NCBI RefSeq assembly: GCF_055900595.2 | Contig: NZ_CM148325.1 | DNA: 64,000 bases | Reading direction: 5' to 3' (one strand) | Part shown: positions 1 through 64,000 of the stretch, one piece after another | Position numbering within the stretch: position 1 is the first letter of the stretch | How the letters are laid out: every line of letters starts with the position of its first letter | Notes under the pieces: generated by a model | The model's database searches: none | The model's input: only the letters and a program-made list of their open reading frames with translations | What the model was told of the DNA's origin: nothing | Translations under genes and position numbers: made by a program

Positions 1-149
1 CAAATTTAAAAGAAATTGCGGCAAAGTCAATACTTACAGATACAACGGTTTCAATTCCGATAACTGCCAGTTACTACGTCTACGATACAAATAAAATTAA
101 ATCTGGCGCACTGGAGGCAACCGCATTAATCAACGTGAAATACGACTAA
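1..149 (+). CDS. 3' end of a fimbrial-type protein gene (partial, start lies before the window); C-terminus ...TALINVKYD
   Basis: Open frame from window start to TAA at 147-149; position convergent with rcnB matches the yehA end of the yehDCBA fimbrial operon by synteny (inference). Confidence 0.45.
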   Translation, partial: NLKEIAAKSILTDTTVSIPITASYYVYDTNKIKSGALEATALINVKYD

Positions 150-205
150 TAACAAGCAAGACGAGCAAGTGGCTAATAATAAAAAATAACAAGGTGTCTG
201 CATTT

Positions 206-232
206 CCCCCTCATGATGAGGGGGCTTTTTTT
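206..232 (+). terminator. Rho-independent terminator between convergent fimbrial gene and rcnB
   Basis: Perfect palindrome ccccctcatgatgaggggg (206-224) followed by T-run 226-232. Confidence 0.6.
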
Positions 233-569
233 AGCGATGATAAAAAATCTCACCATCGTAGGCTTTAATGATTTTACCGTCGGTGTCGCTGATCAACACA
301 TACGCGCCACCCATATAGGTCCAGTGCGTCCCGGCATCAGGCGCGGGCAGGTTACGTAACTGCCACTGCTTAATGTTGTACTCATCGGTGCGGTACATCT
401 CTGGGACGGTATCGCCTGGTTTGAAATGCTTAAAGTCAGCAATGAAACTGCTTAACTCATACTTAGAAATTCCCGAGGTATTGGTCGAACCCGCGGTGGC
501 TGGTGCGGCCCAGGCGGCACTGGTAACCAGCAAAAGCGCACCCAGCAACATCTTATTTTTAATGGTCAT
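231..569 (-). CDS. rcnB: RcnB, periplasmic protein modulating Ni/Co efflux (112 aa)
   Basis: Internal ATG of ORF 231..749; product MTIKNKMLLGALLLVTSAAWA... has a signal peptide and matches recalled RcnB (YohN); sits immediately downstream of rcnA. Confidence 0.85.
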   Translation of the reverse strand: MTIKNKMLLGALLLVTSAAWAAPATAGSTNTSGISKYELSSFIADFKHFKPGDTVPEMYRTDEYNIKQWQLRNLPAPDAGTHWTYMGGAYVLISDTDGKIIKAYDGEIFYHR

Positions 570-773
570 ATACTCTCCACTTTGGGGATCTGTAATATCA
601 GTCGCATATCTTTCCTGCCATACAATATAACTGACAAGCGATATTTTGTTAGTGATCCCATGATTTCGTAAAAAGTGTAAATGAAAGGATGCCCTAAAAG
701 CATCCTTAGCGAGCAGAGAGCCAGCGGAAATAGCTGATTTAAGAATCATCCTGGGCTGAAGATAACATGCAGC

Positions 774-1595
774 CTATCGCATAATGCCCATAAAGCCATG
801 CACGCCCATATACACCCCAACTAAGCCAATCAACAGACTGGAAAAATAGGGGGCACGTTTAGCGAGAGTGTTAAATCCGCTCCAGCGTTTTGCGACCTGC
901 TGAACGCTGATTGCTGCGCCAACGCCTACGGTGACTAGCGTTAACGCCAGGCCAATGCTGAAACTGACGACCAGTGTTGCGCCTAGTGTCAGGGCTTTCA
1001 ACTGAATACAAATCAACAGCACGGTAATTGCTGCCGGGCAGGGGATCAGTCCACCTGTTAACCCAAACAATAAAATTTGCCAGTTGGTCACTTCTCTGCC
1101 ATTGAAGCGTCGTTTGATGTCATTGGCATGGGCTCGTGCATGAGCATCCTGATACTCCCCATGTTCGTGATGGTGATGATGTCCATGGTCGTGGTGATCT
1201 TCGTGATCGTGATGATACTCATGATCATGCCCGTGCATATTCTCCAGCCAGTTACGTTCGCCGCGCCAGGTACGCCAGAACATCCAGAACGCGGTGCCAA
1301 TAATGATCACCGCGGAAATCAACTGGAGCCACGGTTCTGCAGATTGAGCAGTAAAACGTTTGCTGATCACCATCCCGCCAAAGGCAATCAACCAGACCAC
1401 CGCGGTATGCGAAATGGTTGCTGCCAGTCCGAGCATCACCGCCTGTTTAATGGTGCCTTTGATGGCGATGATAAACGCCGCCATCATCGTTTTTGAGTGC
1501 CCTGGTTCCAGGCCATGAAGCGCACCAAGTAAGATGGCGCTGGGAATGAAGAACCAGGCGTTTCCTTGCTGAAGAAGAGTGGTAAATTCAGTCAT
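774..1595 (-). CDS. rcnA: RcnA nickel/cobalt efflux permease with His-rich loop
   Basis: 273-aa membrane protein with loop HGHDHEYHHDHEDHHDHGHHHHHEHG; divergent from rcnR. Confidence 0.93.
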   Translation of the reverse strand: MTEFTTLLQQGNAWFFIPSAILLGALHGLEPGHSKTMMAAFIIAIKGTIKQAVMLGLAATISHTAVVWLIAFGGMVISKRFTAQSAEPWLQLISAVIIIGTAFWMFWRTWRGERNWLENMHGHDHEYHHDHEDHHDHGHHHHHEHGEYQDAHARAHANDIKRRFNGREVTNWQILLFGLTGGLIPCPAAITVLLICIQLKALTLGATLVVSFSIGLALTLVTVGVGAAISVQQVAKRWSGFNTLAKRAPYFSSLLIGLVGVYMGVHGFMGIMR

Positions 1596-1632
1596 GATAA
1601 TAATTCTTAGTATTAATTCGACAATCTGATTC

Positions 1633-1667
1633 TACTCCCCCCCAGTACATGATACTACCCCCCAGTA
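1633..1667. promoter_or_regulatory. RcnR operator: two TACT-C6/7-AGTA sites in the rcnR-rcnA divergent promoter region
   Basis: tactcccccccagta at 1633-1647 and tactaccccccagta at 1653-1667; matches the known RcnR recognition pattern TACT-G6-N-AGTA read on the other strand. Confidence 0.8.
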
Positions 1668-1715
1668 GATTAATAGTGCTATGATTTTTCATGTTCTTGT
1701 TAACCAGGTGTTGCC

Positions 1716-1988
1716 ATGTCTCATACAATCCGTGATAAACAGAAACTGAAAGCGCGTGCCAGTAAGATTCAGGGCCAGGTCGTGGCGCTCAAGAAAATGC
1801 TCGACGAGCCGCACGAATGCGCAGCTGTTCTACAACAGATTGCTGCTATCCGTGGCGCGGTAAACGGCCTGATGCGCGAAGTGATTAAGGGGCATCTGAC
1901 GGAACACATCGTTCACCAGGGGGATGAGCTAAAACGTGAAGAAGATCTGGATGTCGTTCTGAAGGTGCTGGATTCTTATATCAAATGA
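1716..1988 (+). CDS. rcnR: RcnR, Ni/Co-responsive transcriptional repressor (CsoR/RcnR family, 90 aa)
   Basis: 90-aa [32 protein letters not shown]...; divergent from rcnA. Confidence 0.93.
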
Positions 1989-2058
1989 AAGTGCCTAATA
2001 TGGCCGTAGTTGAGGCAATAAATAGAGGGACAAGTGACGTTAAGCTGAATTAGAGTAA

Positions 2059-2082
2059 ATGGCGTGAGGACACACGCCATTC
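2059..2082. terminator. Hairpin (9-bp perfect stem aatggcgtg/cacgccatt) between rcnR and the island ORFs; possible bidirectional terminator
   Basis: Inverted repeat read directly from sequence; flanking T/A-rich tracts. Confidence 0.4.
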
Positions 2083-2097
2083 GAGGATATAGTTTGA

Positions 2098-2412
2098 TTA
2101 ATTTTCGAAAAATTGCTTCACAGCCCAGCCACCATGACCACCTGGAGTTATGAATGAAACAAAACCTTTGTCATCGACGCTCTGGATTTCTACTGTCATT
2201 GATTCATCTAACACGCGACATTTATTGGATGTAATGAGACTCAGCATAGCCTGTTGGTCATTGTCCTGAATGTAACTGATCATCTCGTAAAAGTCAGTTA
2301 ACTTTTTACAGTTAAATGTACCTTCTTTAAGTGTTGCGCTGTCTCCGTGACTTAGTGCGAATGCATTTGGCATCATTGCCACAAAGATGACGGTAACGAG
2401 TAGTTTTTTCAT
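2098..2412 (-). CDS. Hypothetical small secreted protein (104 aa, N-terminal signal peptide, 2 Cys in mature part)
   Basis: ORF MKKLLVTVIFVAMMPNAFALSHG...; AT-rich context; no recognised family. Confidence 0.6.
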   Translation of the reverse strand: MKKLLVTVIFVAMMPNAFALSHGDSATLKEGTFNCKKLTDFYEMISYIQDNDQQAMLSLITSNKCRVLDESMTVEIQSVDDKGFVSFITPGGHGGWAVKQFFEN

Positions 2413-2421
2413 TGTAGCCTC

Positions 2422-2769
2422 TTATAATTCAGAACATTCACTGATGTTGTAAGTGCCTTTTCTACCATCATCGTTTACGAGATGTAGCACGAAGATGATG
2501 GGATTGGCATCAATGAAAGATACAGAGACGTTCCCGCTTTCGGTGCTATACATCTTTGCAATCTGTTTTTCACCAATATATGAAAGATCCCAACTCACTC
2601 CGTTCAAGCTAAAATGCATCTGTTTGCCGTCAATATCGATGGAGGATTGTGCCGTAACGGTTTTCCCATTGCTGCCAATTTGACCCTGCTGAAGAGCATC
2701 ACATTTATAGGAGCTTGCATAAGTAAATAGAGGTAGTAGCAGAAGTGCAGCAAAAATTTTACTCTTCAT
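2422..2769 (-). CDS. Hypothetical small secreted protein (115 aa, signal peptide, 2 Cys)
   Basis: ORF MKSKIFAALLLLPLFTYASSYKC...; 10 bp upstream of the 104-aa ORF, likely co-transcribed. Confidence 0.6.
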   Translation of the reverse strand: MKSKIFAALLLLPLFTYASSYKCDALQQGQIGSNGKTVTAQSSIDIDGKQMHFSLNGVSWDLSYIGEKQIAKMYSTESGNVSVSFIDANPIIFVLHLVNDDGRKGTYNISECSEL

Positions 2770-3137
2770 ATTTTCCCTTTGCTTGGATTTGAGTTACCTA
2801 TTTTGGGGTAGTCATTATAAAACTATTAATTAGTAAAATGAACAAGTTTTCATTTGTTTAGTAATGGTATTGTTTAGGTTTGAAATTATTACGTACTTTC
2901 ATAGCAATAGGTTGGATAAACAGCAGTTCAGGGAACAAGTTGCACTATCTACATACTTTCCCGCTTTCCATTGTATGTTAGGTAATAGATAGCCTTTGCC
3001 CGTAAGACTAAAAATATTAGAAATGACTCATTCGAATACCTTCTATTCACCTTAATATAGGTTTGATTATTGTAATCGTTTAATGTGTCTTATGGATTTT
3101 TTCCTACTTTTCATTTGCATAATATAGGGGGCACAGC

Positions 3138-3257
3138 ATGCTCTTGAAATTAATTATTAAGATATTTAAATTTTACAGCACACAACTACTTTTCGTTGTC
3201 TTATGTGTTGAACGTACTTCGAGTATAGGTAGGGTTGTATATATATTGCGTGGGTAG
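3138..3257 (+). CDS. Candidate small hydrophobic peptide (39 aa, MLLKLIIKIFKFYSTQLLFVVLCVERTSSIGRVVYILRG)
   Basis: ATG preceded by aggggg about 8 nt upstream; very short, so coding status is uncertain. Confidence 0.2.
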   Translation: MLLKLIIKIFKFYSTQLLFVVLCVERTSSIGRVVYILRG

Positions 3258-3354
3258 AGTTAGAATAGAGGAGGCATCATTTATAGAATATTCAAGAACG
3301 TTAACCTGTGATCAATAAATAAAAATATCAAATGGTGTTCAAACATATTTTTCT

Positions 3355-3686
3355 ATGAAAAATCCAGCCATCTATGATGAATTTTTAGATCCATTTTAAT
3401 TAAAGTATGATTATGAACCAATATTTAGCCAAGAATGGTGGTATAGCGCGTATCCAATGACACCGGAAAACGCATCTATGAAGTCCTTGTTTATCTCTAT
3501 AAGAGGAAATCAACACTAATAAAATATAGTGATGTAACACATCGAGCAGGTTGCTCTGATGCTGGTCTTCAACTGTGGCTTAAACAGCTATCAAACTTCG
3601 GTGTTATTGAGATGAAAGAATTATCTTTCTCAACTTTCAATCTCAAAAAGCTAGAGGAAATAGACCTTAATTATTCCACTCTCTAA
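3355..3686 (+). pseudogene. Possible degraded gene: three consecutive +1-shifted open frames (MKNPAIYDEFLDPF / MIMNQYLAKNGGIARIQ / ...KRIYEVLVYLYKRKSTLIKYSDVTHRAGCSDAGLQLWLKQLSNFGVIEMKELSFSTFNLKKLEEIDLNYSTL)
   Basis: An ~80-codon stop-free frame in ~30% GC DNA lacking an ATG near its 5' end, preceded by two short ATG-initiated frames. Confidence 0.25.
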
Positions 3687-3822
3687 ACTTATCTCTTTAT
3701 TTAAAGTAAAAATGAAAATATTATGGTATCAGCTACGTGGTGGTAACTGGTGTTTATGATCATAGGTACACATATACAGGGAACCCTGGAAAACAAAAGT
3801 AATATATTGATGATTTCGTTTG

Positions 3823-4062
3823 TTATAACTTCGTGGTATCAAGTCCGGCGGCTTTGAGTCGCTCGGTAAGATTTCTCATTTTGCTGAACTCTGTACCAAA
3901 GCTGGCTTTAAGTCCTACACCTTCGCAAAACTCTTTTGCCGTGACGTTTTTAAGATGGTCAGCGTATTTGATCATCTGGAGGTGCATTTCCATCGTTTGG
4001 CTATTTCGTGGTGCGCTGCTAATGGCTTGCTTAATGTTCTCGTAGATCTGGGTTTCTGTCAT
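3823..4062 (-). CDS. Hypothetical protein (79 aa), family not recognised
   Basis: ORF MTETQIYENIKQAISSAPRNSQTMEMHLQMIKYADHLKNVTAKEF...; in AT-rich island. Confidence 0.5.
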   Translation of the reverse strand: MTETQIYENIKQAISSAPRNSQTMEMHLQMIKYADHLKNVTAKEFCEGVGLKASFGTEFSKMRNLTERLKAAGLDTTKL

Positions 4063-4282
4063 TTTTTATCTCACCTATCAAATTTAGATAAATAATATAA
4101 ATTAGATAAATAAGATAATCAATAGTTTTTACCATATGAATAATGGATGTGGATTGTTTCTTTTTCATTTCTGATATGGAGTACAAAATGGGGTCACAAT
4201 GAAGAAGCGATGAATGGAGGCGAGCTTGCATCTGCAAGCCTCTTCCCCTAATCTGGCACAAAATATAGAGATTCAACCAAAC

Positions 4283-4400
4283 GACTCGGGGTGCCCTTCT
4301 GCGTGAAGGCTGAGAAATACCCGTATCACCTGATCTGGATAATGCCAGCGTAGGGAAGTCACGGACCACCAGGTCATTGCTTCTTCACGTTATGGCAGGA
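4283..4400 (+). promoter_or_regulatory. TPP (THI-box) riboswitch in the thiM 5' leader
   Basis: Sequence ggggtgcccttctgcgtgaaggctgagaaatacccgtatcacctgatctggataatgccagcgtagggaa matches the classic thiM thiamine-pyrophosphate aptamer; directly upstream of thiM start. Confidence 0.92.
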
Positions 4401-4407
4401 GCAAACT

Positions 4408-5196
4408 ATGCAAGTCGACCTGCTGAGTTCCGCGCAATCTGCGCACGCGTTACACCTTTTTCACCAACATTCCCCTCTTGTGCATTGCATGACCAATGAT
4501 GTGGTGCAAACCTTTACTGCCAATACCTTGCTGGCGCTCGGTGCATCGCCAGCGATGGTTATCGAAACCGAAGAAGCCAGTCAGTTTGCGGCTATCGCCA
4601 GTGCCTTGCTAATTAACGTCGGCACGCTGACGCAGCCACGCGCACAGGCGATGCGTGCTGCCGTTGAACAGGCAACACACTCTCAAACCCCCTGGACGCT
4701 TGATCCGGTCGCGGTTGGCGCACTCGATTATCGTCGCCGTTTTTGTCATGAACTTTTATCTTTTAAACCGGCAGCGATACGTGGTAATGCTTCGGAAATC
4801 ATGGCATTAGCTGGCGTTGCTAATGGTGGACGGGGAGTGGACACCACTGACGCCGCAGCTAATGCGATACCCGCTGCACAAACACTGGCACGGGAAACTG
4901 GCGCAATCGTCGTGGTCACAGGCGAGGTGGATTATGTTACCGATGGTCGTCGCACCGTTGGCATTCACGGCGGCAATCCGTTAATGACCAAAGTGGTAGG
5001 AACTGGCTGTGCATTATCGGCAGTTGTCGCTGCCTGTTGTGCATTACCTGGCGATATGCTGGAAAATATCGCATCTGCCTGTCACTGGATGAAACAAGCC
5101 GGAGAACGCGCCGTCGCCAGAAGTGAAGGGCCTGGCAGTTTTGTTCCCCATTTTCTTGATGCGCTCTGGCAATTGACGCAGGAGGTGCAGGCGTGA
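4408..5196 (+). CDS. thiM: Hydroxyethylthiazole kinase
   Basis: 262-aa ORF; downstream of TPP riboswitch; overlaps thiD start. Confidence 0.95.
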
Positions 5197-5993
5197 AACG
5201 AATTAACGCTCTGACAATTGCAGGCACTGATCCCAGTGGTGGCGCAGGAATTCAGGCAGATCTCAAAACGTTCTCGGCACTTGGCGCTTATGGTTGCTCA
5301 GTGATTACTGCACTGGTGGCGCAAAATACCCGTGGCGTACAGTCGGTGTATCGCATTGAGCCTGATTTTGTCGCCGCCCAGCTCGATTCGGTGTTCAGCG
5401 ATGTGCGAATCGATACCACTAAAATCGGTATGTTGGCGGAAACTGATATTGTTGAAGCGGTGGCAGAACGGTTGCAACGTTATCAGATCCAAAACGTGGT
5501 GCTCGACACCGTTATGCTGGCAAAAAGCGGCGACCCGCTGCTTTCACCTTCGGCGGTTGCTACGCTGCGCAGTCGATTATTGCCACAGGTTTCATTAATA
5601 ACGCCAAACTTGCCCGAAGCAGCCGCCTTGCTCGACGCGCCACACGCGCGCAACGAACAGGAAATGCTGGAACAAGGGCGATCGCTGTTGGCGATGGGCT
5701 GTGGCGCAGTGCTAATGAAAGGTGGTCATCTGGATGATGAGCAAAGCCCGGACTGGCTGTTTACCCGCGAGGGTGAACAACGGTTTACCGCACCGCGCAT
5801 TATGACCCAAAACACCCACGGCACTGGTTGTACGCTCTCTGCGGCGTTGGCTGCACTGCGCCCGCGCCATACAAACTGGGCTGACACCGTACAGGAGGCA
5901 AAAAGCTGGCTTTCATCGGCATTAGCCCAGGCCGACACGCTGGAAGTTGGTCACGGTATTGGTCCGGTTCACCACTTCCACGCCTGGTGGTGA
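5193..5993 (+). CDS. thiD: Hydroxymethylpyrimidine/phosphomethylpyrimidine kinase (GTG start overlapping thiM stop)
   Basis: 266-aa [29 protein letters not shown]... Confidence 0.95.
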
Positions 5994-6057
5994 GCACCGT
6001 ACTATAGCTGCTTTGGTTATTGTCAGTCTTTGGCGCTGACATTCAGGGATGAAACCA

Positions 6058-6876
6058 ATGCAGCTGAGCATCACCAGTCGAAAAAAATTCACCGCTTTAT
6101 TATGCGCTCTTGGGCTAATTTCCATCGTTGCAATTTATCCGCGTCAGACGGTGAATTTTTTCTACTCGACAGCAATTCAGATTAAAGACTACATCCACTT
6201 CTACGGTTATCGTCCGGTCAAATCTTTTGCTATTCGCATTCCTGCCAGTTACACCATTCATGGTATTGATGTTTCACGCTGGCAGGAGCGAATCGACTGG
6301 CAGCGGGTGGCAAAAATGCGCGATAACGGTATTCGCTTGCAATTTGCCTTTATCAAGGCGACGGAGGGCGAAAAGCTGGTGGACCCCTATTTTTCGCGTA
6401 ACTGGCAACTAAGCCGCGAAAATGGCCTGCTGCGCGGGGCGTATCATTAATTCTCCCCGTCGGTATCCGCTTCAGTTCAGGCGCGATTATTTCTGCAAAC
6501 GGTGGATTTCTCACAAGGCGATTTCCCTGCCGTGCTGGACGTAGAAGAACGGGGAAAATTATCGGCAAAAGAATTACGCAAGCGGGTAAGTCAGTGGCTA
6601 AAAATGGTCGAAAAACGCACGGGAAAAAAGCCGATTATTTACTCAGGAGCCGTTTTTTATCACACGAATCTGGCGGGCTATTTCAATGAATATCCGTGGT
6701 GGGTGGCTCACTACTATCAACGTCGTCCGGACAATGACGGAATGGCCTGGCGCTTCTGGCAGCATTCCGACCGTGGACAGGTAGATGGCATTAATGGTCC
6801 GGTGGATTTTAATGTGTTTAATGGCACGGTGGAGGAGTTGCAGGCATTCGTTGATGGGATTAAAGAAACGCCTTAA
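6058..6876 (+). pseudogene. yegX: yegX (GH25 lysozyme-like) interrupted by an in-frame TAA at 6448-6450
   Basis: ORFs 6049..6450 and 6502..6876 are in the same frame (distance 453 = 151 codons); combined length about 272 aa matches recalled intact YegX. Confidence 0.7.
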
Positions 6877-6927
6877 ATAAGAAGCAGTGATATACTCCCA
6901 CCAGACTCCCTGGCAGGAAAAAGACAA

Positions 6928-7674
6928 ATGGAACAAGCGCATACCCAGCTGATTGCCCAACTGAACGAACGTATTTTAGCGGCGGATAACACGCCGCTTT
7001 ATATTAAGTTTGCCGAAACGGTGAAAAATGCCGTGCGCAGCGGGGTGCTGGAACATGGCAATATTTTACCCGGCGAGCGCGATTTAAGTCAGTTAACCGG
7101 CGTTTCGCGTATTACGGTGCGCAAGGCGATGCAGGCGCTGGAAGAAGAGGGCGTGGTGACACGTTCGCGCGGCTACGGCACGCAGATTAATAACATCTTT
7201 GAATACTCGTTAAAAGAAGCGCGAGGATTTTCTCAGCAGGTGGTGTTGCGCGGGAAAAAGCCCGATACGCTATGGGTTAACAAGCGAGTGGTTAAATGCC
7301 CTGAAGAGGTGGCGCAGCAATTGGCGGTCGAAGCGGGTAGTGATGTCTTTTTGCTTAAGCGTATTCGCTATGTTGATGAAGAAGCGGTCTCTATTGAGGA
7401 GTCGTGGGTTCCGGCGCATTTAATTCATGATGTTGATGCCATCGGAATCTCTCTTTATGACTACTTCCGCAGTCAGCATATTTTTCCAAAGCGTACCCGT
7501 TCCCGCGTTAGCGCCCGGATGCCGGATGCCGAGTTTCAGTCACATATTCAATTAGATAGTAAAATACCGGTGCTGGTGATCAAGCAAGTGGCGCTTGACC
7601 AACAGCAACGGCCTATTGAGTACAGCATCAGCCACTGTCGCAGTGATCTATACGTTTTTGTGTGTGAGGAGTAG
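6928..7674 (+). CDS. yegW: GntR/HutC-family transcriptional regulator
   Basis: 248-aa ORF with N-terminal wHTH region (LPGERDLSQLTGVSRITVRKAMQAL) and UTRA-like C-terminus. Confidence 0.88.
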   Translation: MEQAHTQLIAQLNERILAADNTPLYIKFAETVKNAVRSGVLEHGNILPGERDLSQLTGVSRITVRKAMQALEEEGVVTRSRGYGTQINNIFEYSLKEARGFSQQVVLRGKKPDTLWVNKRVVKCPEEVAQQLAVEAGSDVFLLKRIRYVDEEAVSIEESWVPAHLIHDVDAIGISLYDYFRSQHIFPKRTRSRVSARMPDAEFQSHIQLDSKIPVLVIKQVALDQQQRPIEYSISHCRSDLYVFVCEE

Positions 7675-8613
7675 TTCCTCGCGGGTTGGCGCGCAATCAC
7701 CGCCGCGATGCCCGACAACCCACGACGCCACTGCATTGCCCAGCAATACGGCATCCGCCAGTGGCAAACCAGAGGCCAGTCCAGCTAATACGCCACCTGC
7801 ATGACTGTCGCCCGCCCCAATGGTGTCTACAACTTGCGTTGGAAATGCCGGGATGCAGCCAGAAGCGTTATTGCTGAAATACCATGCGCCTTCTTTATCC
7901 AGACGAACGATCAACGGCGCGGCAAATTTCTCCTGCCATTGCTTGCCAAGTGTTGTTATCTCTGCTGATAAAGCAAAACGTTCGGCGGCAATCTCACCCT
8001 CCTGACGATTGAGTGACACTAAAGGTCGACAGGCCATGATTCGCGCCAGTAATGCATCCGGGATATCGCCAATACGTGGGCCAAAATCGATGAACGGCGT
8101 CACGTCTTGCAGACTCTCCAGCCATTCCACTAACAATTCACCGCAGGGCGAGGCCAGTTGATAACCGGAAAAATAGAGCAGGCTGCCAGGGGCAACGGTT
8201 AATCGCGCCAACCATTCGCGATTCCACTGATTTTCAACACCACTGAACGACATAAACGTGCGTTCACCATCAGGCTCAACCAGCGCCAGACACCAGCCGT
8301 TATCGCCTTCGGCGTTATCGATGAGGCTGATTAATCCTTCTTTCGCCATCCGGTTACGAATAATTTCCGCCCACACACCCTGGCCGAGCGGCAGGGCATT
8401 ACCCGCTTCGATACCGAGGCGCTTTAACGCCACGGCAATATTCAGTGCACAGCCGCCAACGTTAACGCTCTGCTGTTTCAGTTCGATATCGCACCCGCGC
8501 CAGGGCAGGGCATAAGCGTCGGCGATCACATCAATGACTGCCGCGCCAATCACCATAACCGGCTGACGCGTGGTTAATTCAGGCAGCAGCGTGTGTAATC
8601 GAGCGCCGCTCAT
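7648..8613 (-). CDS. yegV: PfkB/ribokinase-family sugar or nucleoside kinase
   Basis: 321-aa ORF with GAGDSHAGG motif; 3' end overlaps yegW 3' end by 27 bp. Confidence 0.88.
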   Translation of the reverse strand: MSGARLHTLLPELTTRQPVMVIGAAVIDVIADAYALPWRGCDIELKQQSVNVGGCALNIAVALKRLGIEAGNALPLGQGVWAEIIRNRMAKEGLISLIDNAEGDNGWCLALVEPDGERTFMSFSGVENQWNREWLARLTVAPGSLLYFSGYQLASPCGELLVEWLESLQDVTPFIDFGPRIGDIPDALLARIMACRPLVSLNRQEGEIAAERFALSAEITTLGKQWQEKFAAPLIVRLDKEGAWYFSNNASGCIPAFPTQVVDTIGAGDSHAGGVLAGLASGLPLADAVLLGNAVASWVVGHRGGDCAPTREELLLTHKNV

Positions 8614-9614
8614 GCCGCCTCCCGTTGTTGACGATACTTCGCCAGCGCCGTGGCGTAATGATTAAAATCAAGCTGATTTACCGCATCCAGTTCCGCCTTT
8701 AACGCAGGATCGATAGCGTTAACGCCATGCAACGCGCCGCAAATTGCCGTCGCCATAGCACCGATGGTGTCTGTGTCACCGCCAAGATTGGCGCACAGAA
8801 TGGCGCAACGGTTCGGGTCGGTTTGTGCTAGTTCAACCAGCGCAATGGCGCACGGAACGGACTCAATAGTACTGGTACCTGCCCCAACCACCTGATACAG
8901 CTGTTCGCTGGCGGATTCGGTGCCGTCGGCATTGCGCACAATTTTCAGCGCAATCTCCAGACGTGCTGCCAGTGAGGCGCTGAAGGTAGTGATGCGTTTT
9001 TGCTGTGCATGTCGCGCAATTGAAGGCAGTGAATCAACAATCGCTGACCAGCTTTCTCCGTCAATGGCACGAGAAATCGCCCATGCGATGACTACCGCGC
9101 CTGCCACCGCCAGATCGGATTTATGAGTCGGGCTGGACGCCAGCGCTACATCATCAATAAAGGAATCAACATCACGCGCCGGAAGCAAACAACCTAATGG
9201 CGAGACGCGCATCGCTGCGCCGTTGGTCACGCCATTGTTTTCCAGTTCAGCAACGGGTTTACCGTCGCGAATGGCGTTGAGAGCAATCTTCGAGGTCGGA
9301 CCTAGTACGTTTTTGTTAAAGGCGTCGAAACGCAGCGCCCAGTCGAGAATATTACGCCCAATCAGATCCGGATCGATCTCGCCTTCACGTTCCAGTAACG
9401 CATCCGCCAGACACAGCGCCATTGAGGTATCGTCGGTGAATTCGGCGCGGTTAAAATAACAGGCCGCGTTATTCTCCTTTGGGCCAGGCAAAAAACGGTC
9501 AATCCAGCCAAAGTGTGCTTTGACGCGGGAGCGTGGCCAAAGCTCGGACGGCATCCCCATCGCATCCCCTAACGCCTGCCCGTAAAGAGCACCGAGAATA
9601 CGTTCTGTTTTCAT
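8610..9614 (-). CDS. yegU: ADP-ribosylglycohydrolase-family protein
   Basis: 334-aa ORF; overlaps yegV and yegT by 4 nt (operon). Confidence 0.88.
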   Translation of the reverse strand: MKTERILGALYGQALGDAMGMPSELWPRSRVKAHFGWIDRFLPGPKENNAACYFNRAEFTDDTSMALCLADALLEREGEIDPDLIGRNILDWALRFDAFNKNVLGPTSKIALNAIRDGKPVAELENNGVTNGAAMRVSPLGCLLPARDVDSFIDDVALASSPTHKSDLAVAGAVVIAWAISRAIDGESWSAIVDSLPSIARHAQQKRITTFSASLAARLEIALKIVRNADGTESASEQLYQVVGAGTSTIESVPCAIALVELAQTDPNRCAILCANLGGDTDTIGAMATAICGALHGVNAIDPALKAELDAVNQLDFNHYATALAKYRQQREAA

Positions 9615-22424: not shown

Positions 22425-22629
22425 AATTCTCTCGTTCTGATGACAGGTCAGATCCGCTTCACCTGATGAAGCGGTTAGGGGAGTGCCCCCACTTTAAGGG
22501 CGGGCATTGTAGCGCAATCGGTGGGGTTGACTCCAGTGACAATGTTAAGGGAAAGACTGAGCGCATTTATTTCGTTTTGATTCCGATAGTCGTCAGGTTC
22601 AATTGTTATCAGTTGACCTTAATTTGGTG

Positions 22630-24030
22630 TTAAAGAAAGGGAATATAACCCCATAACTTGTTGTGAAGTTCCGGATTGCAGGTAAAAAGCGCCTGAAGTT
22701 GCTGACGCTGAGGAGCATTTGGTTGAATGTCCGAAAGATTGAAATTGCGTTGCCATATCGCGAGCTGTTTACCTGCAAATTCTTCAGTTAGCTTGTGTTG
22801 CGATTGCAGAAGAAGAATTAAACAGGCCCATTTGTTCAAGTTATGATACAGCCGACAATATGCGCAAGCATGTTTAACTGATGGTGCGTTTTCCAGCAAC
22901 TGACGTATTTCCTCGAACGTGAGCGGAACTCGACACCATACACAGATGTTAACCATAAATCGAAGCCCGGAGGCGTCCGGGTTAGCCAGTGTGGTCAGAA
23001 TAATCCCTTTGACACCACCATCAGGATTGGCTTTCGCAAGAATATACATAGCGGCTAATCGCAGTGGGAATACATCCTGTGATAATCCCCATTCTGCCAG
23101 TTTTAAAATATTGGCATCATGAATGGAGTCCAGCCCGTATAAAGCTGCCCGGCGCTGTGAGGGAGTATATTCAGTCGAGGTGACAACATGACGCCAGAAT
23201 TGCACAACATCCATGACGTCATTAAGCATGTTTTTAGCGCGTAGACGGATCAACATATTGTTATCCAGCAGTAATGCGCTGTACAACGCCGGAGGAATTT
23301 CTATAGCTCGGTCAGTAAGGCTAAACAACGTTGCTTGTCGAATACGCGGCCAGCGGTCTTTTAACAGACGAGTTAATACCGCTTCGCTTAACGGTAATTG
23401 TTGACGCAGCCAGTGGGTGACCGCCAGCATTCGTAAACCTTCGTCGGGCTGCTTGAGTATTAAAAGCAGCGAAGATTCATCATTAAAGTAGCCATATTCA
23501 ATCAGCGTTTGTAATACTGCGCGGGAGAGTTTTTTATCAGGGCAAGTAAGCCAACACGTTAATTGTGGACGGCTATTTTCTGTCAATAAAAATCTAAGTA
23601 TCTCGTCTACAAATGCACGGTGATCGTAACGCTGGCATTGGAGAAGGTTACGTATCAAGGGAAGATTAACGGCAAATGCCGCTGCATTCTTATCCTTCTT
23701 TAAATGACGTAACGCTATGGTTGCAGCAAGGCGAACCTCTTTTACCCAGTCATTAGCTGCAAGTAATAATTCTTCTATAGCTGCAACATCCTCTTTTTGT
23801 CCCAGACATTGCACGGCCTTTTCTCGTATATATCCATTGTGGTGATGGGTAAGCTGGCAAAGAACCAGAGTATCGTTGAGATCACAATCATGCGCTATAT
23901 AATTGCCTGGATCGGCTATCATCGACTGGAGTTGTTGCTGGATAAGAAATAATTCACAGTCAACAGAATTATTCATTTCGACGTTAAACAAAACCCTGCG
24001 TGTAAATAATGTACGCAATCCTTTGAGCAT
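22630..24030 (-). CDS. Hypothetical 466-aa protein with HEAT/ARM-like repeat character; not expected at this position from recalled K-12 synteny
   Basis: Long ORF with aagga RBS 7 nt upstream of ATG; lower GC than neighbours; repeat-like segment EKAVQCLGQKEDVAAIEELLLAANDWVKEVRLAATIALRHL. Confidence 0.7.
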   Translation of the reverse strand: MLKGLRTLFTRRVLFNVEMNNSVDCELFLIQQQLQSMIADPGNYIAHDCDLNDTLVLCQLTHHHNGYIREKAVQCLGQKEDVAAIEELLLAANDWVKEVRLAATIALRHLKKDKNAAAFAVNLPLIRNLLQCQRYDHRAFVDEILRFLLTENSRPQLTCWLTCPDKKLSRAVLQTLIEYGYFNDESSLLLILKQPDEGLRMLAVTHWLRQQLPLSEAVLTRLLKDRWPRIRQATLFSLTDRAIEIPPALYSALLLDNNMLIRLRAKNMLNDVMDVVQFWRHVVTSTEYTPSQRRAALYGLDSIHDANILKLAEWGLSQDVFPLRLAAMYILAKANPDGGVKGIILTTLANPDASGLRFMVNICVWCRVPLTFEEIRQLLENAPSVKHACAYCRLYHNLNKWACLILLLQSQHKLTEEFAGKQLAIWQRNFNLSDIQPNAPQRQQLQALFTCNPELHNKLWGYIPFL

Positions 24031-24107
24031 AATTTTCCTTATCAGTTATGAGGAGAAAACTCATTTCATGATTAATAATTTCCTGAGGGATAGTAACTCT
24101 GTGATGA

Positions 24108-24145
24108 GAGAAAATAAAGCCGGACGCCAACAACCTACGCCCGGC
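24108..24145 (-). terminator. Rho-independent terminator of yegP
   Basis: Hairpin gccggacgcc...ggcgtccggc region (24119-24145) followed on the minus strand by a T-rich tract (plus-strand A-run 24108-24118). Confidence 0.55.
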
Positions 24146-24152
24146 ATCGTAA

Positions 24153-24485
24153 TTACGTATTGTCTTTCACCGTCTGGCTTGTGCCATTGGCTTTAACGGA
24201 GGCAATTCCGGTTTCACGAGATTGCGCGGTGGCGTACATCTGGCTGGAGCCGATAATTTGATGATTGGCGGCTTTCAGATTGAAATAGAATTTGCCGTTG
24301 CTTGCTGTTTTTTTCTCATAGCGTTCTTCTTGTGGGCTGTTGCTACGCACTGACGCGATGCCCTTTTCCGCAGAGGCTTTTGAGGTATACAGCTCGCTGG
24401 TGAGGATAGTCTCACCATTGCCCGCTTTTAGCACAAACCGGAATTGATTATCACTGCTCCTACTGAGTTCAAACCAACCAGCCAT
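24153..24485 (-). CDS. yegP: UPF0339/DUF1508 protein YegP (110 aa)
   Basis: Internal ATG (MAGWFELSRSSDNQFRFVLKAGNGE...), duplicated domain. Confidence 0.85.
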   Translation of the reverse strand: MAGWFELSRSSDNQFRFVLKAGNGETILTSELYTSKASAEKGIASVRSNSPQEERYEKKTASNGKFYFNLKAANHQIIGSSQMYATAQSRETGIASVKANGTSQTVKDNT

Positions 24486-24664
24486 AATGACTCCTTGATT
24501 GAAATTGCGTATCGAAAACAGCATCTAAAAGGACTGTTTGCCGATTAAAGTATGAGCGATTTTCAGGTGCTTGCCAGGGCGGAGAGATAATGTCAGATAG
24601 CCGACAATGCGCGGGATAATGCTGCCGGATGTGGCGTGAATGCCTTCTCCGGCAGGTAAAAATG

Positions 24665-25387
24665 TTAAACGATGCGGCAGGCGTCGGCTTCCCAGCGATA
24701 ACCGACACCGTAGACGGCGCGGATAAAAGACTGCTCTTCGTCCAGAGCTTCCAGCTTGCGACGCAGGTTTTTAATGTGGCTGTCGATGGTGCGGTCAGTT
24801 ACTACGCGGTAGTCGTCATAAAGGTGGTTCAACAACTGCTCACGGGAGAATACTTTTCCCGGTTCATGAGAGAGCGTTTTCAGCAGACGAAATTCCGCAG
24901 GCGTCAGGTCAAGCATTTTACCGCGCCATGAAGCCTGAAAACGACCTTCGTCGATAATCAACGGGCTTTCGGCATCCTGTTGCTGCAACTCGCGCTGCGG
25001 TTTGCAACGGCGCAAAATGGTTTTGACGCGCGCTACCACTTCCCGTGGACTGTACGGCTTACAGATATAATCATCTGCGCCAATCTCCAGCCCGAGCAGG
25101 CGGTCGATCTCTTCGATTTTTGCTGTCACCATCACGATCGGAATGTCAGAAAAACGACGAATTTCCCGACACAACGTCAGGCCATCGGTGCCAGGGAGCA
25201 TCAGATCCAACAGGATCAGATCCGGTGGTGTCTGGCGCACATATGGCAGTACCTGATCGCCGTGGCTGATAAGCGTCGGCGCATAGCTCGCAGCACGCAG
25301 ATAATCAATAAGCAACTGCCCCAGCTTCGGTTCATCTTCCACGATCAAAATACGTGGCGTGTTTTCGTCGATTGGTAACTCGGTCAT
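24665..25387 (-). CDS. baeR: Envelope-stress response regulator (OmpR family)
   Basis: 240-aa [23 protein letters not shown]... Confidence 0.95.
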
Positions 25388-26787
25388 ACTTCTCTCTGTA
25401 AATCCCGTTCCAGCGGTAACTCTACTGTAATGCTTACCCCGCCAAAAGGCGAATGAGCGGCAACAATGCGACCATTATGTGCTTCAACAATGTTAAGACA
25501 AATCGCCAGCCCCAGGCCGGAACCGCTGCTGGCACGGTTGCGGGAACCTTCAGTGCGATAAAAACGCTCAAACAATTTTTGCAGTTGATCGTCACTAACG
25601 CCCGGTGCACTGTCGGCAAAGGTCAGGCGCACCGTTTTGTCATGTTGCTCGGCAGAGATATGCAGGCTGCCGCCGCTGTCGGTATAGCGCAGGCTGTTTT
25701 CCAGTAAGTTATTGAACAACTGCATTAAACGATCGCGATCGCCAAATACGGTAATGCTGTCTGGCAGGGAAAATTGCAGTTTCAGCCCGCGGCTGGCGAA
25801 ACGCTCACGAAATGCGCCACCCGCGACTTCCAGTAGCGGGATCAGATCCACCGACGATTTCTGGTAGGCGAGAGCGCCTTCATCAGACATCGACAATTGA
25901 TGAAGATCATCCACCAGTTTGGTCAGTGTACCGACCTCTGCCTGTAAAGAAGCCACCGTCTCCGGCGTGAATTTACGCACGCCATCCTGAATAGCTTCCA
26001 GTTCGCCGCGCAGTACCGCTAAAGGCGTGCGCAGCTCGTGGGAGATATCGGCCATAAAATCGCGGCGCATCTGTTGGTTTTTCTCCAGCGTGCTGGCGAG
26101 CTGGTTGAAGTCTTGCGCCAGTTTGCCCAATTCATCTTCACTGGTGGGCGTCACGCGAGTAGTGAAATCGCCCGCTGCCAGTTTGTGTGTACCGTCCACC
26201 AGTCGTTTGACCGGAGCCAGCAAACCGCGCGCCAGTGGGAATGTCGCCAGCGCCGCTAACAAGGTAGATAAAGCGACAATCAGCCAACTGGTTTGCCTCT
26301 GTTGTCTGTCAAAATTGATATCGGTATTGCGGGTCAGTCGTTCAACAGGGGAGGCGATCACCGCACCCACTTCCGCCCCATTGACCATAATGGGCCGCCG
26401 TGTGCCGTCTGGTGGAATCGGTGCTCGCGGGCCAACCAGCACTTTGTTGTTTTGATCAACCACCCAGAATTGCGTGCGCCAACCGTGTGGCGGCATACCG
26501 GGGCCGGGCTTATCTTCGTTGTTATCATGCTCCAGCGAACGTAGGATCTGAAATACAAAGCGATCGTTATTACGCAGGAAGCGCCAGTTCCCGTGCTGGG
26601 CGTACTGCTCACCAAGCGCATCGCCGAGCATTTGCAGCCGTTGTTCATTACCATGCTTGATGTAATCGATAAAGCCGCGCTCAAAACTGATACGTACCGC
26701 CCAGTGCATCGTGATCAATAAGACAATGCAGGTGGCGAAAATCGCCAGAAACAGTTTGCCGGTAATACCGGGTCGCCAGAACTTCAT
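25384..26787 (-). CDS. baeS: Envelope-stress sensor histidine kinase
   Basis: 467-aa ORF with HAMP/HisKA/HATPase features (HELRTPL). Confidence 0.95.
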
Positions 26788-28199
26788 TGCGCGCTCCTTT
26801 TTCGCCGCGAAATAGCGACATTTTGATGCGTATCGTTTGGCACTCTGGCAAAGATAAACGCCGGAAGGGCGATGATAAACGCCATGCTAAGCCAGGTGTA
26901 CATAAAGACGGTTTGTGTGGTGCCGCTGTCGACGCTGACATGCTGTGAACCAAAAAGTCCCAGCAACAGCCCGGCGATAGTGACGCCGATACTCATCGAC
27001 AATTGCATAATCATCGACAGCAGGCTGTTTCCGCTGCTCGCCAGATTGTCCGGGAGATCTTTCAGCGTCAGGGTGTTCATGGAGGAGAAACGCGTCGAGT
27101 TGACCATCCCTTGTAAAAACAGGACGAACGGCAAAACATAGTACCAGCCCAGCAGAGCAGTGGTCATAAATAGCAGGGTGACCAGCGACAGACCCAGCGT
27201 GGTCGCCACCAGTACCCGACGATAACCAAAGCTATTCACTACCTGTACCACAATTCGCTTCATCCCCATGCTGCCGAGCACCATCGGGATCATCATCAGT
27301 CCGGCATGAAACGGTGAGAAGCCAAGGCCAATTTGCAGGAAAACCGGCGTCATAAAGGGCAACATGCCGCTACCGATACGTCCGGCAAAACTCCCCGCCA
27401 GACCCAGCGAAAAAGTACGAGTACGGAACAGTTTCAGACTGAAAAGAGCGCGGTTGTTATTTCTGGCGTGCAGCAGATAAAGCACCAGTGCTACCACGCC
27501 AATCGCTGCCAGTCCGGCAATCGCCAGCGGTGAAAGTCCCGTGCCTTTACTGCCATCCAGCGCCAGCGTTAATACCGCCATGCCGACCGCCAGCAATAAA
27601 AAACCGGAGAGATCGAAACGCCGCGTCTGCATGGTGTAGTTTGGCATTAACATCAGCGTGGCGATCGCACCGATAATCCCTACCGGTATGTTGATCAAAA
27701 AGATCCAATGCCAGGACGCGTATTCCACCAGCAGGCCGCCGAGCGCCGGACCCAATAGTGGGCCGACCTGACCGGGCAGCGTAACAAAGGTCATCGCCGC
27801 CATATATTGCTCGCGCGGTACAATTTTCATCACCGTAAGCCTGCCGACCGGCACCATCATCGCGCCGCCAACGCCCTGTAACGCGCGTGCCAGCAACAGT
27901 TCGTTTAGCGTGGCAGAAAGCGCGCAAAACAGCGAACCGAGGGTAAACAGCACGATGGCGGTAAAGAAGATATTGCGTACGCCGACTTTGTCCGCCAGCC
28001 AGCCGCTGGCGGGCAGCATCACCGCCACGGTCAGTACATAAGATACGATGACCATGTGCATATGCAGCGGGCTTTCCCCGAGGCTTTGCGCCATTGAGGG
28101 AAGCGCGGTGTTAACGATGGTGGTGTCCAGCGACTGCATAAAGAAGCCGAAAGCCACAATCCACAATTGCCAGCGGGTGCTGTCGGGAAGATCTGTCAT
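26784..28199 (-). CDS. mdtD: MFS transporter MdtD
   Basis: 471-aa 14-TMS-type MFS protein; last gene of mdtABCD. Confidence 0.93.
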
Positions 28200-31100
28200 T
28201 TACTCGGTTACCGTTTGTTTAGGTTTACGCGAAAAACGCAGCCGCAGACGGTCAAAAAAGAGATACACCACTGGCGTGGTATACAGCGTCAGGAGCTGGC
28301 TCATTACCAGACCGCCGACAATGGTGATCCCCAGGGGTTGGCGCAGCTCCGAGCCGTCACCGCCCGACAATACCAACGGCAGCGCACCAAACAGCGCCGC
28401 CAGGGTAGTCATCATAATCGGGCGAAAACGCAGCAGACAGGCCTGGAAAATAGCTTCCTGCGGCGTCAGGTTACCGTGCCGTTGGGCTTCGAGCGCAAAA
28501 TCGACCATCATAATGGCGTTTTTCTTCACGATGCCGATTAATAGCATGATCCCTATCAGGGCGATTAGGCTGAACGGGGCATTGAATAGCTCCAGCGCCA
28601 GCAGCGCCCCAACGCCCGCCGAGGGCAGGGTGGAGAGAATCGTCAGTGGATGCACGTAACTCTCGTAAAGGATACCCAGCACGATATACACCGTGGCGAT
28701 GGCTGCGATAATCAGGATTACCTGCGAGTTCATCGTCTCCTGGAATACCTGCGCTGTTCCGGCAAAACTGCCACGCACCGTCGAAGGCACACCAAGCTGG
28801 GTCATTGCGCGGTCGATCGCCGCACTGGCGTCCGAGAGCGATTTCCCGGTCGGCAGGTTAAACGAGATGGTCGAGGCCGCCGATAATCCCTGATGATTCA
28901 CCGACAGCGGGGCATTCGCCGGTTGCCATTTAGCGAAATATGACAGAGGGATCGCTTTTCCTTCGTTATTAATGACGAACATTTTTTCCAGTGCACTAAT
29001 GTCCTGGGTATAGCGTGGATCCACTTCCATCACCACTTTATACTGGTTCATGGGCTGGTAAATGGTCGAGATTTGCCGCTGACCGAAGGCGTTATTCAAC
29101 AGGCTGTTGGCGGCCTGCACGTCGATTCCCAGCCGTGCCATAGTGTCGCGGTCGTAAACCAGATTCATCTCCGCGCCGTTATCTTGCTGGTCGGAATTCA
29201 CGTCCGCCAGTTCCGGCAATGTCGCCAGTTTTTTGCGGATTTTCGGCTCCCATTCGCGCAGCGCCGCCAGGTCGTCGGAGAGCAACGTATACTGGTAACT
29301 GGCGTTCGACTGACGTCCGCCAACGCGAATATCCTGCACCGCCATCAGGAACAGATTCGCTCCCGGTTCTTTCGCCAGCTTCACCCGTAGACGGTCGATA
29401 ATTTGCTGCGCCGTTTCGCTGCGTTCGTCGCGTGGTTTGAGAGTGATAAACATCATCCCGCTGTTCACCCGCGAGCCACCGGTAAAGCCGGTGACATTAT
29501 CCACTGCCGGATCGTCACGGATAATTTTCATGAAATCCTGCAATTTGCCGCGCATCGCCTGAAACGAAATACTCTGATCCGCCTGTATCCCGCCCATCAG
29601 TACACCAGTGTCCTGCTCCGGGAAGAAGGTTTTCGGGATCGAGATATACAGCCAGATATTCAGCGCAATGGTGCCAAGCAGCACCACGCCCACCAGACGG
29701 GTATGATTGAGCACCCATTTCAGCGACTTGCCGTAGCCTTGTTGCAGAGCAACCAACATGCGACCAAAACCACGCAGACGCTTTTGCTCGCGCGGCTTGC
29801 TGGCTTTTAGCATCCAGCCGCACATCATCGGCGTTAACGTCAGGGAAACCAGCAACGAAATACCAATGGCGACAGAAAGCGTCACGGCAAATTCGCGTAA
29901 CAGTCGGCCCGGCAATCCGCCCATCAACAGCAGCGGCAGGAACACCGCCACCAGTGACAGACTCATCGACAGTACCGTAAAGCCGACTTCGCGAGTACCT
30001 TGCAGCGCGGCCTGTAGCGGTTTCATCCCCGCTTCCAGATGACGGGCAATGTTTTCCAGCACTACGATGGCGTCATCCACCACGAAACCAGTAGCGATGG
30101 TGAGCGCCATTAACGAAAGATTATTGAGACTGAAACCGCACAGGTACATCGCCGCAAACGTACCAATCAGCGAAACCGGCACCGCAACGGCGGGAATAAT
30201 AGTGGCGCGACCCGAGCGCAGGAATAAAAAGACCACCAGAATCACCAGCGCCACCGAGATAATCAGCGTTTGCTCGACTTCCTCCAGCGAGGCGCGAATG
30301 GTGGGGGAGCGATCCTGGGCAATTTGCAGATCAATCGCCGCCGGAATGGTCTCCTGCAACTCCGGTAATTTTGCCCGGATGCTGTCAACCGTCTGGATAA
30401 TATTGGCTTCCGGCAGCTTGCGGATCATCAGCAAAATAGCCGGTTTGGCGTTGGTCATCCCGGCGTTGCGCACATCCTGCACTGAGTCGGTCACCGTCGC
30501 TACATCGCCCAGACGAACCGCGCCGCCGTTGTTGTAATGAATAATCAGCGGTTGGTATTCGGTAGCGGTTTTTAGCTCATCATTGGTCTGTATCTGCCAG
30601 CGGTGAGTGCCATCTTCCAGCGCGCCCTGCGGTTTACGCACGTTGGCATTGCTGATGGCAGTGCGTACGTCGTCCAGCGACACGCCCTGATTAAACAGCG
30701 CCTGCGGGTTCAGCCCAACGCGCACGGCGGGCAACGAGCTGCCGCCGACATCGACATCACCGACACCGTCGATTTGCGAAATTGTCGGAGCCAGTTGCGT
30801 CGAGGCGAAATCGTACAGTTCACCCTGCGAATAAGTATCGGATGTCAGCGTGAGGATCATAATTGGCGCATCCGACGGGTTCGCTTTGCGATAGGTCGGA
30901 CGGCTGGGCATCCCACTGGGCAGCAAACTTTGTGCAGCGTTGATCGCCGCCTGCACATCGCGCGCTGCGCCGTTGATATCCCGATCAAAATCAAACTGCA
31001 AAATAATGCGCGTGCTGCCGAGCGAACTGCTGGAGGTCATTTCACTGACCCCGGCAATGCGCCCAAGTGAGCGCTCCAACGGAGTGGCAACGGAAGACGC

Positions 31101-31277
31101 CATTGTCTCCGGCGACGCACCGGGCAGCGAGGCGCTGACCATAATCACCGGAAAATCGACCTGTGGCAGCGGGGCGACCGGCAGCATACGGAAGCCCAGT
31201 ATGCCGCACAGGGTAATGGCGACCGACAGTAAAATCGTCGCCACCGGGCGGTAAATGAAGAGGGCAAAAAACTTCAC
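28200..31277 (-). CDS. mdtC: RND multidrug efflux permease MdtC
   Basis: 1025-aa RND protein. Confidence 0.95.
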
Positions 31278-34200
31278 TTACGCCTCCTCTTCATGACGAG
31301 CAAAGCGGCTTTTGGTCCACAATGCCAGGCGGTCGAATAGCAGATAAATCACCGGCGTGGTAAACAGCGTCAGCACCTGGCTAACAATCAGACCGCCGAC
31401 CATGCCGATACCTAACGGACGACGCAGTTCCGCGCCGACCCCGGTACTTAACATCAGCGGCAACGCGCCAAGCAGAGCCGCCAGAGTGGTCATCAGGATC
31501 GGGCGAAAACGCAGCAAACAGGCCTGGTAAATAGCATCGCGCGGCGACATGCCTTGCTCGCGCTCGGCAGCCAGCGCGAAGTCGATCATCATGATGGCGT
31601 TTTTCTTCACAATACCGATCAGCAAAATAATGCCGATGATGGCGATCACATCCAGCTCACTTCCGGCAATCATTAGCGCCAGCAGTGCGCCAACACCTGC
31701 CGTTGGCAACGTCGAGAGAATGGTGATCGGGTGAATAAAACTTTCATACAGAATGCCGAGCACGATATACATCGCCACCACCGCCGCGACAATCAGCCAG
31801 ACAGTGCTGCCCAATGCCGACTGGAAGGCGAGGGTGCTACCCTGGAACTGCGTGGTGATATCCACCGGCAGATTCAGCGTCTTTTCGGTGTCCATAATCG
31901 CCTGCACCGCATCGCCCAGCGAATAGTTATCCGGCACGTTAAAGGAGATGGTCGTTACCGGGAACTGATCCAGATGGTTGATGGAGAGCGGCGCAAAACG
32001 CTGCTCAATTTTGGCAATTGAGCTTAGCGGCACCACGCCACCGTCGCTGCTGGTCAGGCGGATAGTATCCAGCGCCGCGAGGCCTGGGGTATTTTCGGTG
32101 TTGTGTTCCAGCACCACGCGATACTGGTTGGCCTGAGTATAAATAGTGGAAATCAGTCGCTGACCAAACGCGTTGTACAGGGCGTTATCGACGTCCGCCA
32201 TGCTGATCCCCAGACGGCTGGCGCTGTCGCGATCAACATTGACATACGCCACCAGCCCTTTGTCCTGCCAGTCACTGGAGACATCAGAAAGCTGTGGCAG
32301 CTGCTGGAGTTTTTCCACGAGTTGCGGCACCCAGGTGCTGAGCGCATCCAGCGATGTGGCCTGCAAGGTAAACTGGTACTGGGTGCGGCTGACCTGAGTA
32401 TCGATAGTCAGATCCTGCGTTGGTTGAAGGAAGAGATCGACACCCGGCACTTTATCGACCGCCGATTGTAGACGGGAGATAACTTTTTGCACCCGGTCAT
32501 CACGTTCATCCAGCGGTTTGAGGTTGATTTGTAAACGCGCACTGTTCAGTGATGGGTTAGTGCCATCAACGCCAACAAATGAGGTCAGACTTTGCACTGC
32601 CGGATCCTGCAAAATCACATCCGCGACCTGGCGTTGCCGCTGGGCCATATTGGCAAAGGAGCTGGACTGCGGTGCCTGCAAAGTGCCCTGAATAATGCCG
32701 TTGTCCTGTACCGGGAAGAAACCTTTCGGAATGAACACCCATAAGAGAACGCTCAGCAGCAGCGTGCTGAGCGCCACGCTTAAGGTCAGCCACGGATGAT
32801 TCAGCACTTTCGTAAGTCCACGACCATAGGCGGCAATTATCCTGTCGAACATTTTTTCCGAGGCCCGGGAGAAGCGGTTCTGTTTACGCAGCGACTCCTG
32901 GCTGAGCATCCGCGCGCACATCATCGGTGTCAGGGTCAGAGACACCACGGCTGAGATCAAAATCGCGACGGCCAGAGTAATAGCAAATTCGCGGAACAGT
33001 CGCCCGACGATATCGCCCATAAACAGCAGTGGGATCAACACCGCAATCAGTGAGAAGGTCAGCGAGATAATGGTAAAGCCGATTTCACCCGCGCCCTTGA
33101 GCGCCGCCGCCAACGGTTTTTCGCCTTTTTCGATATAGCGGGAAATGTTTTCGATCACCACGATGGCGTCATCGACCACGAATCCGGTGGCGATAGTTAA
33201 CGCCATCAGCGTCAGGTTATTGATTGAAAAATCGAGAAACACCATAACCGCAAAGGTGCCAATTAACGACAGCGGCACGGCGACGCCAGGAATGATAGTC
33301 GCCGGAATATTGCGCAAAAACAGGTAGATAATCATGACTACCAGCGCGATAGCCATCATCAATTCAAACTGGGTATCGTTGACCGATGCGCGGATATTGG
33401 TAGTGCGATCGGAAAGTACCGTCACTTTTACCGATTTCGGCAGACTCTCGGTGAGCTGTGGCAGCATCTGCCGGATGCTGTCGGCGGTGGAGATAATGTT
33501 AGCACCAGGCTGGCGCTGAACATTCATCACAATGGCCTGTTCTTTGTTCGCCCATGCGCCAAGCCAACTGTTTTCTGCGCCTTGTTCAACGGTTGCGACA
33601 TCACCAAGACGAATCGGCGCGCCGTTCTGGTAGGCAATAATTAGCTGGCGATACTCTTCGGCGGATTGCATCTGGTCGTTCGCGGAAAGGGTGACCGCGC
33701 GGGAAGGGCCGTCGAGGCTACCTTTAGCCGAGTTAACGTTAGCACCGGTAATGGCGGTGCGCACGGTTTCGCTGGTCAGGCCGAGGGCGGCAATCGCCTG
33801 GGCGTTAAGTTTGACGCGAACAGCCGGACGCTGACCGCCGGAAAGCGTCACCAGCCCGACGCCGGAAATCTGCGAGATCTTCTGCGCGACGCGGGTTTCC
33901 ACCATATCTTCCACTTGCGTCATCGGCATGGCGGTTGATGTGACGGCAAGCGTCATGATCGGCGGATCTGCCGGATTCACTTTGCTGTATACCGGAGGGT
34001 TAGGCAGATCGCTCGGCAACAGGTTAGTGGCGGCGTTAATCGCGGCCTGCACTTCCTGCTCGGCGACATCCAGCGGCAATGTTAGCTGGAATTGCAAGGT
34101 GATAACTGACGCGCCGCCGGAACTTTGCGATGACATCTGTTTCAGGCCAGACATCTGCCCAAATTGGCGTTCGAGCGGCGCAGTAACGGCGGAGGTCATG

Positions 34201-34400
34201 ACATCCGGGCTGGCGCCAGGGTAGAGCGTGACCACCTGAATGGTCGGATAGTCCACTTCCGGCAGCGCCGAAACGGGCAGGGCGCGATATCCGATAATCC
34301 CGGCGAGTAAGATCGCCACCATCAGCAGCGTGGTGGCAACAGGACGCATAATAAACAGGCGCGACGGACCGCCTGTGCTGCTCGGGGGTAACACCTGCAT
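31278..34400 (-). CDS. mdtB: RND multidrug efflux permease MdtB
   Basis: 1040-aa RND protein. Confidence 0.95.
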
Positions 34401-35647
34401 CAGGAGCGTGCTCCTTTTTTCGCGTATTCGCGGCTGGTGGCTTTCTCTTCCGAAGTGGTGGCGCTCTGGGCTTCCACTACTTCCACTTTCGCCCCTTCGG
34501 TCAGGCGATCAATGCCGTCTGTCACTACGCGGTCGCCCGCAGAAATACCTGCGCGGATAACCACTTTCTCACTGTCCTGAATGCCCGGCGTCACCAGATG
34601 TTTGCTGACCTTGTTTTCGCTATTCAGCACCCAGACAAAATGGCCTTCATTGCCCATTTGCAGGGCGGCAGTTGGGATCACCACGGCGTTTTGTTCGGTG
34701 TCGACTAACATACGCGCGTTAACAAACTGATTGGGAAACAGTGCATCATCCTGATTATTAAAGCGTGCTTTCACTTTAATCGTACCGGTAGTGGCATCGA
34801 TTTGGTTATCGAGACTTAACAGCGTGCCTTCACTTAATTTCTTCGAGTTGGTGCGATCCCAGGCTTCTACCACCAGCGGTTTTCCGGCTTTTTGCGCCTG
34901 CACAACGGTAGCGATATCGCTTTCCGGCAGGGTAAAGACTAAATCGATAGGGTGCGTCTGGGTGATCACCACAATCCCGGTGGTATCACCACTGGAGATT
35001 TGGTTACCAACATCAACCTGCTTGAGACCAACGCGACCATCGACTGGCGCGGTGATGCGGCTCCAGTCGAGTTGCAGCTGTGCGCTGGCGACGCTTGCTT
35101 CATCAGCCTTAATGGTGCCTTCGGTTTCACTGACCAGCGCCTGTTGGGCATCCAGTTCCTGACGGGAGACGAGATTGGTTTTTGCCAGTTGCTGATAACG
35201 CGCTAAATCACGGCGGGCGTTGGCAAGCGTGGCTTTATCTTTTGCCAGTTGGCCCTGGGCTTGTGCTAATGCAACTTTGAACTGGCTGGGGTCAATTTCT
35301 GCCAGTAAATCGCCTGCTTTGACCTGCTGACCCTCCTGGAAATGTAATGCCATCAGTTGACCATCTACGCGACTGCGCACCGTAACGGTGTTAGCAGCGG
35401 TAATCGTACCAAGCCCGGTGAGGTAACGCGGAACTGCCTGTTCTACGGCTGTCGCCGCCTGAACCGGGGCTAATGGGCCGGAACGCATACCACGGCGACC
35501 ACCCGCTGGCGATTGCTGCGCTTGCTTCGTCGCACCTGGCGCTGCGCTCTGGGATTCATTGCGGCCTTGCCAGAACCAGAAAGCGGCGATGGCGGCGATA
35601 ACCACCACGATTACGATTACCCAACGGGATTTATTACTGCCTTTCAT
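34400..35647 (-). CDS. mdtA: RND membrane fusion (periplasmic adaptor) protein MdtA
   Basis: Start at internal ATG ([16 protein letters not shown]...), 415 aa. Confidence 0.9.
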
Positions 35648-35700
35648 CGTTAAGAGTTTCTCTTCCTGAAACGTTTCGCGGAATGATACTAGTGTAGCCA

Positions 35701-35718
35701 GCCAATAAGGGAGAAAAA
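35701..35718 (-). promoter_or_regulatory. Candidate BaeR box upstream of mdtA
   Basis: Minus-strand tttttctcccttattggc matches recalled BaeR consensus TTTTTCTCCATDATTGGC at 17 of 18 positions. Confidence 0.65.
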
Positions 35719-35864
35719 TGGAGGAATTATGAAACACTGTCGGGAATCGTCTGAATGGCAGGCACTTTTGCGAGCACGCATCCAGTAATAACACAGGAAA
35801 CTATTTTATCTGCGCGTTAGCGATAGACTGCATTCAGGGCAAAAGGAGGTAGGCCGACGATTTC

Positions 35865-36005
35865 AGCGGGACGCTGAAACGGGAAAGCCCCTCCCGAGGA
35901 AGGGGCCTTAAATAAGGAAAGGGTCATGATGAAGTGGATCATCATCGTGGTGCTCTTAGTCGTTAGCTACCCAGCTTACTAAGACTACCAGGGCGGGGGA
36001 AACCC
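35865..36005 (-). ncRNA. sib: Sib-family antisense sRNA (antitoxin), copy 1; boundaries approximate
   Basis: Inferred from known Sib/Ibs architecture; terminator-like hairpin aagcccctcccgaggaaggggcctt at 35885-35908. Confidence 0.5.
35926..35982 (+). CDS. ibs: Ibs-family type I toxin peptide (MMKWIIIVVLLVVSYPAY)
   Basis: Matches Ibs peptide pattern; RBS aaggaaagg upstream. Confidence 0.8.
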   Translation: MMKWIIIVVLLVVSYPAY

Positions 36006-36189
36006 CGCTCAACCCTCACTCCTGAAAATATGCCTTCACGGTCAGAATGTCAATCCGCAGGCTTTGCAGTCTGCGATCCTGCCAGCAAATATTCTTTGCG
36101 AGTCGTTACGCAATAATCACAGATGAAACTATTTTATCTACGCGTTAGCGATAGACTGCATTCAGGGCAAAAGGAGGTAGGCCGACGAT

Positions 36190-36335
36190 TTCAGCGGGAC
36201 GCTGAAACGGGAAAGCCCCTCCCGAGGAAGGGGCCTTAAATAAGGAAAGGGTCATGATGAAGCTACTCATCATCGTGGTGCTCTTAGTCATTAGCTTACC
36301 GGCTTACTAAGACTACCAGGGCGGGGGAAACCCCG
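36190..36335 (-). ncRNA. sib: Sib-family antisense sRNA, copy 2; boundaries approximate
   Basis: Inferred from repeat architecture. Confidence 0.5.
36254..36310 (+). CDS. ibs: Ibs-family type I toxin peptide (MMKLLIIVVLLVISLPAY)
   Basis: Second repeat unit. Confidence 0.8.
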   Translation: MMKLLIIVVLLVISLPAY

Positions 36336-36519
36336 CTCTACCCTCACTCCTGAAAGTATGCTTTCACAATCAGATTGTCAATCCGCAGGCTTTGTAGTCT
36401 GCGATCCTGCCAGCAAATATTCTTTGCGAGACGTTACGCAATAATCACATGTGAAACTATTTTATCTGCAAGTTAGCGATAGACTGCTTGCATGGCGAAA
36501 GGAGGTAGGCCGCCGATTT

Positions 36520-36665
36520 CAGCGGGACGCTGAAACGGGAAAGCCCCTCCCGAGGAAGGGGCCTTAAATAAGGAAAGGGTCATGATGAAGCTACTCATCA
36601 TCGTGGTGCTCTTAGTTATTAGCTGGCCAGCTTACTAAGACTACCAGGGCGGGGGGAAACCCCGC
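36520..36665 (-). ncRNA. sib: Sib-family antisense sRNA, copy 3; boundaries approximate
   Basis: Inferred from repeat architecture. Confidence 0.5.
36582..36638 (+). CDS. ibs: Ibs-family type I toxin peptide (MMKLLIIVVLLVISWPAY)
   Basis: Third repeat unit. Confidence 0.8.
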   Translation: MMKLLIIVVLLVISWPAY

Positions 36666-36856
36666 TCTACCCTCACTCCTGAAGTTATGTTACTCCACCC
36701 TTATTGTCAATCTGTAAGTCCACGTTCTTGCGGGGCGAATAGCAAAACCCTCTGCGCTTATGGGCCGAATTCTGAAAGTTGCTTTGCCTGCTCTTATTTC
36801 ATTGTTGCAGTCGGTATGATACCGGACCTCAATAATTCTCTAAGAAAGGATTTCTT

Positions 36857-37516
36857 ATGAGCGAACAAATCACGTTTGCCACCAGCGATTTTGCCAGTAA
36901 CCCGGAACCACGTTGCCCCTGCATTTTGCTGTTGGATGTTTCTGGTTCGATGAGTGGTAGACCTATTAATGAACTTAACGCCGGATTGGTTGCCTTTCGC
37001 GATGAGCTGCTTGCCGATTCGCTGGCTTTAAAAAGAGTGGAACTCGGTATTGTGACGTTCGGCCCGGTGCATGTGGAACAACCATTTACCAGCGCCGCTA
37101 ATTTTTTCCCGCCCATCCTGTTTGCCCAGGGCGATACACCAATGGGGGCCGCCATTACCAAAGCCCTGGATATGGTTGAGGAGCGCAAACGTGAGTATCG
37201 AGCCAATGGTATTTCCTATTATCGTCCGTGGATTTTCCTGATTACCGATGGCGCACCAACCGATGAGTGGCAGGCTGCTGCCAACAAGGTGTTTCAGGGG
37301 GAAGAAGATAAGAAGTTTGCCTTCTTTTCCATCGGTGTTCAGGGGGCGGATATGAAGACGCTGGCCCAAATCAGCGTTCGTCAGCCTTTGCCTCTTCAAG
37401 GATTACAATTCCGCGAACTGTTTAGCTGGTTATCCAGTTCGCTGCGTTCGGTTTCCCGCTCCACGCCGGGAACGGAAGTTGTACTGGAAGCGCCAAAAGG
37501 CTGGACGTCAGTGTGA
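36857..37516 (+). CDS. yegL: von Willebrand factor A (vWA) domain protein
   Basis: 219-aa ORF with MIDAS motif DVSGSMSG. Confidence 0.88.
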
Positions 37517-38274
37517 GCTGGCGTCTGGTTTATGCATCAGCCGTTGGAACGTCGCACATCAGCGCTGACTTGTCTTGCCAGGATGCCTGCCAGATGCAGG
37601 TTGCCTGGCTAGAAGACCAGCAGCCATTATTGTCGGTATTTGTCGCTGATGGCGCAGGCAGCGTCTCGCAGGGAGGCGAAGGTGCGAAGCTTGCCGTCAA
37701 TGAAGCGATGGCTTATATATCGCAAAAAGTGCAGGGTGGGGAATTGGAGCTTAATGATGTCCTCGCCACGGATATTGTACTGACTATTCGTCAGCGACTT
37801 TTTGCCGAGGCAGAGGCCAAAGAATTAGCGGTTCGTGATTTTGCCTGCACATTTCTGGGACTGATTTCATCACCTAACGGCACATTGATTATGCAGATTG
37901 GCGATGGTGGCGTGGTGGTAGATTTGGGGCACGGTCTGCAATTGCCGCTCACGCCGATGGTGGGTGAATATGCCAACATGACGCATTTCATTACCGATGA
38001 AGATGCCGTTTCCAGACTGGAAATTTTCACCAGCACTGAGCGTGCGCATAGAGTTGCAGCATTTACGGATGGTATTCAGAGACTGGCGTTAAATATGCTG
38101 GATAATTCTCCGCATGTGCCTTTCTTTACCCCGTTTTTCAATGGACTGGCGTCAGCAACGCAGGAACAACTCGATTTATTACCTGAATTGTTAAAGCAGT
38201 TTTTGTCCAGCCCGGCGGTAAACGAGCGTACGGATGATGATAAAACGTTGGCACTGGCGCTGTGGACAGAATGA
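37513..38274 (+). CDS. yegK: PP2C-family Ser/Thr phosphatase (GTG start overlapping yegL stop)
   Basis: 253-aa [10 protein letters not shown] motif. Confidence 0.85.
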
Positions 38275-38338
38275 ACATCGCATGGCGGTTGAAGACAACG
38301 GTTCAACCGCCAGTTTAAGCAATCAATATAATGGCTGG

Positions 38339-38800
38339 CTAGCGAACTAATTTTGCTCTTAGCTCGTCGGCTTCTTCTTTTGGATAGGTGACCAATAAAG
38401 GATCAATGGTATAACCACCGTAAATTTTATCTCCGCGCGTATACATCCAGTCTGAAATATCTTCTTTCTTGATTTTCCACTCCTGGCCATATTCTACGTT
38501 TGTAACAATACCAGGGTCATTGCTTATTATACCAATAAACATGCCGTTAGAATAAGTGACATCCGTGAGCCAGAAATGCTCGGTTTCTCCGCGATCGGTT
38601 ATCGGGGCTTTGACTGCGAAAGTATCAGCATCTTTTTTATTCATAACTTCGATGAATTGATCGGTTTCTTTCCGCGCATGTTGAATGGCGTCAGACATCG
38701 CCTTTTTATCATAACCTCCTGTCACTAACGTATCCGAAATCTCACAATAGCTTGCGGTAGTAAAAAATAGCAGACTCAACATAAGTAATATCTTTTTCAT
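38339..38800 (-). CDS. yegJ: Small exported protein YegJ (153 aa, signal peptide)
   Basis: MKKILLMLSLLFFTTASYC signal peptide. Confidence 0.8.
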   Translation of the reverse strand: MKKILLMLSLLFFTTASYCEISDTLVTGGYDKKAMSDAIQHARKETDQFIEVMNKKDADTFAVKAPITDRGETEHFWLTDVTYSNGMFIGIISNDPGIVTNVEYGQEWKIKKEDISDWMYTRGDKIYGGYTIDPLLVTYPKEEADELRAKLVR

Positions 38801-39000
38801 TTTTTCTCCAGAATCCCTGTGTAGTAAAAGTTAGCAAAAAACCTGTGGAAGTGAATCATTATCAGGTTGGAATTGAATTGTATCCTGATGAAATTGCATT
38901 ATCATTTTTATTCTTGAGTGGGACTCTTCCAATATAGAAATAATTATAATGGACAGTGTTATTATTCATAGAAATATAATATAACTGCCCTTGAAACATT

Positions 39001-40947
39001 ATGAAGACAAATATAAAAGTATTTACATCGACAGGTGAATTGACCACTCTCGGGCGTGAACTGGGCAAAGGCGGCGAAGGTGCGGTTTATGATATCGAGG
39101 AGTTTGTCGATAGCGTTGCCAAGATTTATCACACGCCGCCACCCGCCTTAAAACAGGATAAACTTGCCTTTATGGCTGCGACAGTTGACGCGCAGTTGCT
39201 GAATTATGTCGCCTGGCCGCAGGCAACGCTTCATAGTGGACGAGGTGGGAAGGTTATCGGTTTTATGATGCCGAAGGTTTCAGGTAAAGAACCGATTCAT
39301 ATGATCTATAGCCCGGCACATCGTCGTCAGAGTTACCCTCATTGTGCGTGGGATTTTCTCCTCTATGTTGCGCGCAATATTGCTTCATCTTTTGCTACGG
39401 TTCACGAGCACGGGCACGTCGTGGGTGACGTAAACCAGAACAGCTTTATGGTAGGCCGTGACAGCAAAGTGGTGTTGATTGATAGCGACTCCTTTCAGAT
39501 TAACGCCAATGGAACGCTGCATTTATGCGAAGTGGGCGTGTCGCATTTTACGTCGCCAGAGCTGCAAACCTTGCCATCATTTGTTGGCTTTGAACGCACA
39601 GAAAATCACGATAATTTTGGCCTTGCATTGCTGATTTTTCACGTATTGTTTGGTGGGCGGCATCCTTATTCTGGTGTGCCGCTTATCTCTGATGCGGGTA
39701 ATGCGCTGGAGACGGATATTGCCCATTTTCGTTATGCCTACGCGTCAGACAATCAGAGACGTGGCTTAAAACCGCCGCCACGATCGATTCCGCTATCGAT
39801 GTTACCGGGTGATGTTGCAGCCATGTTTCAGCAGGCGTTCACGGAAAGTGGCGTGGCAACCGGGCGTCCGACGGCAAAAGCGTGGGTTGCGGCACTGGAT
39901 TCTCTACGCCAACAATTAAAGAAATGTACCGTTTCAGCAATGCATGTTTACCCTGGTCATTTAACCGACTGCCCGTGGTGTACACTGGATAATCAAGGCG
40001 TTATCTATTTTATTGATCTTGGCGAAGAGGTGATTACCACCGGCGGTGATTTTGTGCTGGCGAAAGTCTGGGCGATGGTGATGGCGTCAGTAGCACCGCC
40101 AGCACTACAGTTACCATTACCCGATCATTTCCAACCGACTGGCAGGCCGCTTCCTTTAGGCCTGTTACGGCGTGAATACATCATTCTGATTGAGATCGCA
40201 CTGTCAGCGTTATCGCTGTTGCTTTGCGGCCTTCAGGCAGAACCGCGTTATATTATTTTGGTTCCTGTGCTGGCGGCTATCTGGATTATTGGCAGCCTGA
40301 CAAGCAAAGCGTACAAAGCAGAAATCCAGCAACGCCGTGAGGCGTTTAATCGCGCGAAAATGGACTATGACCATTTAGTCAGCCAGATCCAACAGTTGGG
40401 CGGGTTGGAAGGTTTTATCGCCAAACGGACGATGCTCGACAAAATGAAGGACGAAATTCTCGGTTTACCGGAAGAAGAAAAGCGCGCGGTGGCAGCACTT
40501 CACGACACCGCAAGGGAACGGCAGAAGCAGAAGTTTCTGGAGGGATTTTTTATTGATGTTGCCTCTATTCCCGGCGTTGGCCCTGCGCGTAAAGCGGCGT
40601 TACGGTCCTTTGGTATTGAAACGGCGGCAGACGTTACCCGACGGAGCGTTAAGCAAGTTAAAGGTTTTGGTGATCATCTGACCCAGGCGGTTATTGACTG
40701 GAAAGCGAGTTGCGAACGCCGTTTTGTGTTCAGGCCGAATGAAGCGATAATGCCAGCAGACAGACAAGCGGTAATGGCGAAAATGACCGCCAAACGACAT
40801 CGGCTGGAATCGGCGTTGACTGTCGGCGCGACAGAGTTGCAGCGATTCCGCCTTCATGCTCCTGCACGGACCATTCCGTTGATGGAACCATTACGTCAGG
40901 CAGCGGAGAAACTGGCTCAGGCGCAGGCTGATTTAAGCCGCTGCTGA
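39001..40947 (+). CDS. yegI: Eukaryotic-like Ser/Thr protein kinase with central TM segments and a C-terminal helix-hairpin-helix-like motif
   Basis: 648-aa ORF; glycine-rich loop LGKGGEGAVY; hydrophobic stretch YIILIEIALSALSLLLCGL...; C-terminal IPGVGPARKAALRSFGIETAADV. Confidence 0.88.
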   Translation: MKTNIKVFTSTGELTTLGRELGKGGEGAVYDIEEFVDSVAKIYHTPPPALKQDKLAFMAATVDAQLLNYVAWPQATLHSGRGGKVIGFMMPKVSGKEPIHMIYSPAHRRQSYPHCAWDFLLYVARNIASSFATVHEHGHVVGDVNQNSFMVGRDSKVVLIDSDSFQINANGTLHLCEVGVSHFTSPELQTLPSFVGFERTENHDNFGLALLIFHVLFGGRHPYSGVPLISDAGNALETDIAHFRYAYASDNQRRGLKPPPRSIPLSMLPGDVAAMFQQAFTESGVATGRPTAKAWVAALDSLRQQLKKCTVSAMHVYPGHLTDCPWCTLDNQGVIYFIDLGEEVITTGGDFVLAKVWAMVMASVAPPALQLPLPDHFQPTGRPLPLGLLRREYIILIEIALSALSLLLCGLQAEPRYIILVPVLAAIWIIGSLTSKAYKAEIQQRREAFNRAKMDYDHLVSQIQQLGGLEGFIAKRTMLDKMKDEILGLPEEEKRAVAALHDTARERQKQKFLEGFFIDVASIPGVGPARKAALRSFGIETAADVTRRSVKQVKGFGDHLTQAVIDWKASCERRFVFRPNEAIMPADRQAVMAKMTAKRHRLESALTVGATELQRFRLHAPARTIPLMEPLRQAAEKLAQAQADLSRC

Positions 40948-40959
40948 GCCATTTTTCAA

Positions 40960-42312
40960 TTAACGAAACACCACTTCAGCCCAACGTGCCAGCCCGGCGG
41001 TAACCGACCCAAAGTCATCGCCGCCTGCAATCGGAATGCCCGGCAACTGTTCTGCCAGCGCTTTTTTAATCAGCGGGGATCGGGCGCTACCACCAGTCAG
41101 ATAGATGACATCCGGTTTTTCCTGGGCGTTATCCAGCGCCAGTTGCACCTGTTCCAGAATTCGCGCCAGCGGCTGACTGAGGGCGTTTTCCAGCCCTTGT
41201 TGGCTAATCAGTGTTGCCAGCTCATCGCTGATAAACGGCAGCGATGCGCGGGTTTCCGCTGCGCTGGAAAGGGCGATTTTGCTCTCTTCCGCGCTGCGTA
41301 CCAGCCGATAACTTAAACGCTGACGCCAGACTTTCTGTAACAGGGCCACTTTCGCCGGTTCGCGGGCGTCGCGTACCAGGTCGTTAAGCAGACGACCGTT
41401 AGCACTACTGTAGAAATCACTCTGCGCAGGTACATCGTTGATGGCAACCGCATTCCACCACGGCAGAATCGGCAGGGCGATGCCTTTTTCGGTTTCGCCA
41501 CCCATGCCCAGTAACGGCATCAGGTTTTTAAACGCCAGCGCGATATCCAGATCGTTACCACCAATACGGCAACCACTATGACCCAGCAGGCTGGCTTCAC
41601 GATCGAGACGCGAACGCCACTGTGGCCCCATTAGCAGTAAAGAACAGTCAGTCGTACCACCACCAATATCCACCACCAGCACCCGTTTTTCTTCCTGCAA
41701 GGTGGCTTCGTAATCCAGCCCAGCCGCCACCGGCTCGTACTGGAATACCACATCCTTAAACCCGGCACGCTTCGCTGCGCGCTCCAGAATCCCTTGTGCC
41801 TGGGCGTTTGCTTCATCGCCGCCCAGCCCCTGGAAGTTGATCGGGCGACCAATCACCGCCTGGGTAATCGCTTCTGGCAATTGCGCCTGTGCCTGTTGGC
41901 GAATGTGCAGCATCATTGCGCAGACCAGATCCTCAAACAGCGCTACCTGCTGCGGTTTTAAGCCGCTGGCACCGAGGAACGATTTTGGTGATTTCACAAA
42001 CCACACTTCTTCCGGATCATCAATGTATTGTGCCAGTGAAGAAAGACCGAACTGCACGCTTTTCGCCGTGACATCGATATCTTCTTCGCGGTTATAACGA
42101 ATCGCCCGACGCAGCAGCGCCTGCGTTTCATCGTCGTCTGCCGGAACATCATGATGGCGGTACAGCCATTCGCTTACGGCTTCACGCGTTGGCGCGCAAA
42201 GCATTGAAGGCAGCAGCGTGCTGTCGTTTTCCATTTTTAGCAAATGCGGTTTACCGTCACGCATGACCGCCACTGAACAGTTTGCTGTACCGTAATCAAA
42301 ACCAATAAACAC
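40960..42312 (-). CDS. yegD: Hsp70/actin-like ATPase YegD (450 aa, GTG start)
   Basis: FIGFDYGTANCSVAV N-terminus; DIGGGTTD motif; GTG at 42310-42312. Confidence 0.88.
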   Translation of the reverse strand: MFIGFDYGTANCSVAVMRDGKPHLLKMENDSTLLPSMLCAPTREAVSEWLYRHHDVPADDDETQALLRRAIRYNREEDIDVTAKSVQFGLSSLAQYIDDPEEVWFVKSPKSFLGASGLKPQQVALFEDLVCAMMLHIRQQAQAQLPEAITQAVIGRPINFQGLGGDEANAQAQGILERAAKRAGFKDVVFQYEPVAAGLDYEATLQEEKRVLVVDIGGGTTDCSLLLMGPQWRSRLDREASLLGHSGCRIGGNDLDIALAFKNLMPLLGMGGETEKGIALPILPWWNAVAINDVPAQSDFYSSANGRLLNDLVRDAREPAKVALLQKVWRQRLSYRLVRSAEESKIALSSAAETRASLPFISDELATLISQQGLENALSQPLARILEQVQLALDNAQEKPDVIYLTGGSARSPLIKKALAEQLPGIPIAGGDDFGSVTAGLARWAEVVFR

Positions 42313-42445
42313 GAAATAATCCCCATGCCGGTGAAGAAGGGGCGTGACTTTAGCGAAATGTTGCCGTCGCGACAACCGGAATATGAAAGCAAAGCGCAGC
42401 GTCTGAATAACGTTTATGCTGAAAGCGGATAAACAAGGAGAAGCG

Positions 42446-43294
42446 ATGTATACCCTGAACTGGCAGCCGCCGTATGACTGGTCGTGGATATTGGGATTTC
42501 TCGCCGCCCGCGCGGTGAGCGGCGTGGAAACGGTCGCTGACGATTTTTATGCCCGTAGTCTGGCGGTGGGCGAATATCGCGGCGTGGTGACTGCTATTCC
42601 GGATATAGCCAGCCTTACTCTGCACATAAATTTAAGTGCAGGTTTAGAACCTGTTGCCGCTGAGTGCCTGGCGAAAATGAGCCGCCTGTTTGATCTGCAA
42701 TGTAACCCGCAGATTGTTAATGGGGCGTTGGGCGAGTTAGGCGCAGCGCGGCCCGGATTGCGTTTACCTGGTTGTGTTGATGCTTTTGAGCAGGGCGTGC
42801 GGGCGATTTTAGGCCAACTGGTGAGCGTGGCGATGGCGGCAAAATTGACCGCCAGAGTGGCACAGCTTTATGGCGAACGGCTGGATGATTTTCCGGAGTA
42901 TGTCTGCTTCCCCACGCCTCAGCGGCTGGCTGCAGCCGACCCGCAGGCATTAAAAGCGTTAGGTATGCCGTTGAAACGGGCAGAGGCACTGATTCATCTG
43001 GCAAATGCGGCGCTGGAGGGCACCTTACCAATGACAATACCGGGCGACGTAGAACAAGCGATGAAAACGCTGCAAACTTTTCCGGGTATCGGGCGCTGGA
43101 CGGCGAATTATTTCGCCTTGCGCGGCTGGCAGGCGAAAGATGTTTTTCTACCGGATGATTATCTGATTAAACAGCGATTTCCGGGAATGACACCGGCACA
43201 AATCCGCCGATATGCCGAGCGCTGGAAGCCCTGGCGTTCTTATGCGCTGTTGCATATCTGGTATACGGAAGGCTGGCAACCCGACGAAGCATGA
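42446..43294 (+). CDS. alkA: 3-methyladenine DNA glycosylase II
   Basis: 282 aa from MYTLNWQPPYDWSW... Confidence 0.93.
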   Translation: MYTLNWQPPYDWSWILGFLAARAVSGVETVADDFYARSLAVGEYRGVVTAIPDIASLTLHINLSAGLEPVAAECLAKMSRLFDLQCNPQIVNGALGELGAARPGLRLPGCVDAFEQGVRAILGQLVSVAMAAKLTARVAQLYGERLDDFPEYVCFPTPQRLAAADPQALKALGMPLKRAEALIHLANAALEGTLPMTIPGDVEQAMKTLQTFPGIGRWTANYFALRGWQAKDVFLPDDYLIKQRFPGMTPAQIRRYAERWKPWRSYALLHIWYTEGWQPDEA

Positions 43295-43299
43295 CGTTG

Positions 43300-43395
43300 G
43301 TCGCCGGATGCGGTGCGAGCGCCTTATCCGGCCTGGGGAATGAGCGATTTGTAGGCATGATAAGACGCGTTAGCGTCGCATCAGGCAATGGGCAA
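43300..43395. repeat. REP/BIME units
   Basis: gccggatgcggtgcgagcgccttatccggcc and gataagacgcgttagcgtcgcatcaggc. Confidence 0.8.
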
Positions 43396-43403
43396 ACGCT
43401 CCC

Positions 43404-46400
43404 TCAGTTAATCGCGAAATAACTGCTATTCACCAGCAAATCCAACGGTTGGGCATCGGCAATCACATCGCCATAAATCAGATCGACGCCGATGCCAGAA
43501 AGCGTATCCATCACTAAGGGTAAAACAACTGGCCCGGCGATAGTCTTCACCCCGAGTCGCTGAGCGTGCCCCTGAATAATCGTAATCAGCATCTCATCCA
43601 TCAAATTACCCTGCACGCTGGCGCATAGCTCACCGTCAAGTAGCAGGTAATCTGCCATATTCGCTTTCAGCGTGTTGAAAATTTGCAGATCGCGACCCAC
43701 CTGGCTGAGTACGATCCTGCAACCGGCCAGCCGCAGTTTTTGCACGCTTTCTGCGTGATCGATAACCGCTTCTGCCGGAATAATCAGATGTAATAACCGT
43801 GGTTGTAGAGGGCTATTTTCCAGCTGCTCAAGCAGTTCATTCACCAGCGCGGCGCTACTCAAACCGGCAACAGAAAGGGGGAGGGCGATGCTTAAGCCTT
43901 TACTGGCAATCGCTTTTGCGGTCTGCTGGAAAAATTCATGGAATACCCGGCGGTCAAGAGCATGGTTAAGCGCCGGATCACCGAAGCTACGACGAAATGT
44001 TTGTTCATCAAAAATCTCGCCTTCGCAACCCCAGAGTTTTAGTGATATCAACCACAAATTACGCGCTTCCGGGATCCGTGGCGAAGCGACGCCGTGGGCG
44101 ATCATCATCAACTGATTCTCTTTAATCATCCGCCACTGTTCATCAAGCGACATCGCCGCCCGTTCGCTATGTGCGGCAGCTTGCTGTGGTTCGTAAACCG
44201 TCACCCGGCCCCGTCCACCATTTTTGGAGGCATAACAGGCGATATCAGCCTGCGACATCACTTCAACCGCCTGATGATTGTTGTCATCAATCAAGGTAAT
44301 CCCGGCACTGGCACCTACCCGATGTACACGTCCTTCCCATATAAAGTGATAGTCATTCACGGCGCTGATAATGCGTGTAGCGATAAAACGCGCACTTTCG
44401 ACATTACAATCTGGCAGCAGCAGACCAAATTCATCGCCACCGAGTCGCGCAAGTACGTCGCTGGAGCGCAGCATACTCAGCATCAATGATGCCAGTTCGC
44501 GCAGCAAAGCGTCGCCAGCGGCGTGCCCGGCGCTGTCATTCACCGCTTTAAAGCGATCAAGATCGATAAACACCAGGGCATGTCGCTGATGTGTACTGTT
44601 TACCGTTTGCAGCAGGATGCGTAGTTGCTTCTCAAAACTGGCGCGATTGGCGAGATGCGTCAGTGCATCATGGGAGGCGCTGTAGCTCAGCTGGCGCAGC
44701 ATTTTGCGTGATTCGGTGACGTCCTGAATCACCAGAACCGAGCCTATATTGCTGCCGTCCAGAGTACTTAACGGCGTAATACTGTAATGCACGTCGTAGC
44801 TGCCGCCGCTCCGGCAGTGCAACACCACATCTTGTTCAATCGCAGAACGTGAGGTGTCGGCACTGTAAATGTTCTCCATTAATGGCCCGTTGTCGCCAAA
44901 AGTAATATGCAACACCGTCAGGAGCGGAACACCTAACGCTTCTTCCTGCGTCCAGCCGCTCATCTTCTCCGCCACTGGATTCATAAAGGTAATTTTCATC
45001 GCCATGTCAATACAGACCACGGCTTCGCCGATGGAATCCAGCGTAATGTGCAGGCGCTCTTTTTCCTGAAACAATGCCTCGTTAAGCTGTTTCACTTCGG
45101 TCATATCCATATTAATGCCGAGCAGGCGTTCGACTTCGCCTTCTTTATTCAGTACCCGGTTGGCGAGGGCGCGGATATGGCGAATACCGTCTTTCACGTT
45201 AATGCGAAATTCCAGTTTAAAGGGAGAGCGCGATTGCAATGAATCGCGAATTACTTTTTCGGCGTGCTGGCGATCTTCCGGCAGCACGCACTCGTACCAC
45301 ACCTGCCAGTTCGGTTTGATATGCGGAGGAATTTCATACAGCTCGAACATCCGCTTATCCCAGCTAAAAATATTCGGCTTTAGCTCCCACTCCCAGATGC
45401 CAATCCCGCCCGCTTCGTTAGCCAGCGTGATGCGCTCCATCAGTTGCTGGTTCACCTGTTCGGTGCGTTTTAGCTCGTTAATGTCTTCAATCTGAGCGAT
45501 AAAATAGAGCGGCGTACCATCGGTGTGGCGCACCAGTGAGACGGCAAGCAACGCCCAGACAACATCGCCATTGCGGTTGTAGTAGCGTTTTTCCATTGAA
45601 TAGGTGTTTATTTCACCACTTATCAGCTTTTCAACCTGTTGGAGATCTTTATTGAGATCCTCCGGCCAGGTCAGTTGCTGAAAGGTGAGTCCGCGCAGTT
45701 CTTCCTGACTGTAACCGAGAAACTGGCAGAGCGCTTTGTTGGATTGCAGCCATTGCCCCTCGGTGCCCACTAATGCCATGCCGATGGCGGAATATTCCAT
45801 CGCGTTCCGAAAGCGGGTTTCGCTTTCGGAAATGTGTTTGCGTTCCGCACGAAAGGCATACATCACCATCGTCATGATGTTGGCGGGCAGCAGGATCAGC
45901 AAAAACGGTAGCCACGGCATATGGCTCATCAGGTATGTACGCGGCGTAGCAAGCAGGGAGGGATCAGCGGCCATCATCAGTGACACCATCATCACCGTGG
46001 TAAGGAAGATCAAAAAGGCTTCCATTCGTGGCAGGCGCACGGCGCTCCACATCAACAGCACAATAATGAAAGTAAAAGGCCACGGCAGATACAGCATCGA
46101 AAGCCAACTTAACGTCAGTGTGATGGCTAACGTGAGCAGCGACTCAAAAAGCAACCTTGGGTTGCGATGGCGCAGCAGATAGTGTGGTTTAAATAACAAT
46201 CCCAGCGGCACCAGTGCCAGTGCGCCGATGGATTCTGACAGTACCCATATCAAAAATGCCCTGAGAGGATCGTCTCCGGGCGTCAGCAGGACAACCAGAA
46301 CACCCCCTAACAGAGGTGGAACAATGGCGCTACCGAGTGCCAGACGCAGCCAGTCAGCCAGATTTTGCAATGGGTTATACCACGGCAGCAATTTACGCAG

Positions 46401-46721
46401 CAGCACTGCCCCGACCACGGCTTCAACAATATTGATGGTCGTCCAGGTCATGTTCAGCGAACTGGTGGAAAAAAGCAGGATGGATGCAGCGATATTTCCC
46501 AGCGAGCAGCTCAGTGCAATCCCTGGCCACATGCGTCCGGCATGGCGATAAAACGCCACCATCATGATGGACGTCGGGAACCACAATGGGGCGAGTTGGG
46601 TGCCAAACTGCGAAAGCTCAAGCGAGAAAAGGGTAAAGATAAACGAGACTAAACCTAAACTGACCAGGTGAAGCAGCGGGTGGGGCAGGGCAATTAATAC
46701 ATGCTGTGATTGTTTGCTCAT
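43404..46721 (-). CDS. dgcE: Diguanylate cyclase DgcE (MASE1-PAS-GGDEF-EAL)
   Basis: 1105-aa ORF; N-terminal membrane domain, PAS repeats, GGDEF region (RLGGDEFG) and degenerate EAL. Confidence 0.92.
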   Translation of the reverse strand: MSKQSQHVLIALPHPLLHLVSLGLVSFIFTLFSLELSQFGTQLAPLWFPTSIMMVAFYRHAGRMWPGIALSCSLGNIAASILLFSTSSLNMTWTTINIVEAVVGAVLLRKLLPWYNPLQNLADWLRLALGSAIVPPLLGGVLVVLLTPGDDPLRAFLIWVLSESIGALALVPLGLLFKPHYLLRHRNPRLLFESLLTLAITLTLSWLSMLYLPWPFTFIIVLLMWSAVRLPRMEAFLIFLTTVMMVSLMMAADPSLLATPRTYLMSHMPWLPFLLILLPANIMTMVMYAFRAERKHISESETRFRNAMEYSAIGMALVGTEGQWLQSNKALCQFLGYSQEELRGLTFQQLTWPEDLNKDLQQVEKLISGEINTYSMEKRYYNRNGDVVWALLAVSLVRHTDGTPLYFIAQIEDINELKRTEQVNQQLMERITLANEAGGIGIWEWELKPNIFSWDKRMFELYEIPPHIKPNWQVWYECVLPEDRQHAEKVIRDSLQSRSPFKLEFRINVKDGIRHIRALANRVLNKEGEVERLLGINMDMTEVKQLNEALFQEKERLHITLDSIGEAVVCIDMAMKITFMNPVAEKMSGWTQEEALGVPLLTVLHITFGDNGPLMENIYSADTSRSAIEQDVVLHCRSGGSYDVHYSITPLSTLDGSNIGSVLVIQDVTESRKMLRQLSYSASHDALTHLANRASFEKQLRILLQTVNSTHQRHALVFIDLDRFKAVNDSAGHAAGDALLRELASLMLSMLRSSDVLARLGGDEFGLLLPDCNVESARFIATRIISAVNDYHFIWEGRVHRVGASAGITLIDDNNHQAVEVMSQADIACYASKNGGRGRVTVYEPQQAAAHSERAAMSLDEQWRMIKENQLMMIAHGVASPRIPEARNLWLISLKLWGCEGEIFDEQTFRRSFGDPALNHALDRRVFHEFFQQTAKAIASKGLSIALPLSVAGLSSAALVNELLEQLENSPLQPRLLHLIIPAEAVIDHAESVQKLRLAGCRIVLSQVGRDLQIFNTLKANMADYLLLDGELCASVQGNLMDEMLITIIQGHAQRLGVKTIAGPVVLPLVMDTLSGIGVDLIYGDVIADAQPLDLLVNSSYFAIN

Positions 46722-47038
46722 TACCGCTTTATCCGCAAGACCTGGTCGCCAGTATTCGTTTCTGTGTTTATGCTAGTACAAAAGTTTTACATTTTATATG
46801 CGAATTGCTCATAAAGTGACGTAAAGGCGGATAATTTGCGCAACTGCGTATAACATTTTTTACCTTGTATAAAACTGATCAACGTAATTTGCCACCGGGA
46901 ATTCTTCGTCAACAATTAACTCTGAGCGCGCGGCAACGCTATTCGACTGGTATCAGGCGGATGAAATCCCTATAATTGCCGCGTTTGGCGCTTCGTCGCC
47001 CCCTTCCTAACATCCAGGTTAATCAGGTCGCTAAATAT

Positions 47039-47680
47039 ATGACTGATCAGTCTCATCAGTGCGTCATTATCGGTATCGCTGGCGCATCGGCTTCCGGCAA
47101 GAGTCTTATTGCCAGTACCCTTTATCGTGAATTACGTGAGCAAGTCGGTGATGAACACATCGGCGTAATTCCCGAAGACTGCTATTACAAAGATCAAAGC
47201 CATCTGTCGATGGAAGAACGCGTTAAGACCAACTACGACCATCCCAGCGCGATGGATCACAGCCTGCTGCTTGAGCATTTACAAGCATTGAAACGCGGCT
47301 CGGCAATTGACCTGCCGGTTTACAGCTATGTTGAACATACGCGTATGAAAGAAACGGTAAAGGTTGAGCCGAAGAAGGTCATCATTCTCGAAGGCATTTT
47401 GCTGCTGACGGATGCGCGTTTGCGTGATGAACTTAACTTCTCAATTTTCGTTGATACCCCGCTGGATATCTGCTTGATGCGCCGCATCAAGCGTGATGTT
47501 AACGAGCGTGGGCGTTCAATGGATTCCGTGATGGCGCAATATCAAAAAACCGTGCGCCCGATGTTTCTGCAATTCATTGAGCCTTCTAAACAATATGCGG
47601 ACATTATCGTGCCGCGCGGCGGGAAAAACCGCATCGCCATCGATATATTGAAAGCGAAAATAAGTCAGTTCTTTGAATAA
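47039..47680 (+). CDS. udk: Uridine/cytidine kinase
   Basis: 213 aa from [22 protein letters not shown] (P-loop). Confidence 0.93.
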
Positions 47681-47771
47681 GCTTGATAAATTGTGTACCG
47701 TTCAGTGATAACCTGGTATGCCCTTGACGTAATTGGCGTTAAGGGAGTGATGCACGAAAGGAGAAAATGCC

Positions 47772-48353
47772 ATGCGTCTGTGTGACCGAGATATTGAAGC
47801 CTGGCTTGATGAAGGCCGTTTGTCGATCAACCCACGTCCGCCAGTGGAGCGTATTAATGGCGCGACGGTGGATGTGCGCCTGGGCAATAAATTTCGTACC
47901 TTCCGTGGTCACACGGCAGCGTTTATCGATCTGAGCGGTCCCAAAGATGAAGTGAGCGCCGCGCTTGACCGCGTGATGAGCGATGAGATCGTACTCGATG
48001 AAAGCGAGGCGTTTTATCTTCACCCAGGAGAGCTGGCGCTGGCGGTGACGCTGGAGTCGGTGACGCTGCCAGCCGATCTGGTGGGATGGCTGGACGGTCG
48101 TTCCTCACTGGCGCGTCTGGGGCTTATGGTGCACGTCACCGCGCACCGTATCGATCCGGGCTGGTCTGGCTGCATTGTGCTGGAGTTCTACAACTCCGGT
48201 AAGCTGCCGCTGGCGCTGCGTCCGGGCATGTTAATTGGTGCGCTGAGCTTTGAGCCGCTTTCCGGCCCGGCGGCGCGACCTTACAACCGCCGTGAAGATG
48301 CGAAATATCGCAACCAGCAGGGCGCGGTAGCCAGCCGAATCGATAAAGACTAA
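47772..48353 (+). CDS. dcd: dCTP deaminase
   Basis: 193-aa [22 protein letters not shown]... Confidence 0.95.
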
Positions 48354-48374
48354 TTCAGGCCCATTGAGGATACC

Positions 48375-50228
48375 ATGAGACGATTTCTGACGACGCTGAT
48401 GATACTCCTGGTCGTGCTGGTGGCCGGGTTATCTGCGTTAGTGTTGCTGGTGAATCCGAATGATTTCCGCGACTATATGGTCAAGCAAGTTGCTGCACGT
48501 AGCGGTTATCAATTGCAGCTCGACGGGCCACTGCGTTGGCACGTCTGGCCGCAACTTAGTATCCTCTCCGGGCGAATGTCTCTCACTGCCCAGGGCGCGA
48601 GCCAGCCACTGGTTCGCGCAGACAACATGCGTCTGGACGTGGCGCTTTTACCACTGCTGAGTCATCAACTGAGCGTTAAGCAGGTGATGCTAAAAGGGGC
48701 AGTGATCCAACTGACGCCGCAGACGGAAGCGGTACGCAGCGAAGATGCCCCGGTTGCACCGCGCGACAATACCTTGCCGGATCTGTCAGACGATCGCGGA
48801 TGGTCGTTTGATATATCCAGTCTTAAGGTGGCGGACAGCGTGCTGGTGTTCCAGCATGAAGATGACGAGCAGGTGACAATCCGTAATATCCGCCTGCAAA
48901 TGGAACAAGATCCCCAACATCGTGGTTCATTTGAGTTCTCCGGGCGGGTTAATCGCGATCAGCGCGATCTCACGATATCCCTTAACGGTACGGTAGATGC
49001 TTCTGATTATCCGCATGATTTAACGGCGGCTATTGAACAAATTAACTGGCAGTTGCAGGGTGCCGATTTACCAAAACAAGGTATTCAGGGGCAGGGGAGT
49101 TTCCAGGCCCAGTGGCAGGAGTCACATAAACGCCTTTCATTTAACCAAATTAGTTTGACCGCCAATGACAGTACGCTGAGCGGGCAAGCACAGGTCACGC
49201 TGACAGAGAAACCGGAATGGCAGCTGAGACTGCAATTCCCGCAACTGAATCTTGACAACCTCATCCCGCTTAAAGAAACAGCGAACGGTGAAAACGGTGC
49301 CGCGCAGCAGGGGCAGAGCCAATCCACGTTGCCGCGCCCGGTCATTTCTTCGCGTATTGATGAACCGGCCTATCAGGGATTGCAAGGCTTTACGGCTGAT
49401 ATTTTGTTGCAGGCCAGTAACGTGCGCTGGCGCGGAATGAATTTTACAGACGTTGCCACGCAAATGACCAACAAGTCGGGTTTGCTGGAAATTACTCAAC
49501 TGCAGGGCAAGCTTAACGGTGGACAGGTTTCACTGCCGGGCACGCTGGATGCAACATCAACAAATCCGCGGATAAACTTCCAGCCACGGCTGGAAAACGT
49601 TGAGATTGGCACCATTCTGAAGGCGTTTAACTATCCGATTTCGTTGACCGGAAAGATGTCACTGGCTGGTGATTTCTCCGGTGCTGACATAGATGCCGAC
49701 GCATTCCGCCACAACTGGCAAGGACAGGCGCATGTCGAAATGACGGACACACGTATGGAAGGGATGAACTTCCAGCAGATGATTCAGCAAGCGGTAGAGC
49801 GTAATGGTGGTGATGTGAAGGCCGCTGAAAACTTCGATAACGTGACGCGTCTTGACCGCTTTACCACCGATTTGACGTTGAAGGATGGCGTTGTGACGTT
49901 AAACGACATGCAAGGTCAATCGCCTGTGCTGGCGCTGACAGGGGAAGGCATGTTGAATTTGGCAGATCAAACCTGCGACACCCAGTTTGATATTCGGGTC
50001 GTGGGTGGCTGGAACGGGGAAAGCAAACTGATTGATTTCCTCAAAGAAACGCCAGTACCGCTGCGGGTTTATGGCAACTGGCAGCAACTTAATTACAGTC
50101 TGCAAGTGGACCAGCTGCTACGCAAACATCTACAGGACGAAGCCAAACGTCGCCTGAATGACTGGGCCGAGCGGAATAAAGATTCCCGCAATGGCAAAGA
50201 TGTGAAGAAGTTGCTGGAGAAGATGTAA
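48375..50228 (+). CDS. asmA: AsmA outer-membrane assembly protein
   Basis: 617-aa ORF with N-terminal TM anchor. Confidence 0.92.
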   Translation: MRRFLTTLMILLVVLVAGLSALVLLVNPNDFRDYMVKQVAARSGYQLQLDGPLRWHVWPQLSILSGRMSLTAQGASQPLVRADNMRLDVALLPLLSHQLSVKQVMLKGAVIQLTPQTEAVRSEDAPVAPRDNTLPDLSDDRGWSFDISSLKVADSVLVFQHEDDEQVTIRNIRLQMEQDPQHRGSFEFSGRVNRDQRDLTISLNGTVDASDYPHDLTAAIEQINWQLQGADLPKQGIQGQGSFQAQWQESHKRLSFNQISLTANDSTLSGQAQVTLTEKPEWQLRLQFPQLNLDNLIPLKETANGENGAAQQGQSQSTLPRPVISSRIDEPAYQGLQGFTADILLQASNVRWRGMNFTDVATQMTNKSGLLEITQLQGKLNGGQVSLPGTLDATSTNPRINFQPRLENVEIGTILKAFNYPISLTGKMSLAGDFSGADIDADAFRHNWQGQAHVEMTDTRMEGMNFQQMIQQAVERNGGDVKAAENFDNVTRLDRFTTDLTLKDGVVTLNDMQGQSPVLALTGEGMLNLADQTCDTQFDIRVVGGWNGESKLIDFLKETPVPLRVYGNWQQLNYSLQVDQLLRKHLQDEAKRRLNDWAERNKDSRNGKDVKKLLEKM

Positions 50229-50244
50229 GTCATCCAGATGATAT

Positions 50245-50680
50245 ATGCTGTAGGCCTGATAAGACGCGTAAGCGTCGCATCAGGCAATCACGTAGATTAC
50301 TTTCAGCAAAGATGAATCATCTGTATAAGTAAGATACTTCAGCGAGGGTGTTGGTCCGGCTGTAAATCGCCGAATCGTTTCCTGTAGGCCGGGGCAGCCC
50401 ACATGGATGTGGGCTGAGGGCGCGTTTTACAGGGATGTTACCTCGCGCCCGTACCCGATAGCCGAAAGGAATAAGATGAGGGGACCGCGCTAGCGGCGAT
50501 TTACCGCCGGGAGCCCGGGTTGCCAGGGTGGTGGCGATTGAGCCACCCTGGCACGTTCACCGGCTTGAGCGTTCCAAAGTAGCGAGGAACATAAAGTGAA
50601 CGGAACAGCCTCTAATGTCACATACTCTCCCGGTTGAATGAAACGCCTGATGCGACGCTTACGCGTCTTATCAGGCCTAC
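50245..50680. repeat. Two REP units in perfect inverted orientation flanking about 350 bp of hairpin-rich non-coding sequence
   Basis: aggcctgataagacgcgtaagcgtcgcatcaggc at 50246-50279 and its exact reverse complement at 50641-50676. Confidence 0.8.
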
Positions 50681-50686
50681 ATACCA

Positions 50687-52270
50687 TCACACCTCGTACT
50701 CCATCTCGCCATCCTTATGCAGCGGAATAATCTGCACCTTCTGCACGCGATGGCTTTCCACCTGCAACGTTTTAAGCAAATAATCCCCCACCTGAACTTC
50801 TTCGCCAGGTTTTGGAATACGCTGTAAATATTCCATCAACAGCCCGGCAATGGTGTGATATTCACGTTTTTCATCCAGCGGCAGCGGCACATATTGCACC
50901 AGATCTTCCAGCGGCATATGACCATTCGCCGTCCAGGAACCGTCGGCATTCTTCTGAATATCATGGCGGGCGTCGATCTCTTCCACTTCGTTCGGTAAGT
51001 TACCGGCAATGGTTTCAGTGACGTCACTTAATGTCACAATCCCTTCCACCGAGCCAAACTCATCCACCACAAAAGCAAAGTGTGTGCGGGCATTACGGAA
51101 CTGCTCCAGGGCAGGTAACAACGGTAAAGTTTCCGGGAACACCAGCGGTTGGCGAATCAACACCCGCAGGTTGAGCGGTTCGCCGCGCAGTGACTGTTGT
51201 AACAGGTCGATAACGTGAACGACACCGAGCAAATCTTCTGCATCATCGCCGTCGGTAACGACCAGACGCGTGTGCTGATTTCGCTCCAGCAGCTGGCGGA
51301 TCTCCTCTTCTGGCGCGTTGAGATCGATATGCTCAATATCGTGGCGCGACGTCATGATGCTGCTGACAGTACGCTGGTTAAGATTAAGTACCCGCTCAAT
51401 CATCCGCCGTTCCTGCGGATTAAAGATCTGCTGGTTACCATGATCCACCAGCATGGACGCGGTTTCGGCATCCAGTTCCGCATCTTCTTTTTGCCCGCTA
51501 AGCAGGCGCATTACCGCTTCGGTAGTCCGCTGGCGCAGTGTCTGGTTAGCGGAAAGAAAACGTCGCCGGTTAAAGATAGCCAACTGATTGAGCGCCTCGA
51601 TCATCACCGAGAAACCAATGGCAGCATACAGATAGCCTTTCGGAATGACGAAGCCGAAACCTTCCGCCACCAGGCTAAAGCCAATCATCAACAGGAAACT
51701 TAGGCAGAGTATGACGATGGTCGGGTGACTGTTAACAAATTGCGTTAACGGCTTGCTTGCCATCAGCATCAGGCTGATCGCGATAACAACGGCGGCCATC
51801 ATGACCAGTAAATGGTCGACCATCCCGACGGCAGTAATCACCGAGTCAAGTGAGAAGATGGCGTCCAGTACCACAATTTGCGTCACCACGCCCCAGAACT
51901 TCGCACCTTTGCGTTGCGTGGGGTTATTGCTGTCTTTCCCCTCCAGCCGTTCGTTCAACTCCATCGTGGCTTTGAACAGCAGGAAGAAACCACCAAACAG
52001 CATGATTAAGTCGCGGGCGCTAAAGGTAAACGAGCGGAAGCTGAACAGTGGTTGAGTCAGGGTGACCAGCCAGGAGATTGACGCCAGCAGTAACAGGCGC
52101 ATTAACATTGCCAGCAGCAGCCCGGTAACCCGTGCGCGGTCGCGCTGCTTCGGCGGTAGTTTTTCGGCGAGGATGGCAATAAAGACCAGGTTATCAATGC
52201 CGAGGACCAGTTCGATCACAATCAGCGTGATTAACCCGGCCCAGATAGACGGATCGGCAATCCATTCCAT
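50687..52270 (-). CDS. yegH: TerC/CBS/CorC-domain membrane protein
   Basis: Start at internal ATG ([13 protein letters not shown]...), 527 aa. Confidence 0.88.
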
Positions 52271-52738
52271 AGTAAGTACAAAACCTATTCGTTGTATGAC
52301 AAATGTCACAATTCGATCATGGATAAATCGGGGCAAAAATGCAATGTTGCAGCACTATTTATCTCATATTATTTGAGGTTTATAACCTCACATTATCCCT
52401 GAATTAAAAGTGGTAATAATAAAACATTATTTAAGAAATATCGCATGTGGAGACACTATATTAAATATTGTCAACCTAAAGAAACTCCTAAAAACCATAT
52501 TGAATGACACTTAATATAATTCTTAAAAATAGCCAATTGCCGAATTGTTACCTTGCCTGCTATTCCGTTAGCTGTAACACTTCCTCCTGCATTATGGGAA
52601 GCCAATATTCAATTACCATAATGCCACCTTATATCTGGAAAATTAATTCACGGAATAACGCTTTTTCATAATCAACTGCATGATGAAAGAGTTAGAAAAT
52701 CTAAACTAAATCAGTGTATTGGTAGCTAAAAAGCCAGG

Positions 52739-52750
52739 GGCGGTAGCGTG
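52739..52750 (+). promoter_or_regulatory. ops element (GGCGGTAGCGTG) in JUMPStart, RfaH recruitment site in the wza leader
   Basis: Exact ops consensus GGCGGTAGnnTG about 180 nt upstream of wza. Confidence 0.85.
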
Positions 52751-52928
52751 TCTGGACGCCTGAGAGACCAGTCTGAATTATTCTGTCAATAGCCTGCGGA
52801 TGAAATCAATTTTTTTAGGACTGATGCCAGTTAAATTTTTATTCAATTAACTGCAAGGTAAATGTGCATGGCGACATTGCTATTAATAGTGCACAGGATA
52901 ATTACTCTGCCAAAGTGATAAATAAACA

Positions 52929-54068
52929 ATGATGAAATCCAAAATGAAATTGATGCCATTATTGGTGTCAGTAACCTTGATAAGCGGTTGCACAGTACTT
53001 CCGGGCAGCAATATGTCGACGATGGGTAAAGACGTCATCAAACAGCAGGATGCTGATTTCGATCTCGACAAAATGGTGAATGTTTATCCGCTGACCCCGC
53101 GCCTGATTGATCAATTACGCCCACGACCCAACGTCGCGCGCCCCAATATGACGCTGGAAAGCGAGATTGCCAATTATCAATATCGTGTCGGGCCGGGCGA
53201 CGTTCTTAATGTCACCGTCTGGGATCACCCGGAACTCACCACTCCAGCTGGTCAGTACCGCAGCTCCAGCGACACCGGCAACTGGGTACAGCCTGACGGC
53301 ACTATGTTCTACCCGTATATCGGCAAGGTTCACGTGGTGGGGAAAACGCTCGCTGAAATCCGCAGTGATATTACCGGGCGCTTAGCGACGTACATCGCTG
53401 ACCCGCAGGTGGACGTTAATATCGCCGCCTTCCGCTCGCAAAAAGCCTATATCTCCGGTCAGGTGAATAAATCCGGTCAACAGGCGATCACCAACGTACC
53501 ATTGACCATTCTCGACGCCATTAACGCCGCAGGTGGCCTGACCGATACCGCTGACTGGCGCAACGTGGTGCTAACACACAATGGTCGTGAAGAACGCATT
53601 TCTTTGCAGGCGCTGATGCAAAACGGCGACCTCAATCAGAACCGACTGCTTTACCCCGGCGATATTCTCTACGTGCCGCGTAATGATGATCTGAAAGTAT
53701 TTGTGATGGGTGAAGTGAAGAAACAGAGCACCCTGAAAATGGACTTTAGCGGCATGACCCTGACTGAAGCCCTGGGCAATGCTGAAGGCATCGACATGAC
53801 CACCTCCAACGCCAGCGGCATCTTTGTCATTCGTCCGCTGAAAGGCGAGGGCGGGCGTAACGGCAAGATTGCCAATATCTATCAGCTGGATATGTCCGAT
53901 GCCACGTCGCTGGTGATGGCGACAGAATTCCGCCTGCAGCCTTATGACGTGGTGTATGTCACCACCGCTCCGGTTTCCCGCTGGAACCGTCTGATCAATC
54001 AGTTGCTGCCAACTATTAGCGGTGTCCGTTACATGACGGATACAGCCAGCGACATTCATAACTGGTAA
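52929..54068 (+). CDS. wza: Outer-membrane polysaccharide export lipoprotein
   Basis: 379-aa ORF with lipobox LISGC. Confidence 0.95.
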
Positions 54069-54073
54069 TCGTC

Positions 54074-54517
54074 ATGTTTAACAACATCTTAGTTGTCTGT
54101 GTCGGCAATATTTGCCGTTCCCCGACGGCGGAACGCTTACTGCAACGTTATCACCCTGAGCTGAAAGTAGAATCCGCTGGACTCGGCGCGCTGGTCGGTA
54201 AGGGCGCTGATCCTACCGCTATCAGCGTCGCCGCAGAACATCAACTGTCTCTGGAAGGTCACTGTGCACGGCAAATCAGCCGCCGCCTGTGTCGCAACTA
54301 CGACCTGATATTGACTATGGAAAAGCGCCATATCGAACGCTTATGCGAGATGGCACCTGAGATGCGCGGCAAAGTGATGCTGTTTGGTCACTGGGATAAC
54401 GAATGTGAAATCCCCGATCCGTATCGCAAAAGCCGGGAAACGTTTGCAGCGGTGTACACATTACTTGAACGGTCTGCCCGCCAGTGGGCGCAGGCATTGA
54501 ACGCAGAGCAGGTATAA
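54074..54517 (+). CDS. wzb: Low-molecular-weight protein-tyrosine phosphatase
   Basis: 147-aa ORF with CVGNICRSP P-loop. Confidence 0.95.
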   Translation: MFNNILVVCVGNICRSPTAERLLQRYHPELKVESAGLGALVGKGADPTAISVAAEHQLSLEGHCARQISRRLCRNYDLILTMEKRHIERLCEMAPEMRGKVMLFGHWDNECEIPDPYRKSRETFAAVYTLLERSARQWAQALNAEQV

Positions 54518-54519
54518 CA

Positions 54520-56682
54520 ATGACAGAAAAAGTAAAACAACATGCCGCTCCGGTAACGGGCAGTGATGAAATCGATATTGGTCGCCTGGTCGGCACCGTC
54601 ATTGAAGCGCGCTGGTGGGTAATTGGCATCACCGCCGTATTCGCCCTCTGTGCCGTGGTTTACACCTTCTTCGCCACGCCGATATACAGCGCCGACGCAC
54701 TGGTACAAATCGAGCAAAACAGCGGCAATTCGTTAGTGAAGGATATCGGCTCGGCATTAGCCAACAAACCGCCAGCATCGGATGCTGAGATCCAGTTGAT
54801 TCGTTCGCGCCTGGTGCTTGGTAAAACGGTGGACGATCTCGACCTCGATATTGCGGTGAGCAAAAACACGTTCCCGATTTTCGGTGCGGGCTGGGATCGC
54901 CTGATGGGACGTCAGAACGAGACCGTAAAAGTGACCACCTTTAACCGTCCAAAAGAGATGGTGGATCAGGTGTTTACGCTTAATGTGCTGGACAACAAAA
55001 ACTACACTTTGAGCAGCGACGGCGGCTTTAGCGCTCGTGGGCAAGCGGGTCAGATGCTGAAAAAAGAAGGCGTCACGCTGATGGTTGAAGCCATTCACGC
55101 CAGCCCGGGCAGTGAGTTTACCGTCACTAAATACTCCACGCTGGGGATGATCAATCAACTGCAAAACAGCCTGACGGTAACAGAGAATGGCAAAGACGCT
55201 GGCGTACTGAGCCTGACATATACCGGTGAAGATCGCGAACAGATCCGCGATATTCTTAACAGTATCGCCCGTAACTATCAGGAACAAAATATTGAGCGCA
55301 AATCGGCGGAAGCGTCGAAAAGCCTCGCCTTCCTCGCGCAACAGTTACCAGAAGTACGCAGCCGCCTTGATGTTGCTGAAAACAAACTGAATGCCTTCCG
55401 TCAGGATAAAGATTCTGTTGATCTGCCGCTGGAAGCGAAAGCGGTGCTTGATTCAATGGTGAACATCGACGCGCAGTTGAACGAACTGACCTTTAAAGAG
55501 GCGGAAATCTCCAAGCTGTACACCAAAGTTCACCCGGCGTACCGCACGCTGCTGGAGAAACGTCAGGCGCTGGAAGAAGAGAAGGCCAAACTTAACGGTC
55601 GCGTAACGGCGATGCCGAAAACCCAGCAGGAGATTGTGCGTCTGACGCGCGATGTCGAGTCTGGGCAGCAGGTCTATATGCAACTGTTGAATAAAGAGCA
55701 GGAGCTGAAAATTACCGAGGCCAGCACCGTCGGCGATGTGCGTATTGTTGACCCGGCAATCACCCAGCCTGGCGTGCTGAAACCGAAGAAAGGGCTGATT
55801 ATTCTCGGCGCAATCATCCTCGGCCTGATGCTTTCTATCGTGGGTGTGCTGCTGCGCTCGTTGTTCAATCGCGGCATTGAAAGCCCGCAGGTGCTGGAAG
55901 AACACGGTATCAGCGTCTATGCCAGCATCCCGTTGTCGGAATGGCAGAAAGCGCGCGATAGCGTCAAAACCATCAAAGGGGTTAAACGCTATAAACAGAG
56001 CCAGCTACTGGCGGTGGGGAATCCAACCGATCTGGCGATTGAAGCCATCCGTAGTCTGCGTACCAGTTTGCACTTCGCGATGATGCAGGCACAGAACAAT
56101 GTGTTGATGATGACCGGGGTTAGCCCGTCAATCGGTAAAACCTTTGTCTGCGCCAACCTGGCGGCGGTCATTAGCCAGACCAATAAACGGGTGTTGTTGA
56201 TCGACTGTGATATGCGCAAAGGCTACACCCACGAGCTGTTGGGCACCAATAACGTCAATGGCCTGTCGGAAATTCTGATTGGTCAGGGCGATATTACTAC
56301 CGCTGCTAAACCCACTTCGATTGCCAAATTTGACCTGATCCCGCGCGGCCAGGTGCCGCCAAATCCTTCTGAACTGTTGATGAGCGAACGCTTTACCGAA
56401 CTGGTGAACTGGGCGAGTAAAAACTACGACCTGGTGTTGATTGATACGCCGCCGATTCTGGCTGTGACCGATGCCGCAATTGTCGGGCGTCACGTCGGAA
56501 CCACGTTAATGGTGGCGCGTTATGCGGTCAACACCTTGAAAGAAGTGGAAACCAGTCTGAGCCGCTTTGAGCAAAACGGTATTCCGGTGAAAGGGGTGAT
56601 TCTGAACTCTATCTTCCGCCGCGCCAGCGCGTATCAGGATTATGGCTATTACGAATACGAATATAAGTCGGACGCGAAATAA
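54520..56682 (+). CDS. wzc: Tyrosine autokinase / polysaccharide co-polymerase
   Basis: 720 aa from MTEKVKQ; Walker A GVSPSIGKT; Tyr-rich C-terminus YQDYGYYEYEYKSD. Confidence 0.95.
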   Translation: MTEKVKQHAAPVTGSDEIDIGRLVGTVIEARWWVIGITAVFALCAVVYTFFATPIYSADALVQIEQNSGNSLVKDIGSALANKPPASDAEIQLIRSRLVLGKTVDDLDLDIAVSKNTFPIFGAGWDRLMGRQNETVKVTTFNRPKEMVDQVFTLNVLDNKNYTLSSDGGFSARGQAGQMLKKEGVTLMVEAIHASPGSEFTVTKYSTLGMINQLQNSLTVTENGKDAGVLSLTYTGEDREQIRDILNSIARNYQEQNIERKSAEASKSLAFLAQQLPEVRSRLDVAENKLNAFRQDKDSVDLPLEAKAVLDSMVNIDAQLNELTFKEAEISKLYTKVHPAYRTLLEKRQALEEEKAKLNGRVTAMPKTQQEIVRLTRDVESGQQVYMQLLNKEQELKITEASTVGDVRIVDPAITQPGVLKPKKGLIILGAIILGLMLSIVGVLLRSLFNRGIESPQVLEEHGISVYASIPLSEWQKARDSVKTIKGVKRYKQSQLLAVGNPTDLAIEAIRSLRTSLHFAMMQAQNNVLMMTGVSPSIGKTFVCANLAAVISQTNKRVLLIDCDMRKGYTHELLGTNNVNGLSEILIGQGDITTAAKPTSIAKFDLIPRGQVPPNPSELLMSERFTELVNWASKNYDLVLIDTPPILAVTDAAIVGRHVGTTLMVARYAVNTLKEVETSLSRFEQNGIPVKGVILNSIFRRASAYQDYGYYEYEYKSDAK

Positions 56683-56694
56683 CGAGATCCGCTG

Positions 56695-56815
<121 letters not shown>

Positions 56816-56859
56816 CTTATAAACCGGCAGAACATCTCGATACTCCGGGAGAACAACCT

Positions 56860-57699
56860 ATGAAAGACAATCCGCTGATCTCAATCTATATGCCGACCTG
56901 GAACCGCCAACAACTGGCGATTCGGGCGATAAAATCGGTCCTGCGCCAGGACTACAGCAACTGGGAGATGATCATCGTGGATGATTGCTCCACCTCCTGG
57001 GAACAACTGCAACAGTACGTCACCGCCCTCAACGATCCGCGTATTACGTACATTCACAACGACATTAACAGCGGGGCGTGCGCGGTACGTAACCAGGCGA
57101 TTATGCTGGCACAAGGGGAATACATCACCGGGATCGATGACGACGATGAATGGACACCCAACCGCCTGAGCGTCTTCCTCGCCCATAAACAGCAACTGGT
57201 CACACATGCGTTCTTGTACGCCAACGACTACGTTTGCCAGGGCGAAGTTTATTCCCAACCGGCAAGCTTGCCGCTGTATCCCAAATCGCCGTATTCACGC
57301 CGCCTGTTCTACAAACGCAATATCATTGGTAATCAGGTCTTTACCTGGGCTTGGCGTTTCAAAGAGTGCTTGTTCGATACCGAACTGAAAGCGGCACAGG
57401 ATTACGACATCTTCCTGCGAATGGTGGTGGAGTACGGCGAACCGTGGAAAGTGGAAGAGGCGACGCAGATCCTGCATATCAATCACGGCGAAATGCAGAT
57501 CACCTCGTCACCGAAAAAATTCTCCGGGTACTTCCACTTTTATCGTAAGCACAAAGACAAATTCGACCGCGCCAGCAAGAAATATCAGTTGTTTACCCTC
57601 TACCAGATCCGCAATAAACGCATGACCTGGCGCACCTTGTTGACGCTGCTGTCGGTGCGTAACGGCAAACGTCTGGCTGATGGAATTCGGGGGCGCTAA
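56860..57699 (+). CDS. wcaA: Colanic acid glycosyltransferase (GT2)
   Basis: 279-aa ORF; position in cluster. Confidence 0.9.
   Translation: MKDNPLISIYMPTWNRQQLAIRAIKSVLRQDYSNWEMIIVDDCSTSWEQLQQYVTALNDPRITYIHNDINSGACAVRNQAIMLAQGEYITGIDDDDEWTPNRLSVFLAHKQQLVTHAFLYANDYVCQGEVYSQPASLPLYPKSPYSRRLFYKRNIIGNQVFTWAWRFKECLFDTELKAAQDYDIFLRMVVEYGEPWKVEEATQILHINHGEMQITSSPKKFSGYFHFYRKHKDKFDRASKKYQLFTLYQIRNKRMTWRTLLTLLSVRNGKRLADGIRGR

Positions 57700-64000: not shown

Follow-up and report, generated by a model that had tools for sequence, protein, structure and literature searches.

The window, i.e. the whole 64,000-nt stretch of DNA that was analysed, carries at positions 774..1595 of the minus strand a gene for a nickel/cobalt efflux protein of 273 aa. 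This gene is rcnA, and its product belongs to the RcnA/NicO nickel-cobalt efflux family: the NCBIfam model NF007454 matched the protein over its full length (residues 1-273; E=3.7e-167, 554.6 bits at a cut-off of 195), and the Pfam NicO model PF03824 gave E=1.8e-69 (234.7 bits, cut-off 27.7). The rcnA annotated in E. coli Z0117EC0005 has the same sequence (100% identity). Export of Ni(II) and Co(II) is predicted for the window RcnA as the function of its family.

Divergent from rcnA lies rcnR (1716..1988, plus strand), encoding a Ni/Co-responsive repressor of 90 aa. Its product matched the equivalog model NF011613 above the cut-off (E=4e-59), and rcnR is annotated beside rcnA in all chromosomal E. 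coli loci that were fetched with enough flank to show it. A pattern search of the rcnR-rcnA intergenic region revealed two exact matches, at 1653-1667 and 1633-1647 of the minus strand (span 1633..1667), to the RcnR operator consensus TACT-G6-N-AGTA (PMC7055735), with 0 expected by chance. Downstream of rcnA, at 231..569 of the minus strand, is rcnB, encoding a periplasmic accessory protein of 112 aa when read from an internal ATG (PF11776, RcnB, E=7.3e-19); the same gene is annotated downstream of rcnA in other genomes fetched. The divergent rcnR, the two putative operators and the downstream rcnB fit the rcn locus.

The RcnA (YohM) of E. coli K-12, with its histidine-rich loop, was reportedly described by Rodrigue et al. 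in 2005 (J Bacteriol 187:2912). The window resembles K-12 in carrying the same gene within the same rcnR-rcnA-rcnB order, with two RcnR operators and the loop in the same position, and the two proteins are 98% identical overall. In contrast, DNA identity of the two rcnA genes is only 94.8%, with 37 differing nucleotide positions outside the loop, and the window protein is one residue shorter (273 versus 274 aa), the loop reading HGHDHEY-HHDHEDHH... in the window and HGHDYEHHHHDHEHHH... in K-12.

Some minor features of the neighbourhood should also be mentioned. Two plus-strand ORFs, 1077..1496 (139 aa) and 1136..1303 (55 aa), run antisense through the histidine-rich part of rcnA. They were not treated as genes: they lie opposite the well-supported rcnA and are most likely by-products of its low complexity, as the reverse complement of CAY/GAY codons is stop-poor. 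On the other side of rcnR, about 2.4 kb (1989-4407) separate this gene from the next recognisable one, at 4408..5196 of the plus strand, which we take to be thiM. The stretch holds two small minus-strand ORFs (2098..2412 and 2422..2769), both with signal-peptide-like N-termini. The rcnR-thiM gap of K-12 is much shorter, and 1989-4407 may be a strain-specific insertion. Further on, two adjacent ORFs of the same strand, 6049..6450 and 6502..6876 (window 6049-6876), look like the halves of one gene, possibly the one for the YegX glycosyl hydrolase, which suggests that this gene is disrupted in the window strain.

The histidine-rich tract of the window allele

The His/Asp/Glu-rich tract of RcnA (HGHDHEYHHDHEDHHDHGHHHHHEHG, codons 121-146) was located in the sequence and its translation at 1158..1235 of the minus strand. 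Histidine makes up 15 of its 26 residues, against 6 of the remaining 247 residues of the protein, so that the tract carries 15 of the 21 histidines of the window RcnA. The other residues are 4 Asp, 3 Glu, 3 Gly and 1 Tyr, and the codons used are solely CAY, GAY, GAR, GGN and TAT. The enrichment in histidine is far beyond chance. The preliminary description had assigned the metal-binding loop of RcnA to a low-complexity tract; it named the gene correctly, the peptide that it quoted is exactly that of codons 121-146, and its span of 1140-1262 includes the whole tract and some sequence to either side.

RcnA has been described as a protein of 6 transmembrane helices with a periplasmic C-tail (PMC11589881). 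Its loop, quoted for E. coli as 67 aa with 17 His, was predicted to be cytoplasmic (PMC11247825). In our hydropathy scan of the window protein, hydrophobic peaks flank residues 109-176, and the flanks of the loop are rich in Arg and Lys. By the positive-inside rule and the published predictions, the loop is most likely cytoplasmic. It would connect the third and fourth hydrophobic segments of this inner-membrane Ni(II)/Co(II) exporter, and both its composition and the literature point to a role in metal binding. A search among solved structures by sequence retrieved no RcnA homologue, only spurious matches to other His-rich stretches.

Although the tract appears repetitive, the sole period that Tandem Repeats Finder (TRF) detected in it was an imperfect one of 18 nt (3.1 copies, 73% matches, score 70), and its longest perfect tandem amounts to 2.2 copies of a hexamer. 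When the 26 codons of the tract were shuffled 5,000 times, the best periodicity was equalled or exceeded in 26% of the shuffles (P=0.26), and in 2,000 further codon shuffles the longest exact direct repeat, of 8 nt, was equalled in 98% (P=0.98). The tract of the window is of low complexity by composition, with no true tandem array at the DNA level; it looks repetitive because nearly all of its codons are CAY, GAY or GAR, for His, Asp or Glu. Several perfect head-to-tail copies of one unit, as in a VNTR of the Salmonella STTR5 type, are absent from it, whereas they are present in other E. coli alleles, i.e. (GACCAC)4-8 and (CACGAG)4-5.

The window allele is also a rare one. Its loop length (the 273-aa form) occurs in about 30 of 5,363 genomes, and the whole gene is found at an identity of at least 99% in only 17 of 5,365. 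Compared with the closest 274-aa allele, it has one CAC codon fewer and one CAT-to-TAT change. The same loop, identical or with one substitution, is found without gaps in genes 26-32 substitutions away. This persistence across diverged genes, together with the outcome of the shuffling, indicates that the interrupted tract of the window allele is stable.

The 3' part of the window gene (774-1154) differs at 21-22 of its 381 nt even from same-loop genes with a closer 5' part. This suggests that the window rcnA is a mosaic, recombinant gene.

Loop length across E. coli

A megablast search with rcnA against 5,426 complete E. coli genomes detected the gene in 5,365 of them. Frequencies of the gene lengths were derived from 118 rows, i.e. 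two rank-spaced samples of 59 full-length rows each, taken from the 5,365 rcnA-bearing genomes, one ranked against the window allele and the other against the K-12 allele. Identity bands of megablast searches with short allele-specific queries were usable for counting the window-type and O157-type alleles, but they cannot tell a 3-nt length change from a substitution in the common class, and the overall frequencies therefore come from the two samples. In the census of the O157-type alleles an E-value limit of 1e-60 restricted the matches to this type, whereas 1e-30 did not.

The K-12 length (825 nt, 274 aa) prevails: it was found in 49 of 59 rows of one sample and 52 of 59 of the other, that is in 101 of 118 (about 86%), three of these 101 rows being genes with frameshifts outside the tract. 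Such a dominance of one length could reflect stabilising selection or shared ancestry. The other gene lengths in the samples were 789, 804, 810, 822, 831, 837, 846, 849, 852 and 858 nt; an allele of 840 nt came from a separate search, outside the two samples, and one of 864 nt is present on a single record filed as a plasmid. Intact genes encode proteins of 262 to 285 aa. The comparison of loop length across E. coli genomes had been proposed in the preliminary description, and it came out as expected there: the length varies, and the invariance that would have spoken against the description is not observed.

Among the in-frame E. coli alleles of which representatives were translated and compared, the differences in length fall within or directly beside the His-rich tract, with two exceptions. 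One is an insertion of GAC AAC GAA (DNE) just 3' of the tract in the O157-type alleles, the other an allele without the final Arg codon. Measured from the Asn that follows NWLE up to the Glu that precedes YQDAH, the segment has 18 to 41 residues among the chromosomal alleles. All tract indels in the alleles compared are multiples of 3, and in the two frameshifted rcnA pseudogenes that were sampled the tract is intact (90 nt), the frameshifts lying elsewhere in the gene. On/off phase variation by frameshift, as at a contingency locus, was rejected because the tract indels are all in frame and the frameshifts of the pseudogenes fall outside the tract.

Outside the loop the aligned E. coli RcnA proteins are nearly invariant, so that within RcnA change is tolerated in the loop alone. 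This is consistent with a flexible metal-binding segment defined by its composition.

Comparison of whole genes in pairs revealed series of alleles that differ by entire units, namely (GACCAC)4-8, (CACGAG)4-5 and CATCATCAC in 1, 2 or 4 copies. The O157-type alleles with 5, 6 and 8 GACCAC units have 0 substitutions elsewhere over ~850 nt, and alleles with 4 and 7 units were likewise found. This class comprises 325 genomes, of which 155 match the six-unit segment and 65 the seven-unit segment at an identity of at least 99%; strains labelled O157:H7 carry 5, 6 or 7 units. The genes of MS1718 and EC0585, with 4 and 5 copies of CACGAG, respectively, differ by 4 substitutions elsewhere. GF43 and HCP5S3 have 1 and 4 copies of CATCATCAC and 7 substitutions elsewhere, and RIVM_C019217 and Z1323HEC0016 have 1 and 2 copies of CATGAG and 11 substitutions elsewhere. 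FORC_082 is separated from K-12 by a 36-nt deletion flanked by an 11-nt direct repeat (ATCACGAACAT), with 1 substitution elsewhere. Otherwise identical alleles that differ in copy number, the mark of a VNTR, thus exist at the E. coli rcnA locus. No copy-number change was seen in the window-type allele, while a related allele took CATCATCAC from 1 to 4 copies.

Several records found in the survey deserve a separate mention. The allele without the final Arg codon was seen in E. coli Iso00270 (L004:301-1137) and strain 08-00022 (L007), where the protein ends in ...GIM and not in ...GIMR. In a 2024 study, a longer or more hydrophilic one-residue periplasmic tail of RcnA impaired insertion of the last helix and lowered cobalt resistance (PMC11589881). 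No rcnA match was obtained for 61 of the 5,426 complete genomes, and in E. coli ZF31 (H60/H300) only the first 111 nt of the gene are left, beside yehA. The longest E. coli allele seen, with (GACCAC)8 and a product of 287 aa, is located on the 438-kb record of the 'plasmid' pNJS001-2 of E. coli NJS001 (L023). Several other plasmid-collection entries with a chromosomal-type rcnA (H301, H302 and H306 among the matches) are 4.8-4.9 Mb long and are probably mislabelled chromosomes.

Origin and significance of the length differences

A close known counterpart of these alleles is STTR5 of Salmonella enterica, a (CACGAC)n repeat inside yohM/rcnA that belongs to the standard 5-locus MLVA scheme and lies in the same loop of the orthologous protein. 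In the Salmonella RcnA that we fetched, protein alignment placed a His-Asp repeat in the corresponding loop, where the conserved flanks on either side are also the same, and TRF found in its gene an array with a 6-nt period (9.0 copies at 93% matches, with an overlapping row of 12.7 copies at 85%). The (GACCAC)n of the O157-type E. coli alleles is the STTR5 hexamer in another register. Arrays of 8-14 perfect units are typical of STTR5, whose mutation rate is high enough for it to serve in outbreak typing; in contrast, the O157-type array reaches just 4-8 units, and the window allele, with at most 2.2 copies, looks stable. A median of 10 units and single-unit changes during in-vitro passage were reported for STTR5 (PMC5183578, PMC1781188), as well as a 54-nt deletion that removed HDHDHDHDHDHDHDHDHD from Salmonella rcnA during in-vivo passage (PMC6760104).

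Another example is MLVA locus 27 of Klebsiella pneumoniae, (CATGGT)n within rcnA, which varies from 0 to 19 repeats and is used for strain typing (PMC3948817). It is likewise a hexanucleotide VNTR in rcnA but, apart from the species, differs in its His-Gly codon unit; the comparison is at the level of the gene. In cable bacteria, the RcnA loop has 100-123 aa with 33-53 His (PMC11247825). The domain architecture with a variable loop is the same there, but the variation is seen between phyla and is not a polymorphism within a species.

Slippage is, with good probability, the best explanation of the stepwise unit series of E. coli, judging from the comparisons of alleles. The O157-type alleles with 5, 6 and 8 units and no other substitution fit replication slippage well. 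We consider it likely that the loop gains and loses codons or blocks of 6, 9, 18 and 36 nt in frame, by replication slippage and by deletion between short direct repeats. Slippage would be frequent only once a unit has reached about 4 or more perfect copies, as in (GACCAC)n of the O157:H7 lineage. The loop would be the sole part of RcnA that is free to change, while the amino-acid sequence of the transmembrane core hardly changes, and changes of loop length are assumed to be close to neutral. This explanation as a whole (a His-rich loop, in-frame slippage, instability that depends on the allele, near-neutrality) seems to us likely.

The notion of a slippage-prone tract, put forward in the preliminary description, holds for the locus, especially for alleles with at least 4 perfect units, but not particularly for the window allele, in which there are at most 2.2 copies, the periodicity is at the level of shuffled codons and the same loop is kept in genes 26-32 substitutions apart.

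Recombination and sequencing artefacts have to be weighed as other sources of the length differences. Homologous recombination that swaps whole diverged rcnA alleles might be suggested by the window-type loop itself, as the 26-32 substitutions that separate the genes sharing it are concentrated in the 3' half (21-22 of 381 nt), giving the impression of a mosaic, and by the O157-type alleles, which differ from the window by ~9% in the 3' portion of rcnA and the downstream flank. It is nevertheless quite unlikely to be the main source of the differences: allele swapping cannot explain series that differ by whole units with 0-1 substitutions elsewhere, repeat-number changes of Salmonella rcnA were reported in passaged clones (PMC5183578, PMC6760104), and recombination distributes existing length variants without generating new ones. 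Some length classes do occur in backgrounds 6-11 substitutions apart, and recombination between lineages may have moved them. That the differences are errors of assembly or sequencing in a low-complexity region is hardly credible. Repeats are indeed error-prone in some assemblies and two sampled genomes have a frameshifted rcnA, but identical alleles turn up in many complete genomes of independent origin (155 and 65 records), the tract indels are all in frame and comprise whole units, and the frameshifts of the two pseudogenes are outside the tract. In-frame slippage, together with deletion between direct repeats, is the reading that we prefer.

The preliminary description had suggested that length variation could modulate metal specificity between strains, an idea to which neither the literature found nor the comparisons made here lend support. 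If loop length altered the capacity of RcnA or its preference for Ni versus Co, slippage would serve as a tuning knob between strains. Such adaptive tuning might be favoured by the fact that strong variation in RcnA, a protein conserved elsewhere, is confined to the loop, by the greatly expanded RcnA loop of the nickel-dependent cable bacteria (PMC11247825), and by Salmonella, in which mid-range STTR5 lengths predominate and extremes drift back, leading the authors to suggest a functional constraint (PMC5183578). It was also proposed, as speculation only, that RcnA might be less stable, or resistance weaker, at extreme loop lengths (PMC5183578, PMC6760104). On the other hand, no measurement tying loop length to resistance or specificity was found in the literature searched, about 86% of the E. 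coli genomes sampled, which come from very varied hosts, share one length, and intact genes are found at both extremes, for proteins of 262 aa and of 285 aa. Among the rows listed, variant lengths occur in isolates from humans, cattle, poultry, pigs and dogs. We thus regard adaptive tuning as unlikely. The range of 262-285 aa with one dominant length is compatible with a weak constraint on length, and would also allow a quantitative effect.

A more specific form of this idea, to which we give slightly less credit still, is that the E. coli loop consists of lineage-specific in-frame micro-VNTRs, i.e. (GACCAC)4-8 in O157:H7, (CACGAG)4-5 and (CATCATCAC)1-4, whose length quantitatively tunes Ni/Co buffering or efflux. 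If this were true, the rare short and long alleles would stem from adaptation to the local exposure to metals, as opposed to neutral drift. Should loop length ever be shown to alter nickel/cobalt handling, the natural alleles would constitute a ready-made test series.

The His-rich loop of RcnA is a recognised feature, and its length instability is already known from Salmonella and Klebsiella rcnA, where it has been exploited for typing, in the case of STTR5 for outbreak typing. Our literature search, whose coverage was incomplete, found no report specific to the loop polymorphism of E. coli rcnA. The polymorphism described here is real but ordinary; after the cases of Salmonella and Klebsiella it comes as no surprise, and its wider significance is small, little beyond book-keeping. 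What is added is a concrete catalogue of the E. coli rcnA loop alleles, along with the observation that instability depends on the allele: arrays of at least 4 perfect hexamers vary within a clone, whereas the interrupted tract of the window does not.

A different type of RcnA loop was encountered on plasmids. The IncHI2A plasmid pMS7884A of Enterobacter hormaechei carries an rcnR-rcnA pair (L022:1501-2616) with an RcnA of 371 aa, and hundreds of similar matches were obtained on large conjugative plasmids of Enterobacter, Klebsiella, Salmonella and Citrobacter. In the 371-aa protein, a non-repetitive insert of ~110 aa (ETRLIDTGHGKVELSIFEEGQLPHWRLRTL...) takes the place of most of the His tract; it is bounded by short HHHH and HDHDHDH remnants, and TRF finds no repeat in it. 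This insert looks like a folded domain within the loop.

Follow-up and report, generated by a model that had tools for sequence, protein, structure and literature searches.

An immobilised element remnant between rcnR and thiM of Escherichia coli that very probably used the thiM TPP-riboswitch aptamer as its attachment site

Integrative islands and prophages have been described at genes for structured RNAs (tRNA, tmRNA; ffs, PMC12540744) and at 5' gene ends (dusA, PMC4482086), with a tyrosine integrase lying next to attL. Among the anti-phage loci of E. coli, a supplement row of Hochhauser et al. 2023 gives 'rcnR-thiM' as the location of a defence gene (RM_type_IV, strain 789; PMC10121019). 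A further system with bearing on this locus is RptR, a repressor with two or more 6-bp sites (TAGCTA, TATCTA, TAGATA or TATATA) in 9-bp direct repeats that overlap its own promoter; type I restriction-modification (RM) accompanies 54 of 117 published RptR homologues, and the residues for DNA binding and dimerisation have been named (Zhang et al., NAR 2025; PMC12255303). Here we analysed the interval between rcnR and thiM in a 64,000-nucleotide stretch of DNA (the window; contig NZ_CM148325.1). We conclude with high confidence, as regards origin and anatomy, that positions 1987 to 4273 are an immobilised remnant of one or more site-specific integrative elements that used the thiM TPP aptamer as their attachment site.

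Alignment with the K-12-type interval delimited a foreign segment of 2,287 bp at 1987-4273. K-12-type homology ends at base 1986, which falls within the stop codon of rcnR (K-12, AAATAATTT; window, AAATGAAAG), so that RcnR still ends at an in-frame stop, and homology restarts at 4274, where the TPP aptamer region begins. A sequence-only reading had seen the island and placed it at 1989-4407, a range that took in the native riboswitch and thiM leader. That reading rightly called the DNA AT-rich, with its figure of about 30% GC being too low: we measured 36.2% GC for the island versus 50.7% for the window, with 40% in the exported-protein genes, 45% in the 79-aa gene, and 32% in pseudogene and intergenic DNA. 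Its statement that a much shorter distance separates rcnR from thiM in K-12 was accurate, as the interval is 222 bp in K-12-type strains, with 90 bp where the island sits. This short junction, the empty attB, was present in 5,011 of 5,426 complete E. coli genomes (92%), while 339 of the same 5,426, mainly O157:H7/O55:H7, carried the island. These counts, and the identity of the right junction as attR, bear out the proposal of horizontal acquisition.

The RefSeq gene models comprise the same three open reading frames (ORFs) that the sequence-only reading had described correctly, namely, two of 104 and 115 aa with signal peptides and two cysteines each, and one of 79 aa. Annotation of these ORFs in K-12 and all E. 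coli would have spoken against acquisition; they are annotated in O157:H7 Sakai, as ECs2908-2910 (ECs_2908-2910), and are absent from K-12. All three are under strong purifying selection (dN/dS, 0.03 to 0.07). NCBIfam and PADLOC searches with the three ORFs returned nothing meaningful, and their full-length PHROGs matches were confined to function-unknown families 33226, 35183, and 30666. The TPP riboswitch was the sole RNA family matched by Rfam across the island at E ≤ 0.1. One frameshifted gene remnant had been suspected; gene remnants are present, and there are three (Table 1). The 39-aa hydrophobic ORF at 3138-3257 (+), earlier put forward as a candidate peptide, found no support and was rejected as a gene: the fetched elements contain no homologue of it, and the DNA around it, flanked by two pseudogenes, is decayed. 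A second 39-aa ORF, at 2150-2269 (+), is antisense within the 104-aa gene.

Table 1. Features of the rcnR-thiM island and its right junction (window positions)
Feature	Position	Strand	Evidence or remarks
Left junction DNA	1987-2053	none	Between K-12 homology (ends 1986) and Klebsiella-element homology (starts 2054); no match in any fetched element by short-word search
Terminator-like hairpin	2062-2075	-	Pattern scan; 3' of the 104-aa gene, between the convergent rcnR and 104-aa genes
104-aa exported protein, ECs_2910	2098-2412	-	WP_000735648.1, annotated 'outer membrane protein'; Sec signal peptide; Cys35, Cys65
115-aa exported protein, ECs_2909	2422-2769	-	Sec signal peptide; Cys23, Cys112
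Pseudogene, tyrosine integrase, last ~31 codons	2907-3002	+	tblastn with intact-element integrase: residues 402-432, 55% identity, E 2.7e-6; in-frame stop
Pseudogene, phage-type replication initiator (O-like/DnaD-like), C-terminal 45 codons	3262-3396	+	blastx, 40% identity to L005 4467-5138
Pseudogene, 5'-truncated 81-aa element gene (WP_000617145-like)	3456-3683	+	78-82% aa identity to L008 31961-32206 and L005; stops in place of the first ~15 codons (translation)
rptR homologue, ECs_2908, 79-aa HTH_73 repressor	3823-4062	-	Pfam PF24718 and PDB 9R2Z matches
rptR promoter and operator array	4084-4122	-	Two TTTATCTAA repeats around -10 box TATATT; -35 TTGATT starts at 4122
Degenerate GGGGTACA repeat copies	4178-4198	+	Putative arm-type integrase-binding sites
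Element right arm in place of native thiM upstream DNA	4214-4273	+	Conserved in the window, attR of 025542-1, and BL21
attR core, 82-bp thiM TPP aptamer stretch	4274-4355	+	Repeated at attL in intact elements; 100% identical to attL copy at locus L008 24350-24431
thiM TPP riboswitch, native, complete, outside the foreign DNA	4277-4373	+	Rfam RF00059, 71.2 bits, model positions 1-105

Intact relatives of 8 to 10 kb occur in E. coli 025542-1 and Klebsiella pneumoniae, with direct repeats of about 82 bp of the thiM TPP aptamer at both ends and a tyrosine integrase by attL. The order in 025542-1 is rcnR, TPP copy, integrase, cargo, rptR, TPP copy, and thiM; in K. pneumoniae, thiM and a TPP copy are followed further on by the 115-aa gene, the 104-aa gene, a resolvase gene, a TIR-STAND gene (PADLOC PDC-S60, E 1e-97), the integrase gene, and the second TPP copy. 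The K-12 spacer is retained beside attL in intact relatives. As revealed by attB/attL/attR alignment, the right junction of the window is exactly the attR of these elements. attL is absent from the window, which has a single TPP core where intact relatives have two. The remaining riboswitch covers the full RF00059 model and scores above the gathering threshold of 54.3 bits. In strain GMF054, this island precedes further elements that sit in its attR core, one of them after ...GCGTAG; judged from these insertions, the attR of the island appears to be still in use.

The right arm contains a candidate promoter, read by eye, composed of TTGCAT (4226-4231), a 17-bp spacer, and TAATCT (4249-4254); it is weak, with 6 of 12 consensus positions, and the promoter scan did not report it. 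Farther upstream, the degenerate repeats in Table 1 are putatively arm-type integrase-binding sites: GGGGTACA occurs in two to three copies in the attR arms of loci L008 and L009 and twice in the L009 attL arm, the L008 attL arm has the variant AAGGTACA, and the window has a single variant copy, GGAGTACA. O157 has an 11-bp deletion in this repeat region. We also considered a conserved structure between the attL aptamer and the integrase ribosome-binding site. An invariant CTCTTTTTG/CAAAAAGGG pairing was seen there; because it shows zero covariation and overlaps the arm-type repeat, it is uninterpretable, and this candidate was dropped.

The association of integrase and aptamer extends well beyond these elements. 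In 26 of about 27 integrase relatives (≥63% identity, at least 12 Enterobacterales genera), the aptamer core lay 85 to 165 bp upstream of the integrase gene. Full-length 025542-type integrase was found in 123 E. coli genomes, with a riboswitch annotation adjoining it among the records listed. Strain 789 of the Hochhauser rcnR-thiM row carries this integrase. The aptamer core was present in 5,424 genomes, and its copies exceeded genomes by about 278. Distant integrase relatives adjoin the RNase P RNA gene. These data give good support to the view that a tyrosine integrase clade found across Enterobacterales has the aptamer of the thiM TPP riboswitch as its dedicated attB. In attL and the circular attP, a complete aptamer stands ahead of the integrase gene, which begins 67 to 85 nt downstream; thus, integrase synthesis could respond to thiamine pyrophosphate.

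The 79-aa ORF, previously taken for a member of no recognised family, encodes an RptR-type repressor. It matched Pfam HTH_73 (PF24718) with an E value of 7.2e-31 (residues 2-71 of 79, model positions 1-70 of 71) and RptR in PDB entry 9R2Z with an E value of 2.1e-32, with 54 of 77 residues identical (70%). The DNA-binding (alpha-4) residues E58, S60, and K61 and the dimerisation residues E25, L69, A72, and L74 are present (7/7), and dN/dS for the gene is 0.026 to 0.032. The operator repeats TTTATCTAA, at 4084-4092 and 4102-4110, are the only two copies in the window, a pattern scan marked a promoter-like site at 4122-4094, and the array is kept in five homologous loci. TATCTA is one of the allowed variants, and the position of the array agrees with the published description (PMC12255303). 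The repressor most likely binds the two TATCTA repeats around its own -10 box and would thereby repress itself. We found no defence operon downstream of rptR, where no same-strand intact ORF occurs until the 115-aa gene about 1 kb off, with opposite-strand pseudogenes between.

The two remaining ORFs encode small proteins with classic Sec signal peptides, read off the sequence as MKKLLVTVIFVAMMPNAFA followed by LS and MKSKIFAALLLLPLFTYA followed by SS; neither has a lipobox. The 115-aa gene lies 9 bp upstream of the 104-aa gene, which suggests that they probably form one operon. Comparison of the two proteins ruled out that they are paralogues of each other. Cys35 and Cys65 of the 104-aa protein are invariant across its family, and its model is an SH3/Tudor-like small barrel with a two-helix insert (about 85 mature residues, pLDDT 88). 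The RefSeq name 'outer membrane protein' does not fit, since an SH3-like barrel with two helices and no lipobox is not a transmembrane beta-barrel. The 115-aa protein was modelled as a soluble eight-stranded beta-barrel with Cys23 and Cys112 at opposite ends, so that a disulfide appears possible; both proteins are probably disulfide bonded. In Pfam, the 104-aa protein gave only a marginal match to DUF4369 (E 0.04), and the 115-aa protein matched no family at E ≤ 10, MliC included. PDB profile searches with both family alignments gave nothing significant, and no PliC or MliC chain was recovered for the 115-aa family. Thus, the 115-aa protein differs from the PliC/MliC/ACP/PhiA periplasmic lysozyme inhibitors in having no sequence match to Pfam MliC or a PDB chain, and the resemblance of its fold to PliC/MliC is no stronger than that to generic eight-stranded barrels (Cap15, de novo designs, and outer-membrane-protein domains). 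For the 104-aa model, the fold search matched nothing beyond uncharacterised AFDB proteins and generic SH3/Tudor/KOW barrels, and these allow no functional inference. A 1,340-aa repeat protein (P0044) in the representative search gave what looks like a spurious match and was set aside. The 104-aa gene also neighbours an Eco29kI restriction-modification system in elements at other sites, and for its distant homologues the contigs were too short for gene context, save one with an adjacent serine recombinase.

Decay of the element is evident in the centre of the island. No intact integrase was found in the window, only the remnant with an internal stop, past which the similarity continues (YLHTFPLSIVC*VIDSLCP versus YLHTFPLNSVCYVIDGLCWA). 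The L005 protein to which the second pseudogene is related and its L008 homologue match PHROG replication-initiation families and Pfam HTH_36. Since attL and an intact integrase are both missing from the window, the case for an element origin rests on comparison with other genomes. We regard the acquisition, the attR identity, the pseudogenes, the RptR family membership, the operator sites, the purifying selection, and the folds as established. We propose that the tyrosine integrase would recombine within the aptamer core of about 82 bp, leaving an aptamer copy at either end of the element. The cargo, which sits between the integrase and a small serine recombinase, is variable and often anti-phage. 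The right arm of the element would supplant the DNA upstream of the thiM-proximal copy, and thiMD would thus keep a complete riboswitch yet have to be transcribed from element DNA, with its promoter presumably replaced. In the O55:H7/O157:H7 lineage and this strain, deletions would then have taken attL, the native 90-bp spacer, the integrase(s), the cargo, and the replication module, after which excision would no longer be possible. The integrase remnant lies to the right of the 104/115 genes, whereas the integrase lies to their left in single intact elements, which points to a two-element or rearrangement history. By analogy with GMF054, two tandem elements would be a likelier source of the island than one.

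An opposite history, with the island as ancestral DNA of the species that K-12 and most other lineages have lost, could draw on a left boundary that is not a clean att junction and on the mutual exclusivity of the island and the 90-bp K-12 spacer. The latter indicates replacement rather than simple insertion. The K-12 spacer kept beside attL in intact relatives, the short junction in 92% of genomes, the GC content of 36% versus 51% for the window, the integrase pseudogene within the island, and the same gene pair in an integrase-bearing element at Klebsiella thiM all run against ancestral DNA. On its right, the island ends in an attR whose arm sequence is of the element type, and this att structure effectively refutes the deletion history, which we consider vanishingly improbable.

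For the exported pair, our guess, a tentative one, is that the two may be periplasmic binding or inhibitor proteins, accessory 'moron' cargo that would shield the envelope from incoming lytic enzymes, for example the lysozyme of a phage tail or the muramidase of a competitor or of the host. They might instead serve the element itself, for example by excluding related elements or helper phages at the envelope or by acting in transfer. This would explain why the 104-aa family tracks a serine-recombinase backbone rather than variable cargo: its gene adjoins a small serine recombinase across elements of three different integrase or cargo sets, such a recombinase also lies beside a homologue only 28% identical, and a 115-aa paralogue occurs near the recombinase in 025542-1. 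Yet no known exclusion family was matched, and in the window the pair is still under purifying selection, in the O157 lineage and across species, although the recombinase, integrase, and replication genes have decayed, which argues for a host benefit independent of mobility; we consider a role for the element rather unlikely. An interbacterial-antagonism module, with a periplasm-acting effector and its immunity protein or orphan immunity proteins on a mobile element, seems improbable; the sequence-only reading had suggested an effector/immunity or inhibitor pair. A catalytic or toxin-like fold is seen in neither model, no toxin or enzymatic domain came up in Pfam, NCBIfam, PADLOC, or fold searches, and Sec signal peptides on both proteins would be unusual for a T6SS or CDI effector. 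There are no adjacent secretion-system genes in the window or within the fetched flanks of the Klebsiella locus, and the 104-aa gene occurs without the 115-aa gene at loci L012-L014, so the pair is not obligate. The joint proposal that integrase synthesis and excision or integration could be TPP responsive and that the 115/104 pair is a new periplasmic anti-lysin or anti-phage module on the element backbone is a long shot.

Altogether, the 'hypothetical' ECs2908-2910 and about 1 kb of unannotated DNA can be reread as an integrative element that is dead but still encodes one identifiable regulator and a pair of conserved exported proteins. Across the O55:H7/O157:H7 lineage and the other carriers, thiMD would have foreign upstream DNA instead of its native promoter region, which could alter the regulation of thiamine salvage. 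No description of a riboswitch aptamer as an integration site was found in the searchable literature, where an integrase clade of at least 12 enterobacterial genera with such an att site is likewise undescribed. Elements at the thiM aptamer shuttle anti-phage cargo and build tandem arrays, and the aptamer is a compact, conserved attB that genome engineering could exploit. The exported families are tiny, mostly confined to mobile elements, and under strong purifying selection; on these grounds, new roles in defence or exclusion at the envelope are a reasonable prospect for them.

Like E. coli defence islands (Hochhauser et al. 2023; PMC10121019), intact thiM relatives carry TIR-STAND (PDC-S60) cargo, whereas the window copy is without any recognisable defence cargo. 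In that source, rcnR-thiM is not one of the numbered hotspots, the strain 789 row gives the mobile-element type as 'None', and the main text makes no mention of a riboswitch. As in the EPEC RptR-type I RM-DarTG2 island (PMC12255303; 9R2Z), the window encodes a 79-aa HTH_73 protein, 70% identical and with the named residues present, behind tandem 9-bp repeats with TATCTA that lie over its own promoter, 22 to 48 bp upstream of the ATG. Unlike EPEC rptR, the window gene has only opposite-strand pseudogenes behind it rather than a restriction-modification or DarTG operon, has TATCTA rather than TAGCTA as its proximal sites, and sits right at the attR boundary of an integrative element, where it is transcribed away from the thiM leader. 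The thiM elements resemble the islands at RNA genes and dusA in their integrase next to attL, in a long direct repeat derived from a conserved, structured sequence of the host, with element DNA restoring the target, and in the tandem accretion and decay to one-sided remnants that are typical there. What sets them apart is their target, a ligand-binding aptamer that belongs to a cis-regulatory riboswitch of a 5' leader instead of a coding sequence or a free-standing RNA gene, and the need for the element to provide the promoter side, not the 3' end; the targeting of conserved structured RNAs by mobile elements is thereby extended from RNA genes to cis-regulatory RNAs.

To define the limits of the foreign DNA, the K-12-type rcnR-thiM interval (L003) was aligned to the window. 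Homology stops within the rcnR stop codon (position 1986) and restarts at 4274, leaving 2,287 bp where K-12 has 90 bp. The alignment confirmed the low-GC foreign interval proposed by the sequence-only reading, as well as the closer spacing of rcnR and thiM in K-12, and moved the limits from 1989-4407 to 1987-4273. GC content is low as claimed, at 36.2% rather than the roughly 30% first estimated (exported-protein genes, 40%; 79-aa gene, 45%; remainder, 32%; whole window, 50.7%). RefSeq gene models coincide with the ORFs originally called, whose lengths and cysteine counts were all correct. An Rfam scan of the island found no RNA family besides the TPP riboswitch, of which there is one complete copy. 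The island is horizontally acquired and is explained as a dead remnant of an integrative element targeting the thiM riboswitch.

Features of the rcnR-thiM region in gene order (window 1-7,700)
Feature	Position	Strand	Remark
rcnB		-	
rcnA		-	
rcnR	1716-1988	+	
Low-GC island	1987-4273		
104-aa exported protein	2098-2412	-	Sakai ECs_2910 ('outer membrane protein')
115-aa exported protein	2422-2769	-	Sakai ECs_2909
Integrase pseudogene, final ~31 codons	2907-3002	+	Similarity passes through an in-frame stop
Phage-type replication-initiator C-terminus, pseudogene	3262-3396	+	Match to intact-element protein
81-aa gene, pseudogene	3456-3683	+	78-82% identity; stop codons replace first ~15 codons
79-aa rptR homologue	3823-4062	-	Sakai ECs_2908
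Element right arm	4214-4273		Conserved among elements
attR core	4274-4355		100% identical to attL core
TPP riboswitch	4277-4373		Rfam, 71.2 bits
thiM	4408-5196		
thiD			
yegX			
yegW			

Intact elements occupy the same site. In E. coli 025542-1, an element flanked by two TPP riboswitch copies lies between rcnR and thiM: beside the rcnR-side copy is a 434-aa tyrosine integrase, then come about 7 kb of genes, and last, before the thiM-side copy, a 79-aa gene sharing 99% identity with that of the window. Alignment of the empty K-12 site (attB), attL, attR, and the window revealed a common core of about 82 bp, CAACCAAACGACTCGGGG...GCCAGCGTAGGG, which is the aptamer itself. To the left of attL in 025542-1 the K-12 spacer is retained, and the right junction of the window is exactly attR. 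In the same strain, between yehL and yehK, are two OrzO-P antitoxin RNA matches (L008 4370-4445 and 4980-5053; 100 and 89 bits), unrelated to the island. Klebsiella pneumoniae carries a 10.4-kb element at thiM with a TPP copy at each end, reading outward from thiM as attR, a 486-aa helicase-like protein, the 115-aa and 104-aa proteins, a serine recombinase, a TIR-STAND gene (PADLOC PDC-S60, E 1e-97), a 191-aa protein, the integrase, and attL. Relative to thiM, the exported-pair genes are ordered and oriented as they are in the window; sitting within this element, they are therefore part of that element family.

One genome per species was scanned for relatives of the integrase. Those with 63 to 83% identity came from Lelliottia, Enterobacter, Citrobacter, Erwinia, Silvania, Atlantibacter, Rahnella, Cedecea, Pluralibacter, Klebsiella, Pantoea, Winslowiella, Mangrovibacter, Franconibacter, and others, and the aptamer core lies 85 to 165 bp upstream of the integrase start in 26 of about 27. 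Twelve more distant relatives (28 to 36% identity), from marine Gammaproteobacteria (loci L040-L048, L050, L051, and L053), each adjoin the 3' end of the RNase P RNA gene. The wider integrase clade appears to specialize in structured-RNA loci as targets. GGGGTACA repeats, probably arm-type integrase sites, are found in the attR arm of each intact element and, for the Klebsiella element, in the attL arm as well; they are degenerate in the window, and O157 has an 11-bp deletion at the same place. Separately, the leader that separates the integrase start codon from the attL aptamer (L008 24449-24514 and homologous loci L017-L035) has a GGCCGAAATTCGGCC hairpin in most aligned loci and a nearly invariant CTCTTTTTG...CAAAAAGGG pairing. 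This pairing would span the ribosome-binding site of the integrase, and its 3' half overlaps the GGTACA arm repeat; no covariation was seen in it across those loci.

Among 5,426 complete E. coli genomes, the short 90-bp K-12 junction is present in 5,011. At least 80% of the island is present in 339 genomes, overwhelmingly O157:H7 and O55:H7 with a few others, and about 240 further genomes have the right-hand part alone (the 79-aa gene and its neighbors). The 5,424 genomes having the aptamer core contain about 278 more copies than genomes. A full-length 025542-type integrase is found in 123 E. coli genomes, with a riboswitch annotation alongside among the matches listed.

Searching the window with intact-element proteins returned three pseudogene scraps and no intact integrase, and Rfam detected no second aptamer copy in the window; the island lacks both and so should be unable to excise. 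The 104/115 genes have the integrase scrap on their right, whereas in single elements the integrase is on their left. The simplest history would be two tandem elements, not one: an older, Klebsiella-like element may have left the 104/115 operon, and a younger, 025542-like element the integrase scrap, replication scraps, and rptR, with deletions removing the DNA between them and the stretch from the rcnR stop codon to just past the 104-aa gene. In E. coli GMF054, the same remnant island, with identical 104-aa and 79-aa proteins, is followed by further elements, whose start directly abuts ...GCCAGCGTAG within the attR core of that island. Tandem accretion at the thiM site does happen, as GMF054 shows; by analogy, we infer the two-element history for the window's own island. 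The GMF054 array, which occupies the rcnR-thiM interval (L016 13299-30271), comprises the O157-type remnant, a second element with a 450-aa integrase and a cytosine methyltransferase, and then IS3-disrupted integrase fragments, an HNH gene, a 115-aa-like pseudogene, a serine recombinase, and a second rptR. In Mangrovibacter phragmitis (L037 1300-1345), CTCTTCCTCTAATCTGGCAC upstream of the attL aptamer is an element-type right arm, not host sequence; this implies a further element to the left and so would make Mangrovibacter a second genus with a tandem array. In E. coli BL21(RP) (L007 1-5522), a thiM-side element with an rptR homologue, a DUF6998 gene, and a replication-like HTH gene abuts gadX-gadW, not rcnR, suggesting either a large rearrangement with its breakpoint in the element or an assembly problem.

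Comparison across elements and species places all three ORFs under strong purifying selection, with dN/dS of 0.064 to 0.066 (104 aa), 0.037 (115 aa), and 0.026 to 0.032 (79 aa), synonymous sites being near saturation in some pairs. The 104-aa model (pLDDT 88) is an SH3/Tudor-like barrel with a two-helix insert, and Cys35 and Cys65 are invariant in its family, a very small one with 11 representatives in a set of 1.84 billion proteins. Its fold matches are generic, so the name 'outer membrane protein' is unsupported. In elements that have other integrases and an Eco29kI restriction-modification system, family members again adjoin a small serine recombinase, and such an arrangement is also seen for a homologue of only 28% identity. 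The 115-aa model (pLDDT 79) is an 8-stranded barrel with invariant Cys23 and Cys112 at opposite chain ends; Pfam and PDB profile searches gave no sequence-level link to PliC/MliC or other barrels. In each protein the two cysteines (Cys35-Cys65 and Cys23-Cys112) are predicted to form a disulfide. The pair recurs, its 9-bp spacing kept, in another copy encoding proteins of 70% and 49% identity. Of the functions initially entertained, an effector/immunity pair finds no support in these analyses; our best guess, a tentative one, is that the two are envelope-protective inhibitors.

The initial view that none of the ORFs belongs to a recognized family holds for these two and fails for the 79-aa protein, which matches Pfam HTH_73 (E 7e-31) and is 70% identical to PDB 9R2Z. 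The latter is RptR, described in 2025 as the repressor of an enteropathogenic E. coli defense island, which consists of DarTG2 set within a type I restriction system (PMC12255303). All key RptR residues named there (E25, E58, S60, K61, L69, A72, and L74) are present. Upstream, the gene strand reads ATTATCTTA-TTTATCTAA-TTTATATTA-TTTATCTAA, 21 nt, and ATG; TATCTA is among the four accepted RptR sites (PMC12255303). TTTATCTAA has only two copies in the 64-kb window, both in this array, where they flank the -10 box of the sole promoter-like site found on the rptR strand. The candidate operator array is conserved in five loci, and its position agrees with the published arrangement (PMC12255303). 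Because the window has no defense operon downstream of rptR, the gene is probably an orphan autoregulator. On plasmid pLR-06-1 (261 kb; L006 5006-6551), a tyrosine recombinase is followed directly by an rptR homologue, which adjoins a BREX system; RptR-family genes therefore travel with integrases outside the thiM site too.

With the aptamer's native 90-bp upstream sequence lost, thiMD transcription should start in the element right arm, which contains a weak candidate promoter (TTGCAT, 17 bp, TAATCT).

The island sequence has been public since the publication of the O157 genomes. No report of a riboswitch aptamer as an attachment site turned up in the full texts that could be searched, a negative limited by the coverage of that literature. 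In their supplement, Hochhauser et al. (2023) list 'rcnR-thiM' as a rare defense location, with mobile-element type 'None' in the row for strain 789, and their main text does not mention a riboswitch (PMC10121019). The closest analogues of the thiM-aptamer elements are tRNA- and tmRNA-targeting islands, together with the recently reported ffs site (PMC12540744) and the dusA-specific integrases, which restore the 5' end of the gene they target (PMC4482086).

Follow-up and report, generated by a model that had tools for sequence, protein, structure and literature searches.

A probable non-functional relic of a mobile element, consisting of a rep tail and a frameshifted small gene, beside thiM in Escherichia coli

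The window (64,000 nucleotides of contig NZ_CM148325.1, RefSeq assembly GCF_055900595.2) is Escherichia coli chromosome: rcnBA-rcnR, an AT-rich island whose start directly adjoins the rcnR stop codon, and the TPP riboswitch with thiMD. Here, we report the features of the island and a follow-up of three open frames within it. The locus is laid out as follows.

231-749, minus strand: rcnB
774-1595, minus strand: rcnA
1716-1988, plus strand: rcnR
about 1989-4273: AT-rich island
2098-2412, minus strand: 'outer membrane protein' gene (PGAP), intact, small, secreted
2422-2769, minus strand: hypothetical gene (PGAP), intact, small, secreted
3823-4062, minus strand: HTH_73 (PF24718) gene, intact, 79 amino acids (PGAP; Pfam E = 6.5e-31)
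4277-4373: TPP riboswitch (Rfam)
4408-5196: thiM, followed by thiD and yegXWVU

PGAP annotated only three genes in the island (2098-2412, 2422-2769, and 3823-4062) and called nothing within 2770-3822. The complete island was found in 339 of 5426 complete E. coli genomes, with 100% identity to the window in Z0117EC0005 and 97.4% in O157:H7; in most other genomes (K-12-like), homology to the window begins only at 4274. The minus-strand pair at 2098-2769 encodes proteins of 104 and 115 amino acids, with signal-peptide-like N-termini and without a Pfam family, and is the best-conserved part of the island (0.6-0.95% divergence versus O157). Both of these secreted-protein genes recur in a complete thiM-site element of strain PEC389 (76% DNA identity), and the 115-amino-acid protein of the window has about 40% amino acid identity to a protein of the corresponding element in strain HB42 (tblastx).

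The three frames lie in the tract left blank by PGAP (frame number, position mod 3).

3355-3399, plus strand: frame 1, ATG at 3355 to TAA at 3397-3399, 'MKNPAIYDEFLDPF*'
3413-3460, plus strand: frame 2, ATG at 3413 to TGA at 3458-3460, 'MNQYLAKNGGIARIQ*'
3447-3686, plus strand: frame 0, 79 stop-free codons (3447-3683) and TAA at 3684-3686

An initial annotation had described three consecutive frames, each shifted +1 on the previous one, and the coordinates agree exactly. Its argument that stops should be frequent in such DNA is statistically insufficient: the region has a GC content of about 0.33, and among 2000 dinucleotide-preserving shuffles, with any of six frames counted, a stop-free run of at least 79 codons arose in 23% for the unannotated 2770-3822 and in 9% for 3262-3760 (shuffle P, 0.09-0.23). 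The length of frame 0 alone is within chance and would not justify a gene claim; an open frame of some 80 codons in DNA of about 33% GC is, by itself, no evidence of a gene. These shuffles and the PGAP blank speak for a chance product of AT-rich DNA in which no gene was ever present, a reading against which stand 70 to 76% amino acid identity to an intact, selected family, tblastx matches of E = 1e-58 (HB42) and 4e-46 (locus L008) to the intact genes, syntenic neighbors, and a dS (0.56-1.0) far above dN (0.11-0.12) relative to intact copies. A chance open frame was ruled out by the homology results and has next to no probability. It is because of this homology to intact genes, not run length, that we treat the feature as non-random.

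HB42 carries, at the same site, a 7.7-kb element encoding a Rep protein of 239 amino acids and a small gene of 81 codons, in the order and orientation seen in the window (Rep, small gene, HTH_73 gene, riboswitch, thiM) and with 88% DNA identity over window positions 3381-4450. In both HB42 and a second strain, E32, the intact pair comprises a gene for 239 to 244 amino acids, an 11-nt gap, and a gene for 81 to 92 amino acids. Aligned with these relatives, the three frames resolve into the following features.

3262-3399, plus strand: rep 3' remnant, about 45 codons (HTH_36, lambda-O/DnaD-like replication initiator)
3400-3412, plus strand: intergenic spacer, 2 nt longer than in intact copies (HB42 and E32 alignment)
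3413-3460, plus strand: 5' part of the small pseudogene, ATG, 15 codons, and a premature TGA at 3458-3460
3447-3686, plus strand: 3' part of the pseudogene, 79 stop-free codons and TAA, in the +1 frame

The first frame (3355-3399) is the last 14 codons of the rep remnant, which is itself interrupted by an in-frame TAA (3316-3318). E32 matches window positions 3262-3755 at 74% identity (blastn), and 3274-3399 matches the Rep C-terminus of L008 at 43% identity over 42 amino acids, with a common ...DxPF* end (tblastx). Intact Rep matches Pfam HTH_36 and PHROG replication-initiation families (O-like and DnaD-like); PHROGs 270, 186, 345, and 391, which hold lambda-O-like/DnaD-like initiators of phages and satellites, were matched by this upstream gene of the intact relatives, whereas the window keeps only about 45 C-terminal codons of such a protein. 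A small accessory gene after the initiator is seen in many phage replication modules, as in the intact relatives; the small partner, however, is not recognizable as lambda P, a DnaC-type loader, or any other Pfam/PHROG family. In the window spacer, the Shine-Dalgarno sequence of the intact copies, AAGGAGG, has become AAAGTATG. The change from frame 1 to frame 2 is the natural boundary of two genes, not a frameshift; at this point, a stop, a Shine-Dalgarno sequence, and an ATG are present in intact relatives.

The change from frame 2 to frame 0 lies inside the second gene. In all intact homologues, down to 41% identity, 16 codons precede an invariant N-D-x-G-K; in the window, 15 codons and one further nucleotide lead into the TGA at 3458, and the distance from ATG to DTGK is 46 nt versus 48 nt in every intact member. 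The frame break falls within roughly 3434-3460, outside any homopolymer, and leaves the gene a net 2 nt shorter than its intact counterparts (as exact indels, +1 and -3, or +3 and -5). Frame 0 is closed upstream by a TAG (3444-3446) and has no ATG, GTG, or TTG until the internal Met of IEMKEL, 24 codons from its end. Its product has 70 to 76% amino acid identity to residues 16-92 of the intact 92-amino-acid protein (tblastx), the 15 N-terminal codons in frame 2 also align to the intact family, and in the comparison that had been proposed as a check, the intact homologue aligns over the junction between the two frames. The pseudogene stands directly 3' of the rep remnant (with rep ending at 3399 and the ATG following at 3413), its usual position in the family. 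It has neither an uninterrupted ORF with 16 codons before N-D-x-G-K nor a Shine-Dalgarno sequence, its copies of the family-invariant I2 and F55 are replaced, and it cannot form the N-terminal hairpin of the intact protein. In some assemblies, the O157 copy is annotated by NCBI as a 'partial' hypothetical protein (P0022), and the intact protein matches this remnant at E = 6e-26. By alignment with the intact copies, frames 2 and 0 read as one small gene with one frame break and a lost ribosome-binding site. Of the earlier claim of a gene inactivated by frameshifts, decay and an inactivating frameshift stand, and two frameshifts in one gene do not, as there is only one break.

The broken form occurs in 339 of 5426 genomes, without annotation under it; the same search found intact annotated copies at 60 to 80% identity in 419 genomes and no intact close ancestor at 80 to 95% identity. 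Six haplotypes were read (the window, O157:H7 FRIK2533, FDAARGOS_946, LR-28, GDSC2227PM, and XJ34), and all have the lesion with an identical frame structure, differing by substitutions only, with no indels. As the lesion is identical in all six, it is old and not a sequencing error. The competing view, in which an intact gene only looks broken through faulty sequencing or assembly, draws on the frequency of single-base indels among assembly errors; it runs against six independently assembled complete genomes (including O157:H7) with the same frame structure, a lesion of net -2 nt outside a homopolymer, the loss of the Shine-Dalgarno sequence as well, and an omega of about 1. With the lesion shared by six assemblies, sequencing error was rejected, and its probability is negligible.

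Among intact copies, dN/dS is 0.04 to 0.12 (Nei-Gojobori), and these copies are a real, constrained gene family; between the window and the intact copies, it is 0.11 to 0.25 (dS, 0.56-1.0; dN, 0.11-0.12). Polymorphisms within the broken clade are 7 nonsynonymous and 2 synonymous; over these nine sites in six haplotypes, the counts are compatible with omega = 1 (P = 0.67) but not with omega <= 0.12 (P = 0.004), and the purifying selection of the small winged-helix family was not found in this clade. Between the window and O157, the pseudogene has diverged by 2.9%, the three annotated island genes by 0.6 to 0.95%, and adjacent non-coding DNA by 1.4 to 3.0%.

Expression could in principle continue through a programmed, prfB-like +1 frameshift at CAA-TGA-C or as a functional truncated product: frame 0 picks up with DTGK right at the TGA of frame 2, the ...RIQ of the intact copies is still present in frame 2, and frame 0 is open in all haplotypes. 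There is, however, no slippery codon, since CAA cannot re-pair on AAU (ATC-CAA-TGA-C), and no upstream Shine-Dalgarno-like stimulator; the gene's own Shine-Dalgarno sequence is lost, intact homologues are all single-frame, the polymorphism is neutral, invariant I2 and F55 are replaced, the partner gene Rep is gone, and an open frame this long is unsurprising by chance. We regard expression of this kind as highly improbable. Programmed frameshifting was rejected, as a shift-prone P-site codon, a Shine-Dalgarno-like stimulator, and a conserved frameshift, all characteristic of the prfB type, were not found.

A slightly better, still small, chance attaches to retention of the DNA for a non-coding role, as the 3' region or terminator of the HTH_73 gene, an H-NS-bound silencing tract, or a small RNA. 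The region is AT-rich, and the pseudogene converges on the intact HTH_73 gene and is kept in 339 genomes. Against such a role, it gave no Rfam hit at E <= 1, it contains no terminator-like site and fewer promoter-like sites than shuffles, and its divergence is as high as that of flanking non-coding DNA. The Rfam search (E <= 1; window positions 1-6000 and the HB42 and E32 loci) returned only the TPP riboswitch, a sub-threshold Hrs1, and a spurious tmRNA, and the site scan of 2700-4420 gave promoter-like sites in numbers below those in shuffles and zero terminator-like sites, an outcome with little information in it. The stretch is, very probably, a non-functional relic, with a rep tail and a frameshifted small gene left by a mobile element beside thiM.

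The intact small gene encodes 81 to 94 amino acids in other E. coli elements (type, WP_000617145/WP_000617151). Its product matches no Pfam or PHROG family, and tblastn against 50,697 phage records returned no match. An exhaustive phmmer search of 1.84 billion representatives gave only 13 hits, all of them enterobacterial element copies or fragments except for a 27-residue local match in a 907-amino-acid protein; two distant members (51% and 41% identity) come from other elements. Length varies in the family: the HB42 gene (L002 4032-4277) stops 11 codons early at a TAG (81 versus 92 amino acids), where other copies read on to ...EIDFIYSTL and the window pseudogene has the longer C-terminus as well, and two database members (P0012 and P0024) have internal deletions.

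The intact homologue was modeled with AlphaFold2 (seven-sequence alignment; pLDDT, 91.7; pTM, 0.82) as an N-terminal beta-hairpin, three helices, and a beta wing. The Foldseek matches were the winged helices of CodY-C, ArsR/SmtB, HlyU, TubR, and PapI, with E values no better than 4e-3, and a PDB profile search found ArsR at E = 0.02. TM-scores to these small winged-helix domains (2b0l for the CodY C-terminal domain) are 0.5 to 0.6; identity to them is only 12 to 26%, and the intact homologue differs in its extra N-terminal beta-hairpin. These models support a predicted winged-helix fold for the intact homologue, and the helix-turn-helix guess of the initial annotation is borne out for it at the fold level (pLDDT, 91.7; Foldseek winged helices). 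When the profile of the small protein was compared with that of Rep, the probability was 6%, which is no evidence of paralogy. From its fold and gene position, we infer that the intact 92-amino-acid protein would be a DNA-binding accessory factor or regulator of the replication module.

Intact elements at the thiM site provide the wider context. The HB42 and PEC389 islands both have a TPP aptamer copy on each side and an integrase at the left end, where the tyrosine integrase adjoins the rcnR-side copy; the HB42 element is flanked by an exact 82-bp direct repeat (100% identical). The corresponding features are as follows.

L005 4563-4659 and 12296-12391 (HB42): flanking aptamer copies
2907-2999, plus strand: probable tyrosine-integrase C-terminus relic, 31 codons with an in-frame stop, Box II region ...YLHTFPLS..
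4063-4273, plus strand: right end of the element, now directly upstream of the thiM riboswitch, 95% identity to the HB42 right junction
4274-4355, plus strand: 82-bp attachment repeat, most of the thiM TPP aptamer, two copies in HB42 and one in the window

The integrase relic aligns to residues about 402-432 of the HB42 integrase in the integrase reading frame (58% identity; E = 6e-7; tblastx) and matches at 77% over 53 nt (blastn). Window positions 1-6000 contain a single TPP aptamer (Rfam). With one aptamer copy and the integrase reduced to a 31-codon trace, the island is evidently an eroded remnant, not a member capable of moving. Across 5424 genomes, we counted 5701 TPP aptamer copies, about 277 of them extra, with up to three per genome, and because of these counts the thiM riboswitch is a recurrent attachment site, with tandem insertions likely.

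Known cargo of these elements includes an HNH endonuclease (HB42) and a TIR protein with DUF6998 (PEC389). The E. coli B island at thiM carries the Type IV restriction enzyme EcoBLMcrX (ecoBLmcrX), downstream of ECD_02033, and the gene content of the thiM-adjacent island differs between isolates (Fomenkov et al. 2017, PMC5487053). ECD_02033 (MQMTETQI...GLDTSKL) is homologous to the window HTH_73 gene, a gene of 79 to 81 codons by the riboswitch, and transposon insertions in this homologue lower McrX activity (PMC5487053). The text and supplements of that paper do not contain 'riboswitch' and use 'integrase' only for other loci (PMC5487053). Unlike the E. coli B island, the window has no restriction-enzyme cargo and has Rep and winged-helix relics. 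Downstream genes of the HTH_73 gene vary by strain (DUF6998 in PEC389, L013 12748-13447; McrX in E. coli B). The HTH_73 gene looks like a fixed regulator/promoter gene before a swappable defense slot, which is empty in the window. The small pseudogene itself, proposed initially as ancestral cargo of the island, belongs instead to the replication backbone (60-amino-acid gene, Rep, and small winged-helix gene) of an integrative element.

The gene order of the island is not the expected one: the secreted-protein genes precede the integrase trace, which suggests two tandem elements cut down by at least three deletions. In the HB42 insertion, the native thiM promoter region and one aptamer copy face the integrase, and element DNA precedes thiM. 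The native thiM upstream region is gone entirely in the window, and because it is absent, thiMD would have to be transcribed from the element-derived 4063-4273. This segment is hypervariable versus O157, with 8.5% substitutions and 11 indel columns.

The same Rep and small-gene module occurs in E32, CFIAFB20180540, and 2012C-4606 in an element of roughly 13 kb at tRNA-Thr (thrW), and the pair is also found in two more distant elements. The ~13-kb element (L008 2730-16500; also L009, L004, L010, L011, and L012) lies at thrW, or at yciO-rluB in a more distant host, and encodes an integrase, a Dit-like protein, a 610-amino-acid tape-measure-like protein, a Phage_cap_E capsid protein, the Rep and winged-helix module, several small unknown ORFs, and a small serine recombinase. 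Its capsid protein has only about 24% identity to that of any deposited phage (Pseudomonas phages), and no portal or terminase was recognized in the thrW-type elements.

Phage satellites (PICI, cf-PICI, and P4-like) resemble the intact relatives in being small (8 to 13 kb), integrase-bounded, and equipped with their own replication initiator; a capsid gene is present as well in the thrW version. Satellites are marked by induction and packaging that depend on a helper phage and by hallmark genes (alpA, pri-rep, packaging redirection, or a full capsid module); in the thrW relatives, the genes recognized were only those for the integrase, Rep, the major capsid protein, and the tape-measure-like and Dit-like proteins. 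Unlike these satellites, the elements have no recognized portal, protease, terminase, AlpA, or primase. Literature on thrW satellites, riboswitch integration sites, and thiM defense hotspots yielded no description of them, the E. coli B study of McrX being the one pertinent paper. On its gene content, the ~13-kb thrW element may be an undescribed satellite type.

In the intact elements, an ORF-poor tract of 1.3 to 1.8 kb extends from the serine recombinase to the operon of the 60-amino-acid gene and Rep (L002 [HB42] 1208-2971, L003 about 1000-3073, and L009 6100-8006). It has no annotated gene, a longest stop-free run of 83 codons, and no Rfam hit, yet the elements agree at 91 to 95% identity in this tract versus about 85% in their coding genes. 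Within it lie iteron-like repeats (GGAAGTGGTTTCC...) and a patch of about 200 nt that is GC-rich and partly kept even in the 41%-identity relative (TATTGCGCTGTGCGCAG); RNAalifold on this patch (five sequences only) gave a positive covariation penalty. The tract, which the window lacks, may be a replication origin or encode a non-coding RNA.

Taken with the intact relatives, these observations are consistent with the following history. An integrative element would have inserted into the aptamer of the thiM TPP riboswitch, with a backbone of a tyrosine integrase, a serine recombinase, and a replication module (60-amino-acid gene, O-like Rep, and winged-helix protein) plus variable cargo. The left attachment site, the integrase, the recombinase, and most of rep were later lost by deletion, after which the element could no longer move or replicate. 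The small gene 3' of rep lost its ribosome-binding site and its frame (net -2 nt; TGA at 3458) and has since gathered substitutions neutrally. The three frames are the rep tail, the small gene up to its 15th codon, and its remainder; in intact elements, the 92-amino-acid protein would be a winged-helix factor that binds DNA within the replication or regulatory module.

The feature is a real, ordinary pseudogene, and the family of its parent element is more interesting. A broader proposal, which we offer tentatively and consider rather unlikely as a whole, is that the relic marks undescribed small integrative elements with the thiM aptamer as attB, defense cargo, and a module shared with thrW elements, amounting to a new kind of satellite. 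The proposed family is characterized by the duplication of 82 bp of the aptamer, which gives thiMD new upstream DNA, and by swappable defense cargo (HNH, TIR, DUF6998, and McrX); common to the thiM-site and the 13-kb thrW elements are the 60-amino-acid gene, Rep, the 92-amino-acid winged-helix protein, and an ORF-poor region of 1.3 kb. A new kind of phage satellite is suggested because a capsid protein, a tape-measure-like protein, and a Dit-like protein are encoded but no portal or terminase.

For E. coli, an unannotated gap of 1 kb in 339 complete genomes, including O157:H7, gains a pseudogene, a truncated rep, and an integrase trace, and the AT-rich island is explained as a probable eroded, immobilized mobile element. 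The TPP riboswitch of thiM is a recurrent integration site whose elements bring varied defense genes, and in strains like this one, thiMD would be read from element-derived upstream DNA. If the proposed family is real, the small winged-helix protein would be one of its core regulators or replication factors.

Follow-up and report, generated by a model that had tools for sequence, protein, structure and literature searches.

Among known systems, the closest to the gene considered here is yegX of E. coli K-12 (b2102, NP_416605.2), an uninterrupted reading frame of 272 codons that lies in the gene order thiMD-yegX-yegW/ggaR-yegVUT and is annotated as encoding the 'putative glycosyl hydrolase YegX'. 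No paper characterising the function or activity of YegX was found in the literature searched. Keio delta-yegX strains are viable, and their phenotypes with boric acid and epetraborole are no more than mild. The thiD/yegX spacer holds a mapped, constitutive sigma-70 promoter. Structural precedents come from the GH25 muramidases, including a putative lysozyme of B. anthracis (2WAG), an autolysin of C. perfringens (4KRU/4KRT), and Cellosyl of Streptomyces (1JFX). The YegX sequence studied here, when repaired at its interrupted codon (codon 131 read as Tyr), aligns with these proteins over residues ~65-265 with E values of 6e-33 to 5e-28, and an N-terminal Asp and a D-x-E motif are conserved in the printed alignments with 2WAG and 4KRU/4KRT. 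Unlike the solved muramidases, YegX carries an extra N-terminal region of ~65 residues that includes a hydrophobic export or anchor segment. A further precedent is provided by the single-nonsense pseudogenes of E. coli and Shigella (labelled 'internal stop' by PGAP), in which one stop codon interrupts a syntenic orthologue and is inherited clonally.

The DNA analysed here, referred to as the window, is a stretch of 64,000 nucleotides of E. coli chromosome (contig NZ_CM148325.1 of assembly GCF_055900595.2). It begins at the end of yehA and continues through rcnBAR, thiMD, yegX, yegW(ggaR), yegVUT, fbaB, and the gat genes, and then onward through baeSR-mdtABCD, the ibs/sib repeats, yegL...asmA, and the wca (colanic acid) cluster. 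The order thiM-thiD-yegX-yegW-yegV-yegU-yegT is the same in relatives and in K-12, identifying a syntenic orthologous locus, and the annotation of the orthologues marks the window's yegX as the counterpart of b2102. Outside the stop, the K-12 protein and the window's allele differ by six amino acids. The K-12 gene is uninterrupted, whereas the window allele has a premature TAA at codon 131; in this respect it differs in nothing of substance from the PGAP 'internal stop' pseudogenes.

Structure of the interrupted yegX gene

The yegX pseudogene occupies 6058..6876 on the plus strand, a span of 272 codons whose start and end are those annotated in its orthologues. The premature TAA lies at 6448..6450 (plus strand), where base 6450 is A in the window and T in every intact allele examined. 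The reading around the stop is ...GGG GCG TAT CAT TAA TTC TCC..., such that the base after the stop is T and the context in the message is UAAU. By inspection of the sequence, the site is outside any homopolymer or repeat.

The first-pass annotation had proposed that two open reading frames, 6049..6450 and 6502..6876, are the halves of a GH25-type YegX of ~272 amino acids split by a point mutation in a TAT codon. Much of that proposal has held. The two frames are listed in a common reading frame, translation of 6049-6876 encounters a single internal stop directly after ...LLRGAYH, and the TAA is at 6448-6450 as described; comparison with ten intact alleles, all TAT at this codon, bears out the point mutation. 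If intact yegX in other strains also ended at this position the idea of a split gene would fail, and instead all intact alleles read through. The start at 6049 has to be corrected, as all annotated relatives and K-12 begin at the ATG at 6058 (MQLSIT...). A Shine-Dalgarno-like AGGGA at 6045-6049 is suitably spaced for this ATG (6058-6060; the two elements together span 6045..6060, plus strand); since it directly adjoins position 6049, it does not suit a start there.

Repaired YegX matches the Pfam GH25 profile PF01183 over residues 70-245 (E=7e-55), covering profile positions 1-180 of 180 with a score of 186.5 bits (cut-off 27), which places the protein in the GH25 family. As actually encoded, the two pieces reach no further than profile positions 1-56 and 82-180 respectively, and with TAA at codon 131 the window does not encode one unbroken polypeptide with the whole GH25 barrel. 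The domain is thus cut after profile position 56, unlike that of the solved muramidases. The N-terminal fragment (6058..6447, plus strand, 130 aa) contains profile positions 1-56 together with Asp71 (codon 6268-6270), preceded by a basic n-region and a hydrophobic segment at residues ~8-27 that form a predicted export signal or membrane anchor. The C-terminal reading frame (6502..6876, plus strand, 124 aa, with an in-frame GTG start) contains profile positions 82-180 along with Asp161 (6538-6540) and Glu163 (6544-6546), and is devoid of an export signal. Asp71, within the sequence GIDVS, and Asp161-Val-Glu163, within LDVEE, align with the catalytic motifs of 2WAG and 4KRU/4KRT, and the stop falls between Asp71 and the Asp161-x-Glu163 motif.

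Origin of the stop at codon 131

Of 5,426 complete RefSeq E. coli genomes searched by megablast with positions 6000-6900, 5,424 contain the locus. The eight closest genomes (Z0117EC0005, AST85, E200086, E400634, E500002, E600003, 100117, and 100248) are 99.9% identical with one mismatch each, and the next best match is at 98.4%. When the window is compared with one relative, strain Z0117EC0005, a single base differs across 6,901, and this base is 6450 (A here, T there). When the first 36 kb is aligned, codon 131 is TAT in seven of seven sister genomes; the eighth shows a single mismatch to the window over 901 bases, and the more distant SMS-3-5 and K-12 also have TAT (Tyr131). Because the relatives, SMS-3-5, and K-12 all carry TAT, the alignments indicate that the change at 6450 is a derived T>A transversion, converting Tyr131 (TAT) to an ochre codon (TAA), or Y131*. 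An in-frame stop is thereby found where orthologues and outgroups have a sense codon, the defining property of a nonsense pseudogene. Apart from the stop there are no differences from the sister allele over the 819 bp of yegX, and thus no secondary decay.

Within the first 36 kb, 13 fixed differences set the window apart from the sister clade, and SMS-3-5 served as the outgroup for polarising them. Seven are derived on the window's branch, 6450 among them, five are derived in the sister clade, and one has no clear direction. All eight coding differences in this 36 kb are nonsynonymous or nonsense, with seven at first codon positions, while the next 24 kb (to 60 kb) contains three synonymous and two nonsynonymous differences. 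This odd pattern was considered as a possible mark of artificial or erroneous sequence, and the idea was dropped, as the total nonsynonymous to synonymous ratio of ~10:3 is typical of very recent divergence. Three of the seven window-derived SNPs (10962, 10997, and 12458) lie between genes, in the yegT-fbaB and fbaB-gatY spacers, of which the former is the place of the GgaR operator in K-12.

The first-pass annotation had left the choice between a recent pseudogenisation and a sequencing error. If base 6450 were truly T, yegX would be intact and the stop would be a fault of sequencing or assembly. An error of this kind would account for two observations, namely that no identical 61-mer around the site is present among the 5,426 complete RefSeq E. 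coli genomes, and that base 6450 is the sole difference from one relative in 6.9 kb. Separate SRA runs assembled de novo, and also a 5.35-Mb GenBank contig, nevertheless show the same A. Among these, the Logan assembly for SRR15731980 has the A and matches the window without a difference over 6,393 bp (100% identity); it could derive from the same isolate. The assembly from SRR18425570 has A at the stop site along with two other SNPs relative to the window, and the GenBank contig (GCA_964249055.1) has A at 6450, the derived T at 10997, and the ancestral T at 10962. Since other sites differ from the window, both of these clearly represent other isolates. The truncated products are also widely recorded, with exact matches to the 130-aa N-terminal product (MQLSIT...GAYH) on 381 contigs (NCBI, ENA, and Logan) and to the 124-aa product of the C-terminal reading frame on 481 contigs. 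The presence of TAA in assemblies of other isolates, together with these contig counts, refutes a sequencing error, and the position of the site away from homopolymers and repeats speaks against one as well; the chance that the true base is T is negligible. None of the RefSeq complete genomes searched belongs to the lineage with the TAA allele.

Of the two options, then, pseudogenisation stands and error falls. Whether the event deserves to be called recent depends on the measure: the lack of further decay in yegX agrees with that description, while the age of the mutation relative to its lineage does not. The GenBank contig has TAA and yet retains the ancestral base at 10962, which means that Y131* arose before one well-sampled E. 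coli clonal lineage diversified. We hold with great confidence that a real, vertically inherited T>A change in the ancestor of this lineage turned a conserved, predicted periplasmic GH25 muramidase into a pseudogene.

Predicted consequences and selection

UAAU, a TAA with T as the next base, terminates strongly in E. coli, and translation would accordingly be expected to end at codon 131. The resulting product would be a 130-aa exported or anchored stub in which the DxE motif and over half of the barrel are missing. Any product restarted at the GTG at 6502 would be without an export signal, Asp71, and residues 131-147, and hence no active enzyme would be made. Such a loss would presumably be tolerated, since YegX is dispensable under many conditions. 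With the catalytic residues separated and the C-terminal fragment lacking an export signal, loss of yegX function is the best reading and is very likely correct, as judged from the sequence. A fragment may nonetheless keep some residual function, as might be imagined for a pseudogene free of secondary decay.

A gene that still works, by means of readthrough, a suppressor tRNA, or a two-piece enzyme assembled from the N-terminal fragment and a C-terminal fragment started at GTG 6502, would fit the otherwise undamaged state of both halves and the abundance of the lineage. The in-frame GTG, 51 nt past the stop, is indeed picked up by gene callers. The undamaged state is, however, what is expected of a young pseudogene, and by reading of the sequence no Shine-Dalgarno element is found upstream of GTG 6502. 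A C-terminal fragment without an export segment would be in a different compartment from the N-terminal fragment, and 17 residues (131-147) would be absent from the barrel of any two-piece enzyme. As for the decoding of the stop, no tRNA genes were found in the window and no Rfam or recoding RNA element was found at yegX, and a suppressor tRNA or recoding element was dropped on these grounds. Programmed readthrough is equally ill suited to a stop that is confined to one lineage, has the terminating UAAU context, and has no Rfam element at the site. Taken with these points, retained function of the interrupted gene is very improbable.

Y131* yegX is an ordinary lineage-specific pseudogene. For annotation, the locus is best given as one pseudogene (6058..6876) with an internal stop, and not as the two 'GH25' genes called on hundreds of contigs. 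A6450 provides a clean one-base marker that separates the lineage from its closest sequenced relatives, and, as a natural knockout, the allele could serve in the search for a YegX phenotype, the protein being a conserved but uncharacterised muramidase homologue of E. coli. Beyond annotation, the significance of the finding is small.

Intact yegX alleles show dN/dS values of 0.06-0.18 between them, a sign of purifying selection, and loss of the gene may therefore carry some cost. Other natural knockouts exist. Two are confirmed at the DNA level, Y129* (TAG; ENA ERZ27265175) and Q141* (TAG; SRR24326590 and about 66 index blocks), and several apparently frameshifted yegX products are recorded in other E. 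coli backgrounds. Like the stop in the window, both nonsense mutations fall between Asp71 and the DxE motif and within 10 codons of codon 131. They are independent events on other haplotypes, which differ at 35-38 nucleotides from those of the window's clade, and create TAG rather than TAA. A recorded product of 128 aa was considered as an indication that Y129* is common, and was set aside because most of the contigs concerned merely end at that point (as in L018), the real TAG being present only in L017.

The loss of yegX might have been selected and not merely tolerated, with, for instance, a reduced release of peptidoglycan fragments or a lower envelope cost aiding expansion of the lineage. 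Records of the TAA allele outnumber exact copies of the intact sister allele ~5-fold (381 vs 72 contigs), and the knockouts elsewhere (Y129*, Q141*, and the apparent frameshifts) are independent. Contig counts, however, reflect sampling and not fitness, and scattered knockouts are expected in any non-essential gene. The clear purifying selection on intact alleles also tells against selected loss, as does the retention of most of the locus in at least 5,421 of the 5,426 complete genomes. On the window's branch the nonsense mutation is one of seven derived changes in 36 kb, and the ~10:3 ratio fits near-neutral recent divergence. Selected loss is thus unlikely. A stronger version, in which the loss is both convergent and adaptive, would point to the clustering of nonsense mutations at codons 129, 131, and 141 and to the excess of the TAA allele over its intact sister; we regard it as slightly less likely still. 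If it were true, silencing of a predicted periplasmic muramidase would benefit some host-associated clones, for example through release of less immunostimulatory peptidoglycan. Adaptive loss is without specific support, and the tolerated loss of a dispensable gene remains our preferred account.

Downstream of yegX lies yegW/ggaR, the repressor of yegTUV, with its ATG at 6928. The spacer that separates it from yegX contains TGaTATACT (6888..6896, plus strand), which reads as a candidate extended -10 promoter element ~30 nt before this ATG and would protect yegW against any polarity caused by the stop. Having no -35 element, it was not listed by a consensus scan of 5700-7100 for promoters and terminators, whose counts did not exceed those for shuffled sequence. 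A Rho-mediated polar effect on yegW/ggaR was also considered and appears unlikely, as the untranslated stretch 6451-6927 is G-rich and not C-rich and TGaTATACT is present in the spacer.

Other features of the window

Lesions in single genes are found elsewhere in this clade. The yehA gene, which ends at ~149 of the window, is independently pseudogenised in two sister genomes, through an internal stop in AST85 and a frameshift in Z0117EC0005, indicating that single-lesion pseudogenes are common in the clade. A HEAT-repeat gene (22630..24030, minus strand, 466 aa) presents the mirror image of the yegX case. It is one intact reading frame in the window, where codon 112 is AAG (base 23697), and has TAG at this codon in seven of seven sister genomes examined, where it is annotated as two CDSs. 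The exact intact HEAT-repeat protein is found on 479 contigs.

Identity to the sister clade is ~99.95% up to ~60.4 kb of the window. Differences crowd together from 60,461, marking a recombination breakpoint. The segment beyond it (~60461..64000) comprises the 3' end of wcaD, wcaE, wcaF, gmd, and fcl. Over 60600-64000 the identity to the sister clade is 95.8%, and that to E. coli B/BL21/REL606, strain C, and M160133 is 100%.

Upstream of the thi genes, about 1 kb (2770..3822) corresponds to no annotated feature in any relative. It has a hypothetical gene on one side and, on the other, a small gene annotated 'HTH-like domain' that precedes the thiM TPP riboswitch, and the equivalent flank in SMS-3-5 holds prophage genes. 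The riboswitch itself (4277..4373, before thiM) is matched in Rfam above the gathering score and in its expected place, as are the naRNA4 REP-type element after fbaB (12228..12298), the CyaR sRNA (20895..20980), and the JUMPstart element upstream of wza (52712..52750). Three tandem ibs/Sib type I toxin-antitoxin units are present at 35911..36710, with three Rfam SIB_RNA matches of 136-140 bits and small Ibs reading frames encoding MMKWIIIVVLLVVSYPAY, MMKLLIIVVLLVISLPAY, and MMKLLIIVVLLVISWPAY. In the sister genome E400634 this region contains an IS421 insertion, and the other sister loci that were fetched end inside the region.

Follow-up and report, generated by a model that had tools for sequence, protein, structure and literature searches.

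We suggest that the gene lying between yegQ and yegP in this Escherichia coli genome encodes a solo copy of an Rtc-associated accessory factor, probably one that binds RNA or RtcB. Judged from sequence comparisons, we give this reading about an even chance. The protein belongs to a family that is widespread in bacteria and has no characterised member, and relatives of the gene are found inside Rtc operons. What the Rtc RNA-repair system of bacteria acts on in the cell, and which factors assist it, is still poorly defined. Linkage of the family to Rtc operons is a testable lead to the function of the gene.

The window, that is, the whole 64-kb stretch of DNA analysed here, carries the following features around the gene:

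21063..22424, minus strand: yegQ/trhP (tRNA U34 hydroxylase), the conserved downstream flank
22516..22546, no strand: ~30-bp stretch directly within the junction on the yegQ side, in every occupied allele type
22516..24118, no strand: segment that is variable relative to empty E. coli alleles, 1,603 bp
22630..24030, minus strand: CDS of the 466-aa HEAT-repeat protein, ATG start, intact ORF
24031..24040, minus strand: ribosome-binding region, AAGGA Shine-Dalgarno at 24036-24040 with a 5-nt spacer to the ATG
24111..24144, minus strand: yegP intrinsic terminator, a hairpin plus T-run
24153..24485, minus strand: yegP, the conserved upstream flank

An initial annotation had described an ORF with its own ribosome-binding site, a separate yegP terminator and a GC content below that of its flanks, and all of this holds. 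The HEAT gene has 44.1% GC (GC3 40.7%) versus 53-55% in the flanks (yegQ 53.6%, GC3 62.8%; baeR 53.3%, GC3 59.8%). The RefSeq genome of E. coli M160133, which is 100% identical, annotates yegQ/trhP, the HEAT gene (WP_045145364.1) and yegP likewise. The terminator stem, GCCGGGCG...CGTCCGGC, is part of the conserved core, and the T-run (24111-24118) falls inside the variable segment. Scans for sigma-70 and sigma-54 promoters 5' of the HEAT gene returned no site on the coding strand. In the window the gene is flanked by yegP and yegQ, with no adjoining toxin gene, and tblastn queries with RtcB, RtcA, RlaP, RtcR and Ro gave zero matches across the 64 kb.

Rather than a conserved junction that has received an insertion, the gap between yegP and yegQ is a replacement site with several states. 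It had been supposed that the two genes are directly adjacent in K-12 and that the HEAT gene is a simple insert in a conserved locus, and neither idea survives the comparison of genomes. PGAP annotates parD and parE between yegP and yegQ in K-12 DH5alpha, and this toxin-antitoxin (TA) pair fills the gap in 34% of genomes. The empty gap is ~147 bp. The accessory character of the gene was correctly anticipated, and it is rare: it is full length in 39 of 5,426 complete E. coli genomes, present as any fragment in 96, and missing from 99% of them and from K-12. HEAT-occupied gaps also vary, some of them adding a parD fragment, a 201-aa gene, a TPR gene or IS1. In empty alleles, ~21 unrelated bp stand in place of the variable segment, and homology to them restarts at ...GTAGCGC (22515) and GCCGGACGCC (24119). 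The stretch 22516-22546 is common to alleles with HEAT only, parDE, HEAT plus parD fragment, and HEAT plus the 201-aa gene, and is absent from empty alleles. It marks the occupied states as sharing an ancestor.

HEAT orthologues are found at the matching bae-HEAT-yegQ position in other Enterobacteriaceae. In other strains the copies may be frameshifted (annotated as two CDSs), truncated or IS1-interrupted, and IS1 was seen at the locus only in a decayed variant of another strain. In other strains (L005, L006 and L038), a gene for a TPR-like protein of 228-239 aa lies 4-10 bp upstream of the HEAT gene; it is absent from the window and from most E. coli HEAT carriers. Because it has a signal peptide, the TPR-like protein would sit in a different compartment from the HEAT protein. 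An origin as a genomic island or mobile insertion was considered and rejected. In agreement with the initial annotation, the HEAT gene has no gene for an integrase, a transposase or a tRNA beside it in the window, and a search of the junctions for direct and inverted repeats returned only direct repeats of 10-12 nt, at chance level. The gap is a clean multi-allelic replacement hotspot, apparently kept by flank recombination and not by mobile elements, and it is a useful example for pan-genome annotation.

Synonymous divergence indicates that HEAT alleles have been exchanged through recombination in the flanks. Between E. coli and L006, dS is 0.29 for the HEAT gene, 0.60 for yegQ and 1.39 for baeR, and the lower value for the HEAT gene points to transfer of alleles between species. 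Within one species, the HEAT genes of L005 and L006 are separated by a dS of 2.5, which means that deep allelic classes coexist. The route of arrival, which had been called unclear, is explicable as homologous recombination in these conserved flanks. The dN/dS of the HEAT gene is 0.10-0.29, compared with 0.00-0.07 for yegQ and baeR. Among the E. coli HEAT alleles it is 0.23-0.29, which argues that purifying selection continues on them. A role in conflict or immunity would also fit the raised dN/dS and the allelic depth, together with the TA neighbours and the CDI position in Serratia that is described below.

The protein is predicted with high confidence to be an all-alpha solenoid of PBS-type HEAT repeats. 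Its AF2 model has helical hairpins throughout (pLDDT 91.8, pTM 0.83). Residues ~55-385 are made up of PBS-type repeats with the consensus D..VR..A...LG, and residues ~390-465 form a family-specific, non-repeat C-terminal cap (NKW..LI.LL ... W..FN.S..P...Q). Since residues 1-20 are modelled with low confidence, Met19 may be the true start. The resemblance to HEAT/PBS-lyase repeats that had been noticed by eye is borne out by a Pfam HEAT_2 match (8e-5) and by the match of the family profile to alphaRep/PBS-HEAT structures (E 7e-42). A sequence search of the PDB returned designed alphaRep and other HEAT proteins only, and these fold matches are generic. One sub-threshold repeat match was all that NCBIfam gave, and neither NCBIfam nor Pfam found an enzymatic or effector domain. 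The view that the protein falls outside any well-characterised family stands, as the searches match none. Its supposed orphan status does not.

The family is defined here as the HEAT proteins that match the family profile including the C-terminal cap. At E<=0.001 it comprises 1,681 cluster representatives, of which 456 remain at E<=1e-10. Members are 440-550 aa long and keep the same motifs across 22-40% identity; among the matches listed, identity is mostly 24-40% and most cover residues ~57-450. HEAT_2 is matched at E<=0.001 in 56 of 63 members. The window protein aligns with positions 7-435 of 449 in the family HMM (445 bits), contains both cap motifs and has a pI of 8.5, the family median being 9.0. 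Invariant residues that are not part of the repeat consensus are H63, N65, W95, H137, W401, W426, N431, P437 and Q441. A word-indexed homologue search, even with the family profile, found only close Escherichia/Shigella relatives. In one genus only, Rahnella, homologues are flanked by chuWXY, a link to heme.

Unbiased clustering of the neighbours at 125 loci ranked RtcB first among those that recur; LysR-type regulators, which we judge to be generic, came next, and then RtcA, RlaP and RtcR. Among the 53 lineages that offer 1 kb of context or more, 12 have Rtc genes within 5 kb; for all 65 lineages the count is 15. The gene maps have the HEAT gene and the Rtc genes co-oriented and near-abutting. 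The operon order in relatives is a divergent rtcR and then (ro)-rtcB-HEAT-(214-aa gene)-rlaP-rtcA. RtcR (848 bits) and RtcA (418 bits) neighbours score over the NCBIfam cut-offs; matches of the RtcB-family and Rsr-like neighbours are significant, yet under the curated equivalog cut-offs. Pfam also identifies the RlaP and RtcB neighbours, and an Rsr-like gene accompanies the family gene in three lineages. The family tree places the Rtc-linked lineages in four or more clades. Among them, Pectobacterium belongs to the Enterobacterales sister clade of the E. coli-locus clade, and the latter retains all family-specific motifs, C-terminal cap included. About three quarters of the family lineages, the whole E. 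coli-locus clade among them, have solo genes in unrelated contexts. For this reason, the E. coli copy may differ in role. An AF2 model of a Pectobacterium RtcB-(GGGGS)6-HEAT fusion reached a pTM of 0.55, with the RtcB half poorly modelled, and lends no support to a fixed complex. No Rtc-associated HEAT protein is named in the literature searched, which excluded the Burroughs & Aravind 2016 survey. A shared HEAT plus TA module, with E. coli parDE corresponding to the TA pair beside the Pectobacterium homologue, was rejected, because the likeness is that of a remote superfamily only: the toxins match at E 2e-4 and the antitoxins have no similarity.

Known accessory genes of Rtc operons occupy similar places, with Ro/Rsr upstream of rtcB and RlaP between rtcB and rtcA. 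In operons under rtcR control, relatives of the gene likewise stand between the other genes and in their orientation (rtcB-HEAT-rlaP-rtcA, in some cases with ro), whereas the window copy lies outside any rtc operon. Ro itself consists of HEAT-like repeats, and the RNAs that it binds are damaged or misfolded. The family has no sequence match to Ro/TROVE or to RlaP, and NCBIfam and Pfam give no match to a TROVE plus vWA architecture (Ro60) in the window protein. Since some operons hold both Ro and the family gene, the family is not a Ro substitute by homology. HEAT proteins of the PBS-lyase type (HEAT_2/HEAT_PBS, alphaRep, YibA, CpcE/F), a class defined by helix-turn-helix units of ~31 residues in tandem, share the repeat type and consensus, and the family profile matches CpcE at 9e-10 and E. 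coli YibA at 1e-7. However, the family is longer, at about 14 repeats, has its own cap and the invariant non-consensus residues, and is without a bilin-lyase context. The HEAT-like-repeat DNA glycosylases AlkC/AlkD were another comparison class. Membership in it was rejected, the Pfam DNA_alkylation match being to a partial region (E 0.11, 12.6 bits).

We hypothesize that the gene product is a cytoplasmic, basic, all-alpha HEAT-repeat solenoid whose gene in many lineages belongs to Rtc RNA-repair operons, and whose solo E. coli member sits in the yegP-yegQ hotspot. The gene would have arrived, and would be exchanged, by homologous recombination via the conserved flanks; intact copies are held under purifying selection, and copies in several lineages are decaying. 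We infer that the solenoid serves as a platform for binding when the cell responds to RNA damage. It may hold broken or misfolded tRNA or rRNA, or it may bind RtcB or RlaP, and host Rtc enzymes would then rejoin RNA that ribonuclease toxins or stress have cut. Of the earlier guesses of a defence, regulatory or scaffold protein, a scaffold or binding protein is favoured here; the tie to RNA repair had not been considered. More tentatively, and with odds clearly below even, the family could be an Rtc accessory that has so far gone unrecognised, a platform that binds RNA or RtcB/RlaP and recognises cleaved tRNA or rRNA, its solo copies giving portable protection against ribonuclease toxins that is exchanged between species and works in trans with rtcBA. 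A conserved HEAT protein encoded between rtcB and rlaP/rtcA in many lineages is a concrete candidate for a factor, so far missing, that recognises substrates or acts as a scaffold. Natural E. coli carriers and non-carriers of the solo copy are a ready genetic system for testing this.

Several other readings bear on the same evidence. The protein could be a generic protein-binding scaffold or regulator outside RNA repair, the yegQ-locus clade having been repurposed, possibly with the TPR-like or the 201-aa protein. Such a role would fit the solo state of the E. coli-locus clade throughout, the generic fold matches and the TPR-like gene just upstream in L005, L006 and L038. We consider it unlikely, as the clade preserves every family motif including the cap, and the TPR partner is missing from the window and most E. 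coli carriers and, being secreted, would belong to a different compartment. More doubtful still is an orphan immunity protein whose solenoid neutralises a cytoplasm-acting polymorphic toxin (CDI, T6SS, Rhs) from competitors. In Salmonella, orphan CDI/T6SS immunity genes form an islet at the yegQ locus (PMC7400221), and HEAT-repeat immunity proteins are on record, namely Imm-HEAT and the HEAT-like Tdi5a (PMC3482391, PMC13392607; Zhang et al. 2012), which are likewise all-alpha HEAT-like binders at variable loci. In Serratia, the family gene ends a CDI locus, coming after a gene for a CdiA-like protein of 3,083 aa, whose C-terminus is deaminase-like, and a small intervening gene, a putative immunity gene of 131 aa. 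The HEAT dS of 2.5 between two strains of one species, a dN/dS above that of the flanks, and the patchy and decaying copies among strains would also be expected of immunity genes. Yet a toxin locus is nearby in only 1 of the 53 lineages with context, no toxin family recurs, and an adjoining toxin is absent from the window and the other 52. Compared with Imm-HEAT the family is much larger, basic and conserved over phyla-level divergence; its length (440-550 aa), pI of ~9 and constant motifs are atypical of fast-coevolving immunity proteins, its dN/dS stays under 0.3, and inhibition of basic nucleases by a basic protein would be odd.

Anti-phage defence by this single gene is the least probable reading, though a low-GC accessory gene in a variable hotspot with TA modules alongside invites it. 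The PADLOC match to HEAT-ARM_XIII (1.9e-7, 26.9 bits) covers positions 582-768 of a 1,972-position profile, and at 187 positions is a repeat-only match; BrxF is matched at E 0.034, and no defence model gives a significant match over nearly its full length. No enzymatic or effector domain was found, the PHROG search had no match, and the recurrent neighbours are genes of RNA repair rather than of defence. It is also improbable that the gene is a functionless hitch-hiker, left over from a larger islet, in decay and retained by linkage alone. Its great rarity, the promoter scans without a site and the frameshifted, truncated and IS1-interrupted copies elsewhere among strains are consistent with such decay. 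Against it, the window copy is intact and full length relative to the family HMM, the dN/dS of 0.23-0.29 among E. coli alleles points to ongoing purifying selection, and the gene has a good ribosome-binding site.

The HEAT-repeat gene between yegQ and yegP is a real, intact and rare accessory gene. The reading frame proposed in the initial annotation was recovered exactly, as were its own ribosome-binding site (an AAGGA Shine-Dalgarno motif 5 nt from the ATG) and a separate terminator for yegP. Its low GC content was also borne out, at 44.1% (GC3 40.7%) against 53-55% (GC3 58-67%) for the flanking genes. A search of its surroundings showed no gene for an integrase, a transposase or a tRNA and no noteworthy repeats at its flanks, in agreement with the reported lack of mobile-element genes and direct repeats. 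Further upstream of yegP lie baeR, baeS and mdtD. The identical gene order is annotated in E. coli M160133 (RefSeq; 100% identity across the region), where the product is labeled "HEAT repeat domain-containing protein" (WP_045145364.1).

Features of the window at the HEAT gene
20895..20980, minus: CyaR/RyeE sRNA (Rfam, 99.8 bits), downstream of yegQ
21063..22424, minus: yegQ/trhP, one flank of the HEAT gene
22516-24118: variable segment relative to empty alleles
22630..24030, minus: HEAT gene, 466 aa, ATG start
24111-24118 and 24119-24144: T-run and hairpin of the yegP terminator
24153..24485, minus: yegP, the other flank

On the far side of yegQ, the P2-remnant gene ogrK adjoins CyaR in K-12 and E7-1N7 and is missing from the annotation of the window strain. 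Between yegS and CyaR, positions 19800-20800 are GC-poor (35-41%) around a yegR-like ORF (20157..20543, plus).

At least 80% of the HEAT gene is present in 39 of 5,426 complete E. coli genomes, and any part of it in 96. The site it occupies is a multi-allelic replacement hotspot. At the yegQ end (22516-22546), some 30 more bp are common to all occupied alleles and missing in empty ones. Since DH5alpha carries parD/parE in this gap, K-12 is not "adjacent and empty"; the absence of the HEAT gene from K-12 does hold. The parD/parE pair, found here in a K-12 derivative and in 1,844 of the 5,426 genomes, is left out of the classical K-12 gene order.

States of the yegP-yegQ interval (L numbers are loci retrieved from other genomes or contigs, in their own coordinates)
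Empty, about 147 bp: EDL933, CCUG 73778
parD/parE toxin-antitoxin pair (RelE/ParE family), same site as window 22516-24118: 1,844 genomes (34%), including M8 (L003:3103-3697) and K-12 DH5alpha (L129:2009-2603)
HEAT gene alone: window strain, E7-1N7
HEAT gene and parD fragment: AZ147
HEAT gene and opposite-strand 201-aa gene: GF43
TPR-like 239-aa gene, HEAT remnant and 201-aa gene
IS1, HEAT remnant and parD fragment

Two other genes accompany the HEAT gene in this islet. Directly upstream, with a gap of 4-10 bp, some E. coli strains and another enterobacterial species encode a secreted TPR-like protein of 228-239 aa (L038:3272-3991, minus; L005:7310-7996; L006:7271-7990). It is probably a homologue of Salmonella t0736, which is common at the yegQ locus (PMC7400221). 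In several variants a hypothetical protein of 137-201 aa, with no match in NCBIfam or PHROGs, is encoded on the opposite strand between the HEAT gene and yegQ (L128:1859-2464, plus; L038:1858-2463; L014:5360-5965; L006:9429-9842).

The baeR-X-HEAT-yegQ position also holds orthologues in other Enterobacteriaceae, with 85% amino acid identity in L006, 60% in L005 and 41% in L015 ("Enterobacteriaceae bacterium UBA3516"), and a split gene of 95% identity in Escherichia sp. MOD1-EC7003. YegQ and BaeR beside the three loci from outside Escherichia share about 92% identity with their E. coli counterparts, and L005 and L006 come from one species, since their flank identities are the same. By the Nei-Gojobori method, the HEAT genes of E. 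coli and L006 differ by a dS of 0.29, lower than the values for yegQ (0.60) and baeR (1.39), which points to transfer of the allele between species after they diverged. Between L005 and L006, HEAT dS is 2.5 despite near-identical flanks (yegQ 0.18, baeR 0.05); thus, a single species contains deeply diverged allelic classes. These values, along with the missing signatures of mobile elements, point to homologous recombination across the conserved flanks as the means by which alleles are replaced, which answers how the gene arrived, a question that the initial annotation had left open. Within E. coli, alleles range from 100% to 93% nucleotide identity, and several copies are damaged by a split into two CDSs, truncation or IS1 interruption. 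Selection on the gene is purifying but relaxed (dN/dS 0.10-0.29, against 0.00-0.07 for yegQ and baeR), and we regard pure decay as a less likely reading.

The protein belongs to a large, uncharacterised HEAT family. HEAT_2 (8e-5) is its sole Pfam match above threshold, and the sub-threshold matches include DNA_alkylation (E 0.11). NCBIfam, PADLOC and PHROGs gave nothing meaningful, and phage defence is among the less likely roles. When 1.84 billion cluster representatives were scanned exhaustively with HMMER, 1,681 relatives passed E≤0.001, of which 456 also passed E≤1e-10; those listed are typically 430-550 aa long with 24-40% identity, most aligned over residues ~57-450. Conservation largely follows the HEAT consensus proper (D..VR..A). 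Outside it, H63, N65, W95 and H137 are invariant or nearly so, as are N399-K400-W401, W426, N431, P437 and Q441 in a non-repeat C-terminal cap. AlphaFold2, run on a 63-sequence alignment, predicts an all-helical solenoid with high confidence (pLDDT 91.8, pTM 0.83). Because residues 1-20 are disordered in this model, Met19 may be the true start.

A significant and recurrent link joins this family to Rtc RNA-repair operons. Context loci came from a scan of GTDB species genomes (23 Enterobacterales loci), exact-protein look-ups and a search of metagenomes for the conserved peptide NDWVPQVR (80 more loci). ORFs were called, the family gene was recognised by an HMM built on the family alignment, and grouping at 60% identity gave 65 lineages, in which all neighbours within 4 kb were clustered without prior labels. 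The top cluster was RtcB (11 lineages), followed by LysR-type regulators (8 lineages), which we treated as generic, and a 340-aa protein identified as the RNA 3'-phosphate cyclase RtcA (NCBIfam 418 bits, above cut-off). Next came RlaP (Pfam PF10127), then the activator RtcR at 848 bits, also above its cut-off. Three lineages further encode an Rsr/Ro-like protein, whose match, like that of RtcB, is significant yet under the curated equivalog cut-off. LysR-type regulators aside, the clustering gave no other neighbour family recurrent across many lineages. Among the 53 lineages with 1 kb or more of context, a tblastn re-count, which sidesteps shadow-ORF artefacts of high-GC contigs, placed Rtc genes within 5 kb of the family gene in 12; the overall figure is 15 of 65. 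RtcB is typically present in one or two copies among thousands of genes; by a rough estimate, made without a matched control, its adjacency would be expected by chance in well below 1% of lineages. In the gene maps the order is one co-oriented string, (ro)-rtcB-HEAT-(214-aa unknown)-rlaP-rtcA, with rtcR divergent and gaps often of 0-30 bp. In a rough neighbour-joining tree the linked lineages are spread over four or more distinct clades. Pectobacterium forms one of them, and seven of its nine loci have the arrangement rtcR / rtcB-(rlaP)-HEAT; it lies inside an Enterobacterales clade sister to the E. coli-locus clade. A distant member (25% identity) stands on a metagenomic contig (L039:1-13356) in a dense island of RNA-repair and ADP-ribose-processing genes: Pnkp-like HD+AAA_33, RNA ligase, a PrfH-like RF-1 domain protein, RtcB and an HTH-RlaP-HEAT string, with SIMPL, KptA/Tpt1, ADP-ribosylglycohydrolase, NADAR, NUDIX-NrtR and Band_7.

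We suggest, at about even confidence, that the HEAT protein is a binding platform in an RNA-damage response, in which it would bind damaged tRNA, tmRNA or rRNA, or else RtcB or RlaP. That the genes of the E. coli clade are solo keeps our confidence at this level. No Rtc gene lies in the window. The main rival is that the protein is an orphan immunity protein. Immunity proteins of HEAT type are known, allelic divergence inside one species is extreme, and the yegQ locus of Salmonella is a published orphan-immunity islet (PMC7400221). Moreover, the Serratia copy stands at the end of a CDI locus (L026:18-9661; L020:5323-9683), which encodes a 3,083-aa CdiA-like protein with a deaminase-like C-terminal toxin motif (HAE...CxxC; HAE...CNYC) and, after it, a putative immunity protein of 131 aa; the HEAT homologue follows ~330 bp downstream. 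However, just one lineage of the 53 has a neighbouring toxin gene, the protein combines large size with a basic pI, and the same motifs are kept family-wide. This pI and the conservation of residues outside the repeats are better explained by a ligand that is itself conserved than by a toxin in fast coevolution. Since countering ribonuclease toxins is a presumed role of Rtc systems, the RNA-repair and immunity ideas are biologically close.

The HEAT gene of the window is a lone representative of its uncharacterised family, which widens the known repertoire of Rtc operons. In the literature searched, no HEAT-repeat component of rtc operons was named; an earlier description of the family is possible, the 2016 survey of Burroughs & Aravind being outside the search. 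On interposed genes, Das & Shuman (2013) state only that rtc operons hold additional ORFs, and discuss Ro; the RlaP preprint describes the order rtcB-rlaP-rtcA. Between the HEAT gene and rlaP, the rtc operons of three lineages encode an unannotated 192-214-aa protein (L115:6220-6798; L116:4451-5095; L121:9229-9831) with no NCBIfam or PHROG match, another candidate Rtc accessory factor.

The remaining contexts are mostly solo genes. In Rahnella the homologue adjoins the anaerobic heme-degradation operon chuW/chuX/chuY, on a side that varies between species (L017:7315-11317; L034:9986-13677), and in Affinibrenneria its neighbours are a Schlafen-like helicase and a deformylase. S. grimesii also has orphan toxin-tip/immunity modules.

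Follow-up and report, generated by a model that had tools for sequence, protein, structure and literature searches.

Two tandem ibs/sib toxin-antitoxin units separate mdtA from yegL in E. coli K-12, and the question raised by the locus described here is whether a third unit at the same place is a peculiarity of this strain. An original prediction, made from the sequence of the window (the whole 64,000-nucleotide stretch of DNA that was analysed), claimed three tandem ibs/sib type I units between the two genes and regarded one of them as an extra copy with diverged C-terminal residues. Our analyses indicate, with a probability of about 0.9, that what is seen here is the chromosomal sibA/sibB locus in an ordinary allelic form, made of three tandem, apparently intact modules which are all of the IbsB/SibB type.

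Anatomy of the mdtA-yegL array

A repeat search of the window located three direct repeats in the mdtA-yegL gap, arranged in register over positions 35767-36722 with a measured period of 328 bp, in agreement with the predicted value of about 330 bp (Table 1). Over 300 nt, copy 2 showed about 91-92% and copy 3 75% identity to copy 1, far above chance, and the pairwise divergence among the three units was 8-25%. Each unit carries an ibs open reading frame on the + strand and a match to the Rfam family SIB_RNA (RF00113) on the - strand; the three matches covered model positions 1-147, i.e. the full model, with scores well beyond the gathering score of 56 bits. Repeats, ORFs and Rfam matches were therefore in agreement, confirming both the three tandem units and the presence of an antisense Sib RNA opposite each ibs. 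The site is one of the conserved Sib loci of E. coli, mdtA-yegL being the sibA/sibB locus, and the anatomy of the array and its family membership are thus demonstrated.

The array and its flanks (34448-38056, 3,609 bp) were 100% identical to the corresponding region of E. coli M160133 (NZ_CP022164.1; urine, New York), from which the window differed at only 3 sites between positions 12836 and 64000. Thirty-six SNPs clustered at 12307-12835, and over positions 1-12300 the identity to M160133 was 95-96%; the annotation coordinates of this genome were applied from 12302 onward only. The same segment, 1-12300, was 100% identical to E400634, E500002, E600003, AST85, Z0117EC0005, E200086, 100117 and 100248. 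The window is thus not M160133 along its whole length, and its source is a close relative of both groups. Z0117EC0005, E500002 and E200086 are isolates from Korea, India and Mali. The entire 64 kb showed about 95-96% identity to K-12.

Table 1. Coordinates of the features of the ibs/sib array and its flanks, numbered from the first letter of the window.
Feature	Position	Strand	Description and basis
mdtA	34400-35647	-	left flank
Repeat copy 1	35767-36066		300 nt
Repeat copy 2	36095-36394		300 nt
Repeat copy 3	36423-36722		300 nt
Repeat unit 1	35767-36094		mdtA-proximal; repeat-finding and 93-96% identity to first-position units of other strains
Repeat unit 2	36095-36422		middle; 93-94% identity to K-12 sibB and to middle units of other arrays
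Repeat unit 3	36423-36722		yegL-proximal, chimera; alignment with HD12480 units 3 and 4, ST131 unit 2 and the K-12 ibsA unit
ibs ORF 1	35926-35982	+	18 aa, MMKWIIIVVLLVVSYPAY; read from sequence; PGAP WP_224219350.1
ibs ORF 2	36254-36310	+	18 aa, MMKLLIIVVLLVISLPAY; read from sequence; PGAP WP_103054298.1, 'Ibs family toxin'
ibs ORF 3	36582-36638	+	18 aa, MMKLLIIVVLLVISWPAY; read from sequence; PGAP WP_100249772.1
Sib RNA 1	35882-36017	-	136 nt; ends by homology to K-12 SibB, 92.6% identity to SibB; Rfam match
Sib RNA 2	36210-36345	-	136 nt; alignment to K-12 SibA-E; 97.1% identity to K-12 SibB
Sib RNA 3	36538-36674	-	137 nt, with an additional C in the P2 loop; 94.9% identity to K-12 SibB
RF00113 match 1	35911-36053	-	136.1 bits
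RF00113 match 2	36239-36381	-	139.6 bits
RF00113 match 3	36567-36710	-	136.1 bits
sib1 promoter	36025-36053	-	TTGACA-17-TATTTT, 7 nt before the inferred +1; promoter scan, 10/12 matches
sib2 promoter (putative)	36353-36381	-	TTGACA-17-TACTTT, hexamers those of K-12 sibB; by homology; below the consensus-scan threshold
sib3 promoter (putative)	36682-36710	-	TTGACA-17-TAACTT; by homology; absent from consensus-scan output
Sib1 terminator hairpin (putative)	35885-35909	-	GGCCCCUUCC-UCGG-GGAGGGGCU, then UUCC; predicted fold and K-12 SibB end point
Sib2 terminator hairpin equivalent (putative)	36213-36237	-	
Sib3 terminator hairpin equivalent (putative)	36541-36565	-	
Crossover stretch	35970-35999 = 36626-36655		30 bp identical in units 1 and 3; recombinant reconstruction
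yegL	36857-37516	+	right flank

Ibs peptides

The three 18-aa sequences read from the ORFs agreed exactly with those originally predicted. In the identical M160133 sequence all three ORFs are named 'type I toxin-antitoxin system Ibs family toxin' by PGAP/RefSeq, the start of ORF 1 being placed at the second ATG. An Ibs peptide is characterised by MM followed by a basic residue at position 3, by a core of hydrophobic residues that includes a conserved Leu, and by an aromatic C-terminal residue. This signature was recognised in all three peptides, which have in common the MMK start, L10-L11 and the C-terminal PAY. Each ORF is preceded by AAGGAAAGGGTC, and the SD-like motif AAGGA is present in all three.

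None of the three peptides is identical to K-12 IbsB (MMKLLIIVVLLVISFPAY), residue 15 being Y, L or W instead of F, with the additional occurrence of W4, I5 and V13 in unit 1. The peptide of ORF 3 is the same as the third-unit peptide of the HD12480 four-unit array. When 23 IbsB-type units from 9 genomes were compared, only residues 4 (W/L/I), 5 (I/L/F), 13 (V/I) and 15 (Y/L/W/F) were found to vary, in 11 combinations; the remaining residues, including K3 and L10-L11, were invariant, and no frameshift or stop occurred among the 23 units. The divergence of C-terminal residues that had been predicted was thus real for residues 13 and 15 but was not solely C-terminal, since residues 4 and 5 vary too. 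In Salmonella, the activity of IbsA requires the basic residue 3 and Leu11, while other alanine substitutions keep toxicity (bioRxiv 10.1101/2025.05.26.656083). As K3 and L10-L11, which match these essential residues, are conserved, the peptide variants encoded here would be expected to remain toxic.

Sib RNAs and their signals

The ends of the Sib RNAs were set by aligning the antisense strands with the annotated K-12 SibA-E. The three RNAs showed 92.6-97.1% identity to SibB versus 78-82% to SibA and, being closer to the former, were all assigned to the SibB type. Each is predicted to adopt the multi-hairpin Sib shape, with minimum free energies of -61.8 kcal/mol (z -4.75) for Sib1, -59.3 (z -4.47) for Sib2 and -60.4 (z -4.45) for Sib3. 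In all three units the ibs ORF and its ribosome-binding site lie wholly within the Sib RNA of the opposite strand.

The three predicted sib promoters share the register of the K-12 sibA and sibB promoters, with the same 7-nt distance to the inferred start. A generic consensus promoter and terminator scan of the array recovered one of the three sib promoters and none of the terminators, the latter because of the short U-tract; the sib2 and sib3 promoters and the Sib terminators are accordingly proposed by homology. The region upstream of ibs is nearly identical to that of K-12. It held no convincing candidate for a sigma-70 promoter of ibs, and a promoter is assumed there from the conservation with K-12.

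Differences among the units fall mostly in predicted Sib hairpin loops

Alignment of Sib1-3 confined their differences to RNA positions 7, 18, 45, 48, 49, 56, 57 and 80-83, whereas the 3' 53 nt, TRD2 included, were identical in all three units and Sib2 and Sib3 had 79 contiguous identical nucleotides. According to the predicted fold, positions 45-57 correspond to the apical loop, closing pair and internal loop of the TRD1 hairpin (+46 to +68 in SibC) and positions 80-83 to the apical loop of the hairpin corresponding to P6. Unpaired nucleotides account for eight of the 10 substituted positions in this fold, with a hypergeometric P of about 0.001, the sites not being independent. The TRD1-loop nucleotides differ among all three units, while the P6 loop distinguishes unit 1 from units 2 and 3, and the same loop hot spots recur across the 23 B-type units from 9 genomes.

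On the coding strand the variable TRD1/P5 loop falls on ibs codons 12-16 and the P6 loop on codons 4-5. The peptide differences at residues 4, 5, 13 and 15 thus appear, on the modelled fold, to be the coding-strand image of the variation of these two Sib loops. Since the loop positions map to codons 12-16, the "diverged C-terminal residues" would be the protein-level image of TRD1-loop variation.

Proposed mechanism and cross-repression

The mechanism of the Sib/ibs family has been established in K-12, where a translation block is accompanied by RNase III processing of the duplex (PMC4147584), and the locus described here would be expected to work in the same way. We infer expression, toxicity, repression and cross-talk of the three units as follows. 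In each unit, a sigma-70 promoter (TTGACA-17-TAnnTT) would drive the synthesis of an RNA of about 136 nt from the - strand, perfectly complementary to the entire ibs ORF and ribosome-binding site on the + strand. Sib, made constitutively, would pair with the ibs mRNA through TRD1 and TRD2, blocking ribosome binding and translation and exposing the duplex to RNase III, so that no peptide would be produced as long as Sib is present. An unrepressed 18-aa Ibs would insert into the inner membrane and lower membrane potential and ATP. The IbsA peptide of Salmonella binds subunits a and b of Fo (bioRxiv 10.1101/2025.05.26.656083).

The two recognition domains, TRD1, which lies inside the ORF, and TRD2, which covers the translation-initiation region, act independently and lie in hypervariable regions (Han et al. 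2010, PMC2943612). In SibC either domain alone is enough for repression, and a TRD swap retargets SibC to ibsD (PMC2943612). As the three units do not differ in TRD2 or its flanks, and either SibC TRD suffices, extrapolation from the SibC/SibD experiments favours cross-repression over strict insulation, and the three Sib RNAs probably repress each other's targets. The opposite arrangement, in which each Sib represses its own ibs only and the array works as three independent switches, would agree with the cognate-only repression of the five K-12 pairs, whose TRDs lie in variable regions (Han et al. 2010, PMC2943612), and with the loop differences among the units reported above. It is nevertheless the less likely of the two, as the invariant 3' 53 nt include the region pairing with the translation-initiation site, and the 79-nt stretch common to Sib2 and Sib3 should be read together with the sufficiency of a single TRD in SibC.

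Three B-type units and a chimeric terminal unit

The composition of the array was then compared with that of other strains. The usual three-unit array has the layout B-B-A, with ibsA adjoining yegL, and four-unit arrays are B-B-B-A. In the window, ibsA/sibA, consisting of the 19-aa peptide MMKHVIILVILLVISFQAY and the SibA body, is absent from all three units, so that none of them belongs to the IbsA/SibA subtype. Alignment of unit 3 showed a B-type ibs/Sib body joined to the terminal (sibA-type) sib promoter and spacer: the sib3 promoter spacer ATAAGGGTGGAGTAACA resembles that of sibA, and from the sib promoter onward the unit tracks terminal-unit sequence, as does ST131 unit 2. This allele keeps three B-type units, the ibsA/sibA body having been either lost or never possessed.

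Besides M160133, the B-B-B layout occurs in eight near relatives (97-98% identity), while ibsA was present in every other three-unit row of the systematic samples. A restriction of the layout to these nine genomes was ruled out by a longer query, which found it also in 2017.06.05CC, LHM10-1 and CP52E, i.e. in other backgrounds and with different unit orders. B-B-B is a minority layout and not a new kind of array.

The chimeric origin of unit 3 is among the observations that would fit decay, a reading in which one or more units are non-functional relics and the whole would amount to one or two modules. The -10 hexamer of the candidate sib3 promoter, TAACTT, is the weakest of the three (TAATTT, as in terminal units, or TACTTT is seen elsewhere), the annotation of K-12 IbsB as a toxic peptide is no more than 'putative', and the loss of two units is tolerated by the relatives described below. 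We consider such decay rather improbable. The three ORFs are intact, with their SD-like AAGGA, K3, L10-L11 and C-terminal PAY, each Sib RNA aligns to the full length of the covariance model and retains the putative terminator hairpin, and the variation of the 23 units, restricted to loops and free of frameshifts and stops, points to constraint rather than decay.

Unit number across E. coli

In order to evaluate how common a three-unit locus is, complete E. coli genomes were searched with the 5' flanks of mdtA and yegL, fused directly into a single query; the two pieces are reported as one place only if they are no more than L/2 + 500 bp apart in the record. The number of units was deduced from the mdtA-yegL spacing, calibrated on directly read loci that showed gaps of 553-559 bp for one unit, 880-899 bp for two, 1209-1216 bp for three and 1544 bp for four. 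Across four thresholds, 5,416-5,422 genomes (about 5,420) had a flank match, and the cumulative number of genomes joined was 89 at 720 bp, 2,308 at 1050 bp, 4,481 at 1380 bp and 5,106 at 1700 bp.

These values correspond to one unit in 89 genomes (1.6%), two in 2,219 (41%), three in 2,173 (40%) and four in 625 (11.5%), with 316 genomes (5.8%) past the four-unit spacing; IS insertions shift these spacing classes, and the genome collection is skewed to clinical clones. Evenly spaced row samples were consistent with the census fractions. Of the long-spaced genomes, 169/316 join at 2,700 bp, and the sampled cases were IS insertions (IS150 in HUM3355, IS421 in E400634 and E600003); the spacing census demonstrated no array of five or more units, the 316 long-spaced genomes including IS insertions. 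At least 52% of complete genomes carry three or more units by spacing. Three units occur in O157:H7, O104:H4, O111:H8, O121 and O103:H2. The literature reports seven Ibs genes in O157 Sakai and discusses ibs-sib duplications (Fozo et al. 2010, PMC2887945), and K-12 MG1655 has five copies of the ibs/sib locus (PMC4147584).

Population frequency is thus demonstrated, and three units represent one of the two commonest states of the locus and no strain peculiarity. Direct reading of MG1655 confirmed that K-12 has two units here, sibB/ibsB and sibA/ibsA. The possibility raised in the original prediction, that K-12 and most strains would also have three, was borne out in part: three units are found in 40% of genomes, but K-12 itself has two, as do 41%. 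The claim of an extra copy did not survive the census, nor the composition of the array, which has no ibsA and is not that of K-12 plus one. A strain-specific gain of one unit over a normal two-unit locus would fit the two-unit state of MG1655, ST131 and other B2 strains; it is very unlikely given the frequencies above and the absence of ibsA, and the change seen within the lineage runs in the opposite direction.

A 656-bp deletion in close relatives

Relatives with flanks identical to the window carry one unit. All deletions of two units (656 bp) that the window could undergo were reconstructed and compared with these relatives. Removal of exactly 656 bp from the window gave a sequence without a single mismatch to Z0117EC0005 (1,853 bp compared) or to E500002 and E200086 (2,953 bp compared for each); the exchange was assigned to the 30-bp crossover stretch common to units 1 and 3 (Table 1). 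The predicted 2,953-bp span was found in at least six genomes, three of which were compared base by base. The recombination product is therefore demonstrated, and the prediction of copy-number change by unequal recombination was upheld by three relatives which are exact deletion derivatives.

Since unit 2 cannot be restored from one hybrid unit, the three-unit array is the older state in this lineage, from which the relatives have lost two units. More generally, the number of units (one to four, or more) and their order change when the 328-bp repeats undergo unequal homologous recombination or gene conversion.

Tandem repeats are notoriously prone to misassembly, and the original prediction had named an expanded or collapsed repeat as a possible flaw; the chance of such an artefact is negligible here, as the same 3,609 bp occur in the complete genome of M160133, the three-unit, ibsA-less layout was recovered, with 97-98% identity, in no fewer than eight further assemblies produced independently by laboratories in different countries, and units that differ at 8-25% of positions are easily resolved, reads being placed uniquely.

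Comparison with known systems

The closest known counterpart is K-12 sibB/ibsB (b4437/b4668), which is alike in locus, orientation relative to mdtA, 18-codon ORF, promoter architecture and putative terminator, but is present there as one unit versus three in the window. With K-12 sibA/ibsA (b4436/b4667), unit 3 has in common the yegL-adjacent position, the sibA-type promoter spacer and the downstream spacer to yegL, whereas the 19-aa ORF and the SibA body do not occur here and Sib3 is 81.5% identical to SibA. The B-B-A arrays of the O157:H7 type have the same locus, 328-bp period and unit number, with about 92% identity overall, but end in ibsA/sibA instead of a B-type unit. The two-unit arrays of ST131 and other B2 strains are also without ibsA and end in the same kind of terminal chimera, unit 3 of the window sharing 92% identity with unit 2 of ST131; these arrays are shorter by one unit and carry the peptide variants W4I5...F15 and L4L5...Y15. 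Among other families, ldr/rdl and zorO-orzO/zorP-orzP likewise consist of a small hydrophobic toxin and a small-RNA antitoxin, duplicated in one intergenic region with strain-variable copy number (PMC2887945). Their sequences are unrelated, and their antitoxins pair with the 5' UTR, whereas Sib covers the entire ORF and the translation-initiation region.

Significance

Earlier publications describe the module, its duplication in tandem and its differences between strains, and RefSeq already lists the three toxins; as a discovery the array matters little, and the useful results are corrective and descriptive. The two-unit locus of K-12 is not the E. coli norm, two and three units being equally common and four not rare, and ibsA is dispensable at the mdtA-yegL locus in whole lineages. 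The relatives provide a clean natural deletion from three units to one, mapped to a 30-bp crossover window. Anyone testing these "toxin variants" should consider that the peptide variation coincides with the specificity loops of Sib.

A broader, still doubtful possibility is that the mdtA-yegL array acts as a recombination-driven cassette system. Crossing-over and conversion would shuffle the units, diversification would be focused on the TRD1/P5 and P6 loops with the variable toxin residues being largely by-products of selection on the RNA, and the invariant TRD2 would cross-protect, so that the gain or loss of a unit is not lethal. If this cassette reading were true, the locus would offer a natural setting in which to test the emergence of new orthogonal antisense pairs.

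Divergence and mosaic structure of the window

Comparison of the full 64-kb window with K-12 returned an identity of only about 95-96%, and single 2-kb bins lay between 90.8% and 98.1%. Nearly all of the 5,422 complete E. coli genomes matched in the mdtA-yegL spacing census were 94-96% identical to the window in the mdtA and yegL flanks, and only about 10 reached 99% or more. Either the lineage is divergent, or this level of identity reflects the high polymorphism of the sequence around the colanic-acid/O-antigen region.

When set against database genomes, the window appeared as a mosaic. A group of eight genomes (E400634, E500002, E600003, AST85, Z0117EC0005, E200086, 100117 and 100248) matched positions 1-12300 at 100% identity. 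M160133, a complete E. coli genome carrying an identical three-unit ibs/sib array, showed only 95-96% identity over this part; from 12836 to 64000, 3 sites differed from M160133. A cluster of 36 SNPs relative to the same genome was located within 12307-12835, close to fbaB-gatY and the REP-like naRNA4 element, and the pattern looks like a recombination breakpoint.

Two segments of the window are missing from K-12. The first is a 2.3-kb insert, also missing from M160133, with rcnR on one side and the thiM TPP riboswitch on the other. Its two small ORFs are annotated in Z0117EC0005 as "outer membrane protein" and "hypothetical protein" and are accompanied there by an HTH-like fragment. The second, of about 1.6 kb, occupies the interval from trhP (yegQ) to yegP and codes for a HEAT repeat domain protein that is whole in M160133 and broken into two in Z0117EC0005. 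These segments are listed below together with other features, among them further Rfam matches that exceeded the gathering score.

Coordinates of features in the window and in two related mdtA-yegL loci
Feature	Position	Strand	Remarks
Insert	1987-4273		2.3 kb
Small ORF, 104 aa	2098-2412	-	Signal-peptide-like N-terminus
Small ORF, 115 aa	2422-2769	-	Signal-peptide-like N-terminus
TPP riboswitch	4277-4373	+	Rfam; upstream of thiM
naRNA4	12228-12298	+	Rfam; REP-derived
CyaR sRNA	20895-20980	-	Rfam
HEAT repeat segment	22516-24118		About 1.6 kb
Perfect hairpin, unit 1	35861-35879		Equivalent place in units 2 and 3
Unit-1 toxin	35926-35982		
JUMPstart element	52712-52750	+	Rfam; upstream of wza
IS421, E400634	1615-2727 of locus extract L021		Directly after single unit
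IS421, E600003	1615-2727 of locus extract L022		Directly after single unit

The ibs/sib region in the window and in database records

In some strains, IS elements were found inserted into the ibs/sib intergenic region. Besides the two IS421 copies, IS150 is present in HUM3355, where the gap of 2,333 bp corresponds to a two-unit gap plus the element. The record NZ_CP026085.1, labelled "DH5alpha", has a length of 4.83 Mb and bears a three-unit array in the order B-B-A (two IbsB/SibB-type units and one IbsA/SibA-type unit), in contrast to the two-unit locus of K-12 MG1655. The record probably carries a wrong label or comes from a strain outside the K-12 lineage.

The start chosen by PGAP for the unit-1 toxin varies between records of an identical ORF, the second ATG being used in M160133, RMDEC465, E200086, E400634 and E600003, which gives a product of 17 aa (WP_224219350.1), against 18 aa (WP_100733666.1) in Z0117EC0005, E500002 and R32_14_1F.

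The hairpin TTTCAGCG-GGA-CGCTGAAA is kept in every unit and in K-12. On the minus strand it is positioned just 3' of the Sib terminator, and on the plus strand it falls within the ibs 5' region. A longer form of Sib is on record (PMC4147584), and the hairpin may represent the end point of this longer form or, alternatively, a structure of the ibs 5' UTR.

Follow-up and report, generated by a model that had tools for sequence, protein, structure and literature searches.

The asmA-yegH spacer and its features

The window that we analysed, a stretch of 64,000 nucleotides (64 kb), covers the E. coli udk-dcd-asmA / yegH-wza region, where the convergent genes asmA and yegH enclose a spacer bounded by two inverted REP units (Table 1; yegH was placed by mapping the RefSeq coordinates of L001 onto the window). 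A repeat search found REP arms of 37 nt each, 100% complementary and 359 nt apart, which confirms, at slightly different lengths, the claim of a sequence-only reading that two REPs lie here as perfect reverse complements of 34 bp some 360 bp apart. Each arm is a REP-type imperfect palindrome on its own and matches naRNA4, an Rfam model derived from REPs, although at 38.5 and 34.8 bits both matches stay below its gathering score of 59.5. The exact REP 32-mer occurs at two sites in the 64-kb window, both of them these arms, while two further REPs were found elsewhere in the window at ≤3 mismatches (shuffles gave 0). The RefSeq annotation of the near-identical CV839-06 region (interior 100% identical, whole spacer 99.6%) lists no CDS in the spacer. 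The earlier statement that the interior has no ORF is essentially right, except that two mechanical minus-strand ORFs overlap it (40 aa at 50280-50402 and 66 aa at 50490-50690); alongside this lack of coding sequence, 1-nt indels distinguish copies of the repeat.

Table 1. Features of the asmA-yegH spacer and its flanking genes (window coordinates)
Feature	Position	Strand	Basis and remarks
asmA CDS	48375..50228	+	ORF list, and RefSeq annotation of near-identical sequence in CV839-06; encoded on the window + strand
Left REP unit TGTAGGCCTGATAAGACGCGTAAGCGTCGCATCAGGC	50249..50285		Inverted-repeat search; homologue of the REP that stands alone in the empty allele
5' leader of the repeat	50286..50355	+	Alignments; homologous yet only ~70% identical between haplotypes
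5' domain of TRIP1/RRS-family module	50356..50512	+	Covariance model R1, 173.4 bits, sole match in the window; covariation
Hairpin 1, CAGCCCACA-UGGA-UGUGGGCUG	50395..50416	+	Inverted-repeat search, consensus fold; loop GGA at 50405-50407
Hairpin 2, GGGCGCG...UUACA-GGGA-UGUUA...CGCGCCC	50418..50450	+	Consensus fold, covariation; GGA at 50433-50435
Small hairpin, CCGC-GCUA-GCGG	50485..50496	+	Covariation in 3/4 pairs
Hairpin 3	50521..50553	+	11-bp perfect arms; occupies the G-quadruplex position of TRIP1a/c (RRS)
3' stem, CGTTCAC/GTGAACG around inner hairpin GTTCC...GGAAC	50554..50602	+	Compensatory GUUCAC/GUGAAC versus GCUCCU/AGGAGC
3' tail	50603..50644	+	No recognisable IS4-type terminal repeat; diverges between haplotypes
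Right REP unit	50645..50681		Exact reverse complement of the left REP
yegH (TerC family) CDS	50687..52270	-	ORF list and RefSeq; convergent with asmA

The flanking REPs are ordinary host REPs and not the terminal repeats of the interior element. Both arms are REPs of the typical kind. The 359 bp between them bear no relation to BIME linkers, which are expected to be short, and belong to another dispersed repeat family with conserved secondary structure, which rules the interior out as a BIME linker or variant. A standard BIME variant devoid of conserved structure, the adverse case that the earlier reading had allowed for, is not what we found, as compensatory substitutions back the fold. We also rejected the right REP as a target duplication, because it is an inverted and not a direct copy.

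The 5' domain has a TwoAYGGAY-like layout, in which a long closing stem (P1, 50356-50372 with 50494-50510) and inner stems surround two adjacent GGA-loop hairpins, together with a small hairpin. Both hairpins quoted in the sequence-only reading exist: the first, gcccacatggatgtgggc, lies inside hairpin 1 with 10-nt perfect arms, and the second corresponds to hairpin 3, although its perfect arms measure 11 nt instead of the 9 given. In some relatives (L014, L009, L023, and L024, from three genera), an optional module of ~75 nt, always inserted at the same point directly upstream of the small hairpin, contributes two further GGA-loop hairpins, and its own stems covary. The leader contains a weak -35/-10-like pair, TTTCAG (50301-50306) and TATAAG (50324-50329), which fails a promoter scan.

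A fold with compensatory changes

Folded as RNA, the interior reached -137.9 kcal/mol (z -4.3 versus shuffles), and as single-stranded DNA -73.2 kcal/mol (z -7.2), with RRS-lysO at -83.6 for the latter. An RNAalifold consensus of a 22-copy alignment gave 66 pairs, with 98.7% paired, and 21 of these 66 pairs carried compensatory, i.e., both-sided, changes, compared to 2-5 in slid controls, with none of 500 shuffles reaching the observed values. Upon adding Klebsiella and Citrobacter copies to the alignment of the 5' domain, we obtained 48 pairs, 21 of them compensatory, and the small hairpin was now included. The stem of hairpin 1 shows compensatory changes in the proX, Klebsiella, and Citrobacter copies, and the arms of hairpin 3 covary across subfamilies (CCAGGGUGG/CCACCCUGG, GGGGGCGG/CCGCCCCC, and UAAGGGCG/CGCCCUUA). 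This suggests that the fold has been kept by compensatory mutations, as a module with a 5' three-way junction bearing the two GGA-loop hairpins and a 3' domain consisting of the 11-bp hairpin and a second stem. Across the predicted pairs, G-U cells (~44) far exceed A-C cells (~7), indicating that the + strand is the folded strand; a folded DNA strand, with G-T wobble, would fit this asymmetry equally well.

A divergent member of the TRIP1/RRS family

On the evidence of its homology, the interior is a divergent and uncatalogued copy of the TRIP1/RRS repeat family, with a GC-rich module of ~265 nt that spans 266 bp at 50346-50611 in the window. TRIP1 repeats (Rudd 1999; Li et al. 2024, PMC10888264) have been sorted into five types, a-e, at aqpZ-ybjE, putP-ycdN, yohI-yohG, alx-sstT, and copA-ybaP, which measure 146-273 bp, are 84-94% identical to TRIP1a, and have a predicted 'double-Y' RNA fold (PMC10888264). 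TRIP1a and TRIP1c are RRS-lysO and RRS-dusC, named Replication Risk Sequences by Pham, Cox, Goodman and colleagues, who described them as 222-bp GC-rich repeats ~650 kb on either side of dif (Pham et al. 2023, 2024). The RRS sense strand, which carries the G4 motif GGGGGTGCAGGGGGCGGCGG, is the lagging-strand template (PMC10592627), and the lysO and dusC elements give rise to post-replication gaps with loading of RecA and SSB (PMC10287960, PMC10592627); at least one copy is conditionally essential. In a 2026 single-molecule preprint, virtually every encounter produced a gap if the G4 strand served as lagging template, compared to ~66% of encounters with the G4-less complementary strand.

The window copy is 85.7% identical to TRIP1a over a 189-nt core and 74.8% over 258 aligned positions. 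Covariance model R1, built on the 5' domain of 26 copies, scored the K-12 lysO and dusC copies at 184 bits, on opposite strands as published, and the window copy at 173.4. With TRIP1 it shares a homologous module of ~265 nt, the same predicted 'double-Y' fold, GC richness, and a fixed intergenic site, but its global identity is 74.8%, versus 84-94% in the published types, and it belongs to a distinct subfamily, which also includes the copies at proX, in Trabulsiella, and in Citrobacter freundii. Neither asmA-yegH nor proX-ygaY is among the five published TRIP1 loci, and asmA-yegH goes unmentioned in PMC10888264.

Like the RRS elements, the window copy is a member of this repeat family, folds as ssDNA with comparable energy, and has its sense strand on what would be the lagging-strand template. 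That strand is the asmA coding strand, which corresponds to the K-12 minus strand at 2.14 Mb if collinearity with K-12 is assumed, i.e., the same strand as RRS-dusC. By contrast, it has no G4 motif (GGGGGTGCAGGGGGCGGCGG had 0 matches in the window at ≤3 mismatches), the equivalent stretch reading CGGGTTGCCAGGGTGGTGG and lying within the covarying hairpin 3; it occurs in a minority of strains; and it sits off the 650-kb position, at ~550 kb from dif on the K-12 map. The sequence-only reading had seen the interior as a structured element, and its structure is indeed conserved, yet the family had already been described, and the activity demonstrated in its relatives is gap formation at the DNA level.

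Copies in E. coli and related genera

Of 5426 complete E. coli genomes, 5418 have matches to the 359-bp interior, at a median of three places per genome. A search for further copies, as the earlier reading had suggested, thus shows it to be a dispersed repeat with paralogues at several E. coli loci. These loci are aqpZ-lysO, dusC-mdtQ, and sstT-alx, i.e., TRIP1a, c, and d of Li et al., plus proX-ygaY. When one genome per species was scanned with a pattern, copies turned up in several Escherichia species as well as in Pseudescherichia, Pseudocitrobacter, Trabulsiella, and Kluyvera (five in K. intermedia). BLAST extended the range to Citrobacter and to Klebsiella, one chromosome of which has 12 places. 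At the aqpZ locus, the 5' domain is 96-100% identical across Escherichia species while the flanking genes are 89-93% identical. A search of a phage collection gave no match, and the matches labelled 'plasmid' proved to be pieces of chromosome filed under the wrong label. A pattern match in Akkermansiaceae (L025) was discarded as a chance hit, as it neither aligns nor matches the model.

Six alleles at one dispensable site

A high-identity copy is present at asmA-yegH in ~28% of genomes (1514/5418) and missing from ~72%; the copy at this site is therefore dispensable. Comparison of the spacer across strains, as the sequence-only reading had proposed, uncovered a presence/absence polymorphism with six alleles. 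The window type was found in 41-53 E. coli genomes, with CV839-06, UMNF18, and M160133 as examples of such strains, and its arrangement recurs in E. whittamii and two cryptic-clade genomes. In a commoner allele, the core runs the other way between inner flanks that differ, and the yegH-side REP is degenerate and in direct orientation. K-12 has a 5'-truncated copy, Nissle 1917 has an empty site with a single REP, some strains have a relE/parE cassette in place of the element, and another strain carries an IS1 insertion in the leader. The cores of the two asmA-yegH haplotypes are 96-98% identical, while their leaders are only ~70% identical. Every E. coli haplotype of the window type that we examined has exactly complementary REP arms, and a lineage-specific 1-nt loop indel is common to both arms, a case of concerted evolution. 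The proX locus has either the element or a two-REP BIME, depending on the allele. Both orientations of the element, with inner flanks that differ, are found at dusC-mdtQ just as they are at asmA-yegH. A simple REP-REP inversion linking both orientations was rejected, since inner flanks and the yegH-side REP differ. The K-12 type copy at dusC-mdtQ runs with dusC, contrary to the copies first examined.

Relatives within probable IS4-type miniature transposons

In Kluyvera and Pseudocitrobacter, the module forms part of imperfect palindromic units of 591-633 bp, whose right half is the module and whose left half is an inverted, diverged second copy that the model detects on the other strand at 57-63 bits. 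The ends of these units, TAATGCTGGTCAGTTAAG, match the IS4 end TAATGCCAGTCAGTTAAG at 16 of 18 positions (in K-12, the IS4 ends are TAATGCCAGTCAGTTAAG and TAATGCCGATCAGTTAAG, with a target duplication of 12 bp). Target duplications flank the units as well, measuring 13 bp (perfect), 11 bp (one mismatch), and 11 bp (two mismatches): the 13-bp duplication belongs to L028, the 633-bp Pseudocitrobacter unit at 5273-5905, whose 18-bp ends are perfect inverted repeats and each match IS4 at 16/18; L019 and L008 have the 11-bp ones. Two of the three unit insertions lie inside intrinsic-terminator hairpins. In C. freundii, two copies lie head to head as a pair, and no ends could be recognised on it.

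In the window copy, a scan for terminal inverted repeats found no IS4-type ends at ≤4 mismatches, and no target duplication was found either; the best 18-nt window of the 3' tail matched an IS4-type end at ~10/18 in a manual alignment by eye. The interior of IS4 has no similarity to the module beyond the ends. The likeness to IS4 and MITEs thus concerns the Kluyvera and Pseudocitrobacter units, which have no annotated or obvious CDS, 18-bp IS4-like ends, 11-13-bp duplications, and multiple copies, whereas the window copy is without ends and duplication and its internal sequence is unrelated to IS4. Its family does show the MITE traits of being small, non-coding, multi-copy, and polymorphic for presence or absence, but the interior has covarying local structure, which is unusual compared to end-to-end pairing alone. 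Terminal repeats are all that a DDE transposase of the IS4 type requires, and hence transposition does not explain the internal fold.

Most likely, judging from these units, the family was spread by an IS4-type miniature transposon. A transposon origin is well supported in the relatives, and homology with the intact units in other genera is what points to such an ancestry for the window copy. The MITE may have captured a pre-existing module. The E. coli copies look like decayed halves, and the Escherichia copies would be immobile relics fixed at particular intergenic sites; the two orientations seen at dusC-mdtQ and asmA-yegH may each preserve a different half of one palindromic insertion. The proposal of a miniature inverted-repeat element inserted at a REP site is in this way partly borne out, in that intact relatives are MITE-like and the empty allele is a single REP, although the window copy has no transposon ends. 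The RRS paper stated that the repeat fits no known category, transposons included; in the literature on TRIP1/RRS we found no description of an IS4-type transposon link, and nothing relevant in that on RSA/box C, yegH/asmA, or IS4 MITEs.

GGA-loop hairpins and a resemblance to TwoAYGGAY

At gathering thresholds, Rfam returned nothing in the region, and CsrB and CsrC gave no match even at E up to 10. All four copies scanned did match TwoAYGGAY (RF01731) at 28-31.5 bits, which is sub-threshold relative to the gathering score of 43; the match of the window copy was partial at 29.1 bits, and those of the other three were full length at 28.2-31.5. The covariance and Rfam searches advised by the sequence-only reading therefore had a mixed outcome, as our own model finds the family while Rfam offers only sub-threshold TwoAYGGAY and naRNA4. 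Like TwoAYGGAY (Weinberg 2010), which has been proposed as a CsrA binder, the module has a closing stem around two adjacent hairpins with A-N-GGA-Y loops and is multi-copy and intergenic, and its loop ACAUGGAUGU is identical to Psychromonas seed sequences, where the motif is multi-copy. It differs in that, while the first window loop is AUGGAU, the second is AGGGAU (R for Y) and not AYGGAY, and in its extra 3' domain.

The CsrA SELEX consensus is RUACARGGAUGU, in which ACA and GGA are invariant and GGA lies in a hairpin loop (PMC4347634). The window loops, ACA-UGGA-UGU and UUACA-GGGA-UGUUA, agree with it at 9/12 positions in hairpin 1 and 11/12 in hairpin 2, with ACA and GGA intact, and ACANGGATGT occurs nowhere in the 64-kb window except in this pair of hairpin loops. 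In every copy examined, from all genera, GGA is kept in both loops while the stems covary. The GGA triplets of hairpins 1 and 2 start 28 nt apart, a spacing that suits bridging by a CsrA dimer. The module resembles CsrB/CsrC/RsmZ in having GGA in hairpin loops that match the SELEX consensus, and differs from them in having two candidate sites in the window copy (up to four with the optional module) versus ~20.

Scans for promoters and terminators yielded none credible for the module in the window copy, K-12 TRIP1a, the C. freundii pair, or two intact MITEs. The notion of an independent ncRNA gene is not upheld, with no promoter or terminator found by scan and no transcript evidence supporting one. 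In K-12, published tables have asmA transcripts crossing the spacer and ending at a Rho-dependent region just inside the yegH 3' end, so that a sense module in the window strain would lie in the asmA 3' UTR. A transcript spanning both REPs is predicted to form a 37-bp REP-REP duplex. The K-12 CsrA CLIP gene table contains no peak for asmA, ybjE, or ygaY, and the K-12 3'-end and Rho tables contain no entry naming aqpZ or lysO, which are weak negatives.

Weighing the explanations

We give slightly better than even chances to the explanation that we consider best, namely, that the interior is a divergent TRIP1/RRS copy between two inverted host REPs, spread by a transposon and acting as a gap former by folding on the lagging strand. 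For its relatives lysO and dusC, it has been shown that the sense strand folds as lagging-strand template, blocks Okazaki-fragment synthesis, and leaves a post-replication gap that loads SSB and RecA. By the K-12 map, the window copy would have the orientation of an active RRS, with its sense strand on the lagging-strand template, and local gaps with RecA loading would also explain the rearranged spacer and the REP arms evolving in concert. Published RRS work, where the G4 strand is the strong blocker, counts against this; as the window copy has no G-quadruplex, hairpins would be the sole source of any block, which should then be weaker. In favour is that the G4-less complementary strand still blocked ~66% of encounters. 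Further points against are the position off the 650-kb mark, the absence from ~72% of E. coli genomes, and an occurrence in this orientation in 41-53 of them. Homology gives its best support to a DNA-level gap mechanism, which is predicted for this copy. A simple DNA roadblock would leave unexplained why GGA is strictly conserved in the hairpin loops of different genera.

The foremost alternative, which we consider unlikely, is that the interior is a functionless fossil, i.e., the decayed half of a miniature transposon in a REP-containing spacer, whose fold and loops were inherited and are inactive here. The state of the locus is in keeping with such decay, with the site empty in most E. coli genomes, truncated in K-12, replaced by a relE/parE cassette or hit by IS1 in other strains, and with the transposon ends gone. 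The pattern of conservation is harder to reconcile with it: the asmA-yegH haplotypes retain cores of 96-98% identity next to leaders of ~70%, the 5' domain is more conserved than the neighbouring genes at the orthologous aqpZ locus, compensatory changes have accumulated between paralogues, and the internal fold is not accounted for by transposition, for which the ends suffice in IS4-type DDE transposases.

Another option, which we rate as doubtful and somewhat below the fossil, is that the module acts as RNA. The RNA would be made by asmA read-through, clamped by the REPs, and folded into a TwoAYGGAY-class three-way junction binding a CsrA dimer, thereby serving as a small CsrA sponge or a CsrA-responsive 3' UTR. 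Consistent with this, the loops match the SELEX consensus and hold the sole ACANGGATGT sites in 64 kb, both loops retain GGA in all copies examined while stems covary, the optional module adds two GGA-loop hairpins in three genera, TwoAYGGAY matches all four copies scanned, the 5' domain is 96-100% identical between Escherichia species versus 89-93% for the flanking genes, K-12 asmA transcripts run across the spacer, and G-U exceeds A-C cells on the + strand. Yet no copy scanned has a sigma-70-like promoter or an intrinsic terminator, the sense strand is antisense to both neighbours at 3 of 5 Escherichia loci (in the copies first examined), the CLIP, 3'-end, and Rho tables of K-12 are silent (again weak negatives), the Rfam scores are sub-threshold, and G-T wobble with strand asymmetry is equally consistent with folded DNA.

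A broader proposal, which we put forward as improbable and speculative, is the following: TRIP1/RRS modules would be both the cargo of an IS4-mobilised palindromic MITE and TwoAYGGAY-class RNAs with 2-4 consensus CsrA hairpins, the window copy being made from the asmA 3' UTR, lying between REPs able to form a 37-bp duplex, and being trimmable to a stable CsrA-binding RNA.

Least credible, and very improbable in our view, is that the inverted REPs themselves define the unit, either as a giant REPIN-like element moved by a REP-associated transposase or as a segment flipping by REP-REP recombination, since this reading, which draws on the 37-nt perfect inverted arms, the two orientations found at asmA-yegH in different strains, and the predicted 37-bp REP-REP duplex in a spanning transcript, is largely refuted by a 433-bp REP-element-REP unit occurring at this locus only (41-53 genomes), by an opposite-orientation allele that is no simple flip (inner flanks differ, and the yegH-side REP is degenerate and direct), by copies elsewhere that are not REP-bounded (at proX, element and BIME alternate), and by two orientations at dusC-mdtQ without such REPs.

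Implications for the TRIP1/RRS family

The feature is real, and it is a new divergent copy of an already known repeat family. For the window strain, the practical point is modest, in that the asmA-yegH spacer is a recombination-prone, dispensable site. For the family, the window copy means that TRIP1/RRS is larger and more varied than catalogued. That a G4-less subfamily keeps its fold by compensatory change points to the hairpin architecture, and not the G-quadruplex, as the family-wide constraint. The mobile-looking relatives, with their IS4-type ends and duplications, offer a simple explanation for the high cross-genus identity and the extra copies. The invariant GGA loops, which match the CsrA consensus and hint at a protein partner, and the sub-threshold resemblance to TwoAYGGAY provide a testable hypothesis for an orphan Rfam motif and may indicate a second role of RRS, at the RNA level.

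RRS are recently described elements (2023-2026) that have been presented as non-mobile, position-conserved, and conditionally essential. If the proposal of transposon cargo with CsrA-binding hairpins were true, their cross-genus conservation would reflect horizontal spread together with an RNA-protein interaction, possibly beside the forming of DNA gaps, and not solely an ancient topological role at fixed positions.

REP arms and allelic variation of the asmA-yegH spacer

We found that the two REP arms flanking the structured repeat in the asmA-yegH spacer are exactly complementary across all examined E. coli haplotypes of the window type, and that, inside one lineage, a 1-nt indel in the loop (GTAAG or GTAAAG) is common to both arms (L043, L044 and the near-identical CV839-06 region, L001). 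Exact complementarity together with a lineage-shared loop indel points to gene conversion between the two arms. Four further alleles of the spacer were observed in other strains (L037, L038, L045 and L005): an empty spacer with one REP in Nissle 1917, an allele carrying a relE/parE toxin-antitoxin cassette, one interrupted by IS1, and the K-12 allele, where the repeat lacks its first ~150 nt through a deletion between CCCAAT and CCCGAT. REP units of the same class as the arms occur elsewhere in the window, one of which barely passes the Rfam model naRNA4 (60.0 against a gathering score of 59.5), and the window also holds several other Rfam-annotated RNA features (see the table).

Copies in the proX-ygaY and dusC-mdtQ spacers

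The proX-ygaY spacer can hold either the repeat or REPs: EC556 carries a repeat copy 3' of proX at the position where K-12 has a two-REP BIME without the repeat. In the dusC-mdtQ spacer, the K-12 copy (TRIP1c, or RRS-dusC) runs in the same direction as dusC; the copy of E. whittamii and E. coli E69 (L015 and L026) runs opposite to dusC and has different inner flanks. In both genomes this orientation would put the RRS sense strand on the opposite template strand. The K-12 spacer also contains yohP, a gene for a small membrane protein, between its TRIP1c/RRS-dusC copy and mdtQ, ~150 bp from the module end. Finally, in a MAG contig of 2.8 kb that bears the label 'Proteobacteria bacterium' and is probably Escherichia DNA, a yegH 3' fragment with the asmA-yegH repeat is fused to the 3' end of dusC with its own repeat; the junction probably reflects a rearrangement mediated by the repeats, or else a misassembly.

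Optional insert, solitary leader and MITE units

At a constant position within the 5' domain, copies from E. whittamii, Pseudescherichia vulneris and Kluyvera cryocrescens contain an optional insert of ~75 nt, composed of four small hairpins, two with GGA loops, whose stems show compensatory changes. In Klebsiella pneumoniae, a lone second copy of the leader (…TTTAATTTATTTACCATGCTGGCTGAAACTACCGG) is found without the structured module, ~170 bp downstream of a full repeat copy. Two intact MITE units (L028, from Pseudocitrobacter, and L019) lie inside intrinsic-terminator hairpins. The terminator that the target duplication leaves beyond the unit is weakened, so that each MITE unit would join the 3' UTR of the upstream gene.

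Coordinates of the features in the window and in the comparison loci
Feature	Locus	Position	Strand	Source
REP arms	window	50249-50285; 50645-50681		
REP unit (naRNA4)	window	12228-12298	+	Rfam
REP units	window	12266-12297; 43355-43386		
SIB RNA (type I antitoxin), three tandem copies	window	35911-36053; 36239-36381; 36567-36710	-	Rfam, 136-140 bits, far over threshold
CyaR/RyeE sRNA	window	20895-20980	-	Rfam
TPP riboswitch	window	4277-4373	+	Rfam
JUMPstart element, 5' of wza	window	52712-52750	+	Rfam
Repeat 3' of proX, EC556	L003	2969-3420		
Two-REP BIME, K-12	L042	2126-2316		
TRIP1c/RRS-dusC, K-12	L046	717-873	-	
yohP, K-12	L046	483-566		
dusC-mdtQ copy, opposite to dusC	L015	8133-8289	+	
yegH-dusC junction, MAG contig	L007	1-760		
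~75-nt insert	L014	8611-8690		
~75-nt insert	L009	~3310-3394	-	
~75-nt insert	L023, L024	left halves		
Lone leader, K. pneumoniae	L036	3330-3395		
MITE target duplications	L028	5260-5272; 5906-5918		
MITE target duplications	L019	6184-6194; 6786-6796

Follow-up and report, generated by a model that had tools for sequence, protein, structure and literature searches.

Candidate Rcs sites, candidate promoters and the JUMPstart/ops leader in the yegH–wza control region of Escherichia coli

Closest described systems

Rcs control has been documented for the wza/cps operon (PMC2478693, PMC11014345, PMC8117528), so that the Rcs activation of capsule transcription proposed in a previous sequence-only reading of this DNA was already established, and the mapped wza promoter has been remarked to have a -10 and a -35 element (PMC2478693). 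The RcsAB consensus is given as TaAGaatatTCctA, in which capitals are the conserved bases (PMC4325325, PMC3950696), and a structure-derived RcsB box reads TN(G/A)GAN4TC(T/C)NA (PMC7913699). The RcsAB box of rcsA is separated from its start site by about 170 bp (PMC11879457), and its Salmonella counterpart is at -264 (PMC7913699). In the K-12 rcsA upstream region we found TAAGGATTATCCGA 264 bp before the rcsA ATG, and the centre of the rprA RcsB box, TGAGACGAATCTGA, measured at -42.5; these two boxes serve as yardsticks below. The K-12 wza start site and RcsAB box were reportedly mapped by Stout (1996) and by Wehland and Bernhard (2000); together with Hobbs and Reeves (1994), these are the references for the K-12 wza promoter region with its RcsAB box and JUMPstart.

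RNA polymerase pauses at ops, where RfaH loads on the exposed non-template strand, and RfaH operons tend to rely on RfaH-ribosome coupling. The RfaH/ops operons of E. coli (rfaQ, rfb/wzx, hly, kps and CFT073 wza; PMC9765446) share the 12-nt GGCGGTAGCGTG, placed within an untranslated leader on the non-template strand. In CFT073 the wza ops is this identical 12-mer at -190, in the UTR, and the start site is given as NA (PMC9765446 Data set S2). An RfaH ChIP signal is present at this ops in Δhns ΔstpA cells and absent in ΔrfaH, and in the wild type the wza promoter is silent and H-NS-bound (PMC9765446). Unlike the other RfaH/ops operons, wza has a promoter that stays silent under ordinary culture conditions unless Rcs activates it or H-NS is lost, and this is why RfaH occupancy was seen solely in Δhns ΔstpA cells.

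Identity and boundaries of the locus

The DNA analysed is a stretch of 64,000 nt, here called the window. By megablast its yegH–wza intergenic stretch is E. coli DNA that matches strain M160133 at 100% identity and K-12 at about 96%; of 5426 complete E. coli genomes, 4831 have it, most of them at about 96% identity. RefSeq annotation of M160133 and K-12 gives the gene order dgcE-udk-dcd-asmA-yegH / wza-wzb-wzc-wcaA-wcaB-wcaC, and in the identical strain M160133 yegH is on the minus strand and wza-wzb-wzc-wcaA-wcaB-wcaC are on the plus strand. The genes downstream of yegH/asmA are therefore in the order of the colanic-acid (cps/wca) cluster, which begins with:

52929–54068, plus strand: wza, first gene of the colanic-acid operon, an ORF with its ATG at 52929 (RefSeq WP_000978094.1 in M160133)

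The annotated yegH start codon is at 52270–52268, so that the intergenic region is 52271–52928, or 658 bp, and its GC content is 0.30–0.40 compared with 0.50–0.58 in yegH and wza. The AT-rich gap between the two genes that had been proposed from the sequence is thus real, but it is larger than the approximately 590 bp then counted from 52340, a boundary that arose from following the longest-ORF TTG start at 52336. Nor is all of it a leader, as had been supposed; the promoter is preceded by the Rcs-like box described below, and about 340–400 nt would be transcribed as leader. The stretch is very probably the divergent yegH/wza control region, made up of the colanic-acid (cps/wca) promoter and 5′ leader, with Rcs activation and with RfaH loading at ops. 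As such it is a textbook case of Rcs activation and RfaH anti-termination, already known and with no departure from the known system.

Two ORFs within the intergenic region, one of 55 aa on the plus strand and one on the minus strand that RefSeq calls a 'hypothetical protein', were rejected as coding, because each of them runs across promoter blocks and into the hypervariable spacer with its indels (described below). A 49-aa protein, WP_162829205.1, is annotated in many RefSeq E. coli genomes opposite wza (approximately 52471–52620 of the window, minus strand; 500–649 in aligned locus L084); overlapping the conserved promoter blocks and the variable spacer, it is probably a spurious gene call.

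One further feature lies inside the operon. The 177-bp gap between wzc and wcaA (56683–56859) is predicted to form a very strong fold (-69.9 kcal/mol, z -6.3) and looks like repeats of the REP/BIME type, and it is plausible that it acts as an internal barrier that RfaH-modified polymerase has to read through.

Conservation across genera and comparison with K-12

A scan of a genome collection with Wza gave 80 loci from about 25 genera. The 75 that have a recognisable ops and enough upstream sequence were aligned from 520 bp before to 200 bp after ops, and conservation was scored over a set of 68 sequences with identities below 95%. The region resolves in the 75-locus alignment into sharply bounded conserved blocks, among them the following:

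52295–52329 and 52336–52346: conserved blocks beside yegH
52546–52582: conserved block, TTGTTACCTTGCCTG...TTAGCTGTAACAC

The first of these, next to the yegH start, carries TATGA-N6-TCACA at 52295–52310, a 9/10 match to the CRP core, and then GATCATGGATAAA with a Dam site in it; this block probably belongs to yegH control.

Differences from K-12 in the wza (cps) region number 28 in total, but none of them touches the candidate Rcs sites M, P and P2, the two candidate promoters, JUMPstart/ops or the distal leader (all located below), which are base-for-base identical. In K-12 coordinates M corresponds to 2137727–2137740 and P to 2137682–2137695, and the candidate starts of promoters A and B fall at about 2137645–2137647 and 2137583. 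The Escherichia alleles compared have no substitution in any of these three Rcs sites, in the promoter blocks or in ops.

The ops site and JUMPstart element

52739–52750, plus strand (non-template strand): ops, GGCGGTAGCGTG, putative RfaH loading and pause site, exact, 190 nt before the wza ATG
52712–52750, plus strand: JUMPstart, a small hairpin followed by ops (Rfam RF01707), conservation at least 0.9 across genera

The ops motif had been placed at 52739–52750 from the letters alone, and it is indeed there, exact, on the wza strand and inside a full JUMPstart element. The match to RF01707 scores 57.3 bits, where the gathering score is 35 (E 4e-12), and covers positions 1–38 of the 38 in the model; no Rfam family other than JUMPstart was matched within 51800–53400. 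GGCGGTAGCGTG occurs as a single exact copy in the 64-kb window and in none of 100 shuffles, and the 12-nt GGCGGTAGnnTG is on the non-template strand downstream of both candidate start sites. The distance from ops to wza, 190 nt, is equal in CFT073 and in the window. Because RfaH has been found by ChIP at the identical CFT073 site (-190; PMC9765446), the RfaH half of the earlier reading, antitermination of capsule transcription, is both correct and already published.

The exact 12-mer is present in 62 of the 75 Enterobacteriaceae loci, which were chosen for a recognisable ops (GGCGGTAG at most 400 bp from wza), and the remainder vary solely at positions 10–12. That ops/JUMPstart might be a relic which no longer recruits RfaH at the wza operon could be argued from three Pseudescherichia-type loci that have lost JUMPstart and kept wza, and from the appearance of the RfaH signal at wza only when H-NS and StpA are missing. 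Against this, the 12-mer is exact, in the leader, on the non-template strand and kept in those 62 loci, and the ChIP signal at the identical CFT073 site disappears in ΔrfaH; we consider a relic extremely improbable. The three loci (L036, L037 and L040, from Pseudescherichia vulneris and two related genomes) have had the sequence upstream of about -115 replaced, including JUMPstart/ops and the Rcs boxes, and retain the distal leader and wza.

A candidate RcsAB box at 52432

52432–52445, plus strand: box M, candidate RcsAB box with two half-sites, TAAGAAATATCGCA, exact in the sequence and identical in K-12

The sequence-only reading had noted TAAGAAATATCGCA at these coordinates, which the exact sequence bears out, and had likened it to the RcsAB box. 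The likeness holds at every conserved position and in positional conservation, but not in overall motif score, which is no better than chance. Box M matches the consensus TaAGaatatTCctA at 9 of 14 positions; a consensus scan finds six matches with three or fewer mismatches in the window, where 3.8 are expected, and box M is not among them. It would not pass on a weight-matrix-like score alone, the kind of scan that had been proposed as one check. The core TNAGN5TCNNA is likewise no rarity, with 18 occurrences in the window against 21 expected, a rate that gives about 0.2 for the intergenic region. Box M nevertheless has T1, A3, G4, T10, C11 and A14, all six conserved consensus positions; no other 14-mer of 52271–52928, on either strand, has them all. 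It also lies upstream of the promoter, as a promoter-linked site should (about -88 with one candidate start, about -150 with the other), and is conserved among orthologs. It is conservation and position, not the motif score, that give it significance.

A core T-N-R-G-N5-TC-N2-A is found 45 ± 1 bp upstream of half-site P (below) in 44 of 64 non-redundant loci and 55–56 bp upstream in three more. Its form differs among genera (TAGGAAATATCGCA in Salmonella and Citrobacter, TGAGGATATTCCTA in Atlantibacter), and identity within the box is 0.5–0.9 in the conservation score over 68 sequences. In 45 box M loci, which were located by a fuzzy search that by its selection favours conservation, G4, A5, T10, C11 and A14 never vary, and the flanks show no conservation. 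The positions invariant in these fuzzy-matched loci are those that RcsB reportedly reads, TN(G/A)GAN4TC (PMC7913699), and information content falls to about 0.2 bit directly 3′ of the box. About one-quarter of the loci are without box M and have a distal box of the U type (below) instead.

The low motif score and the unremarkable count of cores in the window are what one would expect if TAAGAAATATCGCA were a chance resemblance in AT-rich DNA with no regulatory role. This is very improbable, however, given the fixed offset in 44 of 64 divergent loci, the collapse of conservation just 3′ of the box and the absence of substitutions in it among the Escherichia alleles compared, in which nearby bases vary. 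The comparative evidence thus indicates that box M is a real, selected Rcs-type element and not a chance match.

The rcsA box is the nearest parallel. TAAGGATTATCCGA and box M are identical at 10 of 14 positions and both have T1, A3, G4, T10, C11 and A14; positions 12–13 are GC in box M, CG in rcsA and CT in the consensus. Like box M, the rcsA box is far upstream of its promoter, and because it lies about 170 bp from its start, a position of -150 for box M is not unusual. Box M differs from it in having no A-tract after the box.

Neighbouring half-sites and a distal box

52468–52494, plus strand: TTGTCAA, then Rcs-like half-site P (TAAAGAAACTCCTA, 52477–52490), then an A-tract, conservation at least 0.9
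52510–52529, plus strand: CTTAATATAATTCTTAAAAA, either the -10 of candidate promoter A or half-site P2 (52512–52525), conservation at least 0.9
52353–52366, plus strand: distal, degenerate Rcs-like box U, CACTATTTATCTCA in E. coli, from the alignment of 75 wza upstream regions

P matches the consensus at 10 of 14 positions without having G4. Its right half, AATCCTAAAA, is almost invariant across genera and its left half is variable; G4-A5 is missing from the left half in E. coli, Salmonella and Citrobacter (TAAAG, TCAAT), so that only one half-site is intact. P2 also matches the consensus at 10 of 14 positions. The centre of P would be at about -43.5 under promoter A, where it would abut the missing -35 as in the rprA-type class II promoters that respond to RcsB only, and at about -105 under promoter B. 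E. coli P differs from the rprA box in having the right half-site alone, and it is best regarded as a candidate site.

Two almost invariant copies of AATCYTAAAA, ACTCCTAAAA at 52484–52493 and ATTCTTAAAA at 52519–52528, are 34–35 bp apart; the first follows the invariant TTGTCAA, and both are more conserved than box M. To judge by their letters, they look like RcsB right half-sites.

In E. coli only the right half of box U, ATTTATCTC, is conserved. It is a good box (TGAGATTTCTCTTA, TGAGATTAATCTTA) in Enterobacter, Lelliottia, Trabulsiella, Cedecea and others (loci L028, L038, L045, L067, L079 and L081); E. coli, Salmonella and Citrobacter have the degenerate form CACTATTTATCTCA, and U alone is kept by some genera without box M. 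This distribution of U and M suggests binding-site turnover. A 17-bp palindrome between them, TGAGGTTTATAACCTCA (52374–52390), was considered as a regulatory site and rejected, being imperfect in K-12 and unconserved across genera.

Candidate promoters and spacing

52553–52581, plus strand: candidate sigma-70 promoter B, TTGCCT, a 17-bp spacer and TGT-AACACT (extended -10), from block conservation and spacing

Candidate promoter A consists of TAATAT/TATAAT (52512–52520) with no -35; it would start near 52525–52527, give a leader of about 400 nt and place M at about -88. Promoter B would start near the G at 52589 and give a leader of about 340 nt; P2, P and M would then be at about -70, -105 and -150, respectively. 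The spacings between the conserved elements are:

TTGTCAA to P: 16 bp in 62 of 63 loci
P to P2: 34–35 bp in 60 of 64 loci
P2 to CTTGCCTG: 32–33 bp in 62 of 62 loci
CTTGCCTG to GCTGCAACAAT: 19 bp in 60 of 60 loci
GCTGCAACAAT block to ops: variable, 153–191 bp

Spacing is thus rigid from M through the block that ends at 52581, and length variation starts only after that block. Promoter B is favoured by this onset of variability right after its block, by a 17-bp spacer that is invariant in length and variable in sequence, and by the remark that the mapped promoter has both a -10 and a -35 (PMC2478693), and promoter A by the class-II-like position that it gives to P. A simple promoter and terminator consensus scan of the region found nothing, both A and B falling below it, as is expected of an activator-dependent promoter. 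A sigma-E promoter is said to be in RegulonDB; by eye we found no convincing match to GGAACTT-N16-TCAAA, and this candidate was rejected.

Which site is the published RcsAB box

A full-text literature search for TAAGAAATATCGCA gave no match, and none of the searched papers that cite the RcsAB box gives wza coordinates. The published box reportedly lies about 100 bp upstream of the mapped start, a distance that would fit M under promoter A and P under promoter B. The published box is probably M, the only full two-half-site Rcs box of the region in E. coli, Salmonella and Citrobacter, since P there keeps its right half-site (AATCCTAAAA) alone; that it is some element other than M or P is improbable.

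The functional, published RcsAB/RcsB site could instead be P (TAAAGAAACTCCTA, 52477–52490), perhaps together with 52512–52525, with M a secondary site for Rcs or for another factor. P has a right half and A-tract that are nearly invariant across genera and more so than M, a 10/14 match to the consensus, a near-perfect RcsAB box as its counterpart in Atlantibacter and Franconibacter (TGAGGCTAATCCTA, TGAGGATAATCCTA), and a position under promoter A, about -43.5, that compares with -42.5 for the rprA RcsB box (about -105 under promoter B). On the other hand its left half in E. coli, Salmonella and Citrobacter has lost the G4-A5 that RcsB-type boxes need, whereas M retains both half-sites and every conserved consensus position, and M at -150 is not anomalous when the RcsAB box of rcsA is also about 170 bp from its start (PMC11879457). 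We regard P as an unlikely, though far from negligible, choice, and M remains our preferred RcsAB box.

The leader

52594–52706, plus strand: length-variable leader spacer, poorly conserved (0–0.3 across genera)
52751–52928, plus strand: distal leader, with conserved blocks at 52778–52795, 52811–52835 and 52892–52928 in the conservation profile

Most of the differences from K-12 (22 of 28) fall within 52594–52701. Over 108 bp the leader spacer is about 20% divergent from K-12, compared with about 1% in the remaining intergenic region, and it has compensating 1-bp indels; an allele at least 99% identical to that of the window is found in 11 of the 4831 genomes.

The 40 nt before the wza ATG are highly conserved and contain no AGGAGG-type Shine-Dalgarno sequence, which would fit RfaH-ribosome coupling. 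RNAalifold found no covariation in the leader beyond the JUMPstart hairpin. For most genera a weak hairpin is predicted at about 52822–52856 (GATGCCAGTTAA...TTAACTGCA, -5 to -10 kcal/mol); base changes (ACTGC/ACGGC, ATGCC...GGCAT) preserve its pairing, but it has no RNAalifold support.

Proposed mechanism and implications

The elements, with their positions, conservation and rigid spacing, were observed here; that the operon depends on Rcs and that RfaH occupies the orthologous ops comes from published work, and the box bound by RcsAB, the promoter in use and the part played by the half-sites are inferred. Under envelope stress, phosphorylated RcsB together with RcsA would bind upstream and activate a weak, H-NS-silenced sigma-70 promoter. 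The most likely RcsAB site is TAAGAAATATCGCA (52432–52445), and the AATCYTAAAA half-sites at 52477–52494 and 52512–52529 may add RcsB contacts. Transcription would start near 52525–52527 or near 52589 and produce an untranslated leader of 340–400 nt. RNA polymerase is expected to pause at ops (52739–52750) inside JUMPstart, where the exposed non-template strand would recruit RfaH; the RfaH-modified polymerase would then resist Rho- and H-NS-imposed termination through the operon of about 20 genes, and RfaH may also aid translation of wza, which has no strong Shine-Dalgarno.

The value of this work lies in annotation: it gives base-exact positions for ops/JUMPstart and for the leading RcsAB-box candidate, and it revises the intergenic boundary. 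What appears mildly new is the cross-genus map, with its putative extra half-sites at rigid spacing and its apparent turnover of the U and M boxes. We suggest tentatively, as a reading that may well prove wrong, that these elements, instead of one RcsAB box with a promoter, form a rigid array of about 150 bp across the Enterobacteriaceae, comprising the full Rcs box at 52432, TTGTCAA, the two AATCYTAAAA half-sites and an invariant TTGCCT-N17-AACAAT promoter, and that the lineage of E. coli, Salmonella and Citrobacter has exchanged its distal box for the middle one. If this is true, there would be undescribed extra contacts by RcsB (or another factor) and possibly two Rcs-responsive start sites. 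The constraint map, built on 64–75 loci, could guide a re-examination of the number of Rcs sites and of start sites at the wza promoter.
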